Assembly: GCA_964526745.1 (NCBI GenBank) | Contig: CAZGMQ010000004.1 | Span: 518-64,517 of the forward strand | Length of the DNA stretch: 64,000 nt | Source: an uncultured Verrucomicrobiota bacterium | GTDB lineage: Bacteria > Verrucomicrobiota > Kiritimatiellia > CAIQIC01 > Lenti-01 | Direction: 5' to 3' | Shown: positions 1 to 64,000 of the stretch, in pieces | How the letters are laid out: each line of letters begins with the position of its first letter | Numbering within the stretch: position 1 is the stretch's first letter | The notes under the pieces: model-generated | The model's database searches: none | Told to the model about the DNA's origin: nothing | Seen by the model: the letters and a program-made list of their open reading frames with translations, nothing else | Program-made: the position numbers and the translations under genes

Positions 1-833
1 GTGGGGATCGTGGTTCGCTCCTCGATGGGGCGTCCACGCCACAGGTCGACATAGCCGCCACCTAGCGGCTGGAGAGATGGGTCATCGGCAAAGGCCGGCG
101 TGTCGGGATCCACATTGGTGTCGCCCAGAATAACAACGGAGGTGAGGTCCGGATCATTCCGGTACTGCCGGGCCACGGCATCGTCGGCGATCTGGCACAG
201 GGCCCGTGCGCGTTTCGCCCGGTTGCGAGGGGCCTCGCCGTAGTTCGATTTCAAATGGACACCATAGACAAGAAGGCGGGAATCGTTTCCAAGGCGGAAT
301 TCAGCGGCGAGTGAGCCGCGGGAGGGGCGGCCGGCCCGGTCCAACTGATAAAAGCCCAGCTGGCGCACATCGCTGGGTGGAAGTCGGGAGAGCATGCCCA
401 GATTCAACTTCTCCTTGTCACCGGAGGAGCGGAGCAGGTGGGTGACATAGACATAGGGGTAGGGGGTGTCGAACTGGGCATTGAGGAATTCCAGTGTCCG
501 ACCGTTTTCGATTTCCTGCAGGAGGAGGACATCCGGATCGGCTTCCTGGATGATCTCTGCGGCGCCTTCGGCCTGTGCAATATAGAGCTCAGGGGTGCGT
601 TCGGGGCCGTCGTTGCGGGCATCGGTGAAATGCTCGAGGTTGTAGGTGGCGACACGGATGCTTCGAAGGGTGCGATGATGTTCATGAGTCCCCGGCGCGA
701 GGACGGGTTTGAGGGTTGTGATTCGCAGTCCAGGCTTGGGCTGGGCCAGAAACCACAGCAAAAGAGCTACGGCAACCAGGAGGGCGGCGTAGATGGCACG
801 TGTGGGATGGGTAGAGGATGTCTTCTTTGTCAT
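1..833 (-). CDS. Endonuclease/exonuclease/phosphatase (EEP) family protein with N-terminal membrane anchor; 3'-truncated by window edge
   Basis: Not in the ORF track. Hand translation from ATG at 833: MTKKTSSTHPTRAIYAALLVAVALLLWFLAQ...IRVATYNLEHF...ADPDVLLLQEIEN...VYGVHLKSN...VILGDTNVD, open to base 1. RVATYN, PDVLLLQE, HLKS and GDxN are EEP motifs. Confidence 0.85.
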   Translation of the reverse strand, partial: MTKKTSSTHPTRAIYAALLVAVALLLWFLAQPKPGLRITTLKPVLAPGTHEHHRTLRSIRVATYNLEHFTDARNDGPERTPELYIAQAEGAAEIIQEADPDVLLLQEIENGRTLEFLNAQFDTPYPYVYVTHLLRSSGDKEKLNLGMLSRLPPSDVRQLGFYQLDRAGRPSRGSLAAEFRLGNDSRLLVYGVHLKSNYGEAPRNRAKRARALCQIADDAVARQYRNDPDLTSVVILGDTNVDPDTPAFADDPSLQPLGGGYVDLWRGRPIEERTTIP

Positions 834-977
834 GCGGGTGTTTATGTCGGAAAAGCGGTGCAGATGCGAGTCAAAAGAGATCGGTGCCGGGGTGTCGTTT
901 GGATTGATTGCGGCTGCGGGCTTGTGATAGTTTCCATTTATCAGGGCAAGGGGCCCGTCAAACCACGGAGAGAAAAG

Positions 978-1316
978 ATGAGCAAAAAATGGATGTTGGC
1001 ATTGGCGTTGGTGTTGTTGAGCACGACGGTCGTTCTGGCGGGGTGGCAAGTGGTCTCGGATGTGACGGCGGGCGGCGGGGCCAAAGAACTGGTGGTGAAC
1101 CGTTCGGTCCAGTCGGTCCAGATTGAATGCACGAGCGGCACGGTGATCATCAATACTGTGGTGATTCGCGAAGGGGGAGCCAAGAACCCCATCACCGTTG
1201 CGCGGAAGTTCACGGTGGGGGAGAAGCAGGAGCTGAACCTCGGTGGAACGAAGCAGGTGACGGGATTGCGCATCAGTGACAGTGGTCGCGGGACCTATAA
1301 GGTTTCCACCCAGTAA
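978..1316 (+). CDS. Small secreted beta-rich protein (112 aa), DUF2541/YaaI-like
   Basis: Real start MSKKWMLALALVLLSTTVVLA (signal peptide) after GGAG, inside the track ORF 438..1316. The mature part W-x-VV...V-x-IN-x-VV...ELNLGG-x-KQVTGLRI resembles DUF2541 by recollection only. Confidence 0.65.
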   Translation: MSKKWMLALALVLLSTTVVLAGWQVVSDVTAGGGAKELVVNRSVQSVQIECTSGTVIINTVVIREGGAKNPITVARKFTVGEKQELNLGGTKQVTGLRISDSGRGTYKVSTQ

Positions 1317-1393
1317 AGAATCCGTCTGGCGCGTGGTTGGCCTTTTGAGCGCATCCGGGAGAGGGAGTTGACGGGAAAATCGGGCTCCCGGCG

Positions 1394-1455
1394 AAAAAAG
1401 TTCAAAAAAAGTCAAAAAAAGTTGACAAGGGCGAGCGTATCGGTATTATGCGCCC
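1394..1455 (+). promoter_or_regulatory. Sigma70-type stable-RNA promoter of the tRNA-Thr-tuf operon with phased A-tracts and GC-rich discriminator
   Basis: A6/A7/A7 tracts starting at 1394, 1404 and 1414 (10-bp period); TTGACA 1422-1427; 16-bp spacer; TATTAT 1444-1449; then GCGCCC. Confidence 0.8.
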
Positions 1456-1614
1456 AACATTTGAGAGGGTCGGTAAGCCGTTTCAGGTGGATAATTGCGT
1501 GAAAAACAAGGCATTTAGCGCTTTCCGAGCCTCTCCGGGAAACCCTAGGTACGGTTGGGCTATGTCTTGTTCTTGTCTTTATTGGCGAGGGTGTTGGAGC
1601 GCGAGAGAGAGCGT

Positions 1615-1690
1615 GCCTGTGTAGCTCAGTTGGCAGAGCACGTCCTTGGTAAGGACGAGGTCAGCGGTTCAATCCCGCTCGCAGGCTCCA
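1615..1690 (+). tRNA. tRNA-Thr(GGT)
   Basis: GCCTGTG acceptor pairs with CGCAGGC; D-arm AGCTCAGTTGGCAGAGC; anticodon arm CGTCC-TTGGTAA-GGACG; GGTTCAATCCC T-arm; encoded CCA; 76 nt. Confidence 0.97.
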
Positions 1691-1773
1691 AATTTGATTT
1701 GAGTGTAGGAACAGTAAAACGCGTCGGCAACGGCGCATAAGATTTAAAAAGAAACAACGCAGGGAGAAACTCC

Positions 1774-2982
1774 ATGGCCAAGGATAAATTCGAGAGAACA
1801 AAGCCTCACGTCAACGTCGGTACGATCGGTCACGTCGATCACGGCAAAACCACGCTGACCGCAGCGATCACCCATACCCAGAGCCTGAAGGGTCTGGCGG
1901 ACTATATCAGCTATGACCAAGTGGCCAAAGCGTCTGAGTCTCAGGGTCGCCGCGACAAAACCAAAATTTTAACCATTGCGACTTCGCATGTGGAATATCA
2001 GACGGCCAACCGTCATTATGCCCATGTGGATTGCCCCGGCCATGCGGATTATATCAAAAATATGATTACGGGTGCGGCGCAGATGGATGGCGCGATCCTC
2101 GTGGTCAGCGCTTCCGATGGTCCGATGCCCCAGACCCGCGAGCACATTCTGCTGGCCCGTCAGGTCGGCGTGCCTTCCATCGTTGTCTTCCTGAACAAGT
2201 GCGACACGGTCGATGACGACGAATTGCTCGATCTCGTCGAGATGGAAGTTCGCGAACTCCTCTCCAAGTATGAGTTCCCTGGCGATGATACCCCGATCAT
2301 TCGTGGTTCTGCGATCAAGGCGATTGAGTCGGATGATCCCGAGAGCGACGCCTGCAAGTGCATCACGGAATTGCTGGACGCTCTGGACACCTTTGTAGAA
2401 GAGCCGGCCCGTCCGCTGGATCAGCCTTACCTGATGCCCATCGAAGATGTGTTTTCCATCGAAGGTCGCGGTACCGTAGTGACCGGTCGCATCGAACGCG
2501 GCGTCATCAAGGTCGGTGAAGAAGTTGCCATTGTCGGCCTGCGCGACACCGTCAAGACCACCTGCACGGGTGTGGAAATGTTCCGCAAACTCCTGGATCA
2601 GGGTCAGGCCGGTGACAACGTCGGTATCCTGCTTCGCGGTATTAAGAAGGAAGATGTTGAGCGCGGTCAGGTGCTGGCCAAGCCCGGTTCCATTAACCCG
2701 CACACGAAGTTTAAAGCGAGCGTGTATGTGTTGAGCAAGGATGAAGGTGGACGTCATACCCCGTTCTTCAAGGGCTATCGCCCTCAGTTCTACTTCCGCA
2801 CAACGGATGTGACCGGCGATGTGACCTTGCCGGAAGGTGTCGAGATGGTCATGCCGGGCGACAACATTGACATGGATGTCGAGTTGATCACCCCGATCGC
2901 CATGGAATTGAACATGCGTTTCGCGATCCGCGAAGGTGGCCGTACTGTCGGCGCCGGTGTGGTTGCTGAAATCGTGGAATAA
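1774..2982 (+). CDS. tuf: Elongation factor Tu
   Basis: [14 protein letters not shown] and NKCD motifs; C-terminal [10 protein letters not shown]. Confidence 0.99.
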
Positions 2983-3052
2983 AGATTGATGGGTCGGGTT
3001 GGGGCGGCGCTGCAAGGCGCTTGCCCCGGTTCTCCCAACTGGAGTTTGAACC

Positions 3053-3205
3053 ATGGCAAGGGAAAACATCACGCTGGCCTGCACGGAGTGCAAGCGCCGT
3101 AACTATATTAATACCCGGAACAAGAAGATCAAGACCGAGCGTCTTGAGTTGAAAAAGTTTTGCCCGTTCGAGCGGAAGCACACGGTGCACCGCGAGGTGA
3201 AGTAG
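3053..3205 (+). CDS. rpmG: 50S ribosomal protein L33
   Basis: Below the track cut-off. Hand translation [50 protein letters not shown]; canonical position between tuf and tRNA-Trp/secE. Confidence 0.97.
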
Positions 3206-3242
3206 GCAGGGCATCTGGATTTGGTTTGGCGTTACAGCCTAC

Positions 3243-3318
3243 AGGCCAGTAGCTCAATTGGCAGAGCATCGGTCTCCAAAACCGAGGGTTGTGGGTTCAA
3301 GTCCCTCCTGGCCTGCCA
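3243..3318 (+). tRNA. tRNA-Trp(CCA)
   Basis: AGGCCAG/CTGGCCT acceptor stem; anticodon arm TCGGT-CTCCAAA-ACCGA; GGTTCAAGTCC; encoded CCA; precedes secE. Confidence 0.97.
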
Positions 3319-3372
3319 CTTCTATAAACGGGAATGGGTCCCGACGACCCCGAGAGAATAAGGCGAACAGAC

Positions 3373-3573
3373 ATGAGCAAAATTGCAGAGAACATGGGCG
3401 GACTCCGCGGGTTCTTTGGCGAGGTGAGTGCCGAGCTGAAGAAATGCGCGTGGCCGACGCGTCCGGAACTGTTCGATTCGACAGTGATGGTCATCATTTC
3501 AGTTGCGTTGCTGGGCGGGTTTGTAGCGATTTGCGATGTGTTGTTGCGCGAAATTATTCGCCGGGTCATCTAA
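3373..3573 (+). CDS. secE: Preprotein translocase subunit SecE
   Basis: F(F)GEVSAELKKCAWPTRPEL motif plus one TM helix; lies between tRNA-Trp and nusG; start MSKIAEN at 3373. Confidence 0.93.
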   Translation: MSKIAENMGGLRGFFGEVSAELKKCAWPTRPELFDSTVMVIISVALLGGFVAICDVLLREIIRRVI

Positions 3574-3589
3574 GGGAATCTCAACCGTC

Positions 3590-4141
3590 ATGGAAAAACA
3601 TTGGTATGTATTGCACGCGCTCTCCGGACAGGAGGGCAAAGCGCTGGCCAACCTCGAAAAGCGCAAGCAGGTCGAGGAGATGGAAGACTACATTGGTGAG
3701 ATTCTGATTCCCACCGAACAGGTCTCGGAAGTGAAGCAGGGCAAGCGGACCACGCTGACTCGGAAGTTCTTTCCGGGCTATGTGCTGATCCAGATAGCGC
3801 TGTTTGACGAAGAGAAGCGCCTGATGGAGAAGCCCTGGTCGTTTATCCAGGGGACGCCGGGCCTGATCGGGTTTATCGGCGGCGACCGTCCGGTGGCGTT
3901 GCGCCCCGACGAGATCGATAAGATTTTAGTGCAGATTGAAGAGAAGAAGGAACGGGTGAAACCCAAGGTGGTCTTCGAACCGGGCGAATCGGTCAAGATC
4001 ACGGATGGCCCGTTCCTGAGCTTTAGCGGTTTAGTGGAAGAAGTAGACCCGGAACGCGGGAAGCTGAAAGTATCGGTATCGATCTTCGGCCGTACGGCGC
4101 CGGTGGAGTTGGAATATTGGCAGGTGGAAAGAGGCGACTAG
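3590..4141 (+). CDS. nusG: Transcription termination/antitermination factor NusG
   Basis: [17 protein letters not shown] and KOW motif ([11 protein letters not shown]...[12 protein letters not shown]); start ATG 3590. Confidence 0.98.
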
Positions 4142-4157
4142 CCTCAGGTGGATATTT

Positions 4158-4580
4158 ATGGCGAAGAAAGTTACAGGTATAGTTAAGTTGCAGATCCCGG
4201 CGGGTCAGGCCAATCCTGCGCCTCCGGTAGGTCCGGCGTTGGGTCAGCAAGGTGTCAACATCATGGGATTCTGCAAAGAATTCAATTCGGCGACACAGAA
4301 GCAGGCTGGAATGATCATTCCGGTCGTGATCACCGTCTATCAGGACAAGAGTTTCACGTTCATTACCAAGAGCCCTCCGGCCTCTTCGCTGCTTAAGAAG
4401 GCAGCGGGTATCGCCAAGGGATCGGGTGTGCCGAACCGCGACAAAGTGGGGAAAGTCACACGTGAACAGATGCTCGAGATCGTCAAGATTAAGGCGAAAG
4501 ATCTGAACGCGAGCGATGAGGACCATGCGGTGCGCATGGTAGAAGGCACGGCGAGAAGCATGGGAATCGAAGTGGAGTAA
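4158..4580 (+). CDS. rplK: 50S ribosomal protein L11
   Basis: [21 protein letters not shown]; [10 protein letters not shown]. Confidence 0.99.
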
Positions 4581-4589
4581 GGCGAAGCC

Positions 4590-5282
4590 ATGACATTTCA
4601 CGGTAAACAATATAAAGCAGCAGCGGCCAAGGTGGATCGGGAAACCCTGTACACCATTGAAGGAGCCATCCGGTTCCTGAAAGACAACCCGACTGCGAAG
4701 TTTGATGCGACGGCGGAAATTGCTTTCCGTCTGGGTGTGGATCCGACCAAGAGTGACCAGGCGGTGCGCGGCACCGTCACCTTGCCTCACGGCTCGGGCA
4801 AAGTCGTTCGGGTGCTGGTGTTCGCGAATGGACCTGCGGCGGATGCCGCCCGCGAAGCCGGCGCTGAGTTCGTCGGGTTCGAGGACATGCTGGAGAAGGT
4901 CAAGGGCGGTTTCACGGACTTCGATGTGGCAGTGGCCACGCCGGATGCTATGAAGGAAGTCCGAAAGCTGGGTAAGGTGCTGGGTCCTCGCGGCCTGATG
5001 CCCAACCCGAAGACGGGCACCGTCAGCGATGACACGGCGGCCGCAGTCAAGGCCTGCAAAGCGGGACGCGTGGAGTTCCGGATGGACCGACACGGCAACG
5101 TAATGGTTCCCTTTGGCAAGTTCTCCTTTGAGATCGATGCCCTGGTGGAAAACTGCAAGTCGATTATCGGTGCCCTGAATCATGCCCGGCCGACGGTGGC
5201 GAAGGGCTTGTTCATCAAGCGCGGAACCATCACCTCGACCATGGGCCCCGGCCTTCGGCTGGACTCGCGAGAGATGTCATAG
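4590..5282 (+). CDS. rplA: 50S ribosomal protein L1
   Basis: [12 protein letters not shown]; [19 protein letters not shown]. Confidence 0.99.
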
Positions 5283-5307
5283 TTTTACAGGAACGGGAGA
5301 TCAAACG

Positions 5308-5829
5308 ATGAGACCGGAAAAAGAGGCGATTGTCAGGGAAATCAAAGAGCAGCTCGAAGGCTCCTCTTTCACGATTCTGACCAACTTTTCGACGATGAAC
5401 ACCGTGAAGACCGCTGCCCTTCGGGCCGCGCTTCAGGAGTCCGAGGCCCAATATCATGTGGTGCCGAACCGGTTGTTCAACGTTGTCACAAAAGAACTGA
5501 ACTATGAGGGTCTGGAGGCCGGACTGAAGGGTCCTACCGCTATTGTCTTCGGTTCAGGCGATGTAGCCGCGGCGGCGAAAGCCTTGAGCGAGTTCATCAA
5601 GGGGAATGCAAAGGTACCTGTGATCAAACTGGGCTATATGGATGGCACCGTTTTGAGCGCAGAGCAAATCAACGTTCTGGCCACGCTGCCGCCGCTGAAG
5701 GTGATGCAGGGTGTGTTCGTTGGGACGCTGGCCGCCCCGATGTCGAATTTGGTTGGCGTGATGAGCCAAAAACTGGCGAGCCTGGTGTATGTGCTGCAGG
5801 CTGCCGCAGATAAGAAAAACGCGGCCTAA
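5308..5829 (+). CDS. rplJ: 50S ribosomal protein L10
   Basis: Start MRPEKEAIV after GGAG; L10-like fold (LKGPTAIVF, LATLP); lies between rplA and rplL. Confidence 0.95.
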   Translation: MRPEKEAIVREIKEQLEGSSFTILTNFSTMNTVKTAALRAALQESEAQYHVVPNRLFNVVTKELNYEGLEAGLKGPTAIVFGSGDVAAAAKALSEFIKGNAKVPVIKLGYMDGTVLSAEQINVLATLPPLKVMQGVFVGTLAAPMSNLVGVMSQKLASLVYVLQAAADKKNAA

Positions 5830-5886
5830 GCACAGGGCCCGAAATCACAATCACGATTTAAAAAATAACGGATCAGGAGAATACTC

Positions 5887-6282
5887 ATGAGCGAAGAAGT
5901 GAAACTCGAAGGTAAGATGGCGGAATTTGTGGACTGGATTGAGACCGTATCGGTTTTGGAACTGTCTCAGTTGGTGAAGGCATTGGAAGATCGTCTGGGC
6001 GTATCGGCCGCTGCTCCGGCAGCTGTTGCAGCCGCTCCGGCCGCTGGTGGCGGAGCCGCCGAAGAAGAACAGACGGAATTCACGGTTGAATTGACCGCCG
6101 CGGGTTCGTCCAAGATCGCCGTCATCAAGGAAGTGCGCACGATCACCGGTCTCGGCTTGAAAGAAGCCAAGGATCTGGTCGAAGCCGCTCCGAAGGCTGT
6201 CAAGGAAGGCGTCGACAAGGACGAAGCTGAAAAGGTTCAGAAGCAGTTGGAAGCTGCTGGCGCTAAGGTCACCATCAAGTAG
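5887..6282 (+). CDS. rplL: 50S ribosomal protein L7/L12
   Basis: Ala-rich hinge; EQTEFTV; [24 protein letters not shown]. Confidence 0.99.
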
Positions 6283-6299
6283 TTCTCCAGTTGTGGTGT

Positions 6300-6349
6300 G
6301 ACGGTCGCCCCGGGTCGCTTTACGCGCATCCGGGGTGTACCCGTCTTTT
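6300..6349 (+). terminator. Terminator/attenuator-like hairpin between rplL and rpoB
   Basis: GACGG(6300-6304)/CCGTC(6341-6345) outer stem and GCCCCGGG/TCCGGGGT inner stem, followed by TTTT. Confidence 0.5.
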
Positions 6350-6388
6350 GGTTTTCGTGGTTTTCACCCTTGAACAATAGGTGACCCG

Positions 6389-9300
6389 ATGGTTGACAGG
6401 ATTAATTTTGGTAAGTTGACGGATGTGGTCGAGCTACCGGATCTCATTGAGATCCAGACGCGCTCGTACCGCGATTTTTTGCAGATGGATACGGCGCCGA
6501 ACAAGCGTCGTGCCGTGGGTCTGCAGGCGGTTTTCAAGGAAGTGTTCCCCATCGAAAGCTATGATGGGAACTGCACCCTGGATTTCGTTAAATATGAGGT
6601 GACCCCGCCTAAACAGCTGCCGTTTGTGAGCCTGAAAGAAGGCGAATCGCATACGGCGGCCCTGCATGTGACTTTCCGCCTGAAGAACCAGGCCGAAGTG
6701 CGCGAAGAGACTGTTTTCATGGGCGAAGTGCCTTTGATCACCGAGCAGGGAACCTTTATTGTCAATGGTGCCGAGCGCGTCATTGTCAGTCAGCTTCATC
6801 GGTCGCCGGGGCTCTGCTTCGAGCAGAGCGTCCATGCGAACGGCACCCTGCTGCATTCCTTCCGGATCATTCCGGACCGCGGCTCCTGGGTCGAAGTCCA
6901 GTTTGATACGGCGGATTTGCTCAACATCTATCTCGACCGCAAGAAACGCCGCCGGAAATTCCTGGCGACCACCTTCCTGCGTGCCCTGGGATACGGAAGC
7001 GATGAAGAACTGCTGGGTCTGTTCTATACCTTTGAGAAGCTGGATGTGGCCAAGGCCAAATCCGATCAGCTCGAAAACCGCGTGGTTAAAACGGACATCG
7101 TGGATGAAGACAGCCAAAGCATTCTGGTCAAGAAGTTCGAGCCGGTCACCAAGGACTTGCTTAAGCAGCTTCAGGCCGCCGGCATCAAGAAGCTCGATGT
7201 GGTCAATGTGTCTTGGGATGAAGGTTTGTTGCTGAAGAGTGTCCGCAAGGACCCCTCCGACAACGCCGACGATGCCCTGAAGGAAATCTATCACAAACTG
7301 CGTCCGGGCGATCCCCCGACAACCTCCAATGCCCGTCAGCTGCTGAAACGGATATTCTTTGATCCGCGCCGCTATGACCTCGGCCGCGTGGGTCGTTACA
7401 AGATCCAGCAGAAGCTGGGCCTCGATCCCAAGAACGAGAGCCGGGTGCTGGAAAAAGAAGATTTTGTGGCCGCTGTGAAATATCTAATCAACCTTCGCCG
7501 AGGCGAGGGGACCATCGACGATATTGATCATCTCGGCAGCCGCCGTATCCGTACGGTGGGTGAGCTGGTTGAAAACCAGTGCCGCGTAGGGTTGGCCCGA
7601 ACCGAACGCCTGGTGCGCGAACGCATGACGGTGTTTGATCAGCAGGCCGAAAAACTGACGCCCCAGAAGCTTATCAATCCCAAGGCCCTGGCCGCAGTGA
7701 TTCGTGACTTCTTCGGTCGCAGTCAGCTCTCCCAGTTTATGGATCAGACCAACCCGCTGGCCGAATTGACCCACAAACGCCGTCTCAGCGCCCTCGGACC
7801 AGGCGGTCTGAGCCGCGAACGCGCCGGCTTTGAGGTTCGCGATGTGCATTCGTCGCATTATGGCCGCATCTGCCCGATTGAAACGCCTGAAGGGCCGAAT
7901 ATCGGACTGATCTCGTCGCTGTCGATGTATGCTCGCGTTAACGAATTCGGGTTCATTGAGACTCCGTACCGTCGCGTGGTGGGCGGGAAGGTCTCGAAGA
8001 CCGTTATCGATTATCTGACGGCTGACCAAGAGGAAAACTATGTGATCGCGCAGGCGAATGCCCCTCTGAATGAGGATGGTTCGTTTGCCCGCGAGACCGT
8101 GGCGGGCCGCTATCGCGGTGAGTTCCTCGAAGTGGCCGTGGATCGTGCCAACTATATGGATGTGTCACCGAAACAGGTGGTCTCCGTGGCGGCCGGTTTG
8201 ATCCCGTTCCTCGAGCACGATGATGCGAACCGCGCTCTGATGGGGGCCAACATGCAGCGCCAGGCGGTGCCGTTGTTGCGCGTCGAGGCTCCGTATGTGG
8301 CGACGGGCGTGGAAGCCCGCGTGGCACGCGACAGCCGCGTGATGGTGATTGCCCGTGAGTCGGGCAAGACAGCCTATGTGGCCGCCGACCGTATTGTGGT
8401 GTCGAAGGACGGCTCCATGCCGACCAAGAAGACGCCGCAGGAGGATTATCAGTCCTATGATCTCCGCAAGTTCACGCGCTCGAATGCGGGGACCTGCATC
8501 AATCAGCGTCCGATTGTCAAGAAGGGCCAGAAAATCAAGAAGAACGATGTCCTCGCGGACGGCGCTCTGACGGATGACGGCGAATTAGCCATCGGTCGCA
8601 ATGTGCTGGTGGCGTTCATGCCCTGGTGCGGATATAACTTCGAGGATGCCATTCTGCTGAATGAACGTCTCGTCTCGGAGGATATCTTCACCTCGGTGCA
8701 TATTGATGAATATGAGTGCGGAGCCCGTGACACCAAGCTGGGCCCTGAGGAAATCACTCGCGACATTCCGAATGTCGGCGAGGAAGCTCTGAAGGATCTC
8801 GGGATGGACGGAGTGGTGCGCATCGGTGCAGAAGTGAACCCCGGCGATATTCTCGTTGGGAAGATCACGCCGAAGAGCGAGACCGAACTGGCTCCAGAAG
8901 AGAAGCTGCTGCGTGCGATCTTCGGCGAAAAGGCTGCGGAAGTGCGCGATACCTCCCTGACGGTCCCGAGCGGAACCTCCGGCATCGTGATGGATGTAAA
9001 AACCACCTCCCGCGATCTGCCGCAGCGCACCAAGATGAGCCCGAATGAGCGTCGCAAGCAGCAGAAGCAGATGGTGGATGAGTTTGACAAGCGCGAGTCC
9101 GAGATCACGGAGAACCTCACCGATGCGCTGTCCAACATCCTGCTGGGTGAAAAGATTCCGCTGGATGTGGTCAATGGCGAAACGGGTGAGATCATCATTC
9201 CGGCGAACCGGAAGATCACGAAGACATTGCTGCGCAAGTTGGCGGCGGCCTATGGCGTGATTGCCATCGACCCGAGTCCGATTCAGCAGAAGATCAGCAA

Positions 9301-10144
9301 TATCATCGGCGAATACAGCTCGAAGTTCGCGCAGTTGAAGGACGACCGCGAGAATATGACATTGCGTCTGGAAAGCGGCGAGGAAGCCGAGACCGGAATC
9401 ATCAAACAGGTCAAAGTCTACATTGCCAGCAAGAAGAAGCTGGGCGTCGGTGACAAGATGTCCGGACGTCATGGTAACAAGGGCGTGGTCGCCCGCATTC
9501 TGCCGGAAGAGGACATGCCGTTCATGCCGGATGGAACGCCGGTGGATATCGTGTTGAATCCGCTGGGTGTGCCATCGCGTATGAATGTGGGTCAGGTGCT
9601 TGAAACCCATCTGGGTATTGCCTGCAAGATTCTGGGGCAGCATGCGGCCACACCGGTTTTTGATGGCTGTCCTGAAAAGGAAATCTGGGCGCTGATGGAG
9701 AAGGCGGGCCTGCCGGATGACGGTAAGACGACCCTGTTCGACGGCCGCACCGGAGAGTCATTCGACCAGCGCGTGGTCGTGGGCGTGATTTATATGCTCA
9801 AGCTTCACCATCTGGTGAGCGACAAGATCCATGCGCGTGCCGTTGGACCCTACAGTCTCGTGACCCAGCAACCGCTGGGCGGCAAGGCGCAGTATGGAGG
9901 TCAGCGCTTCGGTGAAATGGAGGTGTGGGCCATGGAGGCCTACGGCTGTGCCTACGCACTGCAGGAACTCCTCACTGTCAAGAGCGATGACGTCGCCGGT
10001 CGCACCCGAATCTATGAGTCCATCGTCAAGGGAACGAATTCCTTGGAGGCGGGCATCCCGGAATCCTTCAATGTGCTGATGAAAGAAATTCAGAGCCTGG
10101 CTCTGGATATCCGGGTCCAGCGCCGTGAAGAGAGCCTGGCTTAG
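6389..10144 (+). CDS. rpoB: RNA polymerase subunit beta
   Basis: [32 protein letters not shown] and GGQRFGEME motifs. Confidence 0.99.
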
Positions 10145-10197
10145 TGCCCTTAGTGACCTTGAATGTTGAATCTTTGAACCGATAGAGGAGGCCCACG

Positions 10198-14373
<4,176 letters not shown>

Positions 14374-14407
14374 GCCCTGTACTCGGGGCTTTTGCCCCGA
14401 TGATCCC

Positions 14408-14435
14408 GGCCCGGCACGTTGCCGGGCCTTTTTTT
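14408..14435 (+). terminator. Intrinsic terminator after rpoC
   Basis: GGCCCGGCA-CGT-TGCCGGGCC followed by T7. Confidence 0.9.
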
Positions 14436-14485
14436 GTATTTTAGGCAGTAAACCGTTTCGAGCATGGAGAATTTGCGTCATTTGC

Positions 14486-14516
14486 TTGACAAGAAGGGGG
14501 GGGGGAGCAGATGATT
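14486..14516 (+). promoter_or_regulatory. Probable ppdK promoter with a G10 homopolymer in the spacer
   Basis: TTGACA 14486-14491; GGGGGGGGGG 14496-14505; best -10 candidate GATGAT 14510-14515 (18-bp spacer). Confidence 0.55.
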
Positions 14517-14600
14517 GCGCGAATTTTCCACCCCGGAGTGGTGTGGCTGCGATTTAAAACAACGGGCCCGAAAGGGTCGAACAAAAACACGGAGATGACC

Positions 14601-17348
14601 ATGGCGAAAAAGAAGTATGTCTATTTTTATGGCTTCGGCAAAGAGAACACCGAAGGGGATGCCTCCATGAAGGCGATTCTGGGTGGAAAGGGTGCGAACC
14701 TGGCTGAAATGGCCAATGCCAATCTGCCCGTGCCTCCGGGATTCACGATTTCGACAGAAGCCTGTGCGTACTACGCGTCGCACAACAGCAAATACCCGAT
14801 GGGGATGAAAGATCAGCTCACGACTCAGTTGAAGAGGCTGGAAACCAAGTTGGGCAAAAAGTTGGGCGACCCGAAGAATCCTTTGCTGGTTTCCGTGCGT
14901 TCTGGCGCCGCCGTTTCCATGCCGGGTATGATGGACACCGTCTTGAACCTTGGTTTGAACGACAAGTCCATTCTTGGTTTTATTGAGAGCACCGGCAATG
15001 AGCGTACCGGTTGGGACTGCTATCGCCGTTTCATCGATATGTTCGGTAACGTGGTCATGGGCCCGACGACCGGTCTGAGCCATGATGACTTCGAAGAAGC
15101 GATGACCGAGCTGAAAAAGAAATATCGTGCGAAGGAAGACAATGACCTGACCGCCGAACAGCTCAAGGAGCTGTGCGAGATCTATAAGAAGGTCTATGTC
15201 AAGAAGGTGAAGAAGCCTTTCCCGCAGGATCCGATTGAGCAGTTGACGGCTTCCGTCGACGCCGTGTTCGGCAGCTGGAACAGCGAACGCGCTGAGAAGT
15301 ACCGCCAGATCAACAAGGTCACCGGTCTTCTCGGTACCGCGGTGAACGTCTGCACTATGGTCTTTGGTAACATGGGCGAAGAGTCCGGCACGGGCGTGGC
15401 TTTCACGCGTGATGGCGCTACCGGTTCCGTTGAGCCGATGGGTGAATATCTGATCGATGCGCAGGGTGAAGATGTGGTGGCGGGGATCCGCACGCCGAAG
15501 CACATTGATGAAATGCCGAAAGAGAAGAGCCCGGTGTGGAAGAAAGCCCACACGAAGCTTCTCTTGATCATGCGCAAGCTCGAAGCCCACTACAAGTATC
15601 CGCAGGATGTGGAGTTCACCGTTGAGCAAGGCACTCTCTGGATGCTGCAGACCCGTAACGCGAAACGTACCGGTCTGGCCGGCGTTCGCTGGGCCGTCGA
15701 AATGGCCACCGGTAAGGATTTCGTCACGGGCAAGTCTCAGAAGAAGATTCTGACCGCCAGTGAAGCCCTGGGCACTGTAATGGGCTCGGATCTCGAACAG
15801 TTGCTGTTCCCGATCTTCGATGTCGCCGTGGAGAAGAAGGCCAAGCCGTTTACCAAGGGTCTGCCGGCCGGTCCGGGCGCGGGCGTTGGCAAAATTGTCT
15901 TCGACGCCGCCACGGCTGAGAAGATCATTAAGGATAAGCCGGCTGAGAAGCTGATTCTCGTTCGTCATGAAACCAGCCCCGAAGATGTCGGTGGCATGTG
16001 GGCGGCGCAGGGGATTCTGACCAGCACCGGCGGCATGACCTCCCACGCGGCGGTTGTGGCTCGCGGCTGGGGCAAGTGCTGCATCGCGGGTGCCGGCGAC
16101 CTGGATATCAACTACAAGAAGAAAACGATCTCCGCCAACGGCAAGGTGCTGAAGGAAGGCGACTGGATCAGCTTGAACGGTTCGACCGGTGTGGTCTATG
16201 AAGGCCAGATCCCGACCGAAGCCAGCCCGGTGGTTGCCGCCGTGGTTGGGGGCAAGAAAGCCGCTCAGAAGCATCCTATCTATAAGATGTACAAGCAGAT
16301 CAGCGATTGGTCCGACAAGTTCCGCAAAATTGCGGTCCGTACCAACGCCGACAGCCCGAAGGATGCCAAGGCCGCCCGCGCGTTTGGTGCCCAGGGAATC
16401 GGCTTATGCCGAACCGAGCATATGTTCTTCGAAGGCGAGCGCATCTGGCCCGTCCGCGAGTTCATTCTTGCGGAAGACCTGAAGGCTCGTGAGAAGGCTT
16501 TGACCAAGCTCCTGCCTCTACAGCGGAGTGACTTCGAAGGTATCTTCAAGGCCATGGACGGCTATGGTGTGACGATTCGTCTTATCGATCCGCCTCTGCA
16601 TGAGTTTGTGCCGCATGATGCCGCCGGTATGGCGGAGATGGCTAAGCGCATGAAGACCAAGGTCTCTGTGGTGTCCGCCCGCGTGAAGAAGCTCCACGAG
16701 TTCAACCCCATGCTCGGTCATCGCGGTTGCCGTCTCTCCATCACCTATCCGGAATTGTGTGTCATGCAGACTCGCGCGATCATCGAAGCGGCCTGCAATG
16801 TCCTCAAGACTGGCCGCAAGGTGCTGCCTGAGATCATGGTCCCGCTGATCGGAACCAAGGCGGAACTCGACTTCCTCGCGGCGATCATCCGCAAGACGGC
16901 CGATGAGATCATCAAGGCCAAGAAGTCCAAGCTCAAGTACATGGTCGGTACCATGATTGAGATTCCCCGTGCGGCCCTGACGGCCGATGCGGTGGCTGAA
17001 TCGGCTGACTTCTTCAGCTTCGGTACCAATGACCTGACCCAGATGACCTTCGGATACAGCCGTGACGATATCGGCTCCTTCCTTCCGGATTATCTGGATC
17101 AGAAGATTCTGCCGGTGGATCCGTTCCTCCAGTTGGACGTCACCGGTGTGGGCCAGTTGGTGGAAATGGCGGTCAAGAAGGGCCGTGCCACCCGTCCCGG
17201 TCTCAAGTGCGGCATCTGCGGCGAACACGGTGGCGATCCTGCTTCCGTCAAGTTCTGCTGCAAAGTCGGCCTGAACTACGTGAGCTGCTCGCCGTACCGC
17301 GTGCCGATCGCTCGTTTGGCCGCCGCACAGGCTGCCCTCGGCGTATAA
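14601..17348 (+). CDS. ppdK: Pyruvate, phosphate dikinase
   Basis: LGGKGANLAEM, LLVSVRSGA, phospho-His motif GGMTSHAAVVARG, GIGLCRTEHMF, FSFGTNDLTQ, GICGEHGGDP; likely start MAKKKYVYF at 14601. Confidence 0.98.
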   Translation: MAKKKYVYFYGFGKENTEGDASMKAILGGKGANLAEMANANLPVPPGFTISTEACAYYASHNSKYPMGMKDQLTTQLKRLETKLGKKLGDPKNPLLVSVRSGAAVSMPGMMDTVLNLGLNDKSILGFIESTGNERTGWDCYRRFIDMFGNVVMGPTTGLSHDDFEEAMTELKKKYRAKEDNDLTAEQLKELCEIYKKVYVKKVKKPFPQDPIEQLTASVDAVFGSWNSERAEKYRQINKVTGLLGTAVNVCTMVFGNMGEESGTGVAFTRDGATGSVEPMGEYLIDAQGEDVVAGIRTPKHIDEMPKEKSPVWKKAHTKLLLIMRKLEAHYKYPQDVEFTVEQGTLWMLQTRNAKRTGLAGVRWAVEMATGKDFVTGKSQKKILTASEALGTVMGSDLEQLLFPIFDVAVEKKAKPFTKGLPAGPGAGVGKIVFDAATAEKIIKDKPAEKLILVRHETSPEDVGGMWAAQGILTSTGGMTSHAAVVARGWGKCCIAGAGDLDINYKKKTISANGKVLKEGDWISLNGSTGVVYEGQIPTEASPVVAAVVGGKKAAQKHPIYKMYKQISDWSDKFRKIAVRTNADSPKDAKAARAFGAQGIGLCRTEHMFFEGERIWPVREFILAEDLKAREKALTKLLPLQRSDFEGIFKAMDGYGVTIRLIDPPLHEFVPHDAAGMAEMAKRMKTKVSVVSARVKKLHEFNPMLGHRGCRLSITYPELCVMQTRAIIEAACNVLKTGRKVLPEIMVPLIGTKAELDFLAAIIRKTADEIIKAKKSKLKYMVGTMIEIPRAALTADAVAESADFFSFGTNDLTQMTFGYSRDDIGSFLPDYLDQKILPVDPFLQLDVTGVGQLVEMAVKKGRATRPGLKCGICGEHGGDPASVKFCCKVGLNYVSCSPYRVPIARLAAAQAALGV

Positions 17349-17378
17349 TAGGCCTTTTCCTTAGGAAAAGGACCTCCG

Positions 17379-17410
17379 TCCGCCCCCGAACCCCGGGGGC
17401 GGATTTTTTT
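17379..17410 (+). terminator. Intrinsic terminator after ppdK
   Basis: TCCGCCCCCG-AACCC-CGGGGGCGGA followed by T7. A second hairpin CCTTTTCC-TTA-GGAAAAGG lies just upstream. Confidence 0.9.
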
Positions 17411-17466
17411 ATACCGGTTTGGGAAGGTTTGTTTGATTCCGGGGGCGGATTTGATAATGTGACCAT

Positions 17467-18186
17467 ATGAGTAGGGACGTACTTCAAATTGGGAAATGGG
17501 CCGGATTGGCCGCGCTGTGTCTGGCGCTGGTCGCCGGGTGTTCCCGCGCCCCGGATGAGAGCCGTGAAGCGCGGGATCGCAACATGCGCCGGGCGGTTGC
17601 TTTCGAGAGCAAGCAGGATATCGATCAGGCTATCACCTGGTGTGAAAAAGCGCTGAATCGCCGTCCTGATTTAGCCTTGGCCCACCGAAAATTGGGTCTG
17701 ATGCTTCAGAATTACCGTCAGGATTATGTGGCGGCGCTGTACCACTACAACCGCTATCTGCAGTTGAGGCCCGAGAGTGAATATCGTGAGGATATCGAAG
17801 GATTTATTCAGACCTGCCGTCTGTCCTATGCCGCACAGATTGCCGCATCCCCCGATGAAGTGAAGCGTGAACTGCAGGCCCGCGATGCCCGGATCCGTGT
17901 GCTGGAGCAGGAACTGGCCGCTCTTCGTGCGGCGCAGGCCGGCACGGCTTCCCCGAGGGTGTCTGCCCCCGTCCGACGCCCGCAGGAATCGGATGTGGTG
18001 ATGCCCCCCGATGTGAATGCCCCCCGAATCCATGTGGTTGTGTCGGGTGAAAATTTGGCCACCATTTCCACACGATATTACGGTACGCCGTCCCGCTGGA
18101 AATATATTTTTAATGCGAATCAGGGCCGCCTGACGGATGCCAACAACATCCGGGTGGGCACACGTCTCGAGATTCCAGCTAATTGA
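17467..18186 (+). CDS. Lipoprotein with TPR repeats, coiled coil and C-terminal LysM domain
   Basis: Lipobox LALVAGC; TPR-like helices (AITWCEKALNRRPDLALAHRKLG, ALYHYNRYLQLRP); LysM HVVVSGENLATISTRYYG...IFNAN...IRVGTRLEIP. Confidence 0.85.
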   Translation: MSRDVLQIGKWAGLAALCLALVAGCSRAPDESREARDRNMRRAVAFESKQDIDQAITWCEKALNRRPDLALAHRKLGLMLQNYRQDYVAALYHYNRYLQLRPESEYREDIEGFIQTCRLSYAAQIAASPDEVKRELQARDARIRVLEQELAALRAAQAGTASPRVSAPVRRPQESDVVMPPDVNAPRIHVVVSGENLATISTRYYGTPSRWKYIFNANQGRLTDANNIRVGTRLEIPAN

Positions 18187-18201
18187 ACAGGAGCAGAGGA
18201 T

Positions 18202-18954
18202 ATGGGAACTGATTTTTTTGATGAAGATTTAGCCCGCGAGCGTGAAGAGGCGCTGAAGATCAAGCTGGACGGTCAGAGCGGGGGAGCTCCCCGCGATGGC
18301 GTGATCCCGTCGTCCCGCGATATACCGAACCGGCCGGTGTCCAGCCTGCCGCTGACCCATCTGGCTCGCCACAAGCAGGAAGTCAACGAGCAAATGGTGG
18401 ACAAGGCGCAGGAGCTGGACCGCTTGCGCATTCGTCAGGAAGAGCTGGAAGAGGAGCGGCGGATGCTCGAAGAGATGCGCCAGAAACAAGAGGCCTTTGA
18501 TCGTGATCGCCGCGACCTGAAGGAACGCCTCGGATCCGGGCTGGTCCGCATGGAAAAAGATCAGCTGCAGGCGGAACGCCTGGTTGAACTGCTGGAGGAA
18601 AGCCGCCGCATCTTCCAGTTGCGGAAGGCAGAGGTGTTGGCGCTGAACGAAGAGCAGTGGGAGGACGAAGAACTGCTGGATGAATTGAACAAGGCGCTTG
18701 GGCTGCTCGAAAATATTCGCTCCGATTACAACCAGGCAATGGCCAAAATCGATGCGGTCCGGCCGCATGCGGCCGGCACCGATATATCCATGTCTGCGAT
18801 GACGGCTTTTGAGCCGTCCTCGGCTCCGGCGGCGACCTCGGGGCAGGGCTTCGGGTATTGGTTCCGGGCGGGGCTGGCCTTCACGCTTCCGTTGATGGCG
18901 GTGCTGTCGCTGCTGCTGGTGGTCTGGATGCTGTTCTACTACTACTGGGCATAA
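18202..18954 (+). CDS. Hypothetical coiled-coil protein with C-terminal membrane anchor
   Basis: GGAG RBS; long E/R/Q/L-rich helical region; C-terminal hydrophobic FTLPLMAVLSLLLVVWMLFYYYW. Confidence 0.75.
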   Translation: MGTDFFDEDLAREREEALKIKLDGQSGGAPRDGVIPSSRDIPNRPVSSLPLTHLARHKQEVNEQMVDKAQELDRLRIRQEELEEERRMLEEMRQKQEAFDRDRRDLKERLGSGLVRMEKDQLQAERLVELLEESRRIFQLRKAEVLALNEEQWEDEELLDELNKALGLLENIRSDYNQAMAKIDAVRPHAAGTDISMSAMTAFEPSSAPAATSGQGFGYWFRAGLAFTLPLMAVLSLLLVVWMLFYYYWA

Positions 18955-18956
18955 CC

Positions 18957-19508
18957 ATGGCGGCGATACGAAAACAACAATCCTGGGAGCGGCGCTTGCG
19001 TGAAATTGAGCGCGAGAAAGCACGCGTCCGCGAACGGATGGATGACGTCCATCGCTGGGCCGACACCATTCCCGAAGCGGAGCGGGTCATCAAAGAGCCG
19101 AAATTCCGTGCGACGGCCATCCCGGACTCTCCCTACGATGAAGATCCCATCCGTCCTTTCGGAATGGTGTATAAAGAGGTCGGTGTCGTGGAGCGGCAGG
19201 CCGAAGAGATGCCGACGAATGAAAGCACTTTGGACTTCCAGCCCGGGCCGGAGGGGCTGGATACTAAACGGGTGGTTATGCCGCGGCTTCAACGGACCGA
19301 TTTGCTCCGTCCGGGTATCGGAAATCCGAATGCGCAGACCCATTTGCCGGAACCGGAGCACGAGCGCTTCCGCAGTTATTTCGGCACTGCGGGACTCAAG
19401 CGGGTCCGGCAGGCGCGCCGGGAGCGGGGCAGTCAGCGGCTGCGCACGTTCTTCATGATTTTGATGGTCCTGACCCTCGGATTCATTCTGTTGAAGATGG
19501 TGACATGA
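18957..19508 (+). CDS. Hypothetical protein with N-terminal charged helix and C-terminal TM helix
   Basis: ATG 2 nt after the upstream stop (MAAIRKQQSW); C-terminus TFFMILMVLTLGFILLKMVT; stop overlaps the ogt start (ATGA). Confidence 0.7.
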   Translation: MAAIRKQQSWERRLREIEREKARVRERMDDVHRWADTIPEAERVIKEPKFRATAIPDSPYDEDPIRPFGMVYKEVGVVERQAEEMPTNESTLDFQPGPEGLDTKRVVMPRLQRTDLLRPGIGNPNAQTHLPEPEHERFRSYFGTAGLKRVRQARRERGSQRLRTFFMILMVLTLGFILLKMVT

Positions 19509-20026
19509 GCGTGAAGGGTACCGACCTCCAGCGTGCAGTGCTGGAGACCACATGGGGTCCTGTTATCATCGAGGCCAGTCGCCGGGGCGTTCTGTCTTGC
19601 ACAATGCCCCCCGCACTGGTGGAAACGGCTTCTTTTCGGATTCTTCGCATGCGACTTCCCCGCAATCCGACTCCTGTTCTTCAGAAAGCGGCCGCTTATG
19701 CTCGTGCCTTGCTGGAGGGCTGCAAGCCCGGAAGGTGTCCTGCGCTGGACGCTGCCTGGGATTCCTCCGCAACGGTTTTTCGACGCGCGACATGGAGCGC
19801 GCTGCGAAAGATCCCGAGAGGCAAAACAGCGACCTATGCTGAACTGGCGCGTCAGGCCGGGTCTCCGAAGGCGTCCCGGGCCGTTGGGGGGGCTTGCGGT
19901 GCCAATCCCATTCCGCTGTTTGTTCCTTGTCATCGCGTCATCGCTGCCGGCGGAAAGCTGGGTGGATTTTCTTCGGGTACAGCCTGGAAGCTTCTCCTCC
20001 TGAACGGGGAGGGGGTGTCTCTGTGA
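19505..20026 (+). CDS. ogt: Methylated-DNA-protein-cysteine S-methyltransferase
   Basis: IPRGKTATYAELA, RAVGGACGANP and active-site VPCHRVI. Confidence 0.95.
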   Translation: MSVKGTDLQRAVLETTWGPVIIEASRRGVLSCTMPPALVETASFRILRMRLPRNPTPVLQKAAAYARALLEGCKPGRCPALDAAWDSSATVFRRATWSALRKIPRGKTATYAELARQAGSPKASRAVGGACGANPIPLFVPCHRVIAAGGKLGGFSSGTAWKLLLLNGEGVSL

Positions 20027-21111
20027 AGGTTGCCGTGGCATGTGGTGGAACTGGTGGACATGTGTTCCCCGGCCTGGCAACGGCGCGGGAGCTGTTGAGC
20101 CGGGGCCATGAAGTGACGCTCTGGATGACCGGTCGTGACACCGAACAGGCTGCGCTGAAGGATTGGGACGGCCCCGTGGTTCAGGTGCCGGCCCAGGGAT
20201 TTCCTTCCGGTATTTCCCTCAAGTCGTTTCAGACGGCGTGGAAGCTGTCCCGTGCGGTGTGGCGGTGTCGCACGGCCATGCGTCGGGATCGTCCGGATGT
20301 CCTGCTGGCCATGGGCTCCTATGCCTCCGTCGGACCTTGCAGTGCGGCGCGTCTGCTGGGTGTCCCCATTGTGCTGCATGAAGCGAATGTGATTCCCGGA
20401 CGTGCCGTGCGCCTGTTCTCGAGCGCCGCTGCCGCGGTTGGGGCGGGCTTTGAAGAAACCCGGTTCCATTTGCGCAAAGCCACTCTCCAGGTCGTCGGTA
20501 TCCCGTTGCGCGCCGAGTTGACCGAAGCGGCCAGCGGGCTCCCGCCCCGGGAGGCTGTGGTGCACACGCCTTTCCATCTCTTGGTCGTAGGCGGCAGTCT
20601 GGGAGCGCATCGCTTGAATGAAGTGGTCGTGGAGACCCTAGCCCGCCTACAGAAAACAAATCTGAAACTATCCGTCACTCATTTGACCGGCACCAAGGAT
20701 GAAGAGACCGTTCGCGAGGCCTATGCCGCTGCCCACGTACAAGCCGATGTGATCGCGTTCACCAAATACATGGCCCCTCTGTATCACGATGCCGACCTCG
20801 CCATCTGTCGTGCGGGGGCCTCCACCTGTGCAGAATTGGCATTCTTCGGTGTGCCGGCATTGTTTGTTCCCTATCCCAGTGCGGCGATGGATCACCAGAC
20901 TGCGAACGCGCATGCATTGGAAAAACGTGGCACGGCCGATGTGGTCGCCGAATCGGCGCTGACGCCGGAATGGCTCGAGGCCTATCTGGCCGAGACGGTG
21001 CGAAAGCCGGAACGGTTAGCCCGCCTGCGCGAGGCCGCGCCCCGCGAGGGGGTGCAGGATGGAACCGTGGCCTTGGCGACCCTCGTGGAGTCGAACGCGC
21101 GCATCTCATGA
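20023..21111 (+). CDS. murG: MurG glycosyltransferase
   Basis: GGTGGHVFPG, HEANVIPGRA, GGSLGA, RAGAST, PYP...DHQTANA; GTG start overlaps the ogt stop. Confidence 0.96.
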   Translation: MKVAVACGGTGGHVFPGLATARELLSRGHEVTLWMTGRDTEQAALKDWDGPVVQVPAQGFPSGISLKSFQTAWKLSRAVWRCRTAMRRDRPDVLLAMGSYASVGPCSAARLLGVPIVLHEANVIPGRAVRLFSSAAAAVGAGFEETRFHLRKATLQVVGIPLRAELTEAASGLPPREAVVHTPFHLLVVGGSLGAHRLNEVVVETLARLQKTNLKLSVTHLTGTKDEETVREAYAAAHVQADVIAFTKYMAPLYHDADLAICRAGASTCAELAFFGVPALFVPYPSAAMDHQTANAHALEKRGTADVVAESALTPEWLEAYLAETVRKPERLARLREAAPREGVQDGTVALATLVESNARIS

Positions 21112-22526
21112 CGGCCGTCAGCGACAACGGGTGGCGCGACGAAATCCGGCGGTGGGTTTCCACTCCGGCATCTCGAGTTCATTTGATGGGGGTTGGCGGC
21201 ATTGGAATGGCCGGTGTCGCACGTTTACTTGCGGCGCGAGGTCTTCAGGTCACCGGATGCGATGGCACGGCGTCGCGCCTGCTGGATGGATTAGTCGCTT
21301 CAGGCATTCCTGTGGGCGTGGGGCATGACCCGGCGCATCTGGATGGGGTGGATTGGGCCATTTTCAGCCCCGCCCTGCAGCCGGATCATCCCGAGCGGCT
21401 GGCCGCCGAAGCGCAGGGCATTCCGTTGTTCCGCCGCGGTCAGGTGCTGCCTGTTCTGACTGAGCAATGGAAAACCATCGCGGTTTCAGGAACCCATGGG
21501 AAAACAAGCACCTCTTCCATGATCGCTCACCTGATGCGTGCCTGCGGTGAAGATGCGTCCTGGTGCATCGGCGGTGAACTGGCGCCGGATGGTTCGCCCG
21601 CCGGCATTGGCACTTCAGAGTGGCTGGTGGTCGAGGCGGATGAAAGCGATGCGACCCTTGCTTACTATCATCCGGAAATCGCGGTCATTACCAATATTGA
21701 ATTCGACCACATGGAGCACTATGCCTCTCCGGAAACCATGATCGATTGCTTCCGAACTTTTGCCCAGCAGACCCGCGGACCCGTAGTCTATTGTGAGGAA
21801 GATGCAGAAGCAAAAATTATCGGTGAAGCCCTGGACGGGATTTCCTATGGCTTCTCCGCTGCCGCAGACTTTTGTGCAGATGCGTTGGAAATAGGCCGCG
21901 AAGGGACCCGTTTTACGGTTCAGACCCGCGAGGGGCAGTCCGCCAGCGCCTTTTTGCCTTTAACAGGCCGCCACAACGTCCACAACGCCCTCGGGGCTAT
22001 TGCGGCTTGCGTGGCTGCAGGAGTCGATCTCGAGGCCGCTTGTGCCGCCCTGAAAAGCTTTGCTTTGCCCCGGCGCCGCTTTGAGCGGGTAGCCGCCGCC
22101 CGCGGCATCCAGGTGCTGGCGGACTATGCGCATCATCCATCGGAAATCCGGGCCGTGATTGATGCGGCGCAACAAGCCGGTGCCCAACGGATTTGGGCAG
22201 TCTTTCAGCCCCATCGCTATACGCGGACGCTGGCCCTGAGGAGGGATTATCCGCCGGCCTTTGATGGCGTGGCCGGTGTCATCCTCACACCGGTCTATGC
22301 TGCGAGTGAATCGCCGATGGAGGGTGGAACTTCGCAGGATCTGCTTCACGGTTTCGAACGGCATGCCGGGGCTCTTGCGGAACTGGCTGTGAATCTGAAC
22401 GATGCCGCAACACGCGTGACCGATCGCTGGGAACCTGGCGACTGGATTCTACTGATTGGTGCCGGCGATATAGAGAACCTGGGTCCCATATTGAAGCAGC
22501 AGTTGGAAGGGGCGCTGGAGTCCTAG
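21108..22526 (+). CDS. murC: UDP-N-acetylmuramate-L-alanine ligase
   Basis: HLMGVGGIGM, GTHGKTST, EADESD, TNIEFDH, DYAHHPSE, FQPHRYTRT; start overlaps the murG stop. Confidence 0.96.
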   Translation: MTAVSDNGWRDEIRRWVSTPASRVHLMGVGGIGMAGVARLLAARGLQVTGCDGTASRLLDGLVASGIPVGVGHDPAHLDGVDWAIFSPALQPDHPERLAAEAQGIPLFRRGQVLPVLTEQWKTIAVSGTHGKTSTSSMIAHLMRACGEDASWCIGGELAPDGSPAGIGTSEWLVVEADESDATLAYYHPEIAVITNIEFDHMEHYASPETMIDCFRTFAQQTRGPVVYCEEDAEAKIIGEALDGISYGFSAAADFCADALEIGREGTRFTVQTREGQSASAFLPLTGRHNVHNALGAIAACVAAGVDLEAACAALKSFALPRRRFERVAAARGIQVLADYAHHPSEIRAVIDAAQQAGAQRIWAVFQPHRYTRTLALRRDYPPAFDGVAGVILTPVYAASESPMEGGTSQDLLHGFERHAGALAELAVNLNDAATRVTDRWEPGDWILLIGAGDIENLGPILKQQLEGALES

Positions 22527-22532
22527 GCCGGT

Positions 22533-23144
22533 CTAGGTTCGTCGGGAGCGGCAGTAGATGTCCCAGAGCGCATCGCGCGCGGCAGAGGGATCGGGGGCAA
22601 AAGCAATGATTCCATCTTCATGTCCGGCCATGACCAGACAGGCCACCGAGGGGAGCGAGGCTGCCAGTTTCCCTAACCCGCGTGCCATCTCTGGCGTTCC
22701 GAAAGCGGCATCGGCCGGTGTCTGCGGTGCGCCTTCCTGAATCAACATTCGGTACAGGATGGAATCATGGATATGGATGACGGCATTTGTGTCCGGTCGG
22801 GTAGCATAAACGGCGCCATGGCTCATGGCTTCAGAGGAAGCGGGCAGGGGCCCCTTGCAGGTCACATGGTTTTGGTCGATGTCGAAGTCCAGCACCTCGC
22901 AGAAGTGTCTGGCTTTAATCGGAAACTGCAGGCCGGTGCCACTGCCGGTAATGACAAATCGATTTGTTCTGTCCACTCGCGTACTGATATTCCCGTAGCC
23001 GATTCCTTCCGGCAGGACACCGATGAGTTCCCACGCATGCAGGTCATCGCGGATATGCATCAGTTCATGGAGGCGCGGATGCGTCGGGGCTGGGCCCTCC
23101 TCATGCGCGTAGGAGAACTTGATATATCCTTCATCTGGATGCAT
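22533..23144 (-). CDS. Class II aldolase/adducin family protein (MtnB- or Ald2/DrdA-like)
   Basis: GYGNIS, ITGSG, SSEAMSH, IHIH and AGHEDG give the class II aldolase Glu plus Zn-His triad. Start taken at MHPDEG (23144; alternative 23165). Coupled to mtnA. Confidence 0.8.
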   Translation of the reverse strand: MHPDEGYIKFSYAHEEGPAPTHPRLHELMHIRDDLHAWELIGVLPEGIGYGNISTRVDRTNRFVITGSGTGLQFPIKARHFCEVLDFDIDQNHVTCKGPLPASSEAMSHGAVYATRPDTNAVIHIHDSILYRMLIQEGAPQTPADAAFGTPEMARGLGKLAASLPSVACLVMAGHEDGIIAFAPDPSAARDALWDIYCRSRRT

Positions 23145-24246
23145 CAGGTCTTTCGTGAAGCGCATGCAGCCCCTCGCGGGAGGCTGGCGAAATGCCCTGC
23201 TCGGTGATGATGCCCGTCACGAGTCGCGCCGGGGTGACATCAAATCCGAAGTTTGCTGCCCGAGTGCCTTCAGGGCAGATTCGGATGGTTACGGCCTTCC
23301 CGGATGCTTCATCCCAGCCCGTCATCCGGCAGACCTCGTCTGCGCCGCGCTCCTCGATGACGATTTCCTTCACGCCATCGCCGATTTCCCAATCGATGGT
23401 CGAGGACGGCAGGGCCGCGTAGAAAGGGATCCCGTTGTCGTGTGCCGCCAGTGCCTTCAGATAGGTCCCGATTTTATTAGCCACATCGCCATTCGCCGTG
23501 GTCCGGTCAGAACCGACAAAAACGATGTCGACCTGCCCGTGCTGCATCAGATGCCCGCCGGCATTGTCCGGGATCAGCGTGTGGGGGACCCCGTGATGCC
23601 CGAGCTCCCAGGTGGTCAGGGAGGCACCCTGATTCCGCGGGCGGGTTTCATCCACCCATACATGAACGGGGATGCCTTCATTGAAGGCCGCATAGACCGG
23701 GGCCAGGGCTGTGCCATGATCCACGAACGCCAGCCACCCCGCATTGCAATGGGTCAGGATATTGACCGGTTCGCCATTCTTCTTTTTTGCGATCTCGCGA
23801 ATCAGCTCCAGCCCGTGCTGTCCGATGCGACGACAGAAGTCGGCATCCTCGTCCGTGATTTCCTGAGCGACGCGCAGAGCGCAGGCTACACGGTCTTCGG
23901 GCGTGCTGCAGGAAGTCAGTGCCTTCTGCATCCGTTCGACAGCCCATTCCAGGTTTCTCGCAGTGGGGCGGGTAGCAATCAAGGCCAATGCCTCGGCCTG
24001 CATCTGATCCGCAAAATCTGCTTGAGTTGCATGTTTCAGCACCGCCAGGTAGATGCCCCAGGCCGCAGCGGCCCCGATCAGCCCGGCGCCCCGCAGATGC
24101 ATCCGCGATATCGCTTCACACATTTCTTTGGGAGACCGCAACTCCATGACCGCAAATTCATGCGGCAGGAGGGCCTGGTCGATAATCTGTACGCAATCCG
24201 GCTCTTCCAGCCAGATCGTCCGATAGTGTTTTCCGTCCACATTCAT
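23131..24246 (-). CDS. mtnA: S-methyl-5-thioribose-1-phosphate isomerase
   Basis: IIDQALLP, LRGAGLIG, RPTARNL, LTHCNAGWLA, VDETRPRNQG, NGDVANKIGT; start MNVDGKHY. Confidence 0.93.
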   Translation of the reverse strand: MNVDGKHYRTIWLEEPDCVQIIDQALLPHEFAVMELRSPKEMCEAISRMHLRGAGLIGAAAAWGIYLAVLKHATQADFADQMQAEALALIATRPTARNLEWAVERMQKALTSCSTPEDRVACALRVAQEITDEDADFCRRIGQHGLELIREIAKKKNGEPVNILTHCNAGWLAFVDHGTALAPVYAAFNEGIPVHVWVDETRPRNQGASLTTWELGHHGVPHTLIPDNAGGHLMQHGQVDIVFVGSDRTTANGDVANKIGTYLKALAAHDNGIPFYAALPSSTIDWEIGDGVKEIVIEERGADEVCRMTGWDEASGKAVTIRICPEGTRAANFGFDVTPARLVTGIITEQGISPASREGLHALHERPDASR

Positions 24247-24391
24247 ACCGCGCAGTTTCCCCCTAAACCCCTCCACCCGTCAAGCGCAGTGCGGGGTGTA
24301 ATATATATATGCATATGTGCATATGCACATAAGCGAATATAAGGATCACCATTGAATCTCGGGCGGGGTTGCGGGTAGAGTAAGGGTGAAG

Positions 24392-24461
24392 TTTCCATGG
24401 TATGGAAACCATTTTTGGAGTTTTTCCATGGTATGGAAGAAATGTTTCCACAGTGTGGAAA
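24392..24461. repeat. Dispersed palindromic repeat, copy A (three TTTCCAY-NNN-RTGGAAA units)
   Basis: Units at 24392-24408, 24423-24439 (last base G) and 24445-24461. The reverse complement matches 46755-46824 at 66/70 nt. Confidence 0.95.
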
Positions 24462-24587
24462 ACTTGGATTTTAGACCCCTGCGGCCTTGTGCCGCGGGTG
24501 AATGAGGCCGATTATTGGTGAGGCACAAACGGCAGACCTGGTTCAACCGCCACGCAAGGTGACGGGGGTGCCAGACAAGAGGACGAA

Positions 24588-25475
24588 ATGATAGGCAAGA
24601 AAAGATTTCAGAAAGTAGCGGTGATGCTGGGCGGGCCGTCGTCGGAGCGCGAGGTATCGCTGCGGTCGGGGGCCGCTGTCGCCAAGGGACTACGCGCCTG
24701 CGGCTATGAGGTCCACGAGGTGCTGGTGGGGGTGGATGGCTCGTTCGAGATTCCGCCGGGCACCGAAGTGGCGTTTGTGGCGATGCATGGCCAGTTTGGT
24801 GAGGATGGCACCATTCAGGCTCTATTGCGGGAGCGGGGTATCCCGCACACGGGTTCCAGTCCGGAGGCGAGTGCTCGGGCCTTTGACAAATCCATAAGTA
24901 AGCCGATCATGGCTGAGGCCGGGATTCCCACGCCTACTTTTGAGTTTCTACGAAAAGGGGAAGAGCGCACCTTGCCTCTGCCGGTGGTGGTGAAGCCCGT
25001 CCGGCAGGGATCGAGCATGGGGGTGTCGCTCGTGAACAGTGAGTCGGACTGGGATGCGGCGCTTGCGGCTTCGCTGGCCCTGGATGAGATCGCGCTGGTG
25101 GAGGAATTCATTCCGGGACGCGAGCTGACCGTCGGGGTCGTGGGCGACACCGTGCTGCCAGTTCTCGAGATCACAACGAAGTTTTTTGACTATTACGACA
25201 AGTATACTCCCGGGGCCGTTACGCATCGAATTCCGGAGGATATTCCGGAAGAAACCTATCGGGCCTGCCAGGAGGTCTCTCTGGAGGTGTTTCGTCTGCT
25301 GGAGTGCTCCGGGATGGGGCGGGTGGATATCCGGTTGCGCCCCGATGGCCAATTCTTTGTGCTGGAATTGAACAACATCCCGGGATTCACCGAGGTGAGT
25401 CTCCTGCCCGATGCGGCTCAAAAGCATGGCTGGTCCTTCCCGGAACTTTGCGAACGGATCCTCAATAGAGTATAG
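24588..25475 (+). CDS. ddl: D-alanine-D-alanine ligase
   Basis: GGPSSEREVSL, HGQFGEDG, KPVRQGSSMG, DYYDKY, RVDIR, ELNNIPG. Confidence 0.96.
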   Translation: MIGKKRFQKVAVMLGGPSSEREVSLRSGAAVAKGLRACGYEVHEVLVGVDGSFEIPPGTEVAFVAMHGQFGEDGTIQALLRERGIPHTGSSPEASARAFDKSISKPIMAEAGIPTPTFEFLRKGEERTLPLPVVVKPVRQGSSMGVSLVNSESDWDAALAASLALDEIALVEEFIPGRELTVGVVGDTVLPVLEITTKFFDYYDKYTPGAVTHRIPEDIPEETYRACQEVSLEVFRLLECSGMGRVDIRLRPDGQFFVLELNNIPGFTEVSLLPDAAQKHGWSFPELCERILNRV

Positions 25476-25500
25476 TTCTCCGTTAACCGAGGAGAACACC

Positions 25501-26112
25501 ATGAACGTACTGAGAGTCCTGTCGAATCCGAAACCCGTCGACAAGTCGGCGAGTCTTCAAGTGGAACAAGCCTTTACCGAGGCGCTGAAGCAGAAGCATC
25601 CCGATGCCGCGATCGAGACCCTTGACCTCTATCGTGATGAGGTCCCCCTTCTGGACGAAAAGCTGCTGCCCGCCTTCTTCGGGGCGGAGCCGGCGGATGC
25701 CGAGACGGCGCGGAAGCGCGAACGCCAGCAGGCGATCCTGGCTCAGTTTCTGGCGGCCGATCTGGTGGTGATCGCGACGCCCATGTGGAATTTCAATGCG
25801 CCGCCGATGCTGAAGGCGTTCATCGATACGATCTTGGTGGCCGGCAAGACCTTCCGCTATACCGCGAAAGGGCCCGAAGGCCTGGTGCCGGACAAGAAGG
25901 TCGTGGTGTGTAACGCCAGCGGAGGTGTGTACGAGGGCGATATGGCCGCCTATGATACCCTGACACCCATGCTGAAGACCCAGTTGGGGTTCATCGGCAT
26001 CAAAGATGTGATGTTCCTCCGGGCTCCGGGTCAGGGCAGTGGAGGGGAGAAGGCGAAGGCCAGCACAGACAAAGCGATGGAGGCGGCGAAAGCCGCCGCC
26101 GCCGATTACTAG
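25501..26112 (+). CDS. azoR: FMN-dependent NADH-azoreductase
   Basis: SNPK...S, QFLAADLVVIATPMWNFNAPPMLKAFID, AGKTFRYT, GGVY; ATG 25501 after GAGGAG. Confidence 0.9.
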   Translation: MNVLRVLSNPKPVDKSASLQVEQAFTEALKQKHPDAAIETLDLYRDEVPLLDEKLLPAFFGAEPADAETARKRERQQAILAQFLAADLVVIATPMWNFNAPPMLKAFIDTILVAGKTFRYTAKGPEGLVPDKKVVVCNASGGVYEGDMAAYDTLTPMLKTQLGFIGIKDVMFLRAPGQGSGGEKAKASTDKAMEAAKAAAADY

Positions 26113-26132
26113 GATTGTTCTCCCGCCGCCAG

Positions 26133-26161
26133 GCCCGCTCCGTTCCGGAGCGGGCTTTGTT
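26133..26161 (+). terminator. Probable intrinsic terminator after azoR
   Basis: GCCCGCTCCG-TTC-CGGAGCGGGC followed by TTTGTT. Confidence 0.7.
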
Positions 26162-26280
26162 GTCTCCATCAGTAGATTGGCGGGGAAATCAGCCCGGGAT
26201 GGACAAAAAAGGTTTTGCCGAGGGGGCGGGTATGGCATAGTGCGGACTTGTGTAATTTGTAGTTTTAACCAAGAGAACCT

Positions 26281-27156
26281 GTGGCCATTCGGAAGAAAAA
26301 TCAGCGTCGTGGAAACCGCCGGAAGGAAAGCCTTCTGCAAGCGGCGACCCGCTCGAAATCGCGTCGGCAGGCGGGCCGGCGGCGCATCGGAATGGGACTG
26401 GTCTGGGCGGTGGCCCTTCCGGTTTTGATCGGCGGCCTGATCTGGGGTGGGATGGAGGCGTGGCGCGCGCTCTTCGTCGAGAATGACTTTTTCCAGATTT
26501 GCGAGATCGAGATTACGACCGATGGCACCCTGGGCGCGGGACATATCCAGGAGTATGCCAAGGTGCGCAAGGGGCTGAACCTGTTTGCGGTGCAACCCCG
26601 GAAAATCAGGGAATCCTTGCTGCTGGTGCCGGTCATTGCCAATGCCCAGGTGGGGCGTCGGCTTCCGGATACGCTGGTGATTGAGGTGGCCGAACGGGTG
26701 GCGGTGGCACGACTGGGACGCCCCGGTGCGGGAACCCCGCTGGCGGTGGACGCAGACAAACATGTGCTGGGTCCCAGCTCCGTTCGGGCGAGTTTGCCGG
26801 TCATTCTGGGGGTGCGCGACAAGGGTCTGCGTCCCGGAGATGTCGTGAGCGATCCGATGATGGATCAGGCCCTGTTGATTCTGGACCTGTGCAACCAGTC
26901 GGCGATGCGCCGGGAAATGGACGTGGCAACCATCGATCTGAGCGATGACGAACGGCTGAATGTGGGGCTGATGTCGGGAGAGCAGGTGCTGTTCTCTCTG
27001 GACGGGCTGAAAGAGAAGCTTCCCCAGTTTCCGGTGATGCGGGCGGTGGCCCGCGACAAGGGACTGGAGTTGGCAGAATATGACATGACGGTGGACCGGA
27101 ATTATGTGGGGCGGCCCTCGACTTGGGTGGACTCCTCTCCCGGTCCAGTGCCGTAG
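26281..27156 (+). CDS. ftsQ: Cell division protein FtsQ/DivIB
   Basis: Basic cytoplasmic N-terminus, one TM helix, POTRA-like segment (GLNLFAV...PVIANAQVGRRLPDTLVIEVAERVAVA); directly upstream of ftsA. Confidence 0.85.
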   Translation: MAIRKKNQRRGNRRKESLLQAATRSKSRRQAGRRRIGMGLVWAVALPVLIGGLIWGGMEAWRALFVENDFFQICEIEITTDGTLGAGHIQEYAKVRKGLNLFAVQPRKIRESLLLVPVIANAQVGRRLPDTLVIEVAERVAVARLGRPGAGTPLAVDADKHVLGPSSVRASLPVILGVRDKGLRPGDVVSDPMMDQALLILDLCNQSAMRREMDVATIDLSDDERLNVGLMSGEQVLFSLDGLKEKLPQFPVMRAVARDKGLELAEYDMTVDRNYVGRPSTWVDSSPGPVP

Positions 27157-27207
27157 GGCCAACGGTCGTGTCGGTACCCTTCGCAAAGTGGAAAGGATAG
27201 AGAACAG

Positions 27208-28404
27208 ATGAGCATGGAGCCAATCGTTGCGCTTGAAATCGGCACCAACCGGGTCCGCGTCTTTGTGGCGGAGGCCCGGGAGGATGGCGGGCTGGTGATT
27301 ACGGCAGTGGGGGATGCGGCCTGCAGCGGGATGCGCAAAGGGGAGGTCGTGGATTTCAAGAGTGTGTGCTCTTGTACGGAGGCCGCGTTGCGACAGGCGG
27401 AGACCGCCGCGCAGATCAGCATCAATGAAGTGTATCTGCTGATGTCCGGCTCTCAGATTGAGGCCATTCCGAACCGGGGGGAAATCGCGGTCGAGGGCGA
27501 GATCACAGAGGAGGATGTGGAGCAGGTGCGGAGCGTGGCGAAGGAAGTGACGCTGCCGGCCGGCCGCGAGATTCTGCACAGCATTCTGGGGCAATATGGC
27601 GTAGACGGCTGTTTTGGCGTGTCCCCGGTGGGGATGACGGGAAAGACCCTCTCGGCGGATATGCTCATTGTTCACGGCATCGCCTCGCGCATGGTGAATG
27701 TGGTGAAGGTCGTGAAGGAACAAAAGCTGGAGGTGCTGGAGATCCTGTTCAGCGGGTTGTGTGCGGTGAAAGCCGCTCTGTCCACGGAGCAGAAGATCCA
27801 GGGGGTGCTGCTGATCGATCTGGGCGGCGGAACCACCGATTATGTGGCGTATGCGCAGTCTAAAATTTCGGATGCCGGGGTGATTGGCGTCGGCGGCGAC
27901 CATGTCACCAATGACATCGCCAGCGCCTTCCGCATTCTGGGGCCGGAGGCCGAAAAGCTGAAGCGGCAATTTGGCGATGCCATGGTGAGTGCGGCCGGGC
28001 GGACCCGTCAGCTGCCGGTGCCGACGGGCGTCGGTGAGGAGCCGCGCACGGTGAAGCTGTATGACCTCCAGACTATTGTGCATCTGCGGATGGAGGAAAC
28101 CTTCGGGCTGATTCGCGCCCAGTTGCAGGAAAAGGGGCTGTTGAATCAGATCCGCGGCGGCGTGGTGCTGACGGGCGGTGGCGCCTATCTGAAGAATGTG
28201 ACCCAGCTGGCCGAGAAGGTGTTCGGCCTGCCTTGTGCCGTGGGGGGACCGCGCAACGTGAGCGGCCTTTCGGCGAATCTGGCGGTGCCCGAATATTCAA
28301 CCGGGGTGGGGGGCGCCCTCTATGGGCATCAATGCGCGTTGAACAAGGTGGCGCAGGCCCCGGGTTTTATCAAAGCAGTGGGCCGTTGGTTTGGAATCGA
28401 CTGA
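27208..28404 (+). CDS. ftsA: Cell division protein FtsA
   Basis: VALEIGT, SGMRKGEVVD, LIDLGGGTTD, GGDHVTNDI, VLTGGGA; lies between ftsQ and ftsZ. Confidence 0.93.
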   Translation: MSMEPIVALEIGTNRVRVFVAEAREDGGLVITAVGDAACSGMRKGEVVDFKSVCSCTEAALRQAETAAQISINEVYLLMSGSQIEAIPNRGEIAVEGEITEEDVEQVRSVAKEVTLPAGREILHSILGQYGVDGCFGVSPVGMTGKTLSADMLIVHGIASRMVNVVKVVKEQKLEVLEILFSGLCAVKAALSTEQKIQGVLLIDLGGGTTDYVAYAQSKISDAGVIGVGGDHVTNDIASAFRILGPEAEKLKRQFGDAMVSAAGRTRQLPVPTGVGEEPRTVKLYDLQTIVHLRMEETFGLIRAQLQEKGLLNQIRGGVVLTGGGAYLKNVTQLAEKVFGLPCAVGGPRNVSGLSANLAVPEYSTGVGGALYGHQCALNKVAQAPGFIKAVGRWFGID

Positions 28405-28420
28405 GCAGAGGAGCGGAAGA

Positions 28421-29623
28421 ATGGCAGGAAATATGGGCAGTTCAATGGAAGTCATTCGGGAAGCACGGTGCCGGATTCTGGTCGTCGGGGTCGGCGGTGG
28501 TGCCTGTAGTGTGCTGAGTCATGCCCTGGCGGACTGGCCGAACCCGCCCACGGTGGCCGCGGTCAATACCGATGCCGGCGCGCTGGCGGCATCGGGCGTG
28601 GATCTCAAGGTGCCCATCGGCCGCACGATCGCCCAGGGGCTGGGAGCCGGGGGCGATGCTGAATTGGGGCGGCTGGCCGCCAATGAAGATCTGGATGCAC
28701 TGCGGATGCTGGTGTCGGATCATGATCTGTTGATTCTGGTGGCCAGCCTGGGCGGTGGGACCGCAACGGGTGCCGCCCCGATTCTGGCGGGCCTGGCCCG
28801 GGAAGCCGGCCTGCTGGTGCTGGCCTATGTGACCACGCCGTTTGATTTCGAGGGATCGCGCCGTCAGGAGCAGGCTCAGGAAGGCCTAGCTGAATTGAAG
28901 CAAAATGCGGATGCCGTGATCTGCCTGCCCAATCAGCGGTTGTATTCGATGCTGTCGCCCGGTACCCCCCTGGTAGAGGCTTTTGCCTTTGTGGATCGGA
29001 TGATGACTGCGGGCATCCGGGGCCTCTGGACGCTTCTTGCTCGTGACAACATGCTGAACCTGGATTTCTCGGACCTGCAGAGTCTCGTGTCGAACAGCGG
29101 CAATGAATGTGTCTTTGGCTATGGCGAGGGGAGCGGCCCCGACAAGGTGACCCAGGCTCTGGACGATCTGCTCGAGGGCCCGATGCTGGAGAAGGGGCAG
29201 ATCATCGCCAATTCCGGGGCAATGATCCTCAGTATCACCGGCGGGCCGGATCTGTCATTGGCGGAGCTGGAGATGATCCGGCAGCGCTTTCACAAGGCGG
29301 CCCGTCCCGGCGCACATACGGCCATTGGCGCGGCTGTTCTGGAGGATTGGAAAGGCCGCGTGGCCTTGACGGTGCTGGCAGCGGAGCACTGGATGCCCTC
29401 GACCGCGCCTTCCTCCGCGCGCCAGACCCTGTCCAGCGCCCTGTTTGGCCACCCTGAGGGCGCAGGCCAATCCACACCTGCGGCCGGCAAGCGCGGGAAG
29501 CAGGGCATCATGGAGCTAGATGACAATCGCGGCCGCTTTCAGGACATGGCGCCCACCACTTATAAGGGAGAGGATCTGGATATTCCCACCTATATCCGGA
29601 GGGGGATCCGTCTGCCGACCTGA
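28421..29623 (+). CDS. ftsZ: Cell division protein FtsZ (divergent)
   Basis: VGVGGG, AVNTDA, GLGAGGD, GGGTATG, PFDFEG, NLDFSD; C-terminal peptide DLDIPTYIRR. Confidence 0.92.
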   Translation: MAGNMGSSMEVIREARCRILVVGVGGGACSVLSHALADWPNPPTVAAVNTDAGALAASGVDLKVPIGRTIAQGLGAGGDAELGRLAANEDLDALRMLVSDHDLLILVASLGGGTATGAAPILAGLAREAGLLVLAYVTTPFDFEGSRRQEQAQEGLAELKQNADAVICLPNQRLYSMLSPGTPLVEAFAFVDRMMTAGIRGLWTLLARDNMLNLDFSDLQSLVSNSGNECVFGYGEGSGPDKVTQALDDLLEGPMLEKGQIIANSGAMILSITGGPDLSLAELEMIRQRFHKAARPGAHTAIGAAVLEDWKGRVALTVLAAEHWMPSTAPSSARQTLSSALFGHPEGAGQSTPAAGKRGKQGIMELDDNRGRFQDMAPTTYKGEDLDIPTYIRRGIRLPT

Positions 29624-29696
29624 TTCGGGGGGGATGGGCTTGATTTTGTGGCTGAAACACGCGACAGTCCTCCGAACGAGATCGACAAGGAGAGAG

Positions 29697-30242
29697 ATGA
29701 TGAAGAGTATCAAATGGTTTGTGTTGGCATTGATGTGCAGTGTGGCCGTGCCCGCTGCGATGGGCTCGGCCCTGGTAACCAAAGGATCGCGCGAGCTGGC
29801 CCTTTCGGGCATGCTGGATTTTGCGACCGAAGCGGGAACCGCCTTTGACCTGGAAGCCAAATATGGCTATTTTTTCTGGGACCGGACCTCGCTGGGGCTG
29901 CGCACTCAAATGGCAAACAACGATGCCGTGAATGCATTTGGAATCGGTGTGACAGCGGAATACAACTTTACCCTGCCCGCGAAATACCGTCCAATCATCG
30001 GCACGGATTTGGTGCCGTTTGTGGGGGTCGCGCTGGACTATCGCCAGGCGAAGCTCTTCGATGAAAAGGAAAGCGCCGCTGTGCTGGGCGGAGAAGCTGG
30101 CGTAAAGTTTTTCCTGACGGATTCGACGGCCATCACCTTTTCGCTGGTCGGCGAACTGGCCTCCGAAGAAATTTATGCCGATGACCTGGATGCCACCGAC
30201 AAGGACCTGGGCATGCAGCTGGGCATGCGCTTTTACTTTTAG
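29697..30242 (+). CDS. Outer-membrane beta-barrel protein
   Basis: Signal peptide MMKSIKWFVLALMCSVAVPAAMG; alternating amphipathic strands; C-terminal beta-signal GMRFYF; AGGAG RBS. Confidence 0.8.
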   Translation: MMKSIKWFVLALMCSVAVPAAMGSALVTKGSRELALSGMLDFATEAGTAFDLEAKYGYFFWDRTSLGLRTQMANNDAVNAFGIGVTAEYNFTLPAKYRPIIGTDLVPFVGVALDYRQAKLFDEKESAAVLGGEAGVKFFLTDSTAITFSLVGELASEEIYADDLDATDKDLGMQLGMRFYF

Positions 30243-30395
30243 GACTACGCAGGTTTGTCTGTTGGATCCCTCCGGCTCGATACCGAATCCGGTTATGGTT
30301 TCCCCCATTCTTAACTCTTAATTATTAATTGTATTTCCACTCCGGCTGGAGTATTCATTTGCGAGTTTTCCGGCCCGCGTTCTGCGGGCTCAGGC

Positions 30396-30486
30396 GGAGG
30401 GATGGCTGAGTGGCCGAAGGCACCCGACTCGAAATCGGACGGGCGTTAATCGCGTCCCGTGGGTTCAAATCCCACTCCCTCCGCCA
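30396..30486 (+). tRNA. tRNA-Ser(CGA)
   Basis: GGAGGGA/TCCCTCC acceptor; anticodon arm CCGA-CTCGAAA-TCGG; long variable arm; GGTTCAAATCCC; encoded CCA; 91 nt. Confidence 0.95.
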
Positions 30487-30602
30487 TTCCCCCTTTTGGG
30501 GATTCCCTGCGGCTTGATCTTCTCAAGACCGGGATGTATTTGGCCTTGCATTATCTGCCGCCGGGTTGAACATGGAAAAGGCTCAACCAAAGGAATCGGA
30601 TT

Positions 30603-31862
30603 ATGTCTCAAGAACCCCAGAATCAGGTCATGGAATGGCTGGAAAACAAGCGCGTGCAAAAGGATTGTGACTGCGAATCACTCTCGCGCCTGTCCCCGCC
30701 GGGAATCACGGGCCTGGCCAGGCAGTTTCATCGCCAACTGGACGGATATCGGATGAGTCCCCTGAAGGGTCTGTCCGGTCTGGCTTCCATGCTTGGGGTG
30801 GGGGGCATCTGGGTGAAGGATGAGTCCCAGCGTCTGAGTTTGAATTCCTTCAAGGTGCTGGGCGGCTCGTTCGCCCTGTACCAGTTTTTACGTAAGCGCC
30901 TGGGGATCCGGGACCGTGAACTGACGGTTTCGGAACTGAAGTCGGACAAGGTGCGGGCAGAGTTGGGCGAACTTATTTTTGCAACTGCGACCGATGGAAA
31001 TCACGGCCGAGGGGTCGCCTGGGCGGCCATGGAGCTGGGGTTCAAATGCGTGGTCTATGTGCATGAACGGACTACCAAATCGCGGGTCCGGGCGATTGAG
31101 GAATACGGCGCGGAAGTGAAAGTGATTGCCGGGACGTATGATGATGCCGTTCGAAAGATCACACAGGATGCGGCAGAGAATGGGTGGCAGATCATTTCGG
31201 ACACCACTTGGGAGGGCTATCAGGATATTCCCTGTTGGGTCATGCAGGGCTATACCACACTGATGAGCGAAGTGCAGGAGCAATTGTCGGCTCAGGGGAT
31301 TCTCCGGCCGACCCATGTGTTTGTGCAGGCGGGGGTGGGGGCACTGGCTGCATCGGTCATTGGATACTATCAGCGCTTGTTCAGGACGGACCGCCCGGTC
31401 ACGGTGGTGGTAGAGCCGGAGAAGGCAGCCTGCCTCTATGCCTCGGCGGAAAAGGGCGACGGCCTGCCGCATTCGGTTGGCGGCACCCTCGACACGATCA
31501 TGGCTGGACTGGCCTGTGGGGACCCGAGTCCGTTTGCATGGGACATTCTGGACAAGACCAGTGACTTCTTCCTGTCCTGCCCTGACTTTGTCGCGGCCAA
31601 GGGAATGCGGGTATATGGCATGCCCGTTGCCGGAGATCCCTTCATTGTGTCCGGTGAGTCCGGGGCCGTGACCCTCGGCGCGCTGATGTTCATACTGGAT
31701 ACTCCGGGCCTGACCGATCTGAAGGAGCGGATGAAACTGGGCCCCGATTCCCAGATCCTGCTGATCAATACCGAGGGCAATACCGATCCAGAGGACTTCC
31801 GTCGCATTGTCTGGGAAGGCGGCAACTCGGTTCCTCACGAATTCCGATACCATCCTGCCTGA
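30603..31862 (+). CDS. dpaL: Diaminopropionate ammonia-lyase (PLP)
   Basis: WVKDESQRLSLNSFKVLGG (PLP Lys), ATDGNHGRGVAW, ISDTTWEGY, QAGVGALA, MAGLACG, SGESGA. Confidence 0.92.
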   Translation: MSQEPQNQVMEWLENKRVQKDCDCESLSRLSPPGITGLARQFHRQLDGYRMSPLKGLSGLASMLGVGGIWVKDESQRLSLNSFKVLGGSFALYQFLRKRLGIRDRELTVSELKSDKVRAELGELIFATATDGNHGRGVAWAAMELGFKCVVYVHERTTKSRVRAIEEYGAEVKVIAGTYDDAVRKITQDAAENGWQIISDTTWEGYQDIPCWVMQGYTTLMSEVQEQLSAQGILRPTHVFVQAGVGALAASVIGYYQRLFRTDRPVTVVVEPEKAACLYASAEKGDGLPHSVGGTLDTIMAGLACGDPSPFAWDILDKTSDFFLSCPDFVAAKGMRVYGMPVAGDPFIVSGESGAVTLGALMFILDTPGLTDLKERMKLGPDSQILLINTEGNTDPEDFRRIVWEGGNSVPHEFRYHPA

Positions 31863-31999
31863 TCGGGCCGCCCCGGCTACGGCTGGAGCATTGGAGATGC
31901 AGTTGCATCGGGGGAGGGCATCTGCTTTACTCCTTCCAGTTTGCGGCAGACGGGCAGTTCCGTACACATGCTGCGTTTATAACGTTTAACGAGGATCCT

Positions 32000-33070
32000 A
32001 TGGCTGCACTTCTTCTCTATCTTATCGGTGCCCGGTCGGCGGGCAAAACCTCGGTGTTCGACGCTCTGGTTCAGTCTCCGGAAGGTCCCAGTTTTGCCTC
32101 GAAGGGGGCCCATCACCTCGGCACGGTCAAAGTGCCGGATGCCCGGCTGGCCACGCTACGCGACCTGTTTCAGCCGAAGAAATACATTCCCGCCGAAATG
32201 ACCTTTGTGGATGTGGCCCTGCCACCGAATGAAACCGGCACCGGTTTTGGTCCCATGAATGCTTTTCTGGGCGAGGCCGATGCCTTTGCTCTGGTGGTGC
32301 AGTCCTTTGGCGAAATGGATGGAGCGGGCAATCCTCTCGATTCCGAGGCGCAGTTGGATTCTGTGCTGCTGGATCTGACGATGGCCGATCTGGAGAAGGT
32401 GGAGCGCCGCATCCAGAAGATCCAGATTGAATTTCGTCGGGGACTGAAGGGGAGCCAGGCGGAACTGGTTGTTCAGGAAAAATGCAAGGCGCAGCTCGAT
32501 GAAGGCAAACCGATCCGGGATTTGGAGCTGACGGCCGACGAGCATAAGCTGATCAGCAGTTTTAGCTTTCTGTCCCAAAAGCGGGTGCTGGTGATTGCGA
32601 ACACCGGTGATGATGATCCGACGGGGGAGAAGTGCACCTCTCTGCGGGCGGCCTGCGAGGCACGCGGTCTGGATCTGCTGGCCTTCTGTGCGCTCCTGGA
32701 AGCGGAAATTGCAGCCTTGTCTGCAGAAGATCAGGCTAGCTTTCTCGGTGACTTCGGTCTGACGGAGCCCGCGAAGATCCGTCTGATTCAATCTGCCTAT
32801 GTTACGTTGAATCTCAGCAGTTTTTTTACCGTTGGGCCGGATGAAGTCCGTGCCTGGACCATCCGCCGCGGCGATACCGCGGTCATTGCCGCTGGCAAAA
32901 TCCACACCGATTTATCCCGCGGATTTATCCGTGCGGAGACGGTGGCTTCTGAAACGCTGATTGAGAAGCAGACTCTGGCTGCCTGCCGCGAGGCTGGTCT
33001 CCTGCGGCTGGAAGGCAAAAATTATGTCGTCCAGGATGGCGACGTGATGGAAATCCGCGCCAACGTCTAG
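32000..33070 (+). CDS. YchF/Ola1-like NTPase paralogue with TGS domain and degenerate switch motifs
   Basis: GTVKVPDARL, coiled-coil insertion, C-terminal FFTVGPDEVRAWTI...AGKIHTDLSRGFIRAE...EGKNYVVQDGD. P-loop GARSAGKT is present but YPFxT and DxxG are absent. Confidence 0.88.
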   Translation: MAALLLYLIGARSAGKTSVFDALVQSPEGPSFASKGAHHLGTVKVPDARLATLRDLFQPKKYIPAEMTFVDVALPPNETGTGFGPMNAFLGEADAFALVVQSFGEMDGAGNPLDSEAQLDSVLLDLTMADLEKVERRIQKIQIEFRRGLKGSQAELVVQEKCKAQLDEGKPIRDLELTADEHKLISSFSFLSQKRVLVIANTGDDDPTGEKCTSLRAACEARGLDLLAFCALLEAEIAALSAEDQASFLGDFGLTEPAKIRLIQSAYVTLNLSSFFTVGPDEVRAWTIRRGDTAVIAAGKIHTDLSRGFIRAETVASETLIEKQTLAACREAGLLRLEGKNYVVQDGDVMEIRANV

Positions 33071-33082
33071 CCGTTCGCGCCG

Positions 33083-34249
33083 CTACTTGAAACAGATACG
33101 CGAAATCAGCGTATTGAAATCTTCTTCGCCGCTGAGCAGCTCGATTTCCACGCGGAGAAAATAGAGGGGGATATCCCGTCGTTCGATTTTGGGGAAGCGG
33201 ACGGCATCCTTCTCCGTGGTCACAATGGCATCGGCCCCCCGGCCATGGCTGGAATTGATCATATCCAGAATTTCCTGTTGGGTATATCGATGGTGATCCG
33301 CAAACCGCTTGCGATGGACCAGCGTGCCTCCGAGGCGTTCCAGGATCTCTTCAAATCCGCGCGGGGCGGCAATCCCGGAGAGCGCCGCCACCTTCAGCCC
33401 CTGTAGGGTGTCCAGCGGGAGGATTTCTCCTGTAAAAACATTCTGCAGATGCTTGGGGCTGTGCCGGCATTCCGCAATTTCCGCTTTGTCGTTCAGCGCA
33501 CGAATCTGTTTTCGCAATTCCTCAGACCCATCGCCGGGGGATTTGGTGATGAAGATGAAGGTCGCGCGACTGAGATGTTTGACAGATTCTCGCAGCAGGC
33601 CGCGCGGCAGGACAAAGCCGTTATCAAAAGGGTTGGTTCGGTCCACCAGCACAATATCCACCCGATGCTGCAGGCGCAGGTATTGGAAACCGTCATCCAG
33701 GATGATCGTGTCACATCCCATCTTCTGGATGGCATACCGGCTGGATTTCACGCGGTCCTTGTCGACCAGAACGCAGGCATGGGGCAGGTTGGAAGCCAGC
33801 ATGTAGGGCTCATCGCCGCCCATCTCTGAATCCAGCAACAGGCGCTGGCCGTCCGAGACGATACGGGGAGGCTGCTGTTCGGGTGTATTGAAGGTAACGA
33901 AGTTTTTGAACTTTTCGCTGAAGGGGGTTTCGGCCTTTTTATATCCCCGGCTCAGAATGGCGACCTTCCGCCCGTGTTTCTGGAGCGCGCGGGCAAAGAC
34001 TTCCACCACAGGGGTTTTGCCCGTCCCGCCTACAGTGAGGTTCCCAATACTGATGACCTGACATCCGAAGGTCTTCGGGCGCATGAGGCGGTGCTCATAG
34101 AGCGCCAGGCGCATATTCATGATGAAGCTGTACAGGCGCGACAGATTCTTGAGCGTAAAGCGCAGGAGATTCGGCCCCACGCCATGAAGGCGGTCGGAGA
34201 CGACCGCCAGAATATAGATTTCAAATCTTTCGCGAGAGGAACGGGCCAT
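33083..34249 (-). CDS. lpxK: Tetraacyldisaccharide 4'-kinase
   Basis: VISIGNLTVGGTGKTP, LSRGYK, GDEPYML, ILDDGFQY, PRGLLRE, FADHHRY, VTTEKDAVR; start MARSSRE at 34249. Confidence 0.95.
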   Translation of the reverse strand: MARSSRERFEIYILAVVSDRLHGVGPNLLRFTLKNLSRLYSFIMNMRLALYEHRLMRPKTFGCQVISIGNLTVGGTGKTPVVEVFARALQKHGRKVAILSRGYKKAETPFSEKFKNFVTFNTPEQQPPRIVSDGQRLLLDSEMGGDEPYMLASNLPHACVLVDKDRVKSSRYAIQKMGCDTIILDDGFQYLRLQHRVDIVLVDRTNPFDNGFVLPRGLLRESVKHLSRATFIFITKSPGDGSEELRKQIRALNDKAEIAECRHSPKHLQNVFTGEILPLDTLQGLKVAALSGIAAPRGFEEILERLGGTLVHRKRFADHHRYTQQEILDMINSSHGRGADAIVTTEKDAVRFPKIERRDIPLYFLRVEIELLSGEEDFNTLISRICFK

Positions 34250-34342
34250 GGGAGAACTATGGCGGGAGCGGCCTGTGCAGGTCAAGCGCGGGGACCGCGG
34301 CTTTCCATGCGGTGAACGGCCGCCGGCTGGAAATTCTTGAGT

Positions 34343-34381
34343 TTTCCATCGTGTGGAAACATTTTTTCCATGCTATGGAAA
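34343..34381. repeat. Dispersed palindromic repeat, copy B (two units)
   Basis: TTTCCAT-CGT-GTGGAAA (34343-34359) and TTTCCAT-GCT-ATGGAAA (34365-34381); 34/39 identical to 46755-46793, with every difference in the unit centres. Confidence 0.9.
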
Positions 34382-34402
34382 ACATTCACAGGGGTGCTGC
34401 TG

Positions 34403-35386
34403 TCAGGGCTGTGGGGGAACCCGGGCGCGCTGAAAGAGGAAGAAGGGGGCGCCGAAGAGGGACCAGACTGTTGCGGACAGATAGGTCAACAGTGAGAGCA
34501 TAAGCGCCGGGGCTGCAGTGATGCCGAGGGGATGCAGAAGCTGGATATAGAGGCCTTCGCGAATGCCCAGACTTCCGGGGGTGAGGGGAATCGCTGCCAG
34601 AACCGTGATGACTGGGAAAATGGTCAGCAGGTCGACAAATGGGATGGAGATCTCCAGTGCGCGGGCGAGGGCAGCCGTGGCTGCCGCCAGCAGCAGCAGA
34701 TTGGCCAGGGAGAGGACCGCAGGGAAGAGGAGGTGGCGGGCATTGCGCCGGAAGAGAAACAGGGCATCATAGACGCGGCGAATCAGGGCTCCGGCTTTGC
34801 CGCGTTGTTCCCACTGTTTCAGCCACGGGATGCGGTCGAAGAGATTCCGGCTGAAGAACAGGGCGAGGAGGGCGATTGTCGCCAGCAGAAAAATCCCCAT
34901 CAGGAAGAGGGCCGGCCGGGCTTCGGCATCGCCTGCGAACCGCTGAAACCGGGATAGGAGCATCCCGCAGCCGAACAGGAGTGTGATCACGAGGCCAATG
35001 GCCCGATCCAGAAAGACAGAGGTCACGGCTTCGGGGCGCTGTTCCGGATGATCCTGGGCGGCGACCAGGGCGCGGACCAGATCGCCTCCGCAGGCGCCAA
35101 ATAGGAAGGCATTGAAGAATTGGCCGATAAAGTAGCCCTGAAAGGTCCGGCCGAAGGGCGTCGGGAGACCCAGGGTGCGCAACAGGACATGCCATCGGAT
35201 GACCCCCACCAGGAGGGCGAGAAAGGTGAGCCCGATCCCGGCGATGATCCAGCCGGGGTGGTTGCGGAGCGGGATGAGACTGGATTGCAAGGTGTCCCAG
35301 CCGATGGCGCGGGACAGAAAGGCGATGAGCGCGAGGCCAATGGCCAGGCGCAGAAGCGGAGCCCAGCGGAAGCGGCGGGCAGCCAT
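34403..35386 (-). CDS. Lysylphosphatidylglycerol synthase TM-region (UPF0104) flippase-like membrane protein
   Basis: Multiple TM helices; RWHVLL...YFIGQFFNAFLFG..GGDLVR, SVFLDRAIGL and PLTPGSLGIRE family motifs. Confidence 0.85.
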   Translation of the reverse strand: MAARRFRWAPLLRLAIGLALIAFLSRAIGWDTLQSSLIPLRNHPGWIIAGIGLTFLALLVGVIRWHVLLRTLGLPTPFGRTFQGYFIGQFFNAFLFGACGGDLVRALVAAQDHPEQRPEAVTSVFLDRAIGLVITLLFGCGMLLSRFQRFAGDAEARPALFLMGIFLLATIALLALFFSRNLFDRIPWLKQWEQRGKAGALIRRVYDALFLFRRNARHLLFPAVLSLANLLLLAAATAALARALEISIPFVDLLTIFPVITVLAAIPLTPGSLGIREGLYIQLLHPLGITAAPALMLSLLTYLSATVWSLFGAPFFLFQRARVPPQP

Positions 35387-35389
35387 CGG

Positions 35390-36322
35390 TCAGACTCCGG
35401 AGGCCCGGCGGGAGACGATGTCGTCGTAGACCGTCTGGAGGGATTCGCGGAGTGGAATCTCCGGTTGCCAGTGGATATCCCGGCAGATGCGGGCGGTGTC
35501 ATAGGACGGCCGGCTGCTGGCCGGACGGAACAGGGCCGTATCCACTTCTGTTTTGGGATGTACCTGCGCGATCTCGCACAGGGTGTCGAGAATGTCGCGG
35601 ATGGGCGTCATGCGTCCGGAGGCGATATTGTAGGCGCTTCCGGCCTGGCCCTTCTCCAGCAGGAGGGTATAGGCGCGGGCGACATCGCGGACATCGGTGA
35701 AGTCGCGGCACTGATCCAGATTGCCGACCCGCATCAAGGCGGGGGCTCCGGCGGCGATGTCGGCCAGTTGCGCGGCAAAGGAAGAGGAAACAAAGTCTTT
35801 CGACTGGCCTGCGCCGATATGGTTGGAGGGGCGGGCGATCTGGACATCCAGATGATGGTGGCTGGCATAGAGCAGGGCGGCATGATCGGCCGCGGCCTTG
35901 GCGACACCGTAGATGTTGTCTGGCCGGTAGGGGGCCTCCTCGGTGAGGGGCCCGGGCCCTGGATGAGATCCGTAGACTTCCGCTGAGGTCACCACAAGGA
36001 CACGGGCGGTGGGGGTCTGCTGCCGCACGGCGTCCAGCAGGTTCAGTGTGCCGATGGTGTTTACTGAAAACAGGAGCTGGGGTTCCGTCCATCCGAGCGG
36101 CACAAATGCGATTCCTCCGAGGTGGAGGATGGCCTCCGGCCGTTCGGCTTCCAGCGTTTGCTTCAGGGCCTTCAGGTCGCAGACATCCAAGGTCAGGCAG
36201 GAGCTGCCCGACCCGGGAGGAGAGGCAATATCGCTGCCAATCGTCTCATGTCCGGCTTGGCGCAAGGCGGCAATCGCATGCCGCCCAACAAAACCATTGC
36301 AACCGGTAACGAGTACTTTCAT
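35390..36322 (-). CDS. rmd: GDP-4-keto-6-deoxy-D-mannose reductase (RMD-like SDR)
   Basis: Start MKVLVTGCNGFVG at 36322; TSAEVYG, YGVAK, RPSNHIGAGQ, GNLDQCRDFTDVRD; directly downstream of gmd. Confidence 0.75.
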   Translation of the reverse strand: MKVLVTGCNGFVGRHAIAALRQAGHETIGSDIASPPGSGSSCLTLDVCDLKALKQTLEAERPEAILHLGGIAFVPLGWTEPQLLFSVNTIGTLNLLDAVRQQTPTARVLVVTSAEVYGSHPGPGPLTEEAPYRPDNIYGVAKAAADHAALLYASHHHLDVQIARPSNHIGAGQSKDFVSSSFAAQLADIAAGAPALMRVGNLDQCRDFTDVRDVARAYTLLLEKGQAGSAYNIASGRMTPIRDILDTLCEIAQVHPKTEVDTALFRPASSRPSYDTARICRDIHWQPEIPLRESLQTVYDDIVSRRASGV

Positions 36323-36345
36323 GCGGCAGCCAAACGTGTCGAAGA

Positions 36346-38263
<1,918 letters not shown>

Positions 38264-38267
<4 letters not shown>

Positions 38268-40360
38268 TTATCGGCCTGGGCTTGAATGGCGGTGATGGCC
38301 ACGGTGTTGACGATATCGACGACCGTACACCCGCGGGAGAGATCATTGACGGGTTTGCGCAATCCCTGAATGACAGGGCCGATGGCCACGGCCCCGGCGG
38401 ACCGCTGGACGGCCTTGTAGGTGTTGTTCCCGGTGTTGAGGTCGGGGAAGATGAAAACGGTGGCATGCCCCGCCACCTCCGACTGGGGTATTTTGGTCCG
38501 GGCCACACCCGCATCGATGGCGGCGTCATACTGGATCGGGCCTTCGATGGGAAGGTCGGGGGCCATTTTTTGCGCGAGGGCTGTGGCTTCGCGCACCCGT
38601 TCGACATCGGCGCCGCCGCCGGACCCCCCGGTGGAGTAGGACAACATCGCCACACGGGGTTCCACGCCGAAAGTCCTGGCGGTTTCCGCCGAGGAGATCG
38701 CAATCTCGGCGAGCTGCTGCGCGGTCGGGTTGGGGTTGATGGCGCAATCGCCATACACGAGCACTCGGTCCTTCAGGCACATCAGAAAGACGGAGGACAC
38801 AATCGAGAAGCCGGGTTTGGTGCGGATGAACTGGAGGGAGGGGCGGACGGTGTGGGCTGTCGTGTTGACCGAGCCGGAGACCATCCCGTCGGCGAGTCCC
38901 TTGTAGACCATCATGGTCCCGAAGTACGACACATCCGCCATAATGGTTTCCGCCATGTCCGGCGTGATGCCCTTGTCTTTCCGCAGCTCGTAATAGGTGT
39001 TCACAAAATCACGGAACTGCTTGGACTTGCGCGGATTGATGATTTCCACATCCGGCAGGTTCAACCCGAGGTGAGAGATCTTGCCCATGATTCTTTGTTT
39101 GCTGCCCAGAAGGGTGACATCGGCGATCCCGCGCATCAGGACCTGCTCGGCGGCATACAGAATGCGGTCCTCCGTCCCCTCGGGAAGCACGATCCGCTGC
39201 CGGGGGGACTGGGCGCGCTGAATCAGCCCGAACTCAAACCGTTTGGGGGTGACGACACCGGTCCGGGCGGTCGCCAGCAGGCTTACAAGCTTCTGGGTGT
39301 CGACGCGGGACTCAAATAGGGCCAGGGCCGTGGTGATCTTTCGCGACGCGCCTGGATAGATGCGGGAGTGAATGCGCGAAACCGTATTGACGGCTTCATA
39401 GGTGTTTCCCGGCACACAGAGAACCGGCACCATGTTCTTGACTTCCTTCAGGAGGGTCCCGACGGCGCCGGCAGGCTTGAAGCCGTTGGTCAGCACGATG
39501 CCTGCAATGTTGACCGGCTTGGTTGAGTTGAGTTTCAGCATGACGCCCAGCAGGTTGCCGAATCGGTCGCCGGAAATGAACAGCAATGCGCCGTCCTGAA
39601 GCTGGGAAAGGAAAATTTCGGGGGAGGCATCGGCTACGCTGAAGGAGGTGGCCTGCAGGGAGTCGAGCAGATCGGAGCGGTAGAAGGTCTCGGAGGCAAG
39701 GGCCTGGGCGACTTCGCTCATCATGGGTGCGGCCAAGGCCGTGTCCTGAGGGAGTGCAAAAACGGGCAGGTCACTGTGGCGGGAATCCTTCAGGAGATCC
39801 GGCAGTTGATCGAGGCGGTTATCCGGACAGCGGTTCAAAATGGCGGCCAGCACATTGCAATCGCCCTCTACAAAACTTTGGACCGCGAAATCCAGGCAGG
39901 TCAGTTCCCCGCTGGAGCCGATCCGGCGTCCGTCCACCACCAGCAATACGGGGGCATCGATGTTTCGGGCAATCGTTGCATTGATGTTGAATTCAAAGGC
40001 GGAGTTTTCGCCTTCGAAGTCCGAGCCTTCGCAGACCACAAAATCATAGCGGGCGGCCACCTCGTTATAGCGCGCCAGAATGCCATCGATCAGATTGGAG
40101 ATTTTACCGGCCCGGATCAGGTCCGACGCTTCCCGGCTCGTAAACGCAAAGGCCTGCTCGTACGGGAGGTCGAGATGGAAATGACTTGTGATGAGGGCGA
40201 TGTCATTGTCTGGTTCCAGGCCATCCCGCTCGGCGGCAATAATGGGGCGGAAAAAGCCGACATGTCCCACTTTTTTGATCATCATTTCCATGACGCCAAG
40301 GGCAATGGCGGATTTTCCGCTGCTGGATTCCGTTGCGGCGATATACACATTCCGGGACAT
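38264..40360 (-). CDS. pta: Phosphate acetyltransferase, long form (P-loop + DRTGG + PTA domains)
   Basis: Start MSRNVYIAATE at 40360; SGKS, EGSDF, RIVLPEGTEDR, DCAINPNP, GPIQYDAA, FPDLNTGNNTYK, QGLRKPVNDLSRG. Confidence 0.96.
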
Positions 40361-40426
40361 CGAAAAACCTTTCAAAAAAGTAATGCCCTTTTGGGGCTGA
40401 TAAATATGAGCGCATCCTAGCGATTC

Positions 40427-40492
40427 CCCCTCGCCAGCGCAAGAAAACCCGCCCCGAGTCTGCCGCAAATAGGATTGCCCGCTGGCGAGGGG
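40427..40492. repeat. 13-bp perfect inverted repeat in the divergent pta/galE intergenic region
   Basis: CCCCTCGCCAGCG (40427-40439) and CGCTGGCGAGGGG (40480-40492). Confidence 0.75.
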
Positions 40493-40511
40493 TTTGTTAG
40501 AACCGTTTCCT

Positions 40512-41489
40512 ATGAAAATATTAGTGACAGGCGGGTCTGGGTATATTGGAAGTGTAACAGTGGAGTTGCTCTGCAACGATGGCCATGAAGTGGTTGTCTT
40601 TGATAACCTCGAACGGGGCCATATCGAGGCGGTGGATCCCCGTGCGCGCCTGATTGTGGGGGATTTGCGCGATCCACGGGGCATCCGCGATGCCATGAAA
40701 GCCGTGACCCCCGATGCCGTGGTCCATTTCGCCGCTTATGCGCTGGTGGGCGAATCGATGCAGACCCCTATGCTGTATTTCAAAAACAACCTCGGCGGCG
40801 GCCTCCACCTGCTGGATGCCATGCTGCGTGCGGATGTGCCCAAGATCATTTTTTCCTCCACCTGTGCGACCTATGGGCAGCCCGAAGTGATGCCCATGAC
40901 CGAGGCGCTGCCTCAGCGGCCGACCAATCCGTATGGCGAATCCAAACTGATGTTCGAGACCGCCCTGCGCTGGGAACAGGAACGCCGGGGCATCCAGCCG
41001 GTCTTTCTCCGCTATTTCAATGCCTGCGGGGCCACGGAGAAATACGGCGAGGACCACGAGCCCGAGACCCACATCATCCCGAATGTGCTGAAAGTGGCGC
41101 TGGGGCAGGCTCCCGTTGTTCCGGTCTTCGGCGATGACTATGACACCCCCGACGGCACCTGCATCCGGGATTATATCCACATTGTCGATCTGGCCCGTGC
41201 GCATATCCTAGCGCTGGAAAAAGACGTGACCGGCCCCTTCAATCTGGGCACCGGTACCGGCTTCTCCGTGCAGCAGGTCATCGAGACCTGCCGCGAGGTG
41301 ACGGGCCATGAAATCCCTGTTGAGATGTCTCCGCGCCGTCCGGGAGACCCCGCTTGCCTGGTCGCAGGTGCCGAAAAAGCGAAAGACATCCTCGGCTGGA
41401 AGCCGCAATATCCGGAGTTGAAAACCATTGTCCAACACGCCTGGAACTGGCATCAGTCCCATCCGTTTGGATACGCGAGGAAAAGCTGA
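40512..41489 (+). CDS. galE: UDP-glucose 4-epimerase
   Basis: ILVTGGSGYIGS, HFAAYALVGES, FSSTCATYG, YGESK, LRYFNACG, DGTCIRDYIH. Confidence 0.97.
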   Translation: MKILVTGGSGYIGSVTVELLCNDGHEVVVFDNLERGHIEAVDPRARLIVGDLRDPRGIRDAMKAVTPDAVVHFAAYALVGESMQTPMLYFKNNLGGGLHLLDAMLRADVPKIIFSSTCATYGQPEVMPMTEALPQRPTNPYGESKLMFETALRWEQERRGIQPVFLRYFNACGATEKYGEDHEPETHIIPNVLKVALGQAPVVPVFGDDYDTPDGTCIRDYIHIVDLARAHILALEKDVTGPFNLGTGTGFSVQQVIETCREVTGHEIPVEMSPRRPGDPACLVAGAEKAKDILGWKPQYPELKTIVQHAWNWHQSHPFGYARKS

Positions 41490-41872
41490 TGAGTGATCTC
41501 CCCGTTCAAACAAAACGCTTTAAAGTCGATACCAGCCGGCCGCACAGCCGCAGCAAGCTGCGATCCAAAGTGCGTCATATCATGGCAGTGGCCTCGGGTA
41601 TGTTTCCGTTGATGGGTCTGTTTATCGTCGGGATGTCCTGGTTCCGGCTGCCACCTGAGCGCGGACCCTACTACAAGCTGGCGATCATCTTTGTGGGCTG
41701 CGGCATGGTGACCCTGCTGTTCTATGCATGGGCCCGCGCCGAAAACATGCGCCGCCGGGAAATTTCTCAGGAGAACCGGGAACGCCGCCATCGGGACCGG
41801 GAAGTGGCCCATCGTCAGGAACAAGCCAAAAGCCCGGCCGGACAAGCCGAAGGCATGGCGAAGGACGGCTGA
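41489..41872 (+). CDS. Hypothetical protein with two TM helices
   Basis: TGATG coupling to galE and to gspK; two hydrophobic segments with a charged C-terminal tail. Confidence 0.7.
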   Translation: MSDLPVQTKRFKVDTSRPHSRSKLRSKVRHIMAVASGMFPLMGLFIVGMSWFRLPPERGPYYKLAIIFVGCGMVTLLFYAWARAENMRRREISQENRERRHRDREVAHRQEQAKSPAGQAEGMAKDG

Positions 41873-42843
41873 TGTTCCATCGCCCCGAAGCCCGTTCGGG
41901 CATGGCGTTGATTCTGACGCTGGCGGCGATTGTGCTGGCCGGGGGATTGGCGCTGTATCTTCAGGCGAGAGCCGTGGAACTGTCCCGAGCGGAGCGGGTC
42001 GCTCTGAAACAGGAACAGCTCCGGTTTGCCGCCGCCGAAGCCGCCCGGGAAATGTTGCTGACGCTGGCATCAGATGAAGACCTCAAAGTGGATCATCTGG
42101 GCGAGGACTGGGCCATTCCCCGTGAGACAACCCTCGACAATGGCATCTCTACCTGGGCGAAAGTGGAGGATGCCGGCCGGTTTTTCAACTGGAACAACCT
42201 GGGGGTCTCCAACCGATCCACCCGCACCTCCGCGGAAATTCTTCTCGATCTGATGACCTTTTGCGGGGAACTCACCCCTGTGGTCCGCGTTGAGGCGCTC
42301 GAGGATTTTCTGGATCCGGACGATGAAGGCTCCTATGAGTCGGGCTTCTATCAGGCCGAAGACGTTCCGTATGATCCGCCCAACCGGGCCTTGTGGGCAC
42401 CCGGCGAACTGCTGTGGGTCCACGATTTTTCGGCAGCGCTGTTCCGCCCGCGTCCCAAGGCGGATCTGGATGATTTGTTCGGCGGCGATTTGTCCGCTTC
42501 CACCGCACTGGTCCCCGCGCAGATCGAGACGCCGATTCCGATCAATATCAATACGGCCAGCCGCGATGTGCTGATGGCCGTGACCGGTCTGCAGCAGGAT
42601 TCCGCCGTGCGGACAGTCCTTGCCTTGCGGGAAGTGCAGCCCTTTGAATCCCTAACCACGCTGTTCATGGCCAGTCCGGAGCTCGCCGCAGCCCTGGAAG
42701 GCACGCTGGGAACCGCCAGCACCTATTTCCGCGTGAAAGCCCGCGCCTCGGTGGATGACCAGCACAGTTCTGTCGTCGCATGGGTCGAGCGCGATGAAGT
42801 CGGCGATATTCAGATCCTGCAATGGATCGACCAGGAAGGCTGA
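41872..42843 (+). CDS. gspK: Type II secretion minor pseudopilin GspK
   Basis: Prepilin-like SG|MALILTL, DHLGEDW, VEDAGRFFNWN, helix-hairpin-helix PININTASRDVL. Confidence 0.85.
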   Translation: MFHRPEARSGMALILTLAAIVLAGGLALYLQARAVELSRAERVALKQEQLRFAAAEAAREMLLTLASDEDLKVDHLGEDWAIPRETTLDNGISTWAKVEDAGRFFNWNNLGVSNRSTRTSAEILLDLMTFCGELTPVVRVEALEDFLDPDDEGSYESGFYQAEDVPYDPPNRALWAPGELLWVHDFSAALFRPRPKADLDDLFGGDLSASTALVPAQIETPIPININTASRDVLMAVTGLQQDSAVRTVLALREVQPFESLTTLFMASPELAAALEGTLGTASTYFRVKARASVDDQHSSVVAWVERDEVGDIQILQWIDQEG

Positions 42844-42845
42844 CC

Positions 42846-44252
42846 ATGGGCGAGGGGTACAAAATTTCATATGGCATGGAGGTTTCGGCCTCCCGGATGG
42901 TCTGCGTTCGCACGGTCCGGCGCGGAGTGCCGCAGCCGGTTTTGGTAGCGGATCTGGATTCAGAGGAGGCCCGCCGCCAGCTGGAAACCATTTCCCGCGA
43001 AGTGGAGAAGGGGACGGCGGCCCTCGCGCTGTGCGCGCCCGCGGCTCAAACGGTGATCCGTTCCTTGCGCGCGCCCTTTGCCTCGGCCCGGAAGGCCGGC
43101 AAAGTATGGAATTCCCTCCTGGATGTGAATCTGCCCTTTCCGGTCGAGAGCGCCAGTTGCTGCTATAGCGATGTCCGCGTCGAAAGCGGAGGAACCGTTT
43201 CCGTTGCCGCAGCCATCCGGACCCACGATCTGGAAACCTGGGATGAGGCCAGTCGCGCCGTCGGCCTCGAGTCCACGCACTGCGATGCCGAAGCTCTGGC
43301 TCTCTGGAGTCAGCAGGGGGTGGAAGCCCCATCGGTCCGGAGTGAATGGCCCCGTGCCATTGTGTGGCTGGGCGAAGACCATGTCACCATTGCCCGCGGT
43401 CGCGGGACGACCTTTGTGGCGGCCCATGTGCTGCGTGCCTCTCCCCTGACCGGCACGCCGGAGGCTCAGCAGACGTTTGATGCTCTGTGGGCCGCTCGCA
43501 TGCGCCAAGTGCTGACCGCGCATCTGGCCGAAACTGGCTCCAGTGAGATGGATCTATGGTGGGCCGGTCCCGGCGCCGAAGATGAGGCACGGGTCGCACG
43601 GCTTCGGAAAGCCTTGCCTGCGGAACTGTCCCTTCGTCAGGAAGTTCACCGCCAGCCCTCCTCCTTTTTGGTGCGGGCCCTGGCCCGGCGGGCGATAGAG
43701 GGGTCCGGAGTCAATTTCAAAACAGGCGAATGGACGCATCCGGCCGTTCTGTGCAATCAGAAAAAGGCGCTCACACGCGCCTATGTCTCTGTCGCGGCCA
43801 CCGCGCTGCTGGTTCTGGTGCTCAACATGGGTATTTCCACACTCCGGCAGCACCGGGTGGCGTCGTTGCAGGTGCACTTGTCGGCTGCGGCCCAGTCAAT
43901 TACGGGCCAGCCGGTTCCGCTTGGCCAGGAGAGCCTGTTGGTGGAACGGGCCATTACCCGCCGTGATGAGGAAACGCAACCCTTCCGGAATGCCCTGGAC
44001 ACCGATGGCCTCGAAGGGCGCTTTGCCCGCGTGCTGGATGAAGCCGCCGCACTGGATGTGCAACTGTCCCGGCTTGTCGTTTCTCCACTGGCCATTTCCA
44101 TAGAAGGGTCCGCCACGAGTATCCAGGCGATCGAAGGCCTGGCCGAGCGCCTGCGCGCAAAGGATTGGCTGGTGCAGACGGACAGTCCCGGGCGGTCGCC
44201 CGAAGGCCGTCAGCAGTTCATCCTAAAAGGAACGGCCAACCATGAAGGCTGA
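42846..44252 (+). CDS. gspL: Type II secretion GspL-like inner-membrane platform protein
   Basis: Large cytoplasmic N-domain, single TM (AYVSVAATALLVLVLNMGI) and PilN-like C-domain (ISIEGSA); lies between gspK and a gspM-like gene. Confidence 0.7.
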   Translation: MGEGYKISYGMEVSASRMVCVRTVRRGVPQPVLVADLDSEEARRQLETISREVEKGTAALALCAPAAQTVIRSLRAPFASARKAGKVWNSLLDVNLPFPVESASCCYSDVRVESGGTVSVAAAIRTHDLETWDEASRAVGLESTHCDAEALALWSQQGVEAPSVRSEWPRAIVWLGEDHVTIARGRGTTFVAAHVLRASPLTGTPEAQQTFDALWAARMRQVLTAHLAETGSSEMDLWWAGPGAEDEARVARLRKALPAELSLRQEVHRQPSSFLVRALARRAIEGSGVNFKTGEWTHPAVLCNQKKALTRAYVSVAATALLVLVLNMGISTLRQHRVASLQVHLSAAAQSITGQPVPLGQESLLVERAITRRDEETQPFRNALDTDGLEGRFARVLDEAAALDVQLSRLVVSPLAISIEGSATSIQAIEGLAERLRAKDWLVQTDSPGRSPEGRQQFILKGTANHEG

Positions 44253-44730
44253 GCGCATGTGGAAACTGTTGGCAGGCGGCCTCTCCGTGGCGGCGGTGGC
44301 CATGACCTTGAATACGGTTCTGTCCGCTCCCCGGCATCGGGAAATCGTCATCCGGAAAGAAGCCGATCTCCAGCAGATTCAGACGGCCCAGTCCCGGTGG
44401 GCCCGGGAAGATGCCTATCGTGCCTGGCTCGATGCGCAGCAAGCCTGGAAACCGGCGAATCTGGACGATCTGGCCACGCGTACCCTCGGTGCCGGGACGG
44501 CCCGGCTTTCTCCGCGTCCTGCGGTGACGGCGGCCGACGGCTGGCAGCTGCGGGAAGCCTCCGTGGAAGTCCGCGAAGCCTCGTATGATGAAATTGCGAT
44601 GTTCCTGTCCGAAGCCACGGCCCACCCGCCGGCCTGGCGGTTGCGCGAACTGGAAATCAATCCCTCCGCCGAGCCGGGGAAGGGCGCCATGACCTGTGTG
44701 CTGGAAGCGCTGGAAAAGAAGCAGCCATAA
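44242..44730 (+). CDS. gspM: Type II secretion GspM-like protein
   Basis: N-terminal TM, coiled coil, ferredoxin-like C-domain (SVEVREASYDEIAMFL...WRLRELEINP); overlaps gspL. Confidence 0.6.
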   Translation: MKAERMWKLLAGGLSVAAVAMTLNTVLSAPRHREIVIRKEADLQQIQTAQSRWAREDAYRAWLDAQQAWKPANLDDLATRTLGAGTARLSPRPAVTAADGWQLREASVEVREASYDEIAMFLSEATAHPPAWRLRELEINPSAEPGKGAMTCVLEALEKKQP

Positions 44731-44734
44731 GGAT

Positions 44735-45544
44735 ATGCTGTCTTCGATGAATTTGTTCTCAACCATTTGGCACCGACGCGAGCTGCTCTGGAATCTCACC
44801 TCGCGCGAGCTGAAGCAGCGCTATAAAGGATCCGCTCTCGGGTTCCTATGGAGCATCCTGACCCCGCTGTTCATGGCTGCCATCTATGTGGTCTTCCTGC
44901 GCCTGCTCGCCCGGGGCGTTCCGATGGAAGATATCCTGATTGGTGTATTCGCCTGGCAGTTCACCACGCAATGCGTCATGGGCGGTATGAACTGTGTCAC
45001 CGGCAGTGCCAATCTCGTCAAGAAGGTGGCGTTTCCCCGTGAGATTCTGCCCATCAGCCAGGTGGCCGCCAACGGCATCGGCTACTTGCTGTCGCTACTG
45101 GTGCAGTTCCCGGCACTGGCGCTCCTGCTGTGGCATAGTGGCTCCCATTTTTCTTCCGCCTGGCCGATGTTCCTCTTCTGGATGGTCTGGCAAACGATGT
45201 TCAACCTCGGCCTCGCGATGTTCACCGGTGCGGCCAATGTGTACTTCCGCGACACCCAGCATCTCGTGGGGGTGGGCCTCAGCGCCTGGTTCTTTATGAG
45301 TCCCGTCATGTACAACATGGAATTTGCCCGCAACCTCGCCTCCAAATGGCCCTGGGCCGTCCATCTGCTCTACGCCAACCCCATGGCCGTCATTATCAAC
45401 GGCTATCGCGCCGCCCTTCTCCCCGGCGCCGATCCCGGATTCCCGCCCGCGGCCTGGGTCGGGTTCGCTATCGTCCCTCTCTTCCTGATTTTCGGCACCT
45501 GGATGTATCGCCGCCTTCAAAAGAATTTTGCGGACTTGCTGTAA
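44735..45544 (+). CDS. wzm: ABC-2 polysaccharide export permease (Wzm)
   Basis: RELKQRYKGSALGFLW, NLVKKVAFPREI, YFRDTQHL, FFMSPVMY, NPMA. Confidence 0.93.
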   Translation: MLSSMNLFSTIWHRRELLWNLTSRELKQRYKGSALGFLWSILTPLFMAAIYVVFLRLLARGVPMEDILIGVFAWQFTTQCVMGGMNCVTGSANLVKKVAFPREILPISQVAANGIGYLLSLLVQFPALALLLWHSGSHFSSAWPMFLFWMVWQTMFNLGLAMFTGAANVYFRDTQHLVGVGLSAWFFMSPVMYNMEFARNLASKWPWAVHLLYANPMAVIINGYRAALLPGADPGFPPAAWVGFAIVPLFLIFGTWMYRRLQKNFADLL

Positions 45545-45545
45545 T

Positions 45546-46712
45546 ATGAATGCCATAGAAGCTCACAATCTTGGAAAATGCTACACCCGCAAGGGGCTTG
45601 GCGCGCCCACGCTGTTTGGCGCGCTGACTGGCAGCTTCCGCAGCAAGAACGAACCCTTCTGGTGCCTGCGCAATGCGACCTTCGAAATCCCGAAGGGCCG
45701 CACCATCGGCGTCATCGGTCCCAACGGCTCCGGCAAGAGTTCGCTGCTCGGCCTGACCGCCGGCACCATCACCCCCACCGAAGGCACGATCACTACCACC
45801 GGCCGTGTCTGCTCGCTCCTGGAGCTCGGTGCCGGATTCCATCCCGACCTCACCGGCCGCGAAAACGTCTTCCTGAATGCCGCCCTGCTGGGCATCCCCC
45901 GCGAGGATGTGAAAAAGAAATTCGACAAGATCGTCGACTTCGCCGAACTGCGCGAATTCATCGATATGCCCGTGAAGCACTACTCCAGTGGCATGTATGT
46001 CCGCCTTGGTTTTGCCGTCGCCGTCGAGGTGGAGCCCGATATCCTGCTCATCGACGAAGTCCTCGCCGTCGGCGATATTGGATTCCAGCTCAAGTGCCTC
46101 GACCGCATCCGCGACTTCCAGAAACGCGGAAAGACCCTCCTGTTTGTTAGTCATGCGCTGCAGACCGTTGAAGAATTCTGCCACGAAGCCTTCCTGATTC
46201 ATCACGGCCAGCTCGTCGAACGTGGCGACCCCGGTGATGTCATCATGAAGTTCATCCGCTCCTACATGGGCGAGGGAGGGGGACTCTTCACGCAGGAATT
46301 CGGGACCCGCAAAATCGAGTTCGGCGACGTTCGACTCCTGAATACCGCCGGCGAAGAAACCGTCAACTTTGAAACCGGCGGCTCCCTGACCGTCGAAATC
46401 CCCTATACGGCCCACGAGCGCGTCGAGAAGCCCGTCTTTGGGTTCTCCCTGAAGACCGGCAATGGCATGTATGTCTACGGCAGCAACACGCAGATCGAAA
46501 AACACGACATTCCCTTTGTCGAAGGCGAGGGGACCATCAAACTCGATCTGGGTCCCGTGCGCCTGATGCACGGCAACTATTTCCTGTCGCTCGCCGTCCA
46601 CTCCTGGGATCACGCCGAACAGTTCCATCGCCGCGAAGACTGGTGGCCGTTTGCCGTACGAAATCCCACCGGCGCCCTCGGCATGTTCCAGCTCGACAGT
46701 AGCTGGTCCTGA
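45546..46712 (+). CDS. wzt: ABC polysaccharide export ATPase with C-terminal carbohydrate-binding domain (Wzt)
   Basis: GPNGSGKS, YSSGM, IDEVLAVGD, VSH; about 150-aa Wzt_C-like extension. Confidence 0.94.
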   Translation: MNAIEAHNLGKCYTRKGLGAPTLFGALTGSFRSKNEPFWCLRNATFEIPKGRTIGVIGPNGSGKSSLLGLTAGTITPTEGTITTTGRVCSLLELGAGFHPDLTGRENVFLNAALLGIPREDVKKKFDKIVDFAELREFIDMPVKHYSSGMYVRLGFAVAVEVEPDILLIDEVLAVGDIGFQLKCLDRIRDFQKRGKTLLFVSHALQTVEEFCHEAFLIHHGQLVERGDPGDVIMKFIRSYMGEGGGLFTQEFGTRKIEFGDVRLLNTAGEETVNFETGGSLTVEIPYTAHERVEKPVFGFSLKTGNGMYVYGSNTQIEKHDIPFVEGEGTIKLDLGPVRLMHGNYFLSLAVHSWDHAEQFHRREDWWPFAVRNPTGALGMFQLDSSWS

Positions 46713-46754
46713 CCCTCAAGCCGCCCAACGGCGGCATGAGCCGAAGACCAAAAG

Positions 46755-46824
46755 TTTCCACACTGTGGAAACATTTTTTCCATACCATGGAAAAACTACG
46801 AAAATAGTTTCCATACCATGGAAA
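46755..46824. repeat. Dispersed palindromic repeat, copy C (three units)
   Basis: Units at 46755-46771, 46777-46793 and 46808-46824; inverted relative to copy A, 66/70 identical. Confidence 0.95.
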
Positions 46825-46826
46825 AC

Positions 46827-47726
46827 TCAGTGCACCACTTTGGCTCGGTAGGCCTTGATGGCCTCGTTCGCTTCATCGAAATACAGGTTCCCGAACTGCG
46901 TGTTATAGACCGGTGTCCCCAGATCCTCCCAAACATCGGAGAGCAGGTTTGTGGTGGTTTGCACTTGATAGCCGCGGTTGGAAAGGGAGCCCCAGGTCAG
47001 ATCCACGGCGGAGTCGATCATACAGACGATCGAGGTGGAGGCGGGAACCGTCACCGGTTCGCAGAGAAGGCTTCCGGTCCAGTTTGTCGGGATATTCAAT
47101 ACAATCGTGGACTCCACGTCCCCGTCCGGGCTCCAGAAGGTGCAGTCCACTTCATATTCGCCACCCCCGGGATAGACTCGGGCCGGGGGGCCAAGTTGGG
47201 ACACATCGAATTGGCCGTATCCCAAAGAATTGGTAAGCGTGAACAGCCGGACGGCATCCGGGGGAGTAGAGTTGCCACAGTTCACCTCCAGATTGGTTCG
47301 GGTGGCGGCGGGATAGAAGATATCGATCACTCCGCCGAACTGAATGATCTGAAATCCGATGTCACCCCCGGCCATTTTGATGTAGCCTCGGTTGACCGAC
47401 GAGTCGACCGCTCCCGCTGTGCCGCCATATAGTTCCAGACGGCCGTTGTTCTCAATATAGTCCGTGACACCGTCCATCATGATGCATAGGCCTCCGGCTG
47501 TGATTTCAATAGAATCCATCACATAGATGGGGGAGTGGGTGATGCTGCCACCATCCAGGATCAAAGTGGCATTGGGAAACACAACCGTACGCAAGAGGCT
47601 TTCTCCGGTGCCGACGGTGAGAGTTTCTCCGGAACGGACAAAGGTGTCGATTTGGGCGCTTGCCGTTCCGAGGCAGACGAGCAGAATCAGTGAGAAGAGG
47701 AACAATCGGGCCGTGGCGTTTTTCAT
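46827..47726 (-). CDS. Secreted protein with Gly-rich beta-repeat region and a short C-terminal beta domain
   Basis: Signal peptide MKNATARLFLFSLILLVCLGTASA; repeated hydrophobic-x-GG motifs; C-terminus VDLTWGSLSNRGYQVQTTTNLLSDVWEDLG; AGGAG RBS. Confidence 0.75.
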   Translation of the reverse strand: MKNATARLFLFSLILLVCLGTASAQIDTFVRSGETLTVGTGESLLRTVVFPNATLILDGGSITHSPIYVMDSIEITAGGLCIMMDGVTDYIENNGRLELYGGTAGAVDSSVNRGYIKMAGGDIGFQIIQFGGVIDIFYPAATRTNLEVNCGNSTPPDAVRLFTLTNSLGYGQFDVSQLGPPARVYPGGGEYEVDCTFWSPDGDVESTIVLNIPTNWTGSLLCEPVTVPASTSIVCMIDSAVDLTWGSLSNRGYQVQTTTNLLSDVWEDLGTPVYNTQFGNLYFDEANEAIKAYRAKVVH

Positions 47727-47830
47727 GGAGCGTCTCCTTACCCCTGCACTTCACAGGGACAAGTGTGAGTGTAGCCAACGGAAGGGGGGGTGCCAAGTGC
47801 GGGATTGTTAAAATTTCTGAATGTAGGCGC

Positions 47831-49504
47831 CTACGGCTTCTGCGCGGCGCTAAGCAGTTCTTCGGCGTGGCGCATGGCGACGCTGGTGGACTCGCGACCG
47901 CCGAGCATGCGGGCAAGTTCCTCGATGCGTGCCTGCTCTTCCAGCAGAACCACCTCGGTGCGGGTGCGGCCATCCTGCACGGACTTGCGAACAGCGTGCT
48001 GATGGGTCCCGCAGGCGGCTACGGGCGGTAGATGCGTGATGGCGATGACCTGGCGTCGCTGAGCGGCCTGTGCAAGCTTCCGGCCGACGGCATGGGCGGT
48101 TTCGCCGCCAACATTGGCGTCGATCTCGTCGAACACCAGCAGGGGGATCTGATCGGCCTCGGCCAGCACGACCTTGATACCGAGCATGACGCGGGAGATC
48201 TCGCCGGAAGAGGCGATGGCCCGGAGGGCATGCATCGGTTCGCCGACATTGGGGGCGAAGGCAAATTCGATGCCATCGAGGCCGGAGGAGGCAGGGGTCT
48301 CGACCGGAGTGAGCTGGATTTCAAAGGCACCGTGTTCAAACCCGAGGGCCCGCAGTTCATCGGTGATGGCGACCGCCAGTTTCTTGGAGGCGGCGGCCCG
48401 CTTCTTGCTCAGGGCTTTGCCCAGGGTCATGAGCTCGGTTTCCACGATTGCGATTTCATTTTCGATCTGCGCCTTCTGCTGATCCCGGGTCTGCAGTTCT
48501 TTCAGGCGGGCCTGATCGCGCTCGAGGGTCTGGAGAATCTCTTCGATGGAGGGGCCGTACTTCCGCTTGAGGGCGGCGTAGGTGGCCAGACGCTGGTCGA
48601 GCCACTCCAGGCGCGCGGGGTCGCCTTCGATACGGGAGACTTCGCTCTCAATCGTGCTGGAGAGGGAGGCGAGGGCATCGGTGTGCTGCCGGAACTCTTC
48701 GGGCCAGTCGGCGGCCGCGGGCAGGAGCCGGGACAGTTCCTCCAGCGCCTGATGGGCCGGAGCGAGAATCGAAAGGGCGGAGTGTTCATCTTCCGTGCTG
48801 GCTTGTACGACCAGCTGACCGAGTTCCAGAATACGTTGGGCGCTGCCGACGGTCTGCTGCTCGGTGCGGAGGGCTTCTTCTTCGCCTTCTTCGGGGGAGG
48901 CTTCTTCGATTTCTTTGACCCGGTAGGAGAGCAAATCAATCTGGGCATCCAAGTCGTCGACGTTCTCGGAGAGTTTCTCGCGGCGGGCGAGCAGATCCTG
49001 CCAGCGCCCATAGGCCTCGGTGTAGGGGACGCGGTCTTTGCCTGTGCGGGCATAGATATCGAGGATGTCGAGCTGACTGGAGGTCTGGAAGAGGGATTGG
49101 TGGTCGTGGGGGCCGTGCAGGTCGACCAGGATGCGGCCCAGGCGCTTCAGCAGCGGAAGGGTGACGGTCACATCGTTGACGAAGGCCTGCCCGCCGCCGC
49201 CGGCTTTGACTTTGCGTCGCAGAATGAGGAGTCCGTCTTCACAGGGATCCAGTCCGGCCTCATCGAGCACATCATTGACGGCCTTGGGGGCGGTGAGCTG
49301 GAAAGTGGCCTCGACGAGACACTGGGTTTCCCCGGCGCGGATGGCCGAGGTGTCGGCGCGTTCACCCAGCAGGAGAGTCAGGGCACCGATCAGGATGGAT
49401 TTGCCTGCGCCGGTTTCGCCGGTGATGATGTTCAGCCCCGGCTCAAACGAGACGGCGGCTTCTTCCACCAGGGCCAGGTTTTGTACTCTCAACAGCGTCA
49501 GCAT
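47831..49504 (-). CDS. recN: DNA repair protein RecN
   Basis: ITGETGAGKS, LVDLHGPHDHQ, long coiled coil, ASSGEISRVML, FDEIDANVGG, VIAITHLPPVA. Confidence 0.97.
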   Translation of the reverse strand: MLTLLRVQNLALVEEAAVSFEPGLNIITGETGAGKSILIGALTLLLGERADTSAIRAGETQCLVEATFQLTAPKAVNDVLDEAGLDPCEDGLLILRRKVKAGGGGQAFVNDVTVTLPLLKRLGRILVDLHGPHDHQSLFQTSSQLDILDIYARTGKDRVPYTEAYGRWQDLLARREKLSENVDDLDAQIDLLSYRVKEIEEASPEEGEEEALRTEQQTVGSAQRILELGQLVVQASTEDEHSALSILAPAHQALEELSRLLPAAADWPEEFRQHTDALASLSSTIESEVSRIEGDPARLEWLDQRLATYAALKRKYGPSIEEILQTLERDQARLKELQTRDQQKAQIENEIAIVETELMTLGKALSKKRAAASKKLAVAITDELRALGFEHGAFEIQLTPVETPASSGLDGIEFAFAPNVGEPMHALRAIASSGEISRVMLGIKVVLAEADQIPLLVFDEIDANVGGETAHAVGRKLAQAAQRRQVIAITHLPPVAACGTHQHAVRKSVQDGRTRTEVVLLEEQARIEELARMLGGRESTSVAMRHAEELLSAAQKP

Positions 49505-49725
49505 GGAGGCAGGATAACGCAGGGACTGCCGGTGGGGAAGAGTAGATATCGGCGGGGTTCCGGGGTCGACGATATATGAAAATCCAGTTAAGGGCGGAGA
49601 CCTCCCTTGAATTCAGTCGGTTTTCGGCACAGGCTTGCGATGTGGAAGCGGATGACAGCGGCCTGTTGTCTGTTTCAATCGCTTGTGTGTCTGGACCGAG
49701 GTGAATCGAAAAAGGAGATGAGCGT

Positions 49726-50151
49726 ATGAAGACGATGAAATGGATCGGATGGTGCGGTGTGCTGTTGTTGGTGTCGAGTCTGATGTGGACGACTGGTTGC
49801 GGGAGTGACGGGGATGATGGCGATACCGTTGTGGTAACCAATTCGGTTACACCTCAGGCTTTGGTGGCACCGCAACTGGTGACGCCGGATAACAACAAGT
49901 CGTATAACTCATGGGGTGGAGTGCCTGTGGATGTGGGCTTTGAGTGGACTGCCGTACCCGGGGCTGTTTCTTATGTGGTTGAACTCAACGGGGCGCAGCA
50001 GTCGGTGTCGGCGACGACTTTGGTCAAGTCTCTCACGGGCGATGTCTATCAGTGGAGGGTCTGGGGGAAGGACTCCAGCGGAGCCAGCGGCCCGCCGAGT
50101 TCCACGTTCACGGTGACAGTTGTGGACGCAATCGGCCCGCCGCCCCCGTAA
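49726..50151 (+). CDS. Lipoprotein with FN3/Ig-like beta-sandwich (paralogue 1)
   Basis: Lipobox LMWTTGC, Asp/Gly/Thr linker, FEWTAVPGAVSYVVELNG...YQWRVWG; AAGGAG RBS. Confidence 0.8.
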   Translation: MKTMKWIGWCGVLLLVSSLMWTTGCGSDGDDGDTVVVTNSVTPQALVAPQLVTPDNNKSYNSWGGVPVDVGFEWTAVPGAVSYVVELNGAQQSVSATTLVKSLTGDVYQWRVWGKDSSGASGPPSSTFTVTVVDAIGPPPP

Positions 50152-50184
50152 CGGAACCGCAGTTGAACCATCTGACGGTGTGAC

Positions 50185-50219
50185 AGCCGGTCCGGGCAAG
50201 CTTCCGGACCGGCTTTTTT
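50185..50219 (+). terminator. Intrinsic terminator between the two lipoprotein genes
   Basis: AGCCGGTCCGG-GCAAGCTT-CCGGACCGGCT with a T6 run. Confidence 0.88.
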
Positions 50220-50331
50220 GTGCCCTGCCAACAATCTACTTCAGGGTCGACAATAATTTTCAGTGCAGGGGGGTACTACCTGACAGAGTGAGGCATCTGA
50301 ATCCTCGCAAGCCCCAATCAAGGAGAAGCAC

Positions 50332-50805
50332 ATGAAAACGACGAGCAAGGTGGGATGGATCAGCGTGGTACTGTTGAGTGCGGTTTGTTTGTGGACCACA
50401 GGCTGCGGTGGTGGTGATGGCGATCCCGGCAGCGACACCACAACGGTAGTTACCAATACGGTTGGAGGGACCACAACAGTGGTGACCAATGCCCCGGCTA
50501 CTCCGCCGGCCCAGCAACTGGTGGAGCCGCAGGTGATTTCGCCTCAGAGCGGTCTGGAGCTCTATTCGGGGAACCCGACACTCGGTGTGGAGTTTCATTG
50601 GACGGCGGTCCCGGGTGCCGTGGGCTACGTGCTGTCGGTGGATGGGATGCAATATGATGTGTCCTCCACCAAGACATCCTTGCGGCTGCCGGTGGGGATT
50701 CATACCTGGAGTGTCTGTGGCGTAATCTCCCGAACGGCCGGCAACGGGCCGTCTAGCAGTCAGGCCACGTTTGCCGTTCAGCCGATCGGCTTAGTCTTTC
50801 CCTGA
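50332..50805 (+). CDS. Lipoprotein with FN3/Ig-like beta-sandwich (paralogue 2)
   Basis: Lipobox CLWTTGC, Thr-rich linker, FHWTAVPGAVGYVLSVDG...HTWSVCG; AAGGAG RBS. Confidence 0.8.
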   Translation: MKTTSKVGWISVVLLSAVCLWTTGCGGGDGDPGSDTTTVVTNTVGGTTTVVTNAPATPPAQQLVEPQVISPQSGLELYSGNPTLGVEFHWTAVPGAVGYVLSVDGMQYDVSSTKTSLRLPVGIHTWSVCGVISRTAGNGPSSSQATFAVQPIGLVFP

Positions 50806-50831
50806 TTCTTCCCATTCAGGCCTCGCTTATC

Positions 50832-50871
50832 TCCGGCCCTCTCGCAGTCACGGATCTGCGGGAGGGCCGGA
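50832..50871. other. 16-bp stem-loop between convergent genes
   Basis: TCCGGCCCTCTCGCAG-TCACGGAT-CTGCGGGAGGGCCGGA (one G.U-compatible mismatch). Confidence 0.6.
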
Positions 50872-50881
50872 AGGCGGGCAC

Positions 50882-50910
50882 AAAAAACGCCGCCCGTTGC
50901 GGGGCGGCGT
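50882..50910 (-). terminator. Intrinsic terminator after ygeW
   Basis: ACGCCGCCC/GGGCGGCGT stem with A6 on the + strand (T6 on the - strand). Confidence 0.85.
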
Positions 50911-50932
50911 CGGAATCAACCGGAAGGGCTGA

Positions 50933-52351
50933 CTATTTCTTCTTGGCCTTCTTGACGATCTTCTTCGCGACCTTCTTTACTGGCTTCTTTGCGACTTTCT
51001 TAGCGGGCTTCTTGACCGCTTTCTTCACAACCTTTTTGGCTGCTTTTTTCGCAGGGGCCTTCTTCACAGCCTTTTTCGCCGTTTTCTTTGCCGGAGCCTT
51101 CTTCGCGACCTTCTTCTTGGCCTTCTTGACGACCTTCTTGGCGGCCTTCGGGGCGGGGACGGAGACATCCAGCACGCGTTCCATCGGATAGTCCATCAGT
51201 TCGGCGATGGTGCCGACGACGTCGGGCATCCGGTTGGTGAGCATCATGGAGGCGATGACGAAGGGCTTGTAACCGGCTTCCTTGTAGGTCGGAATGCGGT
51301 ACTTCTCAAAGACCTTGGCGGAGACTTCGCCGGCCTTGCAGGAGATGTCGGTGATGTCGGCGGGCAGGCAATGCATATACAGGGCCTTGCCCTTCTTCGT
51401 CAGCTTCATCTTCTTCTCGTCGCATTCCCAGTTTTTGTACTTGGCATTCTGCTTGAGACAGGATGCCTCCAGCTTCTTCAGACCGGCCTGATTGTTGGCG
51501 TTCAGCAGGTCGGTGCGCTTCTGCATGACCTGATAGGAAGCCCAGGACTTCGGATAGACAATGTCGGCATCCTTGAACGCGGCCGCCATGGAGGAAACCT
51601 GCTTGAAGGATCCGCCGCTGGCCTTGGCCTGCTTGCGAGCCAGCTTGACCACATCCGGGATGAGATCATACCCCGGCGGGTGGGCGAGCGTGACATCCAT
51701 GCCGAAGCGGGTCATCAGACCGATGATGCCCTGCGGGACGGAGAGAGGCTTGCCATAGGACGGGCTGTAGGCCCAGGTCATGGCGATCTTCTTGCCCTTG
51801 AGGGCTTCCAGGGAACCAAAGTGTTCCTTGAGCCAGCACAGGTCGGCCATGCTCTGGGTGGGATGGTCAATATCGCACTGCAGATTGATCACGCCGGGAC
51901 GCTGGGGCAGGACACCTTCTTTATGTCCGTCATCGAGGGCTTCGGCGACTTCGGTCATGTAGGTGTGGCCAGCGCCAAGATACATGTCATCGCGGATGCC
52001 GACGATCTGGGACAGGAAGGAGATCATATTCGCCGTTTCACGGACGGTTTCGCCGTGAGCGACCTGCGACTTGCTTTCGTCCAGATCCTGGACGGCCAGA
52101 CCGAGGAGGTTGGCGGCCGAGGCGAACGAGAAGCGGGTGCGGGTGGAGTTGTCGCGGAAGTTGGAGATCGCCAGGCCCGAGTCAAAGACGCGCAGGGAGA
52201 TATTCTGCCCATAGAGAGTCTTCAGCAGCTCAGCGACCTGGAGCACGAGTTTCAGTTCATCGGCGGACTTATCCCACGTCAGCAGGAAATCTTTTCCGTA
52301 GAGGCTGACCTTCAGCTTGCGGATGGATTTGAGCATATCAACAGCGTTCAT
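50933..52351 (-). CDS. ygeW: Knotted carbamoyltransferase YgeW with C-terminal Lys/Ala/Val-rich tail
   Basis: KDFLLTW, FRDNSTRTRFSFASA, HGETVRETANMIS, NLQCDIDHPTQ, WAYSPSYGKPLSVPQG, YMHCLPAD, YKEAGYKP; then a 74-aa xxKK repeat tail. Confidence 0.92.
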   Translation of the reverse strand: MNAVDMLKSIRKLKVSLYGKDFLLTWDKSADELKLVLQVAELLKTLYGQNISLRVFDSGLAISNFRDNSTRTRFSFASAANLLGLAVQDLDESKSQVAHGETVRETANMISFLSQIVGIRDDMYLGAGHTYMTEVAEALDDGHKEGVLPQRPGVINLQCDIDHPTQSMADLCWLKEHFGSLEALKGKKIAMTWAYSPSYGKPLSVPQGIIGLMTRFGMDVTLAHPPGYDLIPDVVKLARKQAKASGGSFKQVSSMAAAFKDADIVYPKSWASYQVMQKRTDLLNANNQAGLKKLEASCLKQNAKYKNWECDEKKMKLTKKGKALYMHCLPADITDISCKAGEVSAKVFEKYRIPTYKEAGYKPFVIASMMLTNRMPDVVGTIAELMDYPMERVLDVSVPAPKAAKKVVKKAKKKVAKKAPAKKTAKKAVKKAPAKKAAKKVVKKAVKKPAKKVAKKPVKKVAKKIVKKAKKK

Positions 52352-52404
52352 ATTAATCCTTCTTGTTTTCTTCTATATCAGTTCTGTTATTTTTGACTGA
52401 GGGG

Positions 52405-52432
52405 ATGCTACCAAAGCGCGGGAAAGTGGCAA
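52405..52432 (-). promoter_or_regulatory. Probable sigma70 promoter of ygeW
   Basis: Minus strand TTGCCA (52432-52427), 16-bp spacer, TAGCAT (52410-52405). Confidence 0.6.
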
Positions 52433-52481
52433 CACAGGAAATACAAAAATGCGGGATTTCGAAGGCCATCGAGCGGCGCGC

Positions 52482-53663
52482 TTACAGCTTTTCAAGATCG
52501 GCCTGTTCCCGCAGCTGAATCAGCGCCGCGATCTTGGGGACATACATGCGGGTTTCCGCGGGCAGCTTGTGGTGGATATCGGCAAAGGTTGTCCCGTTGG
52601 TTTTCCGGAGGGTTTTCGAGAGCCGTCCCTCGCCGCAGTTATAGGCGGCCAGCGCCAGGGGCCAGCTGTGGAAGCGTCCATGGAGGCGCTTGAGATACTG
52701 GGCGGCCGCGCGGGCATTTTTATAGGCATCCAGACGTTCGTCTTTCGGGGTGAGGCGGAGACCGAACGATTTAGCGGTGGCCGGCATGAACTGGTAGAGG
52801 CCCGCCGCGCCCACGGGGCTGCGGGCGGCCGGATTAAATGTGGATTCGGCTTCCGCCTGCCAGACGAGTTCTGTGGGAACGCCCTCGGAGCGGAAGATCT
52901 GTTTCAACGTCGGCAGCATGGCCGGGGCCCGGGCGGGGACGGGGCGCCCTTTCAGTTTGCGGAGCCAGGACTGTTTGTTTTCTGCATAGAGGGTGGGGGC
53001 CTTCGATTGAACGGATGGATTAACCTCTACAGGAGGAGCCGGCGGGGGTGTCTTGGGATGCGGCGGCAGTTTTCCGACCGTCGGCAGTGTTTTGGGATGA
53101 GGTGGCAACGGTTTCTGGGGCGTCTTGGGGTGAGGCGGCAGAGGCTGTTGAGGCGTCTTGGGGTGAGGCGGCAGAGGCTGTTGAGGCGTCTTGGGATGAG
53201 GCGGCAAATTAGGCTTGGACGTCGGATGCGGCGGCAGGGGGGACGTGGACGGGGCCGTGGTCGTCGGTTTTTTCGATGCGGTCGGGAGCCTTCGCTGTTC
53301 TTCTTCGGCCATTTCAAAGAAATCCATTCGGGCCTCCAGCCAGTCGGCGTAGCCCTGTGTTTTCGGATCCGCCCGCAACTGGGCCAGCGTGGCTTTGGCC
53401 TGAGGTGCAACCGCGGCCAACTCTGTCAGACTTTCGCCGGCCAGTGCCTGCTGCATAGGGGCAACCAGTTCATTCAGCTCCTCGGCGGATACAAATTCAT
53501 ATTCTTCTTGGACCGATGCTGGAGCCATCCGTTCGAAAATTTCCTGTCCAGCTTCTGATATCTGCTCGGTATCCAGCTCCCATTCGTCGAGGAAAGCCGA
53601 AGCCGGCCTCGCAGAAAGAAGGACGAGGAATGGTAGAATCCAGATGAGGCGATTCGAGGACAT
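52482..53663 (-). CDS. Lytic transglycosylase (SLT/MltD-like, no LysM) with Pro-rich repeat linker
   Basis: Signal-like N-terminus (MSSNRLIWILPFLVLL), LPPHPK repeats, AEAESTFNP, AAGLYQFMPATA, LAAYNCGEG, ETRMYVPK. Confidence 0.9.
   Translation of the reverse strand: MSSNRLIWILPFLVLLSARPASAFLDEWELDTEQISEAGQEIFERMAPASVQEEYEFVSAEELNELVAPMQQALAGESLTELAAVAPQAKATLAQLRADPKTQGYADWLEARMDFFEMAEEEQRRLPTASKKPTTTAPSTSPLPPHPTSKPNLPPHPKTPQQPLPPHPKTPQQPLPPHPKTPQKPLPPHPKTLPTVGKLPPHPKTPPPAPPVEVNPSVQSKAPTLYAENKQSWLRKLKGRPVPARAPAMLPTLKQIFRSEGVPTELVWQAEAESTFNPAARSPVGAAGLYQFMPATAKSFGLRLTPKDERLDAYKNARAAAQYLKRLHGRFHSWPLALAAYNCGEGRLSKTLRKTNGTTFADIHHKLPAETRMYVPKIAALIQLREQADLEKL
53050..53245 (-). repeat. Intragenic 33-bp (11-aa) tandem repeat encoding LPPHPK units
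   Basis: GGCGTCTTGGGGTGAGGCGGCAGAGGCTGTTGA is perfectly duplicated at 53119-53184, with degenerate flanking copies; six LPPHP cores in the protein. Confidence 0.9.
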
Positions 53664-53664
53664 A

Positions 53665-54111
53665 TCAATAGGGAAGACGATACCCCGGACCCAGGGAGAA
53701 TGCATTTTCAATATGACGGATGACGGGATTTTTATCCCCGGGTTGTCCGACCACTTCTACCACATCGAACCGGATATGCGCCGGTTTGGCCTTGATCCGG
53801 TTCAGGTACCGGGCGGCCGCCCGGCCCAGAGACCGCCGTTTGTGGCGGTCCACGGCTGCCATCGGCCGGCCATAGTTTTCACTCCGGCGCGTTTTGACTT
53901 CCACAAACACCAGCACATCCGGGGCCGGGGAGCGGACCACCAAATCCAGCTCACAACGGGAGCCAAAGCGGACATTTTGTCCCAGGAGTTTATATCCCTT
54001 TTTCCGCAGTAGGTCGGCCGCCCGGGTTTCGCCCCAGGCGCCGATGCGCTGGGCTTCGGTGCGGGGACCTGTTGAGGTGCGGAACAGGCTGAATGGCCAG
54101 GGGAGCTTCAT
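53665..54111 (-). CDS. YraN family (UPF0102) endonuclease-like protein
   Basis: GAWGETRA, ELDLV, LVFVEVKTR, RFDVVEV; downstream of rnhB. Confidence 0.9.
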   Translation of the reverse strand: MKLPWPFSLFRTSTGPRTEAQRIGAWGETRAADLLRKKGYKLLGQNVRFGSRCELDLVVRSPAPDVLVFVEVKTRRSENYGRPMAAVDRHKRRSLGRAAARYLNRIKAKPAHIRFDVVEVVGQPGDKNPVIRHIENAFSLGPGYRLPY

Positions 54112-54113
54112 CT

Positions 54114-54749
54114 TCAGAACTGCAGGGTACGCTGGGCAACCGGCGCAAAGCTTTTGCGATGAATGGGACAGGGGCCCAGCCGCTGCAGGGCCTCCATATG
54201 GATCTGTGTGCCATATCCTTTGTGGCGTTCGAATCCATAGCCGGGATAGGTGGCCGCCATCTCCACCATCAGGCGGTCGCGCGTTACCTTGGCGATGACG
54301 CTGGCGGCGGCAATGGAGAGGCTGGCTGCATCGCCGCGGACAATGGCCTGATGCGGTACGGGCAGGCCCTTCACAGGGAGTCCATCCACCAGAGCCAGCT
54401 CCGGCAGGGAGGGCAGGGCTTCCAGCGCCCGGCGCATGCCCAGATGGGTGGCCCGCAAAATATTAATGGAATCGATTTCCTCGACGGAGGCGCTTCCGAT
54501 GCCGATTTGTGCATGGGGGCACTCCATGAGAAGGGCATAAAAAAACTCCCGGCGTTTGGCGGAGAGTTTTTTCGAATCGGTCAGCCCGTCGAGGGACTCG
54601 TTCGCTTCGGCTTTCAGAAAGGTTTTCTCAAAGACAACGGCTGAAGAAACAACAGGGCCGGCGAGCGGTCCGCGACCAGCTTCGTCGACCCCTGCGACGC
54701 GCGTGGCGCCGCTGTTCCAGACTTCCTGCTCATGTAGGAGCAAGGACAC
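54114..54749 (-). CDS. rnhB: Ribonuclease HII
   Basis: GVDEAGRGPLAGPV, DSKKL, INILRAT, VDG, GDA..SIAAASVIAKVTRD, HKGYGT. Confidence 0.97.
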   Translation of the reverse strand: MSLLLHEQEVWNSGATRVAGVDEAGRGPLAGPVVSSAVVFEKTFLKAEANESLDGLTDSKKLSAKRREFFYALLMECPHAQIGIGSASVEEIDSINILRATHLGMRRALEALPSLPELALVDGLPVKGLPVPHQAIVRGDAASLSIAAASVIAKVTRDRLMVEMAATYPGYGFERHKGYGTQIHMEALQRLGPCPIHRKSFAPVAQRTLQF

Positions 54750-54759
54750 AGGCTGGTCT

Positions 54760-55110
54760 CTACCTGCGGCGCTCTTTCAGGCGGCCTTTTTTGCCGGTGA
54801 GTTCGCGGAGGTAATACAGCTTCGCACGACGGATGGTCGCACTGCGTTCCACTTCCACCTTCGTCACGTAGGGGGAATGGACCGGGAATACACGTTCGAC
54901 GCCTTCGCCATAGGAAATACGGCGGACGGTGAAGGTCTCATTGGAGCTGCCGCCATCACGGGCGATCACGATACCGGCATAGACCTGCACGCGCTCTTTT
55001 TCGCCTTCTTTGATCTTCACATGGACGCGCACGGAATCACCCACATCGAATTCGGGAGGGGTTTCCTTGAGCTGGCTTTGTTCAACTTTTTCCAAAAGGG
55101 CAGTTTTCAT
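54760..55110 (-). CDS. rplS: 50S ribosomal protein L19
   Basis: FDVGDSVRVH, ETFTVRRISYGEGVERVFP, RRAKLYYLR. Confidence 0.99.
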   Translation of the reverse strand: MKTALLEKVEQSQLKETPPEFDVGDSVRVHVKIKEGEKERVQVYAGIVIARDGGSSNETFTVRRISYGEGVERVFPVHSPYVTKVEVERSATIRRAKLYYLRELTGKKGRLKERRR

Positions 55111-55143
55111 CGAGATTCCTTACTTCTATACAAACGAGTCGGC

Positions 55144-55171
55144 ATCATACGCGACTGCCGTTTGTCGTCAA
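55144..55171 (-). promoter_or_regulatory. Sigma70 promoter of rplS
   Basis: Minus strand TTGACG (55171-55166), 16-bp spacer, TATGAT (55149-55144). Confidence 0.75.
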
Positions 55172-55268
55172 GGGCAATGTATCGTCGGCGGGACGAAATT
55201 TGACTTCTGACGGCGGGAAAGGCTTGTTTTTCAGCGCTTTCGACGGCACACTCCGAAGCGAGTTGGAC

Positions 55269-55342
55269 GGGCCCTTAGCTCAGTTGGTCAGAGCGGAAGA
55301 CTCATAATCTTTTGGTCGCAGGTTCAAGTCCTGCAGGGCCCA
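55269..55342 (+). tRNA. tRNA-Ile2(CAT), lysidine type; CCA not encoded
   Basis: GGGCCCT/AGGGCCC acceptor, discriminator A, anticodon loop CTCATAA. Overall sequence resembles bacterial Ile2 rather than fMet (no C1:A72 mismatch, no GGG/CCC anticodon stem). Confidence 0.85.
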
Positions 55343-55438
55343 CTTTCTCTCCCCCCTCCCGGTTTCGGTCGTGGACCCGCGGTTTCACCGCGGGCCGGTC
55401 TTGCCCCGGCGATCTCCTTCCTGCACAATATCAGTCGT

Positions 55439-56350
55439 ATGACGTTGCTTCTGAATAACAAGGGGATGTGTGCGGGACTCCTCGGACTCCTGACGGGTCT
55501 GCTGAGTGTTTCCGCCGTCGCGCAATCCCGCTGTGTGGGCGATGAGGCGGGAGCTCTGTCATTTGTGGCAACCGGGCGGGTGCATGTATCCGATCCTTCC
55601 GAGGAGGATACCTCGGGTGAGGTGAGCATGCTGAAAACCTCCCTGTGGATGCCGTTTGGGCAAAAAGATTTTGGGTCGGTTCAATTTGCGGCGGGCGGAG
55701 GCGTGGCCTGGACCCGCTTTGAGTTTGATGGATTCCGCGGGAGCGAATCCGAGGATCTGATGAGTCTGGGCATTCCGCTGCTGCTTTCCCGCCCGAAGGG
55801 TGAGGGCTGGAGCGGCTTCATCAGCCTGATGCCGGTATGGAACAGTGATCTGCACTCGGGCCATTCGGTGGGAGGGAAACTGGTATTCCATTCGGCCGTG
55901 GAAATTCCGGTGGGCGAAACCGTTCGTCTGAATGTCGGCGTGGCCTATGACACCGCGTTTGGGCGGAACCGGTGGTATCCGGTCGGCGGAGTGATCTGGG
56001 CCATTCGTCCAGACCTGGAGATGCGGCTGGTGCTGCCGGCTCCGACCCTCTATTGGACGGCCTCCCGCGACTGGGGCCTGTTTGCTCTGGCGATGCCCGC
56101 GGGCAATCAGTGGAGCGTATTCGATGAAGAGGAAGAAGAAATGGTTTTCCAGACCGAGAGCTGGCGCGTGGGGCTGGGGGTGGAGCATCGTCTTTGGAAA
56201 CTCTGCTGGCTTCGGATTTCCGGCGGCATGGATGTCAATCGGCAGTATGAGTTCAGCCTAGACGACACGACCGTGTGGGAGTCGGACATCGGCGACACCT
56301 GGTACGCCTCCGCGGCCTTCGTTCTATACGGCGACCGCGCAGGCAAATGA
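55439..56350 (+). CDS. Outer-membrane beta-barrel protein (DUF6268-like)
   Basis: Signal-like N-terminus, many alternating aromatic beta-strands, WYPVGGVIW motif. Start uncertain (55439 or 55466). The family name is from recollection. Confidence 0.6.
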   Translation: MTLLLNNKGMCAGLLGLLTGLLSVSAVAQSRCVGDEAGALSFVATGRVHVSDPSEEDTSGEVSMLKTSLWMPFGQKDFGSVQFAAGGGVAWTRFEFDGFRGSESEDLMSLGIPLLLSRPKGEGWSGFISLMPVWNSDLHSGHSVGGKLVFHSAVEIPVGETVRLNVGVAYDTAFGRNRWYPVGGVIWAIRPDLEMRLVLPAPTLYWTASRDWGLFALAMPAGNQWSVFDEEEEEMVFQTESWRVGLGVEHRLWKLCWLRISGGMDVNRQYEFSLDDTTVWESDIGDTWYASAAFVLYGDRAGK

Positions 56351-56351
56351 T

Positions 56352-57686
56352 CTAGCGGGAGGAACGGCGCTTGGGTCCAGTGGGGGAACCGAAGGAGCGG
56401 GTCCCGCCGCCTGAATTCCGACCGCCCGGCTTGGCCCGGTGACCGCCGGCAGCACCCCGTCCGCCAGCCGGCCGCTGGGCCGGTTTTACGGCGGGCTTTC
56501 CGCCTGCTTTGGCCCGGGTCCCGCGGGACGGCCGTGGTTGCCGCACCGCTTTGGGCTCCGATTTCGCCACATAGGTGAAGCCGTCAATTTTGCGCCGTTC
56601 AATCTTGAACTTCAGCACGCGCTCAATGGCGCGCACGGTACTTTCGTCATCGTGCGTCATGAAGGTGAAGGCATCGCCGGTCTTGGCGGCCCGCCCGGTC
56701 CGACCGATGCGATGGGTGTAGTCATCCACGGTGGCGGGCATATCAAAATTGATGACATGGGAGATGTCAGAGACATCGATGCCGCGGGCGGCCAGATCGG
56801 TGGCCACCAGGACTTGGATTTCACCGGATTTGAAGCGGTCCAGTGCATTCTGTCGCTGGCGCTGCGAGAGGTTCCCCTGCAGGCTTGTGGCGCGATAGCC
56901 CGCCGTGACCAGTTGTACAGCGAGACGTTTGGCGCGATGTTTGGTGCGGGTGAACACCAGCACAGAACGGTTGTCGATTTGTCCCAGAATGGTCTGAAGC
57001 ATATTGGTTTTGCTGGTCTGGTTTACGGGATAGAGTGCGTGATCTACGGTTTCCGCCGGCTTGGAATGGGCGATCTGGACAATCACCGGTTTGTGCAGGA
57101 TCTCATCGATCAGATAGCGCAGTTCATTCGGCATTGTGGCGGAGAACAGCAGGATCTGGCGCTTGGCAGGCATGCGGTGCAGAATCTTGCGGATATCGGG
57201 AAGGAAACCCATGTCGAACATGCGGTCGGCTTCGTCCAGGACCAGCACTTCCACGTCATTCAAGTTGAACTTTCCCTGGCCCAGCAGATCCAGCAGGCGT
57301 CCGGGACAGGCAATCGCCAGCTCGGCGCCTCGGCGGACACCCTGTATTTGCGGGCTGGCGCCCACGCCACCGTAAATGGTGACGCAGCGTAGGCGGGTTC
57401 GATCGCCCAGCTTATTGAAGACGTCCTTGGTCTGCTCTGCCAGCTCACGGGTGGGGCCGACAATCAGCGTACGCAGCTTGTGTCGGGGGCCGTTCATCAG
57501 GCGCTCGAGCACCGGCAGGATGAAGGCCGCGGTTTTACCCGTGCCGGTCTGGGCCAGGCCAACGACATCGCGTCCCTCGAGAATGGGCGGAATGGCTTTC
57601 TTCTGGATGGGGGTGGATACGGTGTAGCCCTGATCCTGAATATTTTTCTGGAGCTGAGGGTTTAGGTCTATGGTATGAAAAGGCAT
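56352..57686 (-). CDS. DEAD-box RNA helicase (RhlE-like) with basic Gly/Arg tail
   Basis: Start MPFHTIDL at 57686; Q motif, AQTGTGKT, PTRELA, LDEADRM, SAT, HRIGRTGRA. Confidence 0.96.
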   Translation of the reverse strand: MPFHTIDLNPQLQKNIQDQGYTVSTPIQKKAIPPILEGRDVVGLAQTGTGKTAAFILPVLERLMNGPRHKLRTLIVGPTRELAEQTKDVFNKLGDRTRLRCVTIYGGVGASPQIQGVRRGAELAIACPGRLLDLLGQGKFNLNDVEVLVLDEADRMFDMGFLPDIRKILHRMPAKRQILLFSATMPNELRYLIDEILHKPVIVQIAHSKPAETVDHALYPVNQTSKTNMLQTILGQIDNRSVLVFTRTKHRAKRLAVQLVTAGYRATSLQGNLSQRQRQNALDRFKSGEIQVLVATDLAARGIDVSDISHVINFDMPATVDDYTHRIGRTGRAAKTGDAFTFMTHDDESTVRAIERVLKFKIERRKIDGFTYVAKSEPKAVRQPRPSRGTRAKAGGKPAVKPAQRPAGGRGAAGGHRAKPGGRNSGGGTRSFGSPTGPKRRSSR

Positions 57687-57909
57687 GGGGGGAATCTCCG
57701 GTGGCAAACGACAAACGGTGGCCGTTTGCAGCGCCAACGGGCTGCCTGACCACTGCGCCCGGCGCGCAGGGAAGCGCTGGAAACAATAGTTGAACACGGC
57801 CACCCCTTCGAGCCCTGCAATAAATGGGGGGAGGCTCATTGCGCCTTTCGGGCAACGGAAGACGCACCCTACAGCACCCCGGTGGGCTTGTCCAGCCCTG
57901 TGAATGTGT

Positions 57910-58296
57910 TTAAATCTGGTCGATGACGCGCTGCAGTTTCTCCGCCACCTCGCCGCCGATATGCCACAGATCTGGGTTCGCCACGGCCTTCATGCTTTCC
58001 AGCGGATTGATGGCGGAGACTTCAACCTGACCATCCTCGTGCTCTTGCACAATGACATTGCAGGGAAGCATGGTTCCGATCCAACTTTCGGTTTGAAGAG
58101 CTTGAAGGGCAAATGTTGGATTACAGGCCCCGAGAATCTGATAACGTCGGAAGTCAGCCCCAATGGTTTTCTTAAAGGCGGCCTGAATATCCACATGGGT
58201 GAGAACCCCGAAGCCCTCCTTGTCCAGTTCTTCCCGAACCTTGGCAATGGCCTCGTCAAATCCCAGCGCCGTCTTCTTCGTAAAGTAATAGCTCAT
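57910..58296 (-). CDS. DUF302 domain protein
   Basis: Start MSYYFTKK; EGFGVLTHVDI, YQILGACNP, IGTMLPCNVIV. Confidence 0.9.
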   Translation of the reverse strand: MSYYFTKKTALGFDEAIAKVREELDKEGFGVLTHVDIQAAFKKTIGADFRRYQILGACNPTFALQALQTESWIGTMLPCNVIVQEHEDGQVEVSAINPLESMKAVANPDLWHIGGEVAEKLQRVIDQI

Positions 58297-58426
58297 AGGT
58301 CGGTGCCTCCATCTCCGAGGGTACGCCAAAAAACGGACGGGTCAAGACGGGAAGAACCGGCTGCAAACGAAAGCGCAGTCCCGCCGGAGCGGAACTGCGC
58401 CAGAGGCACCCGTGCTCTGAAACCGT

Positions 58427-59023
58427 TTATTTCAACGCATCGCGTCCGAGTTCGAAGGCCTTCAGGTTCACGTCGAGCCATTTGGCGGGGACACGGCCCT
58501 TGATGGCGGCAATCCAGTTCTCTCCCTCGAATGGCACGAGAGTGGAGAGGGCTCCGGCCATCACCAGGTTGGCTGTGCGCAGGTTGCCGGCCTTTTTTGC
58601 CAGCGGATTCGCATCCACCAGCAGTAGGCCGGGGGTTGCGGCTAAGCGCTCCGATACATTTTCTGCGGCTGGCTGCAGTCCGCTCGACACCGTGATGGGA
58701 ATCCGATCCATGTCGTTGACCAGGATTTTGGCCTCGGGCTTGGCCAGATGCACCCAGCGAAGGGCTTCCATCCTCTCGAACGAAACGAGGAGATCGGAGG
58801 CGCCATCCGGAATGATCGGCGAAAAGACCTTGGGGCCAAAACGCACTTGGCTGATCACCGATCCGCCGCGTTGGGACATGCCGTGGATTTCGGACTTCTT
58901 TACATCGTGACCGGCATGCATGGCGGCGCGCGCCAGGATATCAGAGGTCAGCAGAATGCCTTGTCCGCCGACGCCAACAAGAGAAATATTGAAGAGGGAT
59001 TCGTTAGAATTGGAGGTGGTCAT
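58427..59023 (-). CDS. iorB: Indolepyruvate:ferredoxin oxidoreductase subunit beta
   Basis: GVGGQGILL, KKSEIHGMSQRGGSV, FERMEALR, NLKAFELG. Confidence 0.93.
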   Translation of the reverse strand: MTTSNSNESLFNISLVGVGGQGILLTSDILARAAMHAGHDVKKSEIHGMSQRGGSVISQVRFGPKVFSPIIPDGASDLLVSFERMEALRWVHLAKPEAKILVNDMDRIPITVSSGLQPAAENVSERLAATPGLLLVDANPLAKKAGNLRTANLVMAGALSTLVPFEGENWIAAIKGRVPAKWLDVNLKAFELGRDALK

Positions 59024-59038
59024 GGGGTTTCCTTCCAG

Positions 59039-60814
59039 TTATTTCACGGGGGAGATGGCGTCGAACGGGCAAACCTGCGCGCAGAGGTTGCACCCGGTAC
59101 AGAATTGAGGGTCGATAAACGCCTTGAAGCGTTTGCCGTCCGGGGTCGCTTCACCGCGAACAATGGTCGGGCAGCCGATGCGGAAACACGCGCCGCAGGC
59201 CTTGCACTTGTCTGGGTCGACTTCATTGATGAATTTGCCGGCCCATTTTTCATGCAGGACACAGGGCCCCTTGACCACAATCACAGCGGTTTCGTCGCAG
59301 TCAAGGCACTCCTTGAAGACCTGCTCCATCTTTTCCAGGTCATAGGGTTCCAGTTCGTGTACGCGGCTGATGCCGAAGGAACGTGCCACATCTGCCACTT
59401 TGACCTTGGTGGAAATCTCACCCAGCAGCGTGTTACCGGTGCCGGGATTGTGCTGATGTCCGGTCATCGCGGTGATCCGGTTATCCATGACAACAATCGT
59501 GATGGCGCCCTTGTTATAGGCCACATCCAGCAGGCCGGTCATGCCGGAATGGAAAAAGGTGGAATCGCCCAGGACCGCTGCGATGCGCTTGTTGGGGTGT
59601 CCCGCCTTGCGCATGCCGAAGGCCGTTCCGATGGAAGCGCCCATGCAGATGCAGGTGTCCATGGAGTTCAGCGGCGGGAAGGCTCCGAGCGTGTAGCAGC
59701 CGATATCGCCGCAGACCGTTGCCTTCAGCTTGGAGAGAATATGAAAAGGACCGCGATGCGTGCAACCCGAGCAGAGGACCGGGGGCCGGGTGGGGATGCC
59801 TTCTTCCGGGGTATGGGCCAGTGCCGGTGCCGGTGTGCCCAGCAGTTCGGCGCGGAGAGCCGCCAGCCGTGTGGGGTTCAGCTCCATCATTCGGAGTTCA
59901 GTTTCGGGTTCAAACACATCGATTCCAGCAGCACGGAGTTGGTCGGCGATGACCGGGTCGGATTCCTCAACGCAGACCAGTTTCTTCACGTCCGCCGCAA
60001 AGGCTCGGATTTTTTCGATAGGCGGGGGATAGGACAGTCCTACCTTGAAGATGGAATACTCAGGGAAGACTTCCTTGGCATGCTGATAGGCCATCCCGGA
60101 GGCCACAATGCCCAGATCCGTCTGGCCCGGTTCGGCGCGATTGAATTCCGAGGTCTCGGACAGTTCGCGCAGGGCGGCCGAGCGCTTTTCTACGCTGTAG
60201 CGCATCAGGCGGCCGAACGCCGGCACGGCGACGTTGCGCTGGACATTCTTCACATAGGGGATGGCATCGGCTTCGCCTTGCTCCTCGGAGCCGATATCCA
60301 CAATCGTGGAGGTGTGGGAGGTTCGTGTCGTTAGGCGCACAATTACCGGCACCTGGAACTCTTCGCTCAGCTTGAAGCCGGCACTCACCATGTCAAAGGC
60401 CTCCTGGGAATCCGCGGCCTCGAGCAGCAGGCAGCGGGCGAATTTGGCCAGGGACCGGTTGTCCTGCTCATTCTGCGAGGAGTGCATGCTGGGATCATCG
60501 GCATTCACAATCACCATGCCGCCGATCGCGCCGACATTCGTGAACGTCATCAAGGGGTCCATCGCCACATTCAGGCCCACATGCTTCATGGCCACCAGGG
60601 TCCGGACACCGGCCAGGGAGGAGCCGACGCCCACTTCCATGGCGACCTTTTCATTCACAGACCACTCACAGTTGATGGCACCGTCAAATTTGGCGACATT
60701 TTCCATGATCTCGGTGGAGGGGGTGCCGGGATAGGCGGCCGCAACGCGACAGCCGCTGCGATAGGCGGCCCAGGCGACCGCTTCATTGGCAGAAAGGAGC
60801 ATTTTTTTCGTCAT
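59039..60814 (-). CDS. iorA: Indolepyruvate:ferredoxin oxidoreductase subunit alpha
   Basis: YPGTPSTEI, NEKVAME, MKHVGLNVA, SQNEQDNR, RPPVLCSGC, GDIGCY, LGDSTFFHSG; two C-terminal 4Fe-4S motifs. Confidence 0.95.
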   Translation of the reverse strand: MTKKMLLSANEAVAWAAYRSGCRVAAAYPGTPSTEIMENVAKFDGAINCEWSVNEKVAMEVGVGSSLAGVRTLVAMKHVGLNVAMDPLMTFTNVGAIGGMVIVNADDPSMHSSQNEQDNRSLAKFARCLLLEAADSQEAFDMVSAGFKLSEEFQVPVIVRLTTRTSHTSTIVDIGSEEQGEADAIPYVKNVQRNVAVPAFGRLMRYSVEKRSAALRELSETSEFNRAEPGQTDLGIVASGMAYQHAKEVFPEYSIFKVGLSYPPPIEKIRAFAADVKKLVCVEESDPVIADQLRAAGIDVFEPETELRMMELNPTRLAALRAELLGTPAPALAHTPEEGIPTRPPVLCSGCTHRGPFHILSKLKATVCGDIGCYTLGAFPPLNSMDTCICMGASIGTAFGMRKAGHPNKRIAAVLGDSTFFHSGMTGLLDVAYNKGAITIVVMDNRITAMTGHQHNPGTGNTLLGEISTKVKVADVARSFGISRVHELEPYDLEKMEQVFKECLDCDETAVIVVKGPCVLHEKWAGKFINEVDPDKCKACGACFRIGCPTIVRGEATPDGKRFKAFIDPQFCTGCNLCAQVCPFDAISPVK

Positions 60815-60973
60815 AATTGAATCCAGTTCAGGGGTTCACAATACCGTCACAAAGTTGGGCGCGACTGTAGCATCGGCCAGAATATCCGAAAAGCAGGAAA
60901 ACGGGGGAGCGGATGGCCGACCCCGGGTGTCGCGGGTTGTGGCATCGGCTGCGCTCTGATAGAGTTTGCCGCT

Positions 60974-62110
60974 ATGACAACACCCTTTCAGATGATTGAA
61001 TCGCCCGCCGCCCTGCAGCAGATGATCGAGCGCCTGCAGACCGAGTCCTGTATCGCCCTCGACACCGAATTCGTATGGGATCGCACCTACTATGCGCGCC
61101 TCGGCCTCGTCCAGATCGGCCTGACCGATGGATCCAGCTATCTGATTGATCCCGTTGCGATTCAGGATCTGACGCCTCTCGGTGCCGTGCTGGAAAACCC
61201 CGGGATCGTCAAAATTCTGCACGATGCCCCGCAGGATCTGATGATCATGCGTCGCGCCACCGGCGCCACGACCCACAACATCTTTGATACCCGTATGGCA
61301 GCCGGCTTTGCCGGGTTGCTCTCAACGCTTTCACTGGCCAACCTGTTGGTGGAACTGGTCGGCGTGCAGCTGGCCAAGGCCCATACCCGTGCGAACTGGA
61401 TTGCCCGCCCCCTGTCACCGGACGAATTGGAATATGCCGCTGACGATGTGCGCTACCTGCCGAAAGTCATGGAATTGATCCGCGAGCGGGCGAAAGAGGC
61501 CGGCGTGGAAGCTTGGCTGAATGAGGCGCTGTCCGCCCTCGATGCCTCGGCGCTCTATGAAGAGAAGGCCTCTGACGAAATGTACCTGAAGCTCCGCATT
61601 TCTCAGCCGCTTCCGCAAAAGAATCTTGCCGCGCTGCGCGCACTGGCCGCCTGGCGGGAAGAGAAAGCCCGGACGGCTGATCTTCCCCGTCGCTGGCTGC
61701 TGGATGATAAGGACTTGGCTCTGATTGCCGCTCAGCTGCCGCAGAATCTGGATGAGCTGTCGCAAATCAAACGACTCGGTCCCGAGACCGCGAAACGGAA
61801 TGGGGAAGACCTGGTCAAGGTTGTCCAGGAAGCGCTGGCGCTCCCGGAAGCCGATTGGCCGCCGCTGTTCTTCCAGCCCAGCCGCGATTCGGAGCTCAAG
61901 AAGTCCGTCGATGCCGCGCTGAAGGACATCGCAACCAAGGCCGAGGAAAAGAAAATCGATCCGGCTCTCGTCTGCAGTCGGAAAGAGTTGGCGAAGCTCC
62001 TCCAGGAGGGGGCCGCGGCTAAACCCGAAGATTATGCCCTGCTGCAAGGCTGGCGCGCCGAATTTTTGGGCGATTTGCTCGCCAAATATCTCCCCCAAGG
62101 CCTGTTTTAG
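60974..62110 (+). CDS. rnd: Ribonuclease D with HRDC domains
   Basis: ALDTEF, LVQIG, LHDAPQD, FDT..AA, NWIARPL, YAADDV; HRDC helices follow. Confidence 0.93.
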   Translation: MTTPFQMIESPAALQQMIERLQTESCIALDTEFVWDRTYYARLGLVQIGLTDGSSYLIDPVAIQDLTPLGAVLENPGIVKILHDAPQDLMIMRRATGATTHNIFDTRMAAGFAGLLSTLSLANLLVELVGVQLAKAHTRANWIARPLSPDELEYAADDVRYLPKVMELIRERAKEAGVEAWLNEALSALDASALYEEKASDEMYLKLRISQPLPQKNLAALRALAAWREEKARTADLPRRWLLDDKDLALIAAQLPQNLDELSQIKRLGPETAKRNGEDLVKVVQEALALPEADWPPLFFQPSRDSELKKSVDAALKDIATKAEEKKIDPALVCSRKELAKLLQEGAAAKPEDYALLQGWRAEFLGDLLAKYLPQGLF

Positions 62111-62319
62111 ACCTGTTTTGGACTCAAATTACGGGTTTTCACTAAGAAAAACATGAATTCAGCGAAAAGGGGAGGGAAAGCCATCCAATCCTGATTTTTC
62201 CGGCGGCGAAGCCCACTCTTGAACTCTTTCCTTCGTGACTTCGTGTGAGGGGCGTCTTCGGCGGTTTTCTTCTTTCGCGCCTTTTCGCGAGATTCGTTGT
62301 GGGAATCTTGTCCTCAGCC

Positions 62320-63648
62320 TTATGGAGGCGGAAGAGTGGAGAGGAGCGCTTCTTTGTCTGTGTCGCCTTCGAGCTGCCGGTCGTAGAGGGCCTGAAGCAT
62401 CTTCGAGAACTCAGGGCCGGGTTTGTGCCCCTGATCGATTAGATCGCGTCCTGTGACCAGCGGTGTTGGCAAAACGGGCTCTGCGGCAAACTCCTCGCGG
62501 GCCTCCAGCAGGAAATCATAGATGGTCAGCAGCGAATGCGACGAGAGGCAGTCGAGGCGGTGGAGCGCCAAATCATTTTCAAAAGTTGGCGCACCGATGA
62601 GCCGCCGGAGTTTCGCTTTCCGCATCTTGGGCGCATCTGCGAGGCGCATGTGGTTGCCGATGACCGTGCAGACTTCATCGATCAGCGCATTCGGGGCACG
62701 GAGACGGTTCAGAATTTCGCGGGTCATGTCGGCGCCGACGGAGGCGTGACACTCAAAGCGCCAGCGCGGTGTGCCATCCGGTAGTGTGATCAAATTGGCC
62801 GTGGGCGGCTTGCCGACATCGTGAAACAGGACGGACAGCGCCAGCTCCAGCGAGGGGTTGTCGGGCAGTCCATCCAGCATCAGGCGGGTATGGATGAAGA
62901 CATCCCCTTCAGGGTGGAACTCGGGGGGCTGTTCCACACCGATCATCACATCGATTTCAGGAAGGATCTCTTTCAGCAGGCCGGATTCCTGCAGCAGTTG
63001 CAGGGCTTCGCCGGCCTTCTTCGATTCGGTCAGCAGCCGGAACAGTTCATCGCGGATGCGTTCGGCACTGATCCGCTTAATCTGCGGGGCAAGATCTTGG
63101 ATGGCCGCAAACGTCTCCGGCTCAACCGTAAAGCCTAGGGTGGAGGCGAAGCGGACCGCGCGCAGCATGCGCAGGTGATCTTCTGCAAACCGCACCTTGG
63201 GATCACCGATGGCGCGGATGAGCTGGGCGTCGAGGTCGGCACGACCTTCAACAAAATCAAGGATCTCTCCGTTGTCCGGGTCCAGGAAGAGGGCGTTGAT
63301 CGTAAAATCGCGGCGGAGCGCGTCTTCCCTCGCATGGGTGAAGGTGACCCCTTCGGGATGTCGACCATCGGCATAAGGGGCGTCGGCGCGATATGTGGCC
63401 ACCTCCACCGGCTTTTCTCCGGTTGTAGTGACCACGGCAATGATGCCGAAGGCCTTGCCGATATCCAGCGTCCTGGGAAAGAGGGCTTCGATTTGATCCG
63501 GGAGCGCGCTCGTCGCGATATCGTAATCTTTGGGCGTACGCTTCAGCAGCAGGTCCCGGACGCATCCGCCGACCAGAAAGACCTCATGTCCATTCTTCTT
63601 GAGGACGTCCAGAATATGCCGGGTTGCAGATGGAAGCGTCAGGTTCAA
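62320..63648 (-). CDS. cca: CCA tRNA nucleotidyltransferase / poly(A) polymerase family, with HD-like domain
   Basis: VGGCVRD, DYDIAT, RRDFTINAL, EDHLRMLRAVRF, ERIRDEL, HPEGDV, FHDVGKP; TTG start overlaps the xth stop. Confidence 0.9.
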   Translation of the reverse strand: MNLTLPSATRHILDVLKKNGHEVFLVGGCVRDLLLKRTPKDYDIATSALPDQIEALFPRTLDIGKAFGIIAVVTTTGEKPVEVATYRADAPYADGRHPEGVTFTHAREDALRRDFTINALFLDPDNGEILDFVEGRADLDAQLIRAIGDPKVRFAEDHLRMLRAVRFASTLGFTVEPETFAAIQDLAPQIKRISAERIRDELFRLLTESKKAGEALQLLQESGLLKEILPEIDVMIGVEQPPEFHPEGDVFIHTRLMLDGLPDNPSLELALSVLFHDVGKPPTANLITLPDGTPRWRFECHASVGADMTREILNRLRAPNALIDEVCTVIGNHMRLADAPKMRKAKLRRLIGAPTFENDLALHRLDCLSSHSLLTIYDFLLEAREEFAAEPVLPTPLVTGRDLIDQGHKPGPEFSKMLQALYDRQLEGDTDKEALLSTLPPP

Positions 63649-64000
63649 ACGTTAAAATCTGCGAAAAGGGGCGTGTGGTCGGAGGGTTTGGGCTGAGTTC
63701 GGGGAAAGATATCAATGCCCGATCCCGTGCACTTCTTTGCGAGGGGCGGGGTGGCGAGGATGTAGTCGATGCGCCAGCCGCGTTTCTGCTCGGGGTTGAA
63801 CGGGGTGCGGTAATCATAGAAGGAGTAGTCCACCAGCTCGGGGTTTTTTTCGCGGAAGACATCGGTGAATCCGAAAGACAGCGTGTCTTCAAAGGCATCG
63901 CGTACATCCTGATGGAAGCAGACGTGCTTCTTTTTAGTCTGAGGGTTGGTCACATCAATGGGGTGCCGTGCCACATTGATATCGCCGCACCAGAGGACAG
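63645..64000 (-). CDS. xth: Exodeoxyribonuclease III; 5'-truncated by window edge
   Basis: Frame stays open to the window edge: VLWCGDINVARHPID...FTDVFR...YSFYDYR...GWRIDY...SDHTP. Confidence 0.93.
   Translation of the reverse strand, partial: VLWCGDINVARHPIDVTNPQTKKKHVCFHQDVRDAFEDTLSFGFTDVFREKNPELVDYSFYDYRTPFNPEQKRGWRIDYILATPPLAKKCTGSGIDIFPRTQPKPSDHTPLFADFNV

Follow-up and report, generated by a model that had tools for sequence, protein, structure and literature searches.

The window analysed here is a stretch of 64,000 nucleotides from an uncultured Verrucomicrobiota bacterium. Three of its intergenic gaps hold short palindromic boxes, arranged in elements that we call A, B and C and to which no strand is assigned. 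Element A (24392-24461) consists of three boxes (24392-24408, 24423-24439 and 24445-24461), whose centres are separated by 31 and 22 bp. It is located in the divergent gap between a MtnA-like gene of the IF-2B family and ddl, and starts 10-11 nt past a conserved putative -10 element. Element B (34343-34381) has two boxes (34343-34359 and 34365-34381), 22 bp apart, and occupies the tandem gap between a gene of the LPG_synthase_TM family, whose stop codon lies 22 nt before it, and lpxK, whose -35 element is about 60 nt downstream of B. Element C (46755-46824) has three boxes (46755-46771, 46777-46793 and 46808-46824) and sits in a convergent gap, 43 nt from the stop codon of wzt and 3 nt from that of a gene for a secreted protein of 299 aa. 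Start-to-start spacings are 31 and 22 bp in A, 22 bp in B, and 22 and 31 bp in C, the same values as in a first-pass annotation of this DNA. The annotation was also right about the three gap types; its "flippase" next to lpxK is the LPG_synthase_TM Pfam label, a function that is not demonstrated.

Promoter-like sequences accompany two of the elements. From a reading of the sequence we propose a putative ddl promoter on the forward strand (24352-24381), with TTGAAT at 24352-24357, an 18-nt spacer and TAGAGT at 24376-24381. It was missed by a consensus scan because it matches at 8 of 12 positions, and it is kept as TTGAAA/TTGAAT-N17-TAGAGT in two relatives (L128 and L141), immediately before their arrays. 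Transcription from this putative promoter would enter element A directly. The ddl leader just past element A carries a GC-rich hairpin, gacccctgcggccttgtgccgcgggt (24474-24499, forward strand), which is kept in L128 and lies outside the repeat family. A promoter-like site for lpxK, TTGACC-N18-CATAGT, is found on the reverse strand at 34256-34285; it ends about 6 nt before the lpxK ATG and is kept in most LpxK relatives.

All eight boxes, as the first-pass annotation had counted them at the three loci, fit the palindrome TTTCCAYNNNRTGGAAA with at most one mismatch (starts at 24392, 24423, 24445, 34343, 34365, 46755, 46777 and 46808). When two mismatches are allowed, the window contains 9 matches against 0.68 expected, and none of 100 shuffles reached 9. 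The core TTCCA-N5-TGGAA (10 bases) has eight exact matches in the window, and its one-mismatch matches elsewhere in the window number three, close to the chance level of about two. The variant used by this genome is TTTCCAY-NSN-RTGGAAA, and the elements are AT-rich in surroundings of high GC content (56-63% across the window), again as first noted. Elements A and C, 22 kb apart, had been described as inverted copies identical at 66 of 70 positions. A and the reverse complement of C indeed differ at 4 of 70; their likeness includes 11 of the 14 spacer bases and does not reach more than about 5 nt beyond the outer units. A recent copying event from A appears to have produced element C. Near-identity of this kind is in keeping with a non-autonomous REP/BIME- or MITE-like element that an enzyme from elsewhere in the genome would copy in trans, a reading that we regard as unlikely overall although it gains support at several points below.

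The three window elements are real copies of a repeat family that is apparently undescribed. A literature search on the box sequences and on Kiritimatiellia palindromes returned nothing relevant, and no similar DNA turned up in collections of annotated phages and plasmids. The same box pairs occur in more than 100 blocks from at least about 60 genomes, nearly all of them metagenome-assembled genomes of Kiritimatiellia, along with phage contigs. All family figures rest on the matches listed in our genome scan, and the block and genome totals are lower bounds; L008, L014, L041, L045, L068, L069, L077, L081 and L110 were excluded as unrelated tandem repeats from outside Kiritimatiellia. Across the family the consensus reads TTTTCCA-N5-TGGAAAA, where the central position is G or C (TTTTCCAAT-S-ATTGGAAAA), and boxes are 15-19 bp long. 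Lineages use dialects, TTCCAAT... in one (A) and TTCCAY... in another (Y), and the centres in other lineages read AGSCT or CNSNG. The 3-nt loop had been described as free, but G or C occupies its middle position in eight of eight window units and in 401 of 416 family units among the matches listed. A central G:C pair in either orientation is what a two-fold symmetric reader would accept.

Boxes of the family are strongly maintained. In the 740 kb of matches listed, exact cores number 389 against 0.5 expected, and cores with one mismatch only 82 against 10 expected, so degraded copies are rare. This scarcity of decayed copies counts against a mobile element, as does the retention of one box across about 60 species (among the matches listed), since REPs are usually species-specific. 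The density, by contrast, is REP-like, at about one cluster per 10 kb besides the seeding cluster (among the matches listed); three arrays per 8 kb are present in L012, L053 and L057, and single arrays reach eight boxes. The distribution among close relatives is patchy, another property expected of mobile DNA: in the group at 55-65% identity, 12 units in 780 kb stand beside none in 540 kb. Relatives that lack the motif were checked for a different palindrome, and none was found.

The arrays are strictly phased. Among the matches listed, 222 distances between neighbouring units include 45 at 21-22 bp and 153 at 30-32 bp, with a search pattern that permitted any distance from 19 to 35, and the remaining distances cluster at 42, 51-53 and 61-65 bp. 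Spacings are therefore quantised at about 2, 3, 4, 5 and 6 helical turns, and arrays within genes have an identical spacing distribution. Such quantisation has no obvious meaning for a single-stranded hairpin. The boxes are conserved and the spacer sequence is mostly free; in bin-1020, for example, all boxes read TTCCAATSATTGGAA and the spacers are unrelated. Because spacers are unconserved within a genome, most arrays are not copies of each other, a further point against the mobile reading. Two observations favour that reading: some arrays, such as that of L079, look tandemly duplicated, and metagenome contigs break within the repeat (L002).

We then consider the two halves of the box. The innermost base pair had been reported to covary, which is true of the eight window units (T-A in five, C-G in two and T.G in one) but not of the family: Y-lineage relatives show C-G 45, T-G 25, C-A 22 and T-A 8 times. 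The Watson-Crick share at positions 5/9 in the Y lineage is 0.51, against 0.545 expected if the half-sites were independent, and in the A lineage it is 0.78 against 0.74 expected. Compensatory changes, sought in six units with two mismatches, were found in none. On the sense strand there was no excess of G.U over A/C (18 v 20 and 14 v 13), and at positions 6/8 the bias runs opposite to a G.U preference (17 v 38). The box halves thus vary independently, without covariation or strand bias. Orientation was scored by the asymmetric centre base, which differs in 42 two-unit clusters and is the same in 32 (p = 0.30), with no inverted preference; in longer arrays the same orientation is commoner (100 v 58). 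Both results speak against a mobile hairpin, whose stem would be expected to covary and whose doublets, if REPIN-like, would be inverted; REPIN doublets were rejected on this ground. Recognition of a single-strand hairpin by a sequence-specific enzyme is nevertheless possible. With E. coli RayT as the phmmer query, none of 16,968 ORFs in 2.09 Mb of DNA matched at E <= 10, a weak test because the ORFs cover a small part of each genome, and a Pfam scan of 18 window proteins found no transposase.

Gene positions across the family were taken from a crude caller written for this analysis. Boxes are about 25-fold enriched between genes. Among the matches listed, arrays are present in 13.5% of the tandem, 17.9% of the divergent and 12.8% of the convergent gaps. 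They lie a median of about 21 nt from the nearest stop codon, and half of the intergenic arrays start within about 20 nt of one. Mobile elements could show the same pattern, with convergent gaps used as often as others, and would persist there because insertions at gene ends do little harm. About a fifth of the multi-unit clusters (30-37 of 144) nevertheless lie inside ORFs with coding signal on both sides, including murF, murD, pyrC and hemW. The in-gene boxes are translated in all three reading frames (FQxLE, FPxIGK and SxxWK) and fall in variable protein segments. Comparisons of HemW (L065 v L047) and KamA (L062 v L108) show boxes that have arisen by substitution, without an insertion of fixed length. 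Some genes have a net gain of length in frame (22 aa in MurF and about 13 aa in PyrC), as a mobile element might leave; the net changes vary, however (0, 7, 13 and 22 aa), and do not correspond to the insertion of a fixed unit. Boxes are also present in phage genomes, another point in favour of mobility. Two phage contigs (L209 and L208) carry 6 and 5 boxes in a non-coding stretch upstream of terS/terL, and some phage arrays lie between structural genes.

The position of the arrays next to stop codons and between phage structural genes could also mean that they act as RNA hairpins in untranslated regions, where they would terminate, process or stabilise transcripts; either strand would work because the boxes are palindromic. 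We think this improbable. A lenient scan does flag a few units as a weak stem with a T-run after it, for example GTTTCCACACTGTGGAAAC ATTTTTT at 46754-46772, and single strands fold far better than shuffles (z = -3.4 to -6.2), as is expected of any palindrome. But the AT-rich stems span 7-9 bp and have a run of A rather than of U at their end, and arrays with the same spacing lie inside the essential genes murF, murD, pyrC and hemW, where a terminator would be harmful. On these grounds we rejected intrinsic terminators. The absence of compensatory changes, the lack of preference for G.U over A/C and its reversal at positions 6/8 are equally hard to reconcile with selection on RNA structure, which would also leave the bimodal 22/31 spacing unexplained. 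No Rfam family matched any of the three loci at the gathering score, and permissive scans of A and C reached at best 24 bits against a cut-off of 60.

Seen from this window only, the boxes might be taken for ordinary operators through which a local transcription factor regulates envelope genes (ddl-ftsQAZ, lpxK and wzt). All three loci flank envelope-biogenesis genes, element A lies just past a conserved -10 element in a position kept in relatives, and arrays precede lpxK both in the window and in L130. The family as a whole makes this explanation very improbable. The 69 genes whose 5' ends face arrays represent 120 Pfam families, none with more than two members, and a binding protein sought among the array neighbours yielded no recurring family, the largest arrays flanking unrelated genes. 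With neighbours so unrelated in function, the operator of a single regulon was rejected, as the first-pass annotation had already concluded from the gap types. Element C between two stop codons, the genomes with three arrays per 8 kb, the arrays within genes and phages, and the absence of element B beside a conserved lpxK promoter in a relative (below) all point in the same direction.

Comparison of orthologous gaps, which the first-pass annotation had proposed, revealed both filled and empty sites. At the ddl site, arrays of two boxes (L128), four boxes (L141) and at least five boxes (L015) are present in relatives; across the four lineages, whose Ddl proteins are 67-77% identical, all boxes are perfect while box number and spacers differ. 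The fixed position of element A behind the promoter in four lineages suggests a local role there. Element B is missing in the syntenic relative L131, where the lpxK promoter is kept, and L130 has a three-box array before lpxK with a different upstream gene. The sequence of element C recurs in another metagenome (L249), and its boxes are missing from the orthologous gap in L246/L247. Sites B and C, filled here and empty in relatives, are in line with mobility. Arrays appear to change through in-place substitution, through local duplications that take in a unit with its spacer, and now and then through copying between loci.

The first-pass annotation had left two readings side by side, a REP/REPIN-type mobile hairpin and a helically phased array for a dimeric protein. 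Quantised spacing, free spacers, independent half-sites and strictly kept boxes favour the second. The first is disfavoured by the absence of covariation, compensation and inverted doublets, and of a RayT match in 2.09 Mb, and it is favoured by the patchy spread, by sites B and C being filled here and empty in relatives, and by the near-identity of A and C. We therefore propose, at a probability of roughly 0.5, that the arrays are cooperative double-stranded DNA sites for a putative global protein that would be dimeric and form tetramers. Each box would be the double-stranded site of a symmetric dimer of a sequence-specific protein, with the half-sites TTCCA and TGGAA one helical turn apart. 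Since adjacent boxes are 2 or 3 turns apart, the dimers would lie on one face of the helix and could bind cooperatively, forming a dimer of dimers or a longer oligomer. The unrelated neighbours, the use of every gap type and the sites in genes and phages suggest a global protein rather than a regulator of one regulon; we infer that an architectural or nucleoid-associated factor, or an insulator, is a candidate role. Local action would still be possible, element A lying 10-11 nt after the ddl -10 element in a repressor-like position. Several considerations temper this proposal: no gene family recurs beside the arrays, the motifs of typical nucleoid proteins are far less sequence-specific than these boxes, and several properties of the arrays are equally typical of REP/MITE-like selfish repeats.

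A double-stranded DNA receptor of another kind is conceivable, if improbable. The boxes might act genome-wide as a signal of self-recognition, accumulate by molecular drive and serve DUS/USS-like uptake, or packaging by a phage or transfer agent. Their origin by substitution even in essential genes and in all three frames, the dialects TTCCAAT... and TTCCAY..., the patchy presence among relatives and the enrichment at gene ends would all be expected of such a signal. The two phage contigs add arrays just upstream of terS/terL, a frequent location of pac/cos sites. The density, however, is about ten times below that of known uptake sequences, which to our knowledge are not palindromic pairs in helical phase, and the position of element A, fixed behind a promoter in four lineages, is at odds with a signal of this type. 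A broader and tentative version, which we hold to be unlikely as it stands, would combine these features with the phased docking sites. Kiritimatiellia and their phages would then share a genome-wide signal of phased palindromic box pairs, written into essential genes by substitution and recognised by a putative tetramer-forming reader; it would serve self-recognition or chromosome handling (DNA uptake, phage or transfer-agent packaging, domain insulation), and neither gene regulation nor selfish spread.

Several other known motifs were considered and set aside. DnaA boxes (TTWTNCACA, read by a monomer) fit only the CAC-type half-sites (TTTTCCACA), and neither the window's T-type halves (TTTCCATGG) nor the main family consensus (TTTTCCAAT); the two-fold symmetry and fixed centre also argue against them. 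A CRISPR-like array is excluded by spacers of 5-16 nt, which are far too short. The resemblance to Fur-family 7-1-7 sites, where TTCCAAT-S-ATTGGAA shares the AAT-N-ATT centre, was set aside as a coincidence; other lineages have AGSCT or CNSNG centres.

If the boxes are docking sites, they would point to a putative DNA-binding protein of high abundance and to a new way of organising the chromosome or insulating transcription in Kiritimatiellia, a poorly studied lineage of the PVC superphylum with few cultured members. The family also offers a clean natural data set, with hundreds of sites per genome, two dialects, strict phasing and in-gene sites, in which to study the origin and maintenance of genome-wide motifs. 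In practical terms, the arrays break metagenome assemblies and add odd peptides (FQxLE, FPxIGK and SxxWK) to annotated proteins; they might also be used to mark the lineage and to connect phages with these hosts.

Among known systems, REP/BIME/REPIN elements, spread by RAYT transposases of the Y1 HUH type, resemble the Kiritimatiellia arrays in being short palindromes, hundreds per genome, mostly intergenic and often past stop codons, in forming arrays of set spacing and in being patchy among lineages. DNA gyrase is among the host proteins that REPs recruit. REPs are also reported to recruit IHF (PMC3479197). The Kiritimatiellia units differ in being shorter, perfect palindromes of 15-19 bp with a core kept class-wide, in their helical-repeat spacing with free spacers, in the location of about a fifth of the clusters in genes, and in having neither inverted doublets nor stem covariation.

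DUS of Neisseria and USS of Pasteurellaceae share genome-wide accumulation by substitution, tolerated frames within genes and lineage dialects, and their intergenic copies are often inverted pairs at gene ends. They are not phased palindromic boxes, are about ten times denser and are tied to a known competence receptor. The Rickettsia palindromic elements (RPE) and HIP1 of cyanobacteria are palindromic repeats that also occur in frame within genes, RPE by insertion and HIP1 largely by substitution; RPE are insertions of 100-150 bp and HIP1 is an isolated 8-bp palindrome without phased pairing, whereas the boxes described here are 15-19 bp long and form pairs and arrays with 22/31 bp spacing.

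ParB-parS, Noc-NBS, SlmA-SBS and MatP-matS are specific palindromic dimer sites, scattered independently of gene function and tolerated in genes, but they comprise from a few to about 100 single sites and not phased arrays. The family consensus is unlike parS, NBS, SBS or matS. In particular, the resemblance to parS suggested by the first-pass annotation does not hold: parS is a 16-bp sequence, TGTTNCACGTGAAACA, with abutting half-sites, and the Kiritimatiellia units have a centre of 3-5 nt and a different half-site, the family consensus being further still from parS.

A precedent for the architecture is NrdR, whose tetramer occupies two palindromic boxes of 16 bp with 15-16 bp between them; binding requires the box centres to be a whole number of helical turns apart (PMC12051234, PMC13584703). 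NrdR boxes are likewise 31-32 bp apart centre to centre, with alternative spacings that differ by one whole turn, and the Kiritimatiellia arrays show the same integer-turn pairing of palindromic boxes. NrdR boxes have another sequence and occur only before ribonucleotide reductase operons, whereas those of Kiritimatiellia are spread genome-wide beside unrelated genes, in arrays of as many as eight. The comparison with NrdR concerns mechanism and implies no membership.

The pattern TTTCCAYNNNRTGGAAA has seven exact matches and one match with a single mismatch in the window; pattern matching places box starts at 24392, 24423 and 24445 (element A, 24392-24461), 34343 and 34365 (element B, 34343-34381), and 46755, 46777 and 46808 (element C, 46755-46824). 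At up to two mismatches there are nine matches versus 0.68 expected, a number that no shuffle reached. The ten-base core TTCCA-N5-TGGAA has eight exact matches in the window, and one-mismatch cores elsewhere in it (three) are at chance level. Start-to-start distances are 31 and 22 bp in A, 22 bp in B, and 22 and 31 bp in C. When C is reverse-complemented, it departs from A at 4 of 70 positions, three of them within the 14-nt spacer, and the likeness stops within about 5 nt beyond the outer boxes. These results agree with the first-pass annotation, which had described three loci with eight units spaced by 22 and 31 bp, A and C being inverted copies identical at 66 of 70 positions. Its placement of the elements in GC-rich surroundings (window GC 56-63%) and in three types of gaps was likewise confirmed: A is in a divergent gap between an MtnA-like gene of the IF-2B family and ddl, B in a tandem gap between a gene of the LPG_synthase_TM family and lpxK, and C in a convergent gap between wzt and a gene with good coding signal for an uncharacterised 299-aa secreted protein. 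The window is a housekeeping region (tuf, nusG, rpoBC, murG, murC, ddl, ftsQAZ, lpxK, recN), and its GC skew keeps one sign throughout.

Two other repeats in the window lie within genes. The 12-nt periodic repeat at 50936-51161 is the coding DNA of a 75-residue, terminal lysine/alanine-rich tail with KKxAKK repeats and a histone H1-like look, encoded by a gene at 50933-52351 (-); the matching gene in two related loci (L246 and L247) was called with OTCace_N and OTCace domains. A 33-nt unit is present in five or six tandem copies at 53036-53239, within the gene 52482-53663 (-).

A search for two cores 4-20 nt apart, with one genome per species, yielded at least 118 blocks of 8 kb. Box pairs were found in at least about 60 assemblies and, judging by titles of MAGs and isolates, nearly all of the matches listed are Kiritimatiellia, Kiritimatiellales, Pontiellaceae or Tichowtungia; we infer that matches labelled "Lentisphaerae", "Verrucomicrobia" and "Spartobacteria" are of the same lineage as the Kiritimatiellia ones. 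A few matches in Azoarcus, Bacteroidales and other taxa were left out as unrelated tandem repeats. There, TTCCA-N5-TGGAA occurs by chance, outside the family, in repeats with periods of 26 bp (Azoarcus, L008 579-671), 21 bp (an unclassified bacterium, L081 334-411) and 22 bp (a Prevotellaceae MAG, L077 3292-3372). The 416 units pooled from the matches listed give the consensus TTTTCCA-[A or Y]-N-S-N-[T or R]-TGGAAAA, with C as the centre base in 200 units and G in 201. Two dialects are seen among these matches: TTCCAA...TTGGAA (A dialect) in most genomes and TTCCAY...RTGGAA (Y dialect) in the window and in some 30 blocks, most of them sampled from digesters and bioreactors. The window shares the repeat and mtnA-ddl synteny with three loci (L015, L128 and L141), and its box variant is that of MAGs titled Kiritimatiellae, so that it probably belongs to this lineage. 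No description of the box sequences was found in the literature searched, no Rfam family matches them, and no DNA resembling the arrays was found in annotated phage and plasmid collections; the family is apparently undescribed. Several metagenome and MAG contigs start or stop within an array (L002 1-40; the ends of L024, L105 and L108), suggesting that the repeats break short-read assemblies.

Gene positions were obtained with our own codon-usage gene caller, which matches public gene calls around ddl. Among the matches listed, the 144 multi-unit clusters divide into 98 between genes, 9 in partial overlap with a gene and 37 within ORFs, about 30 of the latter with clear coding signal on both sides. 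Since about 13% of the sequence is intergenic, arrays are enriched there roughly 25-fold. They occupy 13.5% of tandem, 17.9% of divergent and 12.8% of convergent gaps, and nothing points to a promoter preference. The median distance from an array is about 21 nt to the nearest stop codon (9 nt or less in 20 of 74) and about 50 nt to the nearest start codon. Apart from the seeding cluster, the blocks hold about one cluster every 10 kb, and some genomes reach three per 8 kb. The 69 genes whose 5' ends face an array represent, among the matches listed, 120 Pfam families with at most two members each, and no gene family recurring beside arrays was found across genomes. This distribution rules out a regulon-specific factor, as anticipated from the three gaps in the window.

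Site A on its own would fit a local operator for envelope genes. Its arrays between mtnA and ddl contain three perfect boxes in the window, two in L128, four in L141 and at least five in L015, the Ddl proteins of these relatives being 67-77% identical to that of the window. A conserved promoter-like element, TTGAAT/TTGAAA-N17-18-TAGAGT, reads toward ddl and precedes the start of the first box by 10-11 nt in three of them (the window, L128 and L141). The family-wide distribution, however, does not fit such an operator, which we regard as extremely unlikely. Directly past element A, in the long ddl leader, a GC-rich hairpin (gacccctgcggccttgtgccgcgggt, 24474-24499) is kept in L128; L141, whose array runs right up to the start of ddl, lacks it. 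At 24296-24335, between the start codon of the mtnA-like gene and the promoter of ddl, purines and pyrimidines alternate strictly over about 30 AT-rich nt that include TGTGCATATGCACA, a perfect palindrome, and more than one copy of TGCATATG; this tract, absent from L128 and L141, could be Z-DNA-prone or an operator.

With 19-35 bp permitted between units, 45 of the distances between neighbouring units among the matches listed are 21-22 bp and 153 are 30-32 bp, and longer ones cluster at 42, 51-53 and 61-65; at 10.5 bp per helical turn, these classes amount to 2, 3, 4, 5 and 6 turns. In arrays that lie within genes the distances have the same distribution. Spacer sequence is free except for A- or T-runs bordering each box; in one genome (bin-1020) all boxes are TTCCAATSATTGGAA, and the spacers are unrelated to one another. 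In two MAGs (L009 2647-2780; L015 3540-3590), two boxes are spaced by 41-42 bp and the additional turn holds one and the same GC hairpin, ATCCCGCGTGGGCGGGAT.

The covariation of the innermost pair noticed in the window does not extend to the family, in which half-sites vary independently within either dialect: Watson-Crick pairs make up 51% versus 54% expected in the Y dialect (C-G 45, T-G 25, C-A 22, T-A 8) and 78% versus 74% in the A dialect. None of six phased units carrying two core mismatches had a compensatory change. On the transcribed strand, positions 5/9 show no excess of G.U over A/C (18 versus 20; 14 versus 13), and the bias at positions 6/8 is opposite to that of an RNA stem. That the boxes act as RNA hairpins is very unlikely, given weak, A-tailed stems, no strand bias and arrays within essential genes. 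There is no REPIN arrangement either, centres of two-box clusters with an asymmetric centre being different in 42 and the same in 32 (p = 0.30). In 740 kb, exact cores number 389 versus 0.5 expected and one-mismatch cores only 82 versus 10 expected, whereas constraint-free decay of copies would make the one-mismatch class the larger one.

Read in three frames, the box encodes the peptides FQxLE, FPxIGK and SxxWK. Comparison of orthologues revealed two routes to in-gene arrays, substitution in place and net insertion. Both boxes of a HemW-like gene (L065) have residue-for-residue counterparts in L047 and E. coli HemN (FFQGLEKE against WFAGLERE and YLDALEQE), and point changes make up the DNA difference. 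Boxes of a KamA-like gene also arose by substitution in place, one at the identical codon position in L062 and L071. MurF of L016 has 22 residues more than that of L082, and PyrC of L066, with four boxes in a variable loop, about 13 more than PDB 2gwn. Net length changes of 0, 7, 13 and 22 residues are not what a single inserted element of fixed length would give.

The window LpxK as a query identified 80 related metagenome loci (55-85% identity) in which the box is rare, with 12 exact units in 780 kb, all but one from the 78-85% group. Some relatives at 84% LpxK identity have no box in 21 kb, and no substitute palindrome was found in motif-less relatives. Site B, filled in the window, is empty in L131 despite the same gene order and lpxK promoter; L130 has three boxes ahead of lpxK, with a different upstream gene. 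The promoter-like TTGACC-N17/18-CATAGT (34256-34285, -) is kept upstream of lpxK in most relatives whose LpxK is 73-85% identical (L121-L144). Its end is about 6 nt short of the ATG, a hint that the lpxK mRNA is leaderless. At site C, L246 and L247 lack boxes (0 in 29 kb) and keep the order recN, 299-aa gene, wzt. In L246 the matching gap (7022-8234) contains an AT-richer segment of 1.2 kb in which no gene was called and short T-run/A-run repeats are numerous; it may be a different insertion. C is probably a recent copy of A, since it carries the genome-specific variant and most of the spacer of A, and relatives lack it.

Patchy distribution, filled versus empty sites and the A/C copy are what a REP- or MITE-like mobile element would produce, but free spacers, class-wide conservation of the box, the lack of a pairing signal and boxes originating in place make this explanation unlikely. 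One query, E. coli RayT, gave no RAYT match in a small sample of each genome. Of the two options in the first-pass annotation, the mobile hairpin is disfavoured and the phased array for a dimeric protein favoured.

In viral contigs a scan gave 45 stretches, about 15 of which hold true boxes. Two contigs, L209 with six boxes (2786-2946) and L208 with five (3034-3165), each carry them in a long non-coding stretch of about 1.9 kb; the array region is upstream of a small-terminase-like ORF and a large terminase (phrog_2, E = 2e-47), with a gene containing a sigma-70 region-4-like helix-turn-helix on its other side. The neighbourhood of terS/terL is the usual place of pac or cos sites. In two more contigs (L226, L206), boxes occur at head-gene boundaries, as a pair and as several singles. 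An uptake or packaging signal accumulated by drive is consistent with phage arrays near terS, boxes originating in place and the dialects; we nevertheless consider it very unlikely.

Phased spacing with free spacers, independent half-sites, the lack of compensatory change and in-gene geometry point to double-stranded DNA read by a two-fold symmetric dimer. The most discriminating features are helical-turn quantisation with free spacers and independent half-sites with a G/C centre in either orientation, together with strict conservation without compensatory change and unchanged geometry in coding DNA. Each box would be recognised by one dimer, and dimers would bind cooperatively along one helix face. 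The presence of arrays in any gap, beside any gene, at gene ends, in genes and in phages suggests a global protein, which may be architectural, nucleoid-associated or insulating; the same protein could repress locally, for example at A behind the ddl promoter. We assign a probability of about 0.5 to arrays being cooperative sites of such a candidate dimeric global protein, because no binder was found and selfish repeats share several of the population-level properties. The readings are partly compatible, as a protein-bound site can also spread.

Tests for what defines REPINs, parS, DnaA boxes and terminators did not place the box family among them. We assign it to a known kind, palindromic repeats interspersed in genomes or phased arrays for protein binding, and it mixes features of REP/BIME arrays with those of operator pairs for tetramers and of motifs selected genome-wide. 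The direct precedent for the geometry of box pairs is NrdR, which binds as a tetramer to two 16-bp boxes with a 15-16 bp linker and requires whole helical turns from one box centre to the other (PMC12051234, PMC13584703).

What the first reader, a model, noticed from the sequence alone, without database searches (positions are those of the whole stretch)
50933..51157. YgeW carbamoyltransferase fused to a histone-H1-like tail (74 aa, 37 Lys, no acidic residues)
Seen: after the normal YgeW C-terminus the frame continues PAPKAAKKVVKKAKKKVAKKAPAKK...KKIVKKAKKK, built from xxKK tetrapeptides, and ends before a clear terminator. Known: such tails bind or condense DNA in mycobacterial HupB and Ku, Pseudomonas AlgP and chlamydial Hc2. 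Aspartate/ornithine carbamoyltransferase-family enzymes are oligomers, so several tails would be displayed together. Inference: a metabolic enzyme that may moonlight as a nucleoid-, RNA- or polyphosphate-binding protein, or be targeted to a condensate or compartment. I do not know of this fusion being described.
Basis: partly seen in the sequence, partly recalled or inferred. Interest (0 to 1): 0.72.

Follow-up and report, generated by a model that had tools for sequence, protein, structure and literature searches.

The report
Lysine-rich tail on YgeW carbamoyltransferase
A purine-breakdown enzyme (YgeW) in one group of anaerobic Kiritimatiellae-type bacteria carries a conserved, disordered, very positively charged tail like those of DNA-packaging proteins, which suggests, without proving, that the enzyme is tethered to DNA, RNA, polyphosphate or membrane.

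Summary
ORF 50933..52351 (-) encodes 472 aa. Residues 5-393 are a full-length YgeW knotted carbamoyltransferase (NCBIfam E=7.8e-207; 70% identical to E. coli YgeW, PDB 3Q98). Residues 399-472 are 37 K, 18 A, 11 V, 6 P, 1 T, 1 I, in 16 xxKK and 2 APAKK units, followed by a strong terminator.

It is not a chimera. All 120 best database homologues, from independent assemblies, carry such a tail (33-76 aa, about 40% K, usually ending KKAKRK). Tailed proteins form one clade of Kiritimatiellae/Verrucomicrobiota MAGs. YgeW from Lentisphaerae GWF2, Bacteroidota, Holophagaceae, Ignavibacteria and Fibrobacter has no tail.

The tail is predicted disordered, varies in length between close strains (49-74 aa), and appears to be under purifying selection (dN/dS about 0.1).

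New here: all 13 untailed ygeW loci sit beside carbamate kinase, YgeY, YgeX or Xdh genes. The 18 tailed loci (305 kb) have none nearby; the gene stands alone after rplS-rnhB-yraN-slt where upstream flank is held. In this window ygeW has the strongest codon bias of about 50 genes.

Function is untested. The best reading is a multivalent polyanion-binding tether on a still-catalytic trimer. I found no prior description. It is a new variant of a known kind.

The parts
50933..52351 (-). Complete ygeW gene (472 aa): knotted carbamoyltransferase core plus polycationic tail
   Evidence: ORF list. NCBIfam NF005538 YgeW equivalog, E=7.8e-207, 687 bits against a cutoff of 453, aa 5-393 covering profile positions 6-395 of 396. 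Pfam OTCace_N and OTCace.
51158..52351 (-). Catalytic core, aa 1-398
   Evidence: Aligns with E. coli YgeW (PDB 3Q98) over aa 5-393, E=8e-186, 70% identity. The carbamoyl-phosphate motifs STRTR 69-73, HPTQ 163-166 and HCLP 327-330 are invariant in 30 tailed homologues. Core dN/dS is 0.05-0.08.
51158..51190 (-). Junction, aa 388-398 (YPMERVLDVSV), conserved only in the tailed clade
   Evidence: R392 and D395 are invariant; P389, E391 and V396 are nearly invariant among tailed homologues. Untailed YgeW ends differently here.
50936..51157 (-). Polycationic tail, aa 399-472, net charge +37, predicted disordered
   Evidence: Composition and unit parsing. AlphaFold2 gives pLDDT below 50 and no secondary structure for 389-472. 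DNA tandem periodicity of 12, 24 and 39 nt. Conserved in 120 of 120 top homologues. Tail dN/dS about 0.1.
50933..50935 (-). Stop codon (TAG)
   Evidence: Sequence read.
50876..50911 (-). Intrinsic terminator (stem-loop 50911..50886 plus T-run)
   Evidence: Terminator scan: 10 pairs, 8 of them G-C, followed by TTTTTTG.
52405..52432 (-). Sigma-70-like promoter candidate upstream of ygeW
   Evidence: TTGCCA, 16-nt spacer, TAGCAT with a TG extension, 9 of 12 matches. Weak evidence only.
52482..55110 (-). Conserved upstream neighbours slt, yraN (UPF0102), rnhB, rplS
   Evidence: Pfam. The same order occurs upstream of tailed ygeW in L031, L033, L034 and L035; L036 and L032 hold part of it.
30603..31862 (+). 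YgeX-type diaminopropionate ammonia-lyase, the only pathway partner found in the window, about 19 kb away
   Evidence: NCBIfam NF006058, E=7e-155, 515 bits against a cutoff of 276.

Best explanation
The gene encodes a catalytically intact YgeW. In E. coli this enzyme phosphorolytically cleaves a ureido group of 2,3-diureidopropionate to give carbamoyl phosphate, which carbamate kinase turns into ATP. In one Kiritimatiellae-type clade it has acquired a selected, intrinsically disordered polycationic C-terminal tail: +37 here, and typically about +22. YgeW is a homotrimer and its last helix lies on the convex face. Three tails would therefore project from the face opposite the active sites and act as a multivalent electrostatic tether to cellular polyanions. 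Nucleoid DNA or RNA is the most likely target and polyphosphate is possible. This would concentrate or immobilise an abundant enzyme on that matrix while catalysis continues. Shown: the sequence, clade-wide conservation, apparent purifying selection, predicted disorder, loss of operon context and strong codon bias. Inferred: the trimer geometry (from the E. coli structure), polyanion binding, localisation and retained substrate.
For: The core is orthodox YgeW with all carbamoyl-phosphate motifs and very low dN/dS. The tail is present in all 120 top homologues, at 33-76 aa, about 40% K, almost no D or E, commonly ending KKAKRK. Every tailed protein has net positive total charge, from +2 to +45. 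Tailed proteins form a single clade in a neighbour-joining tree; the sister Lentisphaerae GWF2 protein and all YgeW from other phyla are untailed. Tail length is 49-74 aa within one 90%-identity cluster, with conserved ends and DNA periods of 12, 24 and 39 nt. Charge and composition are what is kept, not sequence. Tail dN/dS is about 0.1, while tail dN is 3-4 times that of the core. AlphaFold2 predicts disorder. In the window plus L001-L011, only YgeW carries such a tail in a plausible gene, so it is not a proteome-wide habit in the sequence sampled. Tailed ygeW stands alone: 18 loci (305 kb) have no carbamate kinase, YgeY, Xdh or UacX, whereas 13 of 13 untailed loci have at least one such partner. 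It has the highest CAI (0.761, against 0.739 for EF-Tu) and the lowest Nc among the 13 genes tested (35.1) in the window, which suggests an abundant protein. Precedents: K/A/P-rich tails bind DNA in Ku and Hlp (PMC3553676), and the K/A/P-rich AlgP localises to polyphosphate granules and needs its tail to space them evenly (PMC9239181). The trimer and the convex-face C-terminal helix are described in PMC4581275.
Against: There is no binding, localisation or expression data of any kind. The tail matches no known DNA-binding family. No nucleoid, RNA or polyphosphate gene is linked to it. Short stretches have a high alpha-helical hydrophobic moment (0.79 for an 11-mer), which fits membrane binding equally well. 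Similar tails occur on unrelated enzymes in metagenomes, for example a RidA/L-PSP protein, so a generic physico-chemical role is possible. One untailed protein (L012) nests within the tailed clade in the tree, so the tail may be dispensable. The codon-bias indices rest on a small reference set. Dispersal of pathway genes may be a general trait of PVC genomes and not specific to this gene.
Confidence: 0.45

Rival explanations
1. Enzyme-intrinsic role. The tail tunes the enzyme itself. It could keep trimers apart at the convex face, as the extra C-terminal helix of putrescine transcarbamylase prevents larger oligomers. It could attract anionic substrates and products (phosphate, diureidopropionate, carbamoyl phosphate). 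Or it could recruit an acidic partner such as carbamate kinase, which is no longer encoded next door.
For: The PTCase C-terminal extension stabilises the trimer and blocks hexamer formation (PMC3282769). The YgeW terminal helices cover the same helix 1 (PMC4581275). Phosphorolysis by YgeW is thermodynamically unfavourable, and carbamate kinase stimulates it. Carbamate kinase is adjacent to untailed ygeW in L012, L013 and L020 but absent from all tailed loci. Most tailed cores are acidic (median -8), so tail-core or tail-partner electrostatics are plausible.
Against: A 33-76-aa tail with 40-50% Lys is far more than a shielding helix or a steering patch needs. Its length varies freely between close strains. 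No partner has been identified.
Confidence: 0.2
2. Peripheral membrane anchor. Segments of the tail fold into cationic amphipathic helices on anionic phospholipids and hold the enzyme at the inner membrane, for example near a transporter.
For: The hydrophobic moment at 100 degrees is 0.79 for the best 11-mer and 0.67 for the best 18-mer; V, I and A alternate with KK.
Against: The periodicity peaks at 90 degrees, not 100, so the apolar stripe winds around a long helix. Six prolines interrupt it. The apolar residues are mostly Ala. AlphaFold2 predicts no helix. No transporter is linked.
Confidence: 0.12
3. Lysine-chemistry role. The tail lysines are themselves targets. They could act as a local sink for cyanate or carbamoyl phosphate (carbamoylation to homocitrulline), or as sites of acylation that switch the charge and thereby localisation or activity.
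For: The enzyme makes or uses carbamoyl phosphate beside 37 exposed lysines. This is inference only.
Against: A stoichiometric sink is inefficient. Nothing here tests it.
Confidence: 0.05
4. Nearly neutral low-complexity expansion. A read-through extension grew by replication slippage and persists without a specific function.
For: DNA tandem periods of 12, 24 and 39 nt, and rapid gain and loss of xxKK units between strains. One untailed relative sits inside the clade.
Against: The tail is retained in 120 of 120 top homologues across about 25% core divergence. Charge is kept strictly, with almost no acidic residues. The end motifs are conserved and dN/dS is about 0.1. A longer chain must also pass through the trefoil knot, which argues that the tail carries a cost that must be paid for (PMC4581275).
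Confidence: 0.08
5. Artefact: an assembly chimera, a lost stop codon or a wrong frame.
For: None, beyond two of the 120 homologues that have frameshifted tails (P0085, P0103), which look like sequencing errors.
Against: The junction is identical in hundreds of independent contigs from five or more sources. A terminator follows the tail stop codon. Codon usage matches the body of the gene.
Confidence: 0.01

Closest known systems
E. coli YgeW / YTCase (PDB 3Q98), knotted catabolic transcarbamylase of anaerobic urate degradation
   Same: The core is 70% identical over 389 residues and matches the full length of the NCBIfam equivalog. The SxRT, HPxQ and HxLP motifs are present.
   Different: E. 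coli YgeW ends at ...QERV(K), has net charge -13 over the aligned region, and lies in the ygeW-ygeX-ygeY/yqeA cluster. The window protein adds 74 residues (+37), has a basic core (+7 over the same region), and stands alone behind rplS-rnhB-yraN-slt.
PAKKA-type lysine-rich tails of mycobacterial Hlp/HupB and M. smegmatis Ku
   Same: A C-terminal, disordered, fast-evolving low-complexity region rich in K, A and P, with APAKK, PAKK and PVKK units (PMC3553676).
   Different: Those tails extend proteins that already bind DNA. Here the host is a metabolic enzyme. V is much more common and K reaches 50%. No homology is detectable.
AlgP / PhaF KPAA-repeat domains (Pseudomonas)
   Same: A histone-H1-like composition. 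Those tails help position storage granules: polyphosphate granules for AlgP, and, as proposed, PHA granules tethered to the nucleoid by PhaF (PMC9239181). This is the kind of localisation role proposed here.
   Different: No KPAA unit is present. The K fraction here is about twice as high. AlgP and PhaF are not enzymes.
Putrescine transcarbamylase C-terminal helix 13
   Same: The only previously characterised C-terminal extension in the transcarbamylase family. It is likewise on a catabolic, ATP-yielding enzyme and likewise sits over helix 1 at the convex face (PMC3282769, PMC4581275).
   Different: It is a folded 20-25-residue amphipathic helix with a hydrophobic signature, not a 33-76-residue polycationic disordered tail.
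Lysine-rich appended domains of aminoacyl-tRNA synthetases (for example NCBIfam PRK14900 ValRS C-terminus; eukaryotic LysRS N-terminal domain)
   Same: An enzyme plus a K-rich nucleic-acid-binding appendage. The tail weakly matches the last ~90 positions (951-1039 of 1044) of the PRK14900 ValRS model (E=5.8e-5).
   Different: Those enzymes have a nucleic-acid substrate. YgeW has none known.

Membership tests
YgeW / YTCase knotted carbamoyltransferase | Full-length match to the curated equivalog models above their cutoff | tested here: met
   NF005538 scores 687 bits (cutoff 453) and TIGR03316 scores 628 bits (cutoff 500), covering aa 5-393.
YgeW / YTCase knotted carbamoyltransferase | Carbamoyl-phosphate binding motifs SxRT, HPxQ and HxLP | tested here: met
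   STRTR 69-73, HPTQ 163-166 and HCLP 327-330 are invariant in 30 homologues. The motif definition is from PMC4581275.
YgeW / YTCase knotted carbamoyltransferase | Trefoil-knotted fold and homotrimer | not testable with these tools
   Inferred from 70% identity to 3Q98. The AlphaFold2 core model was poor (mean pLDDT 62, shallow alignment).
YgeW / YTCase knotted carbamoyltransferase | Genomic association with the reductive urate-degradation genes (ygeX, ygeY, hyuA, ssnA, xdhD, carbamate kinase) | tested here: inconclusive
   No partner is adjacent in 18 tailed loci, against 13 of 13 untailed loci with at least one. A YgeX equivalog does lie 19 kb away in the window. The rest of the genome was not available.
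YgeW / YTCase knotted carbamoyltransferase | Phosphorolysis of 2,3-diureidopropionate to carbamoyl phosphate | not testable with these tools
   The activity is known for the E. coli enzyme only (PMC12507026; bioRxiv 10.1101/2025.04.24.650524).
Linker histone H1 / chlamydial Hc1-Hc2 | Sequence homology to the family models (for example Linker_histone, HC2) | tested here: not met
   The tail alone gave no Pfam family at E up to 10, and no significant hit in the tail-only search (none of 8000 candidates scored E <= 0.001).
Linker histone H1 / chlamydial Hc1-Hc2 | A long K/A/P-rich disordered basic region | tested here: met
   50% K, 24% A, 8% P, no acidic residues, pLDDT below 50.
Linker histone H1 / chlamydial Hc1-Hc2 | DNA binding and condensation | not testable with these tools
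   This needs EMSA or microscopy.
PAKKA-repeat tails (Hlp/HupB, Ku) | Tandem PAKKA units appended to a DNA-binding core | tested here: not met
   Only 2 APAKK units plus single PAKK and PVKK units among 18. The host domain is an enzyme with no known DNA-binding activity.
AlgP/PhaF KPAA-repeat domain | Tandem KPAA (or KPVA, KTAAA) repeats | tested here: not met
   There is no KPAA unit in the tail sequence. The repeat definition is from PMC9239181.

The most novel reading that the evidence does not exclude
In this Kiritimatiellae clade an ATP-yielding purine-catabolic enzyme was taken out of its operon, became one of the most highly expressed proteins, and gained three histone-like tails per trimer. 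It would then double as a nucleoid-associated (or polyphosphate- or RNA-granule-associated) structural protein: an 'enzyme-histone' that links nitrogen and purine catabolism physically to the chromosome or to a condensate.
Probability: 0.25. Interest if true: 0.72.

Novelty: new variant of a known kind. Interest (0 to 1): 0.52.

Why it matters
Lysine-rich disordered tails are known almost only on proteins that already handle nucleic acids or storage granules. This one sits on a small-molecule catabolic enzyme and is conserved across a whole, mostly uncultured, clade. Its appearance coincides with the gene leaving its pathway operon and, in this window, with codon bias stronger than EF-Tu's.

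If the tail tethers the enzyme to the nucleoid, polyphosphate or membrane, it would be a clean natural example of spatial organisation of bacterial metabolism by a simple electrostatic tag. It would also be a candidate abundant chromatin-associated protein in a PVC lineage.

There is a protein-folding question too. YgeW's trefoil knot already requires 124 C-terminal residues to thread through a loop (PMC4581275). If the knot forms the same way here, this tail would raise that to about 198, and the added stretch is highly charged.

For annotation, these proteins are simply labelled "YgeW" and the tail goes unremarked.

Tried and rejected
- **Tail-only searches.** Pfam at E up to 10 and the 5.8-billion-protein search gave nothing. 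Composition correction removes such queries, so this says little about relatives.
- **50%-identity representative library.** The tailed clade is collapsed under an untailed 400-aa representative. The search was uninformative about spread, and none of the 150 representatives has a K tail.
- **AlphaFold2 on 30 close homologues.** The core model was poor (pLDDT 62), so I ran no fold search. I used only the low-confidence, unstructured call for the tail and relied on PDB 3Q98 for the core.
- **Gene-fusion origin.** I looked for a small H1-like gene beside untailed ygeW that could have fused. No K-rich ORF was found in L012-L030. Origin by read-through and slippage is more likely.
- **Lineage-wide habit of K-rich tails.** Not seen in the sampled sequence. 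Most of that sample is the same syntenic region, so whole proteomes still need checking.
- **Systematic basic shift of the core.** Rejected. Only the window's sub-lineage (P0001-P0003) has a basic core; the other tailed cores are acidic.
- **Metagenome scan for KKxxKKAKRK-stop.** Among the 73 matches with a true stop codon, only one was YgeW. The others were unrelated proteins and about 30-aa K/A mini-ORFs. This was useful only as context.
- **Antisense ORF 50943..51191 (+).** This Phe/Leu-rich ORF is a mirror artefact of the AAG-rich strand.
- **Chimera or frameshift.** Rejected (see the rival explanations).
Full report
**1. The observation**

The minus-strand ORF 50933..52351 encodes 472 residues. 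Residues 5-393 match the curated YgeW equivalog NF005538 end to end (E=7.8e-207, 687 bits against a cutoff of 453). They also match TIGR03316 and the two Pfam transcarbamylase domains.

Against solved structures the best hit is E. coli YgeW, PDB 3Q98 (E=8e-186, aa 5-393), at 70% identity over 389 aligned residues. The E. coli protein stops where the window protein reads ...MERV. The window protein continues LDVSV and then PAPKAAKKVVKK...IVKKAKKK.

It parses into 16 xxKK tetrapeptides and 2 APAKK pentapeptides.

A 10-bp stem-loop (8 G-C pairs) with a T-run lies 22 nt after the stop codon, and a sigma-70-like site lies upstream at 52432..52405. A six-frame scan found no comparable tract in any plausible gene of the 64-kb window. 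Lys codon choice is the same in tail and body.

**2. Not an artefact, and a clade-wide trait**

All 120 best homologues (72-100% identical) are 429-472 aa long. They come from ENA, JGI, NCBI and Logan assemblies, and one of them is seen on 453 contigs. Every one carries a K/A/V/P tail.

- Measured from the conserved ...ERVLDV anchor, the tails are 33-76 aa (median 52).
- They are about 40% K and almost free of D and E.
- They usually end KKAKRK, AKKAKR or AKAKRK.
- Two of the 120 have frameshifted ends and look like sequencing errors.
- Source names, where given, are Kiritimatiellae, Kiritimatiellia or Lentisphaerae MAGs.

In one genome per GTDB species, 11 loci labelled Verrucomicrobiota or Kiritimatiellae carry the tail (two have evidently wrong bin labels). 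YgeW from Lentisphaerae GWF2_57_35, Bacteroidota, Holophagaceae, Ignavibacteriota, Krumholzibacteriia and Fibrobacteraceae is 375-395 aa and untailed.

In a neighbour-joining tree of the cores, the tailed proteins form one clade with the untailed GWF2 protein as sister. One untailed protein (L012) falls inside the clade on a long branch. The tree has no support values.

**3. How the tail evolves**

- Within the window protein's own 90%-identity cluster, tails are 49, 57, 73 and 74 aa. The beginning (PAPxAAKKAKKKVAKKAP) and end (VVKKAKKK) are conserved, and whole xxKK units are gained or lost in between.
- The DNA shows tandem periods of 12, 24 and 39 nt, as expected for slippage.
- Against the two closest relatives (P0002, P0003), core amino-acid identity is 91-94% with dN/dS of 0.05-0.08. 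Tail identity is 70-78%, tail dN is 3-4 times higher, and tail synonymous sites are saturated. The one computable tail dN/dS is 0.10. Alignment of low-complexity sequence is ambiguous, so this value is indicative only.
- AlphaFold2 gives residues 389-472 pLDDT below 50 and no secondary structure.
- Every tailed homologue has a net positive total charge, from +2 to +45 per subunit (median +14). The window's sub-lineage is the extreme, with core +6 to +10 and tail +31 to +37. Most tailed cores are acidic (median -8).

Selection therefore acts on charge and composition, which is typical of a functional disordered region.

**4. Context: the main new finding**

In the window, ygeW follows rplS, rnhB, yraN (UPF0102) and an SLT transglycosylase on the same strand. 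It has its own terminator. Downstream lie two small lipoprotein-like genes and recN. The same rplS-rnhB-yraN-slt-ygeW order recurs in other tailed species, complete in L031 and L033-L035 and in part in L036 and L032.

I took carbamate kinase, YgeY (M20 peptidase), PALP, Xdh and UacX-like proteins from the untailed loci and identified them by Pfam. I used them as tblastn queries.

- The 18 tailed loci, including the window (305 kb in total), contain none of them.
- All 13 untailed YgeW loci (L012, L013, L015-L025) contain at least one within the flanks.
- Carbamate kinase lies immediately downstream of ygeW in L012, L013 and L020.

The only pathway partner found on the tailed side is a YgeX-type diaminopropionate ammonia-lyase at window 30603..31862, 19 kb away (NF006058, E=7e-155). 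Some tailed loci have short flanks (L006, L008) and are uninformative.

ygeW also has the highest codon adaptation index of about 50 window genes. Its CAI is 0.761 (core 0.788), against 0.739 for EF-Tu, which was itself part of the reference set. It has the lowest effective number of codons among the 13 genes tested (35.1, against 39.3 for EF-Tu) and the highest GC3 (0.80). In L031 its Nc (36.7) is also towards the low end of the locus. This points to high expression but does not prove it.

**5. What the enzyme does elsewhere**

Two 2025 studies show that E. coli YgeW cleaves one ureido group of 2,3-diureidopropionate by phosphorolysis. The product, carbamoyl phosphate, is converted to ATP by carbamate kinase YqeA. 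The reaction is thermodynamically unfavourable and is stimulated by YqeA (PMC12507026; bioRxiv 10.1101/2025.04.24.650524). The two papers disagree on which ureido group is cleaved.

YTCase is a homotrimer. Its extra C-terminal helix α13 lies on helix 1 on the convex face, and the active sites face the concave side. [quoted passage not shown]

From this I infer two things. The three tails leave the trimer on the face opposite the active sites. And the tail would lengthen the threaded segment to about 198 residues, a plausible folding cost that selection nevertheless tolerates.

**6. Mechanism**

- **Best reading (confidence 0.45).** The tail is a multivalent electrostatic tether to polyanions, most likely nucleoid DNA or RNA and possibly polyphosphate, on an enzyme that stays catalytic. 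Precedents are the PAKKA tails of Ku and Hlp, which interact with DNA (PMC3553676). AlgP also localises to polyphosphate granules, and its KPAA tail is needed for their even spacing (PMC9239181).
- **Enzyme-intrinsic role (0.20).** Control of oligomerisation as in the PTCase helix 13 (PMC3282769), steering of anionic substrates, or recruitment of the no-longer-linked carbamate kinase.
- **Membrane anchoring through short cationic amphipathic helices (0.12).** The local hydrophobic moment reaches 0.79.
- **Lysine modification or carbamoylation chemistry (0.05).**
- **Near-neutral expansion (0.08).**
- **Artefact (0.01).**

None of the functional readings is tested here.

**7. Comparison with the known, and novelty**

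The protein is a member of the YgeW family by every sequence criterion I could test. The operon-association criterion is not met locally.

It is not a member of the H1, Hc2, AlgP/PhaF or PAKKA families. There is no model match, no KPAA unit and only two APAKK units. It resembles them in composition and probably in physics.

The tail weakly matches the last ~90 positions (951-1039 of 1044) of the NCBIfam ValRS model PRK14900. A metagenome scan found similar tails on HU (a known case) and on a RidA/L-PSP enzyme. Lysine tails on enzymes therefore exist elsewhere, but they are little studied.

Seven literature searches found no mention of a tailed YgeW or of lysine-rich tails in Kiritimatiellae.

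**Verdict.** This is a real feature and a new variant of a known kind, with interest about 0.5. The score is raised by the coincidence of tail gain, operon exit and strong codon bias. It is limited by the complete lack of functional evidence.

Noticed in passing
window 30603..31862 (+): A YgeX-type diaminopropionate ammonia-lyase (NF006058, E=7e-155) lies about 19 kb from ygeW. It has no lysine tail and ordinary codon bias (CAI 0.607). At least two steps of the urate-to-pyruvate branch are therefore encoded, but dispersed.
   Followed up: partly
window 50933..52351 (-): ygeW has the strongest codon bias of about 50 window genes: CAI 0.761 against 0.739 for EF-Tu, Nc 35.1 and GC3 0.80. This suggests very high expression.
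   Followed up: partly
L012, L013, L015-L025 versus window, L001-L011, L031-L036: Every untailed ygeW locus has carbamate kinase, YgeY, a PALP enzyme or Xdh nearby. No tailed locus does. L012, the untailed protein that nests in the tailed clade, still has carbamate kinase immediately downstream.
   Followed up: yes
P0001, P0271, P0273, P0274, P0275 (same 90% cluster): Tail length varies among near-identical strains (74, 74, 57, 73 and 49 aa), by whole xxKK units and with both ends conserved.
   Followed up: yes
window 53092..53208 (within slt, 52482..53711, -): A 33-nt tandem repeat of 3.5 copies at 88% identity encodes PPHPKTPQQPL repeats in the N-terminal part of the SLT-domain lytic transglycosylase.
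   Followed up: partly
window 49726..50151 (+) and 50332..50805 (+): Two paralogous small ORFs (36% identical, E=6e-16) have a signal-peptide and lipobox-like start (…WTTGCG) and no Pfam or NCBIfam match. They lie between recN and the ygeW terminator.
   Followed up: partly
L054 9912-9944 (+) region; L049, L050, L079, L107, L116: Metagenome contigs encode a RidA/L-PSP-family protein with a 31-aa lysine-rich tail ending KKAKRK, and HU (Bac_DNA_binding) proteins with tails of about 60 aa. Lysine tails therefore occur on other small-molecule enzymes too.
   Followed up: partly
L089, L105, L099, L064, L040, L090: Free-standing ORFs of about 30 aa consist only of K, A, V and T (for example MAKKKAAKKKVAKKTTKKKTAKKKTAKKAKRK) and recur on unrelated metagenome contigs. 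Whether they are genes is unknown.
   Followed up: no
window 14511..17348 (+) and 56352..57839 (-): The pyruvate phosphate dikinase ORF as called is unusually basic (net +25, pI 9.2), though a mis-called start is possible. The RhlE-like DEAD-box helicase has pI 10.5.
   Followed up: no
P0085, P0103: Two of the 120 homologues have tails that switch to another frame (R/P-rich or truncated). These are probably sequencing or assembly frameshifts in the repetitive tail DNA.
   Followed up: no
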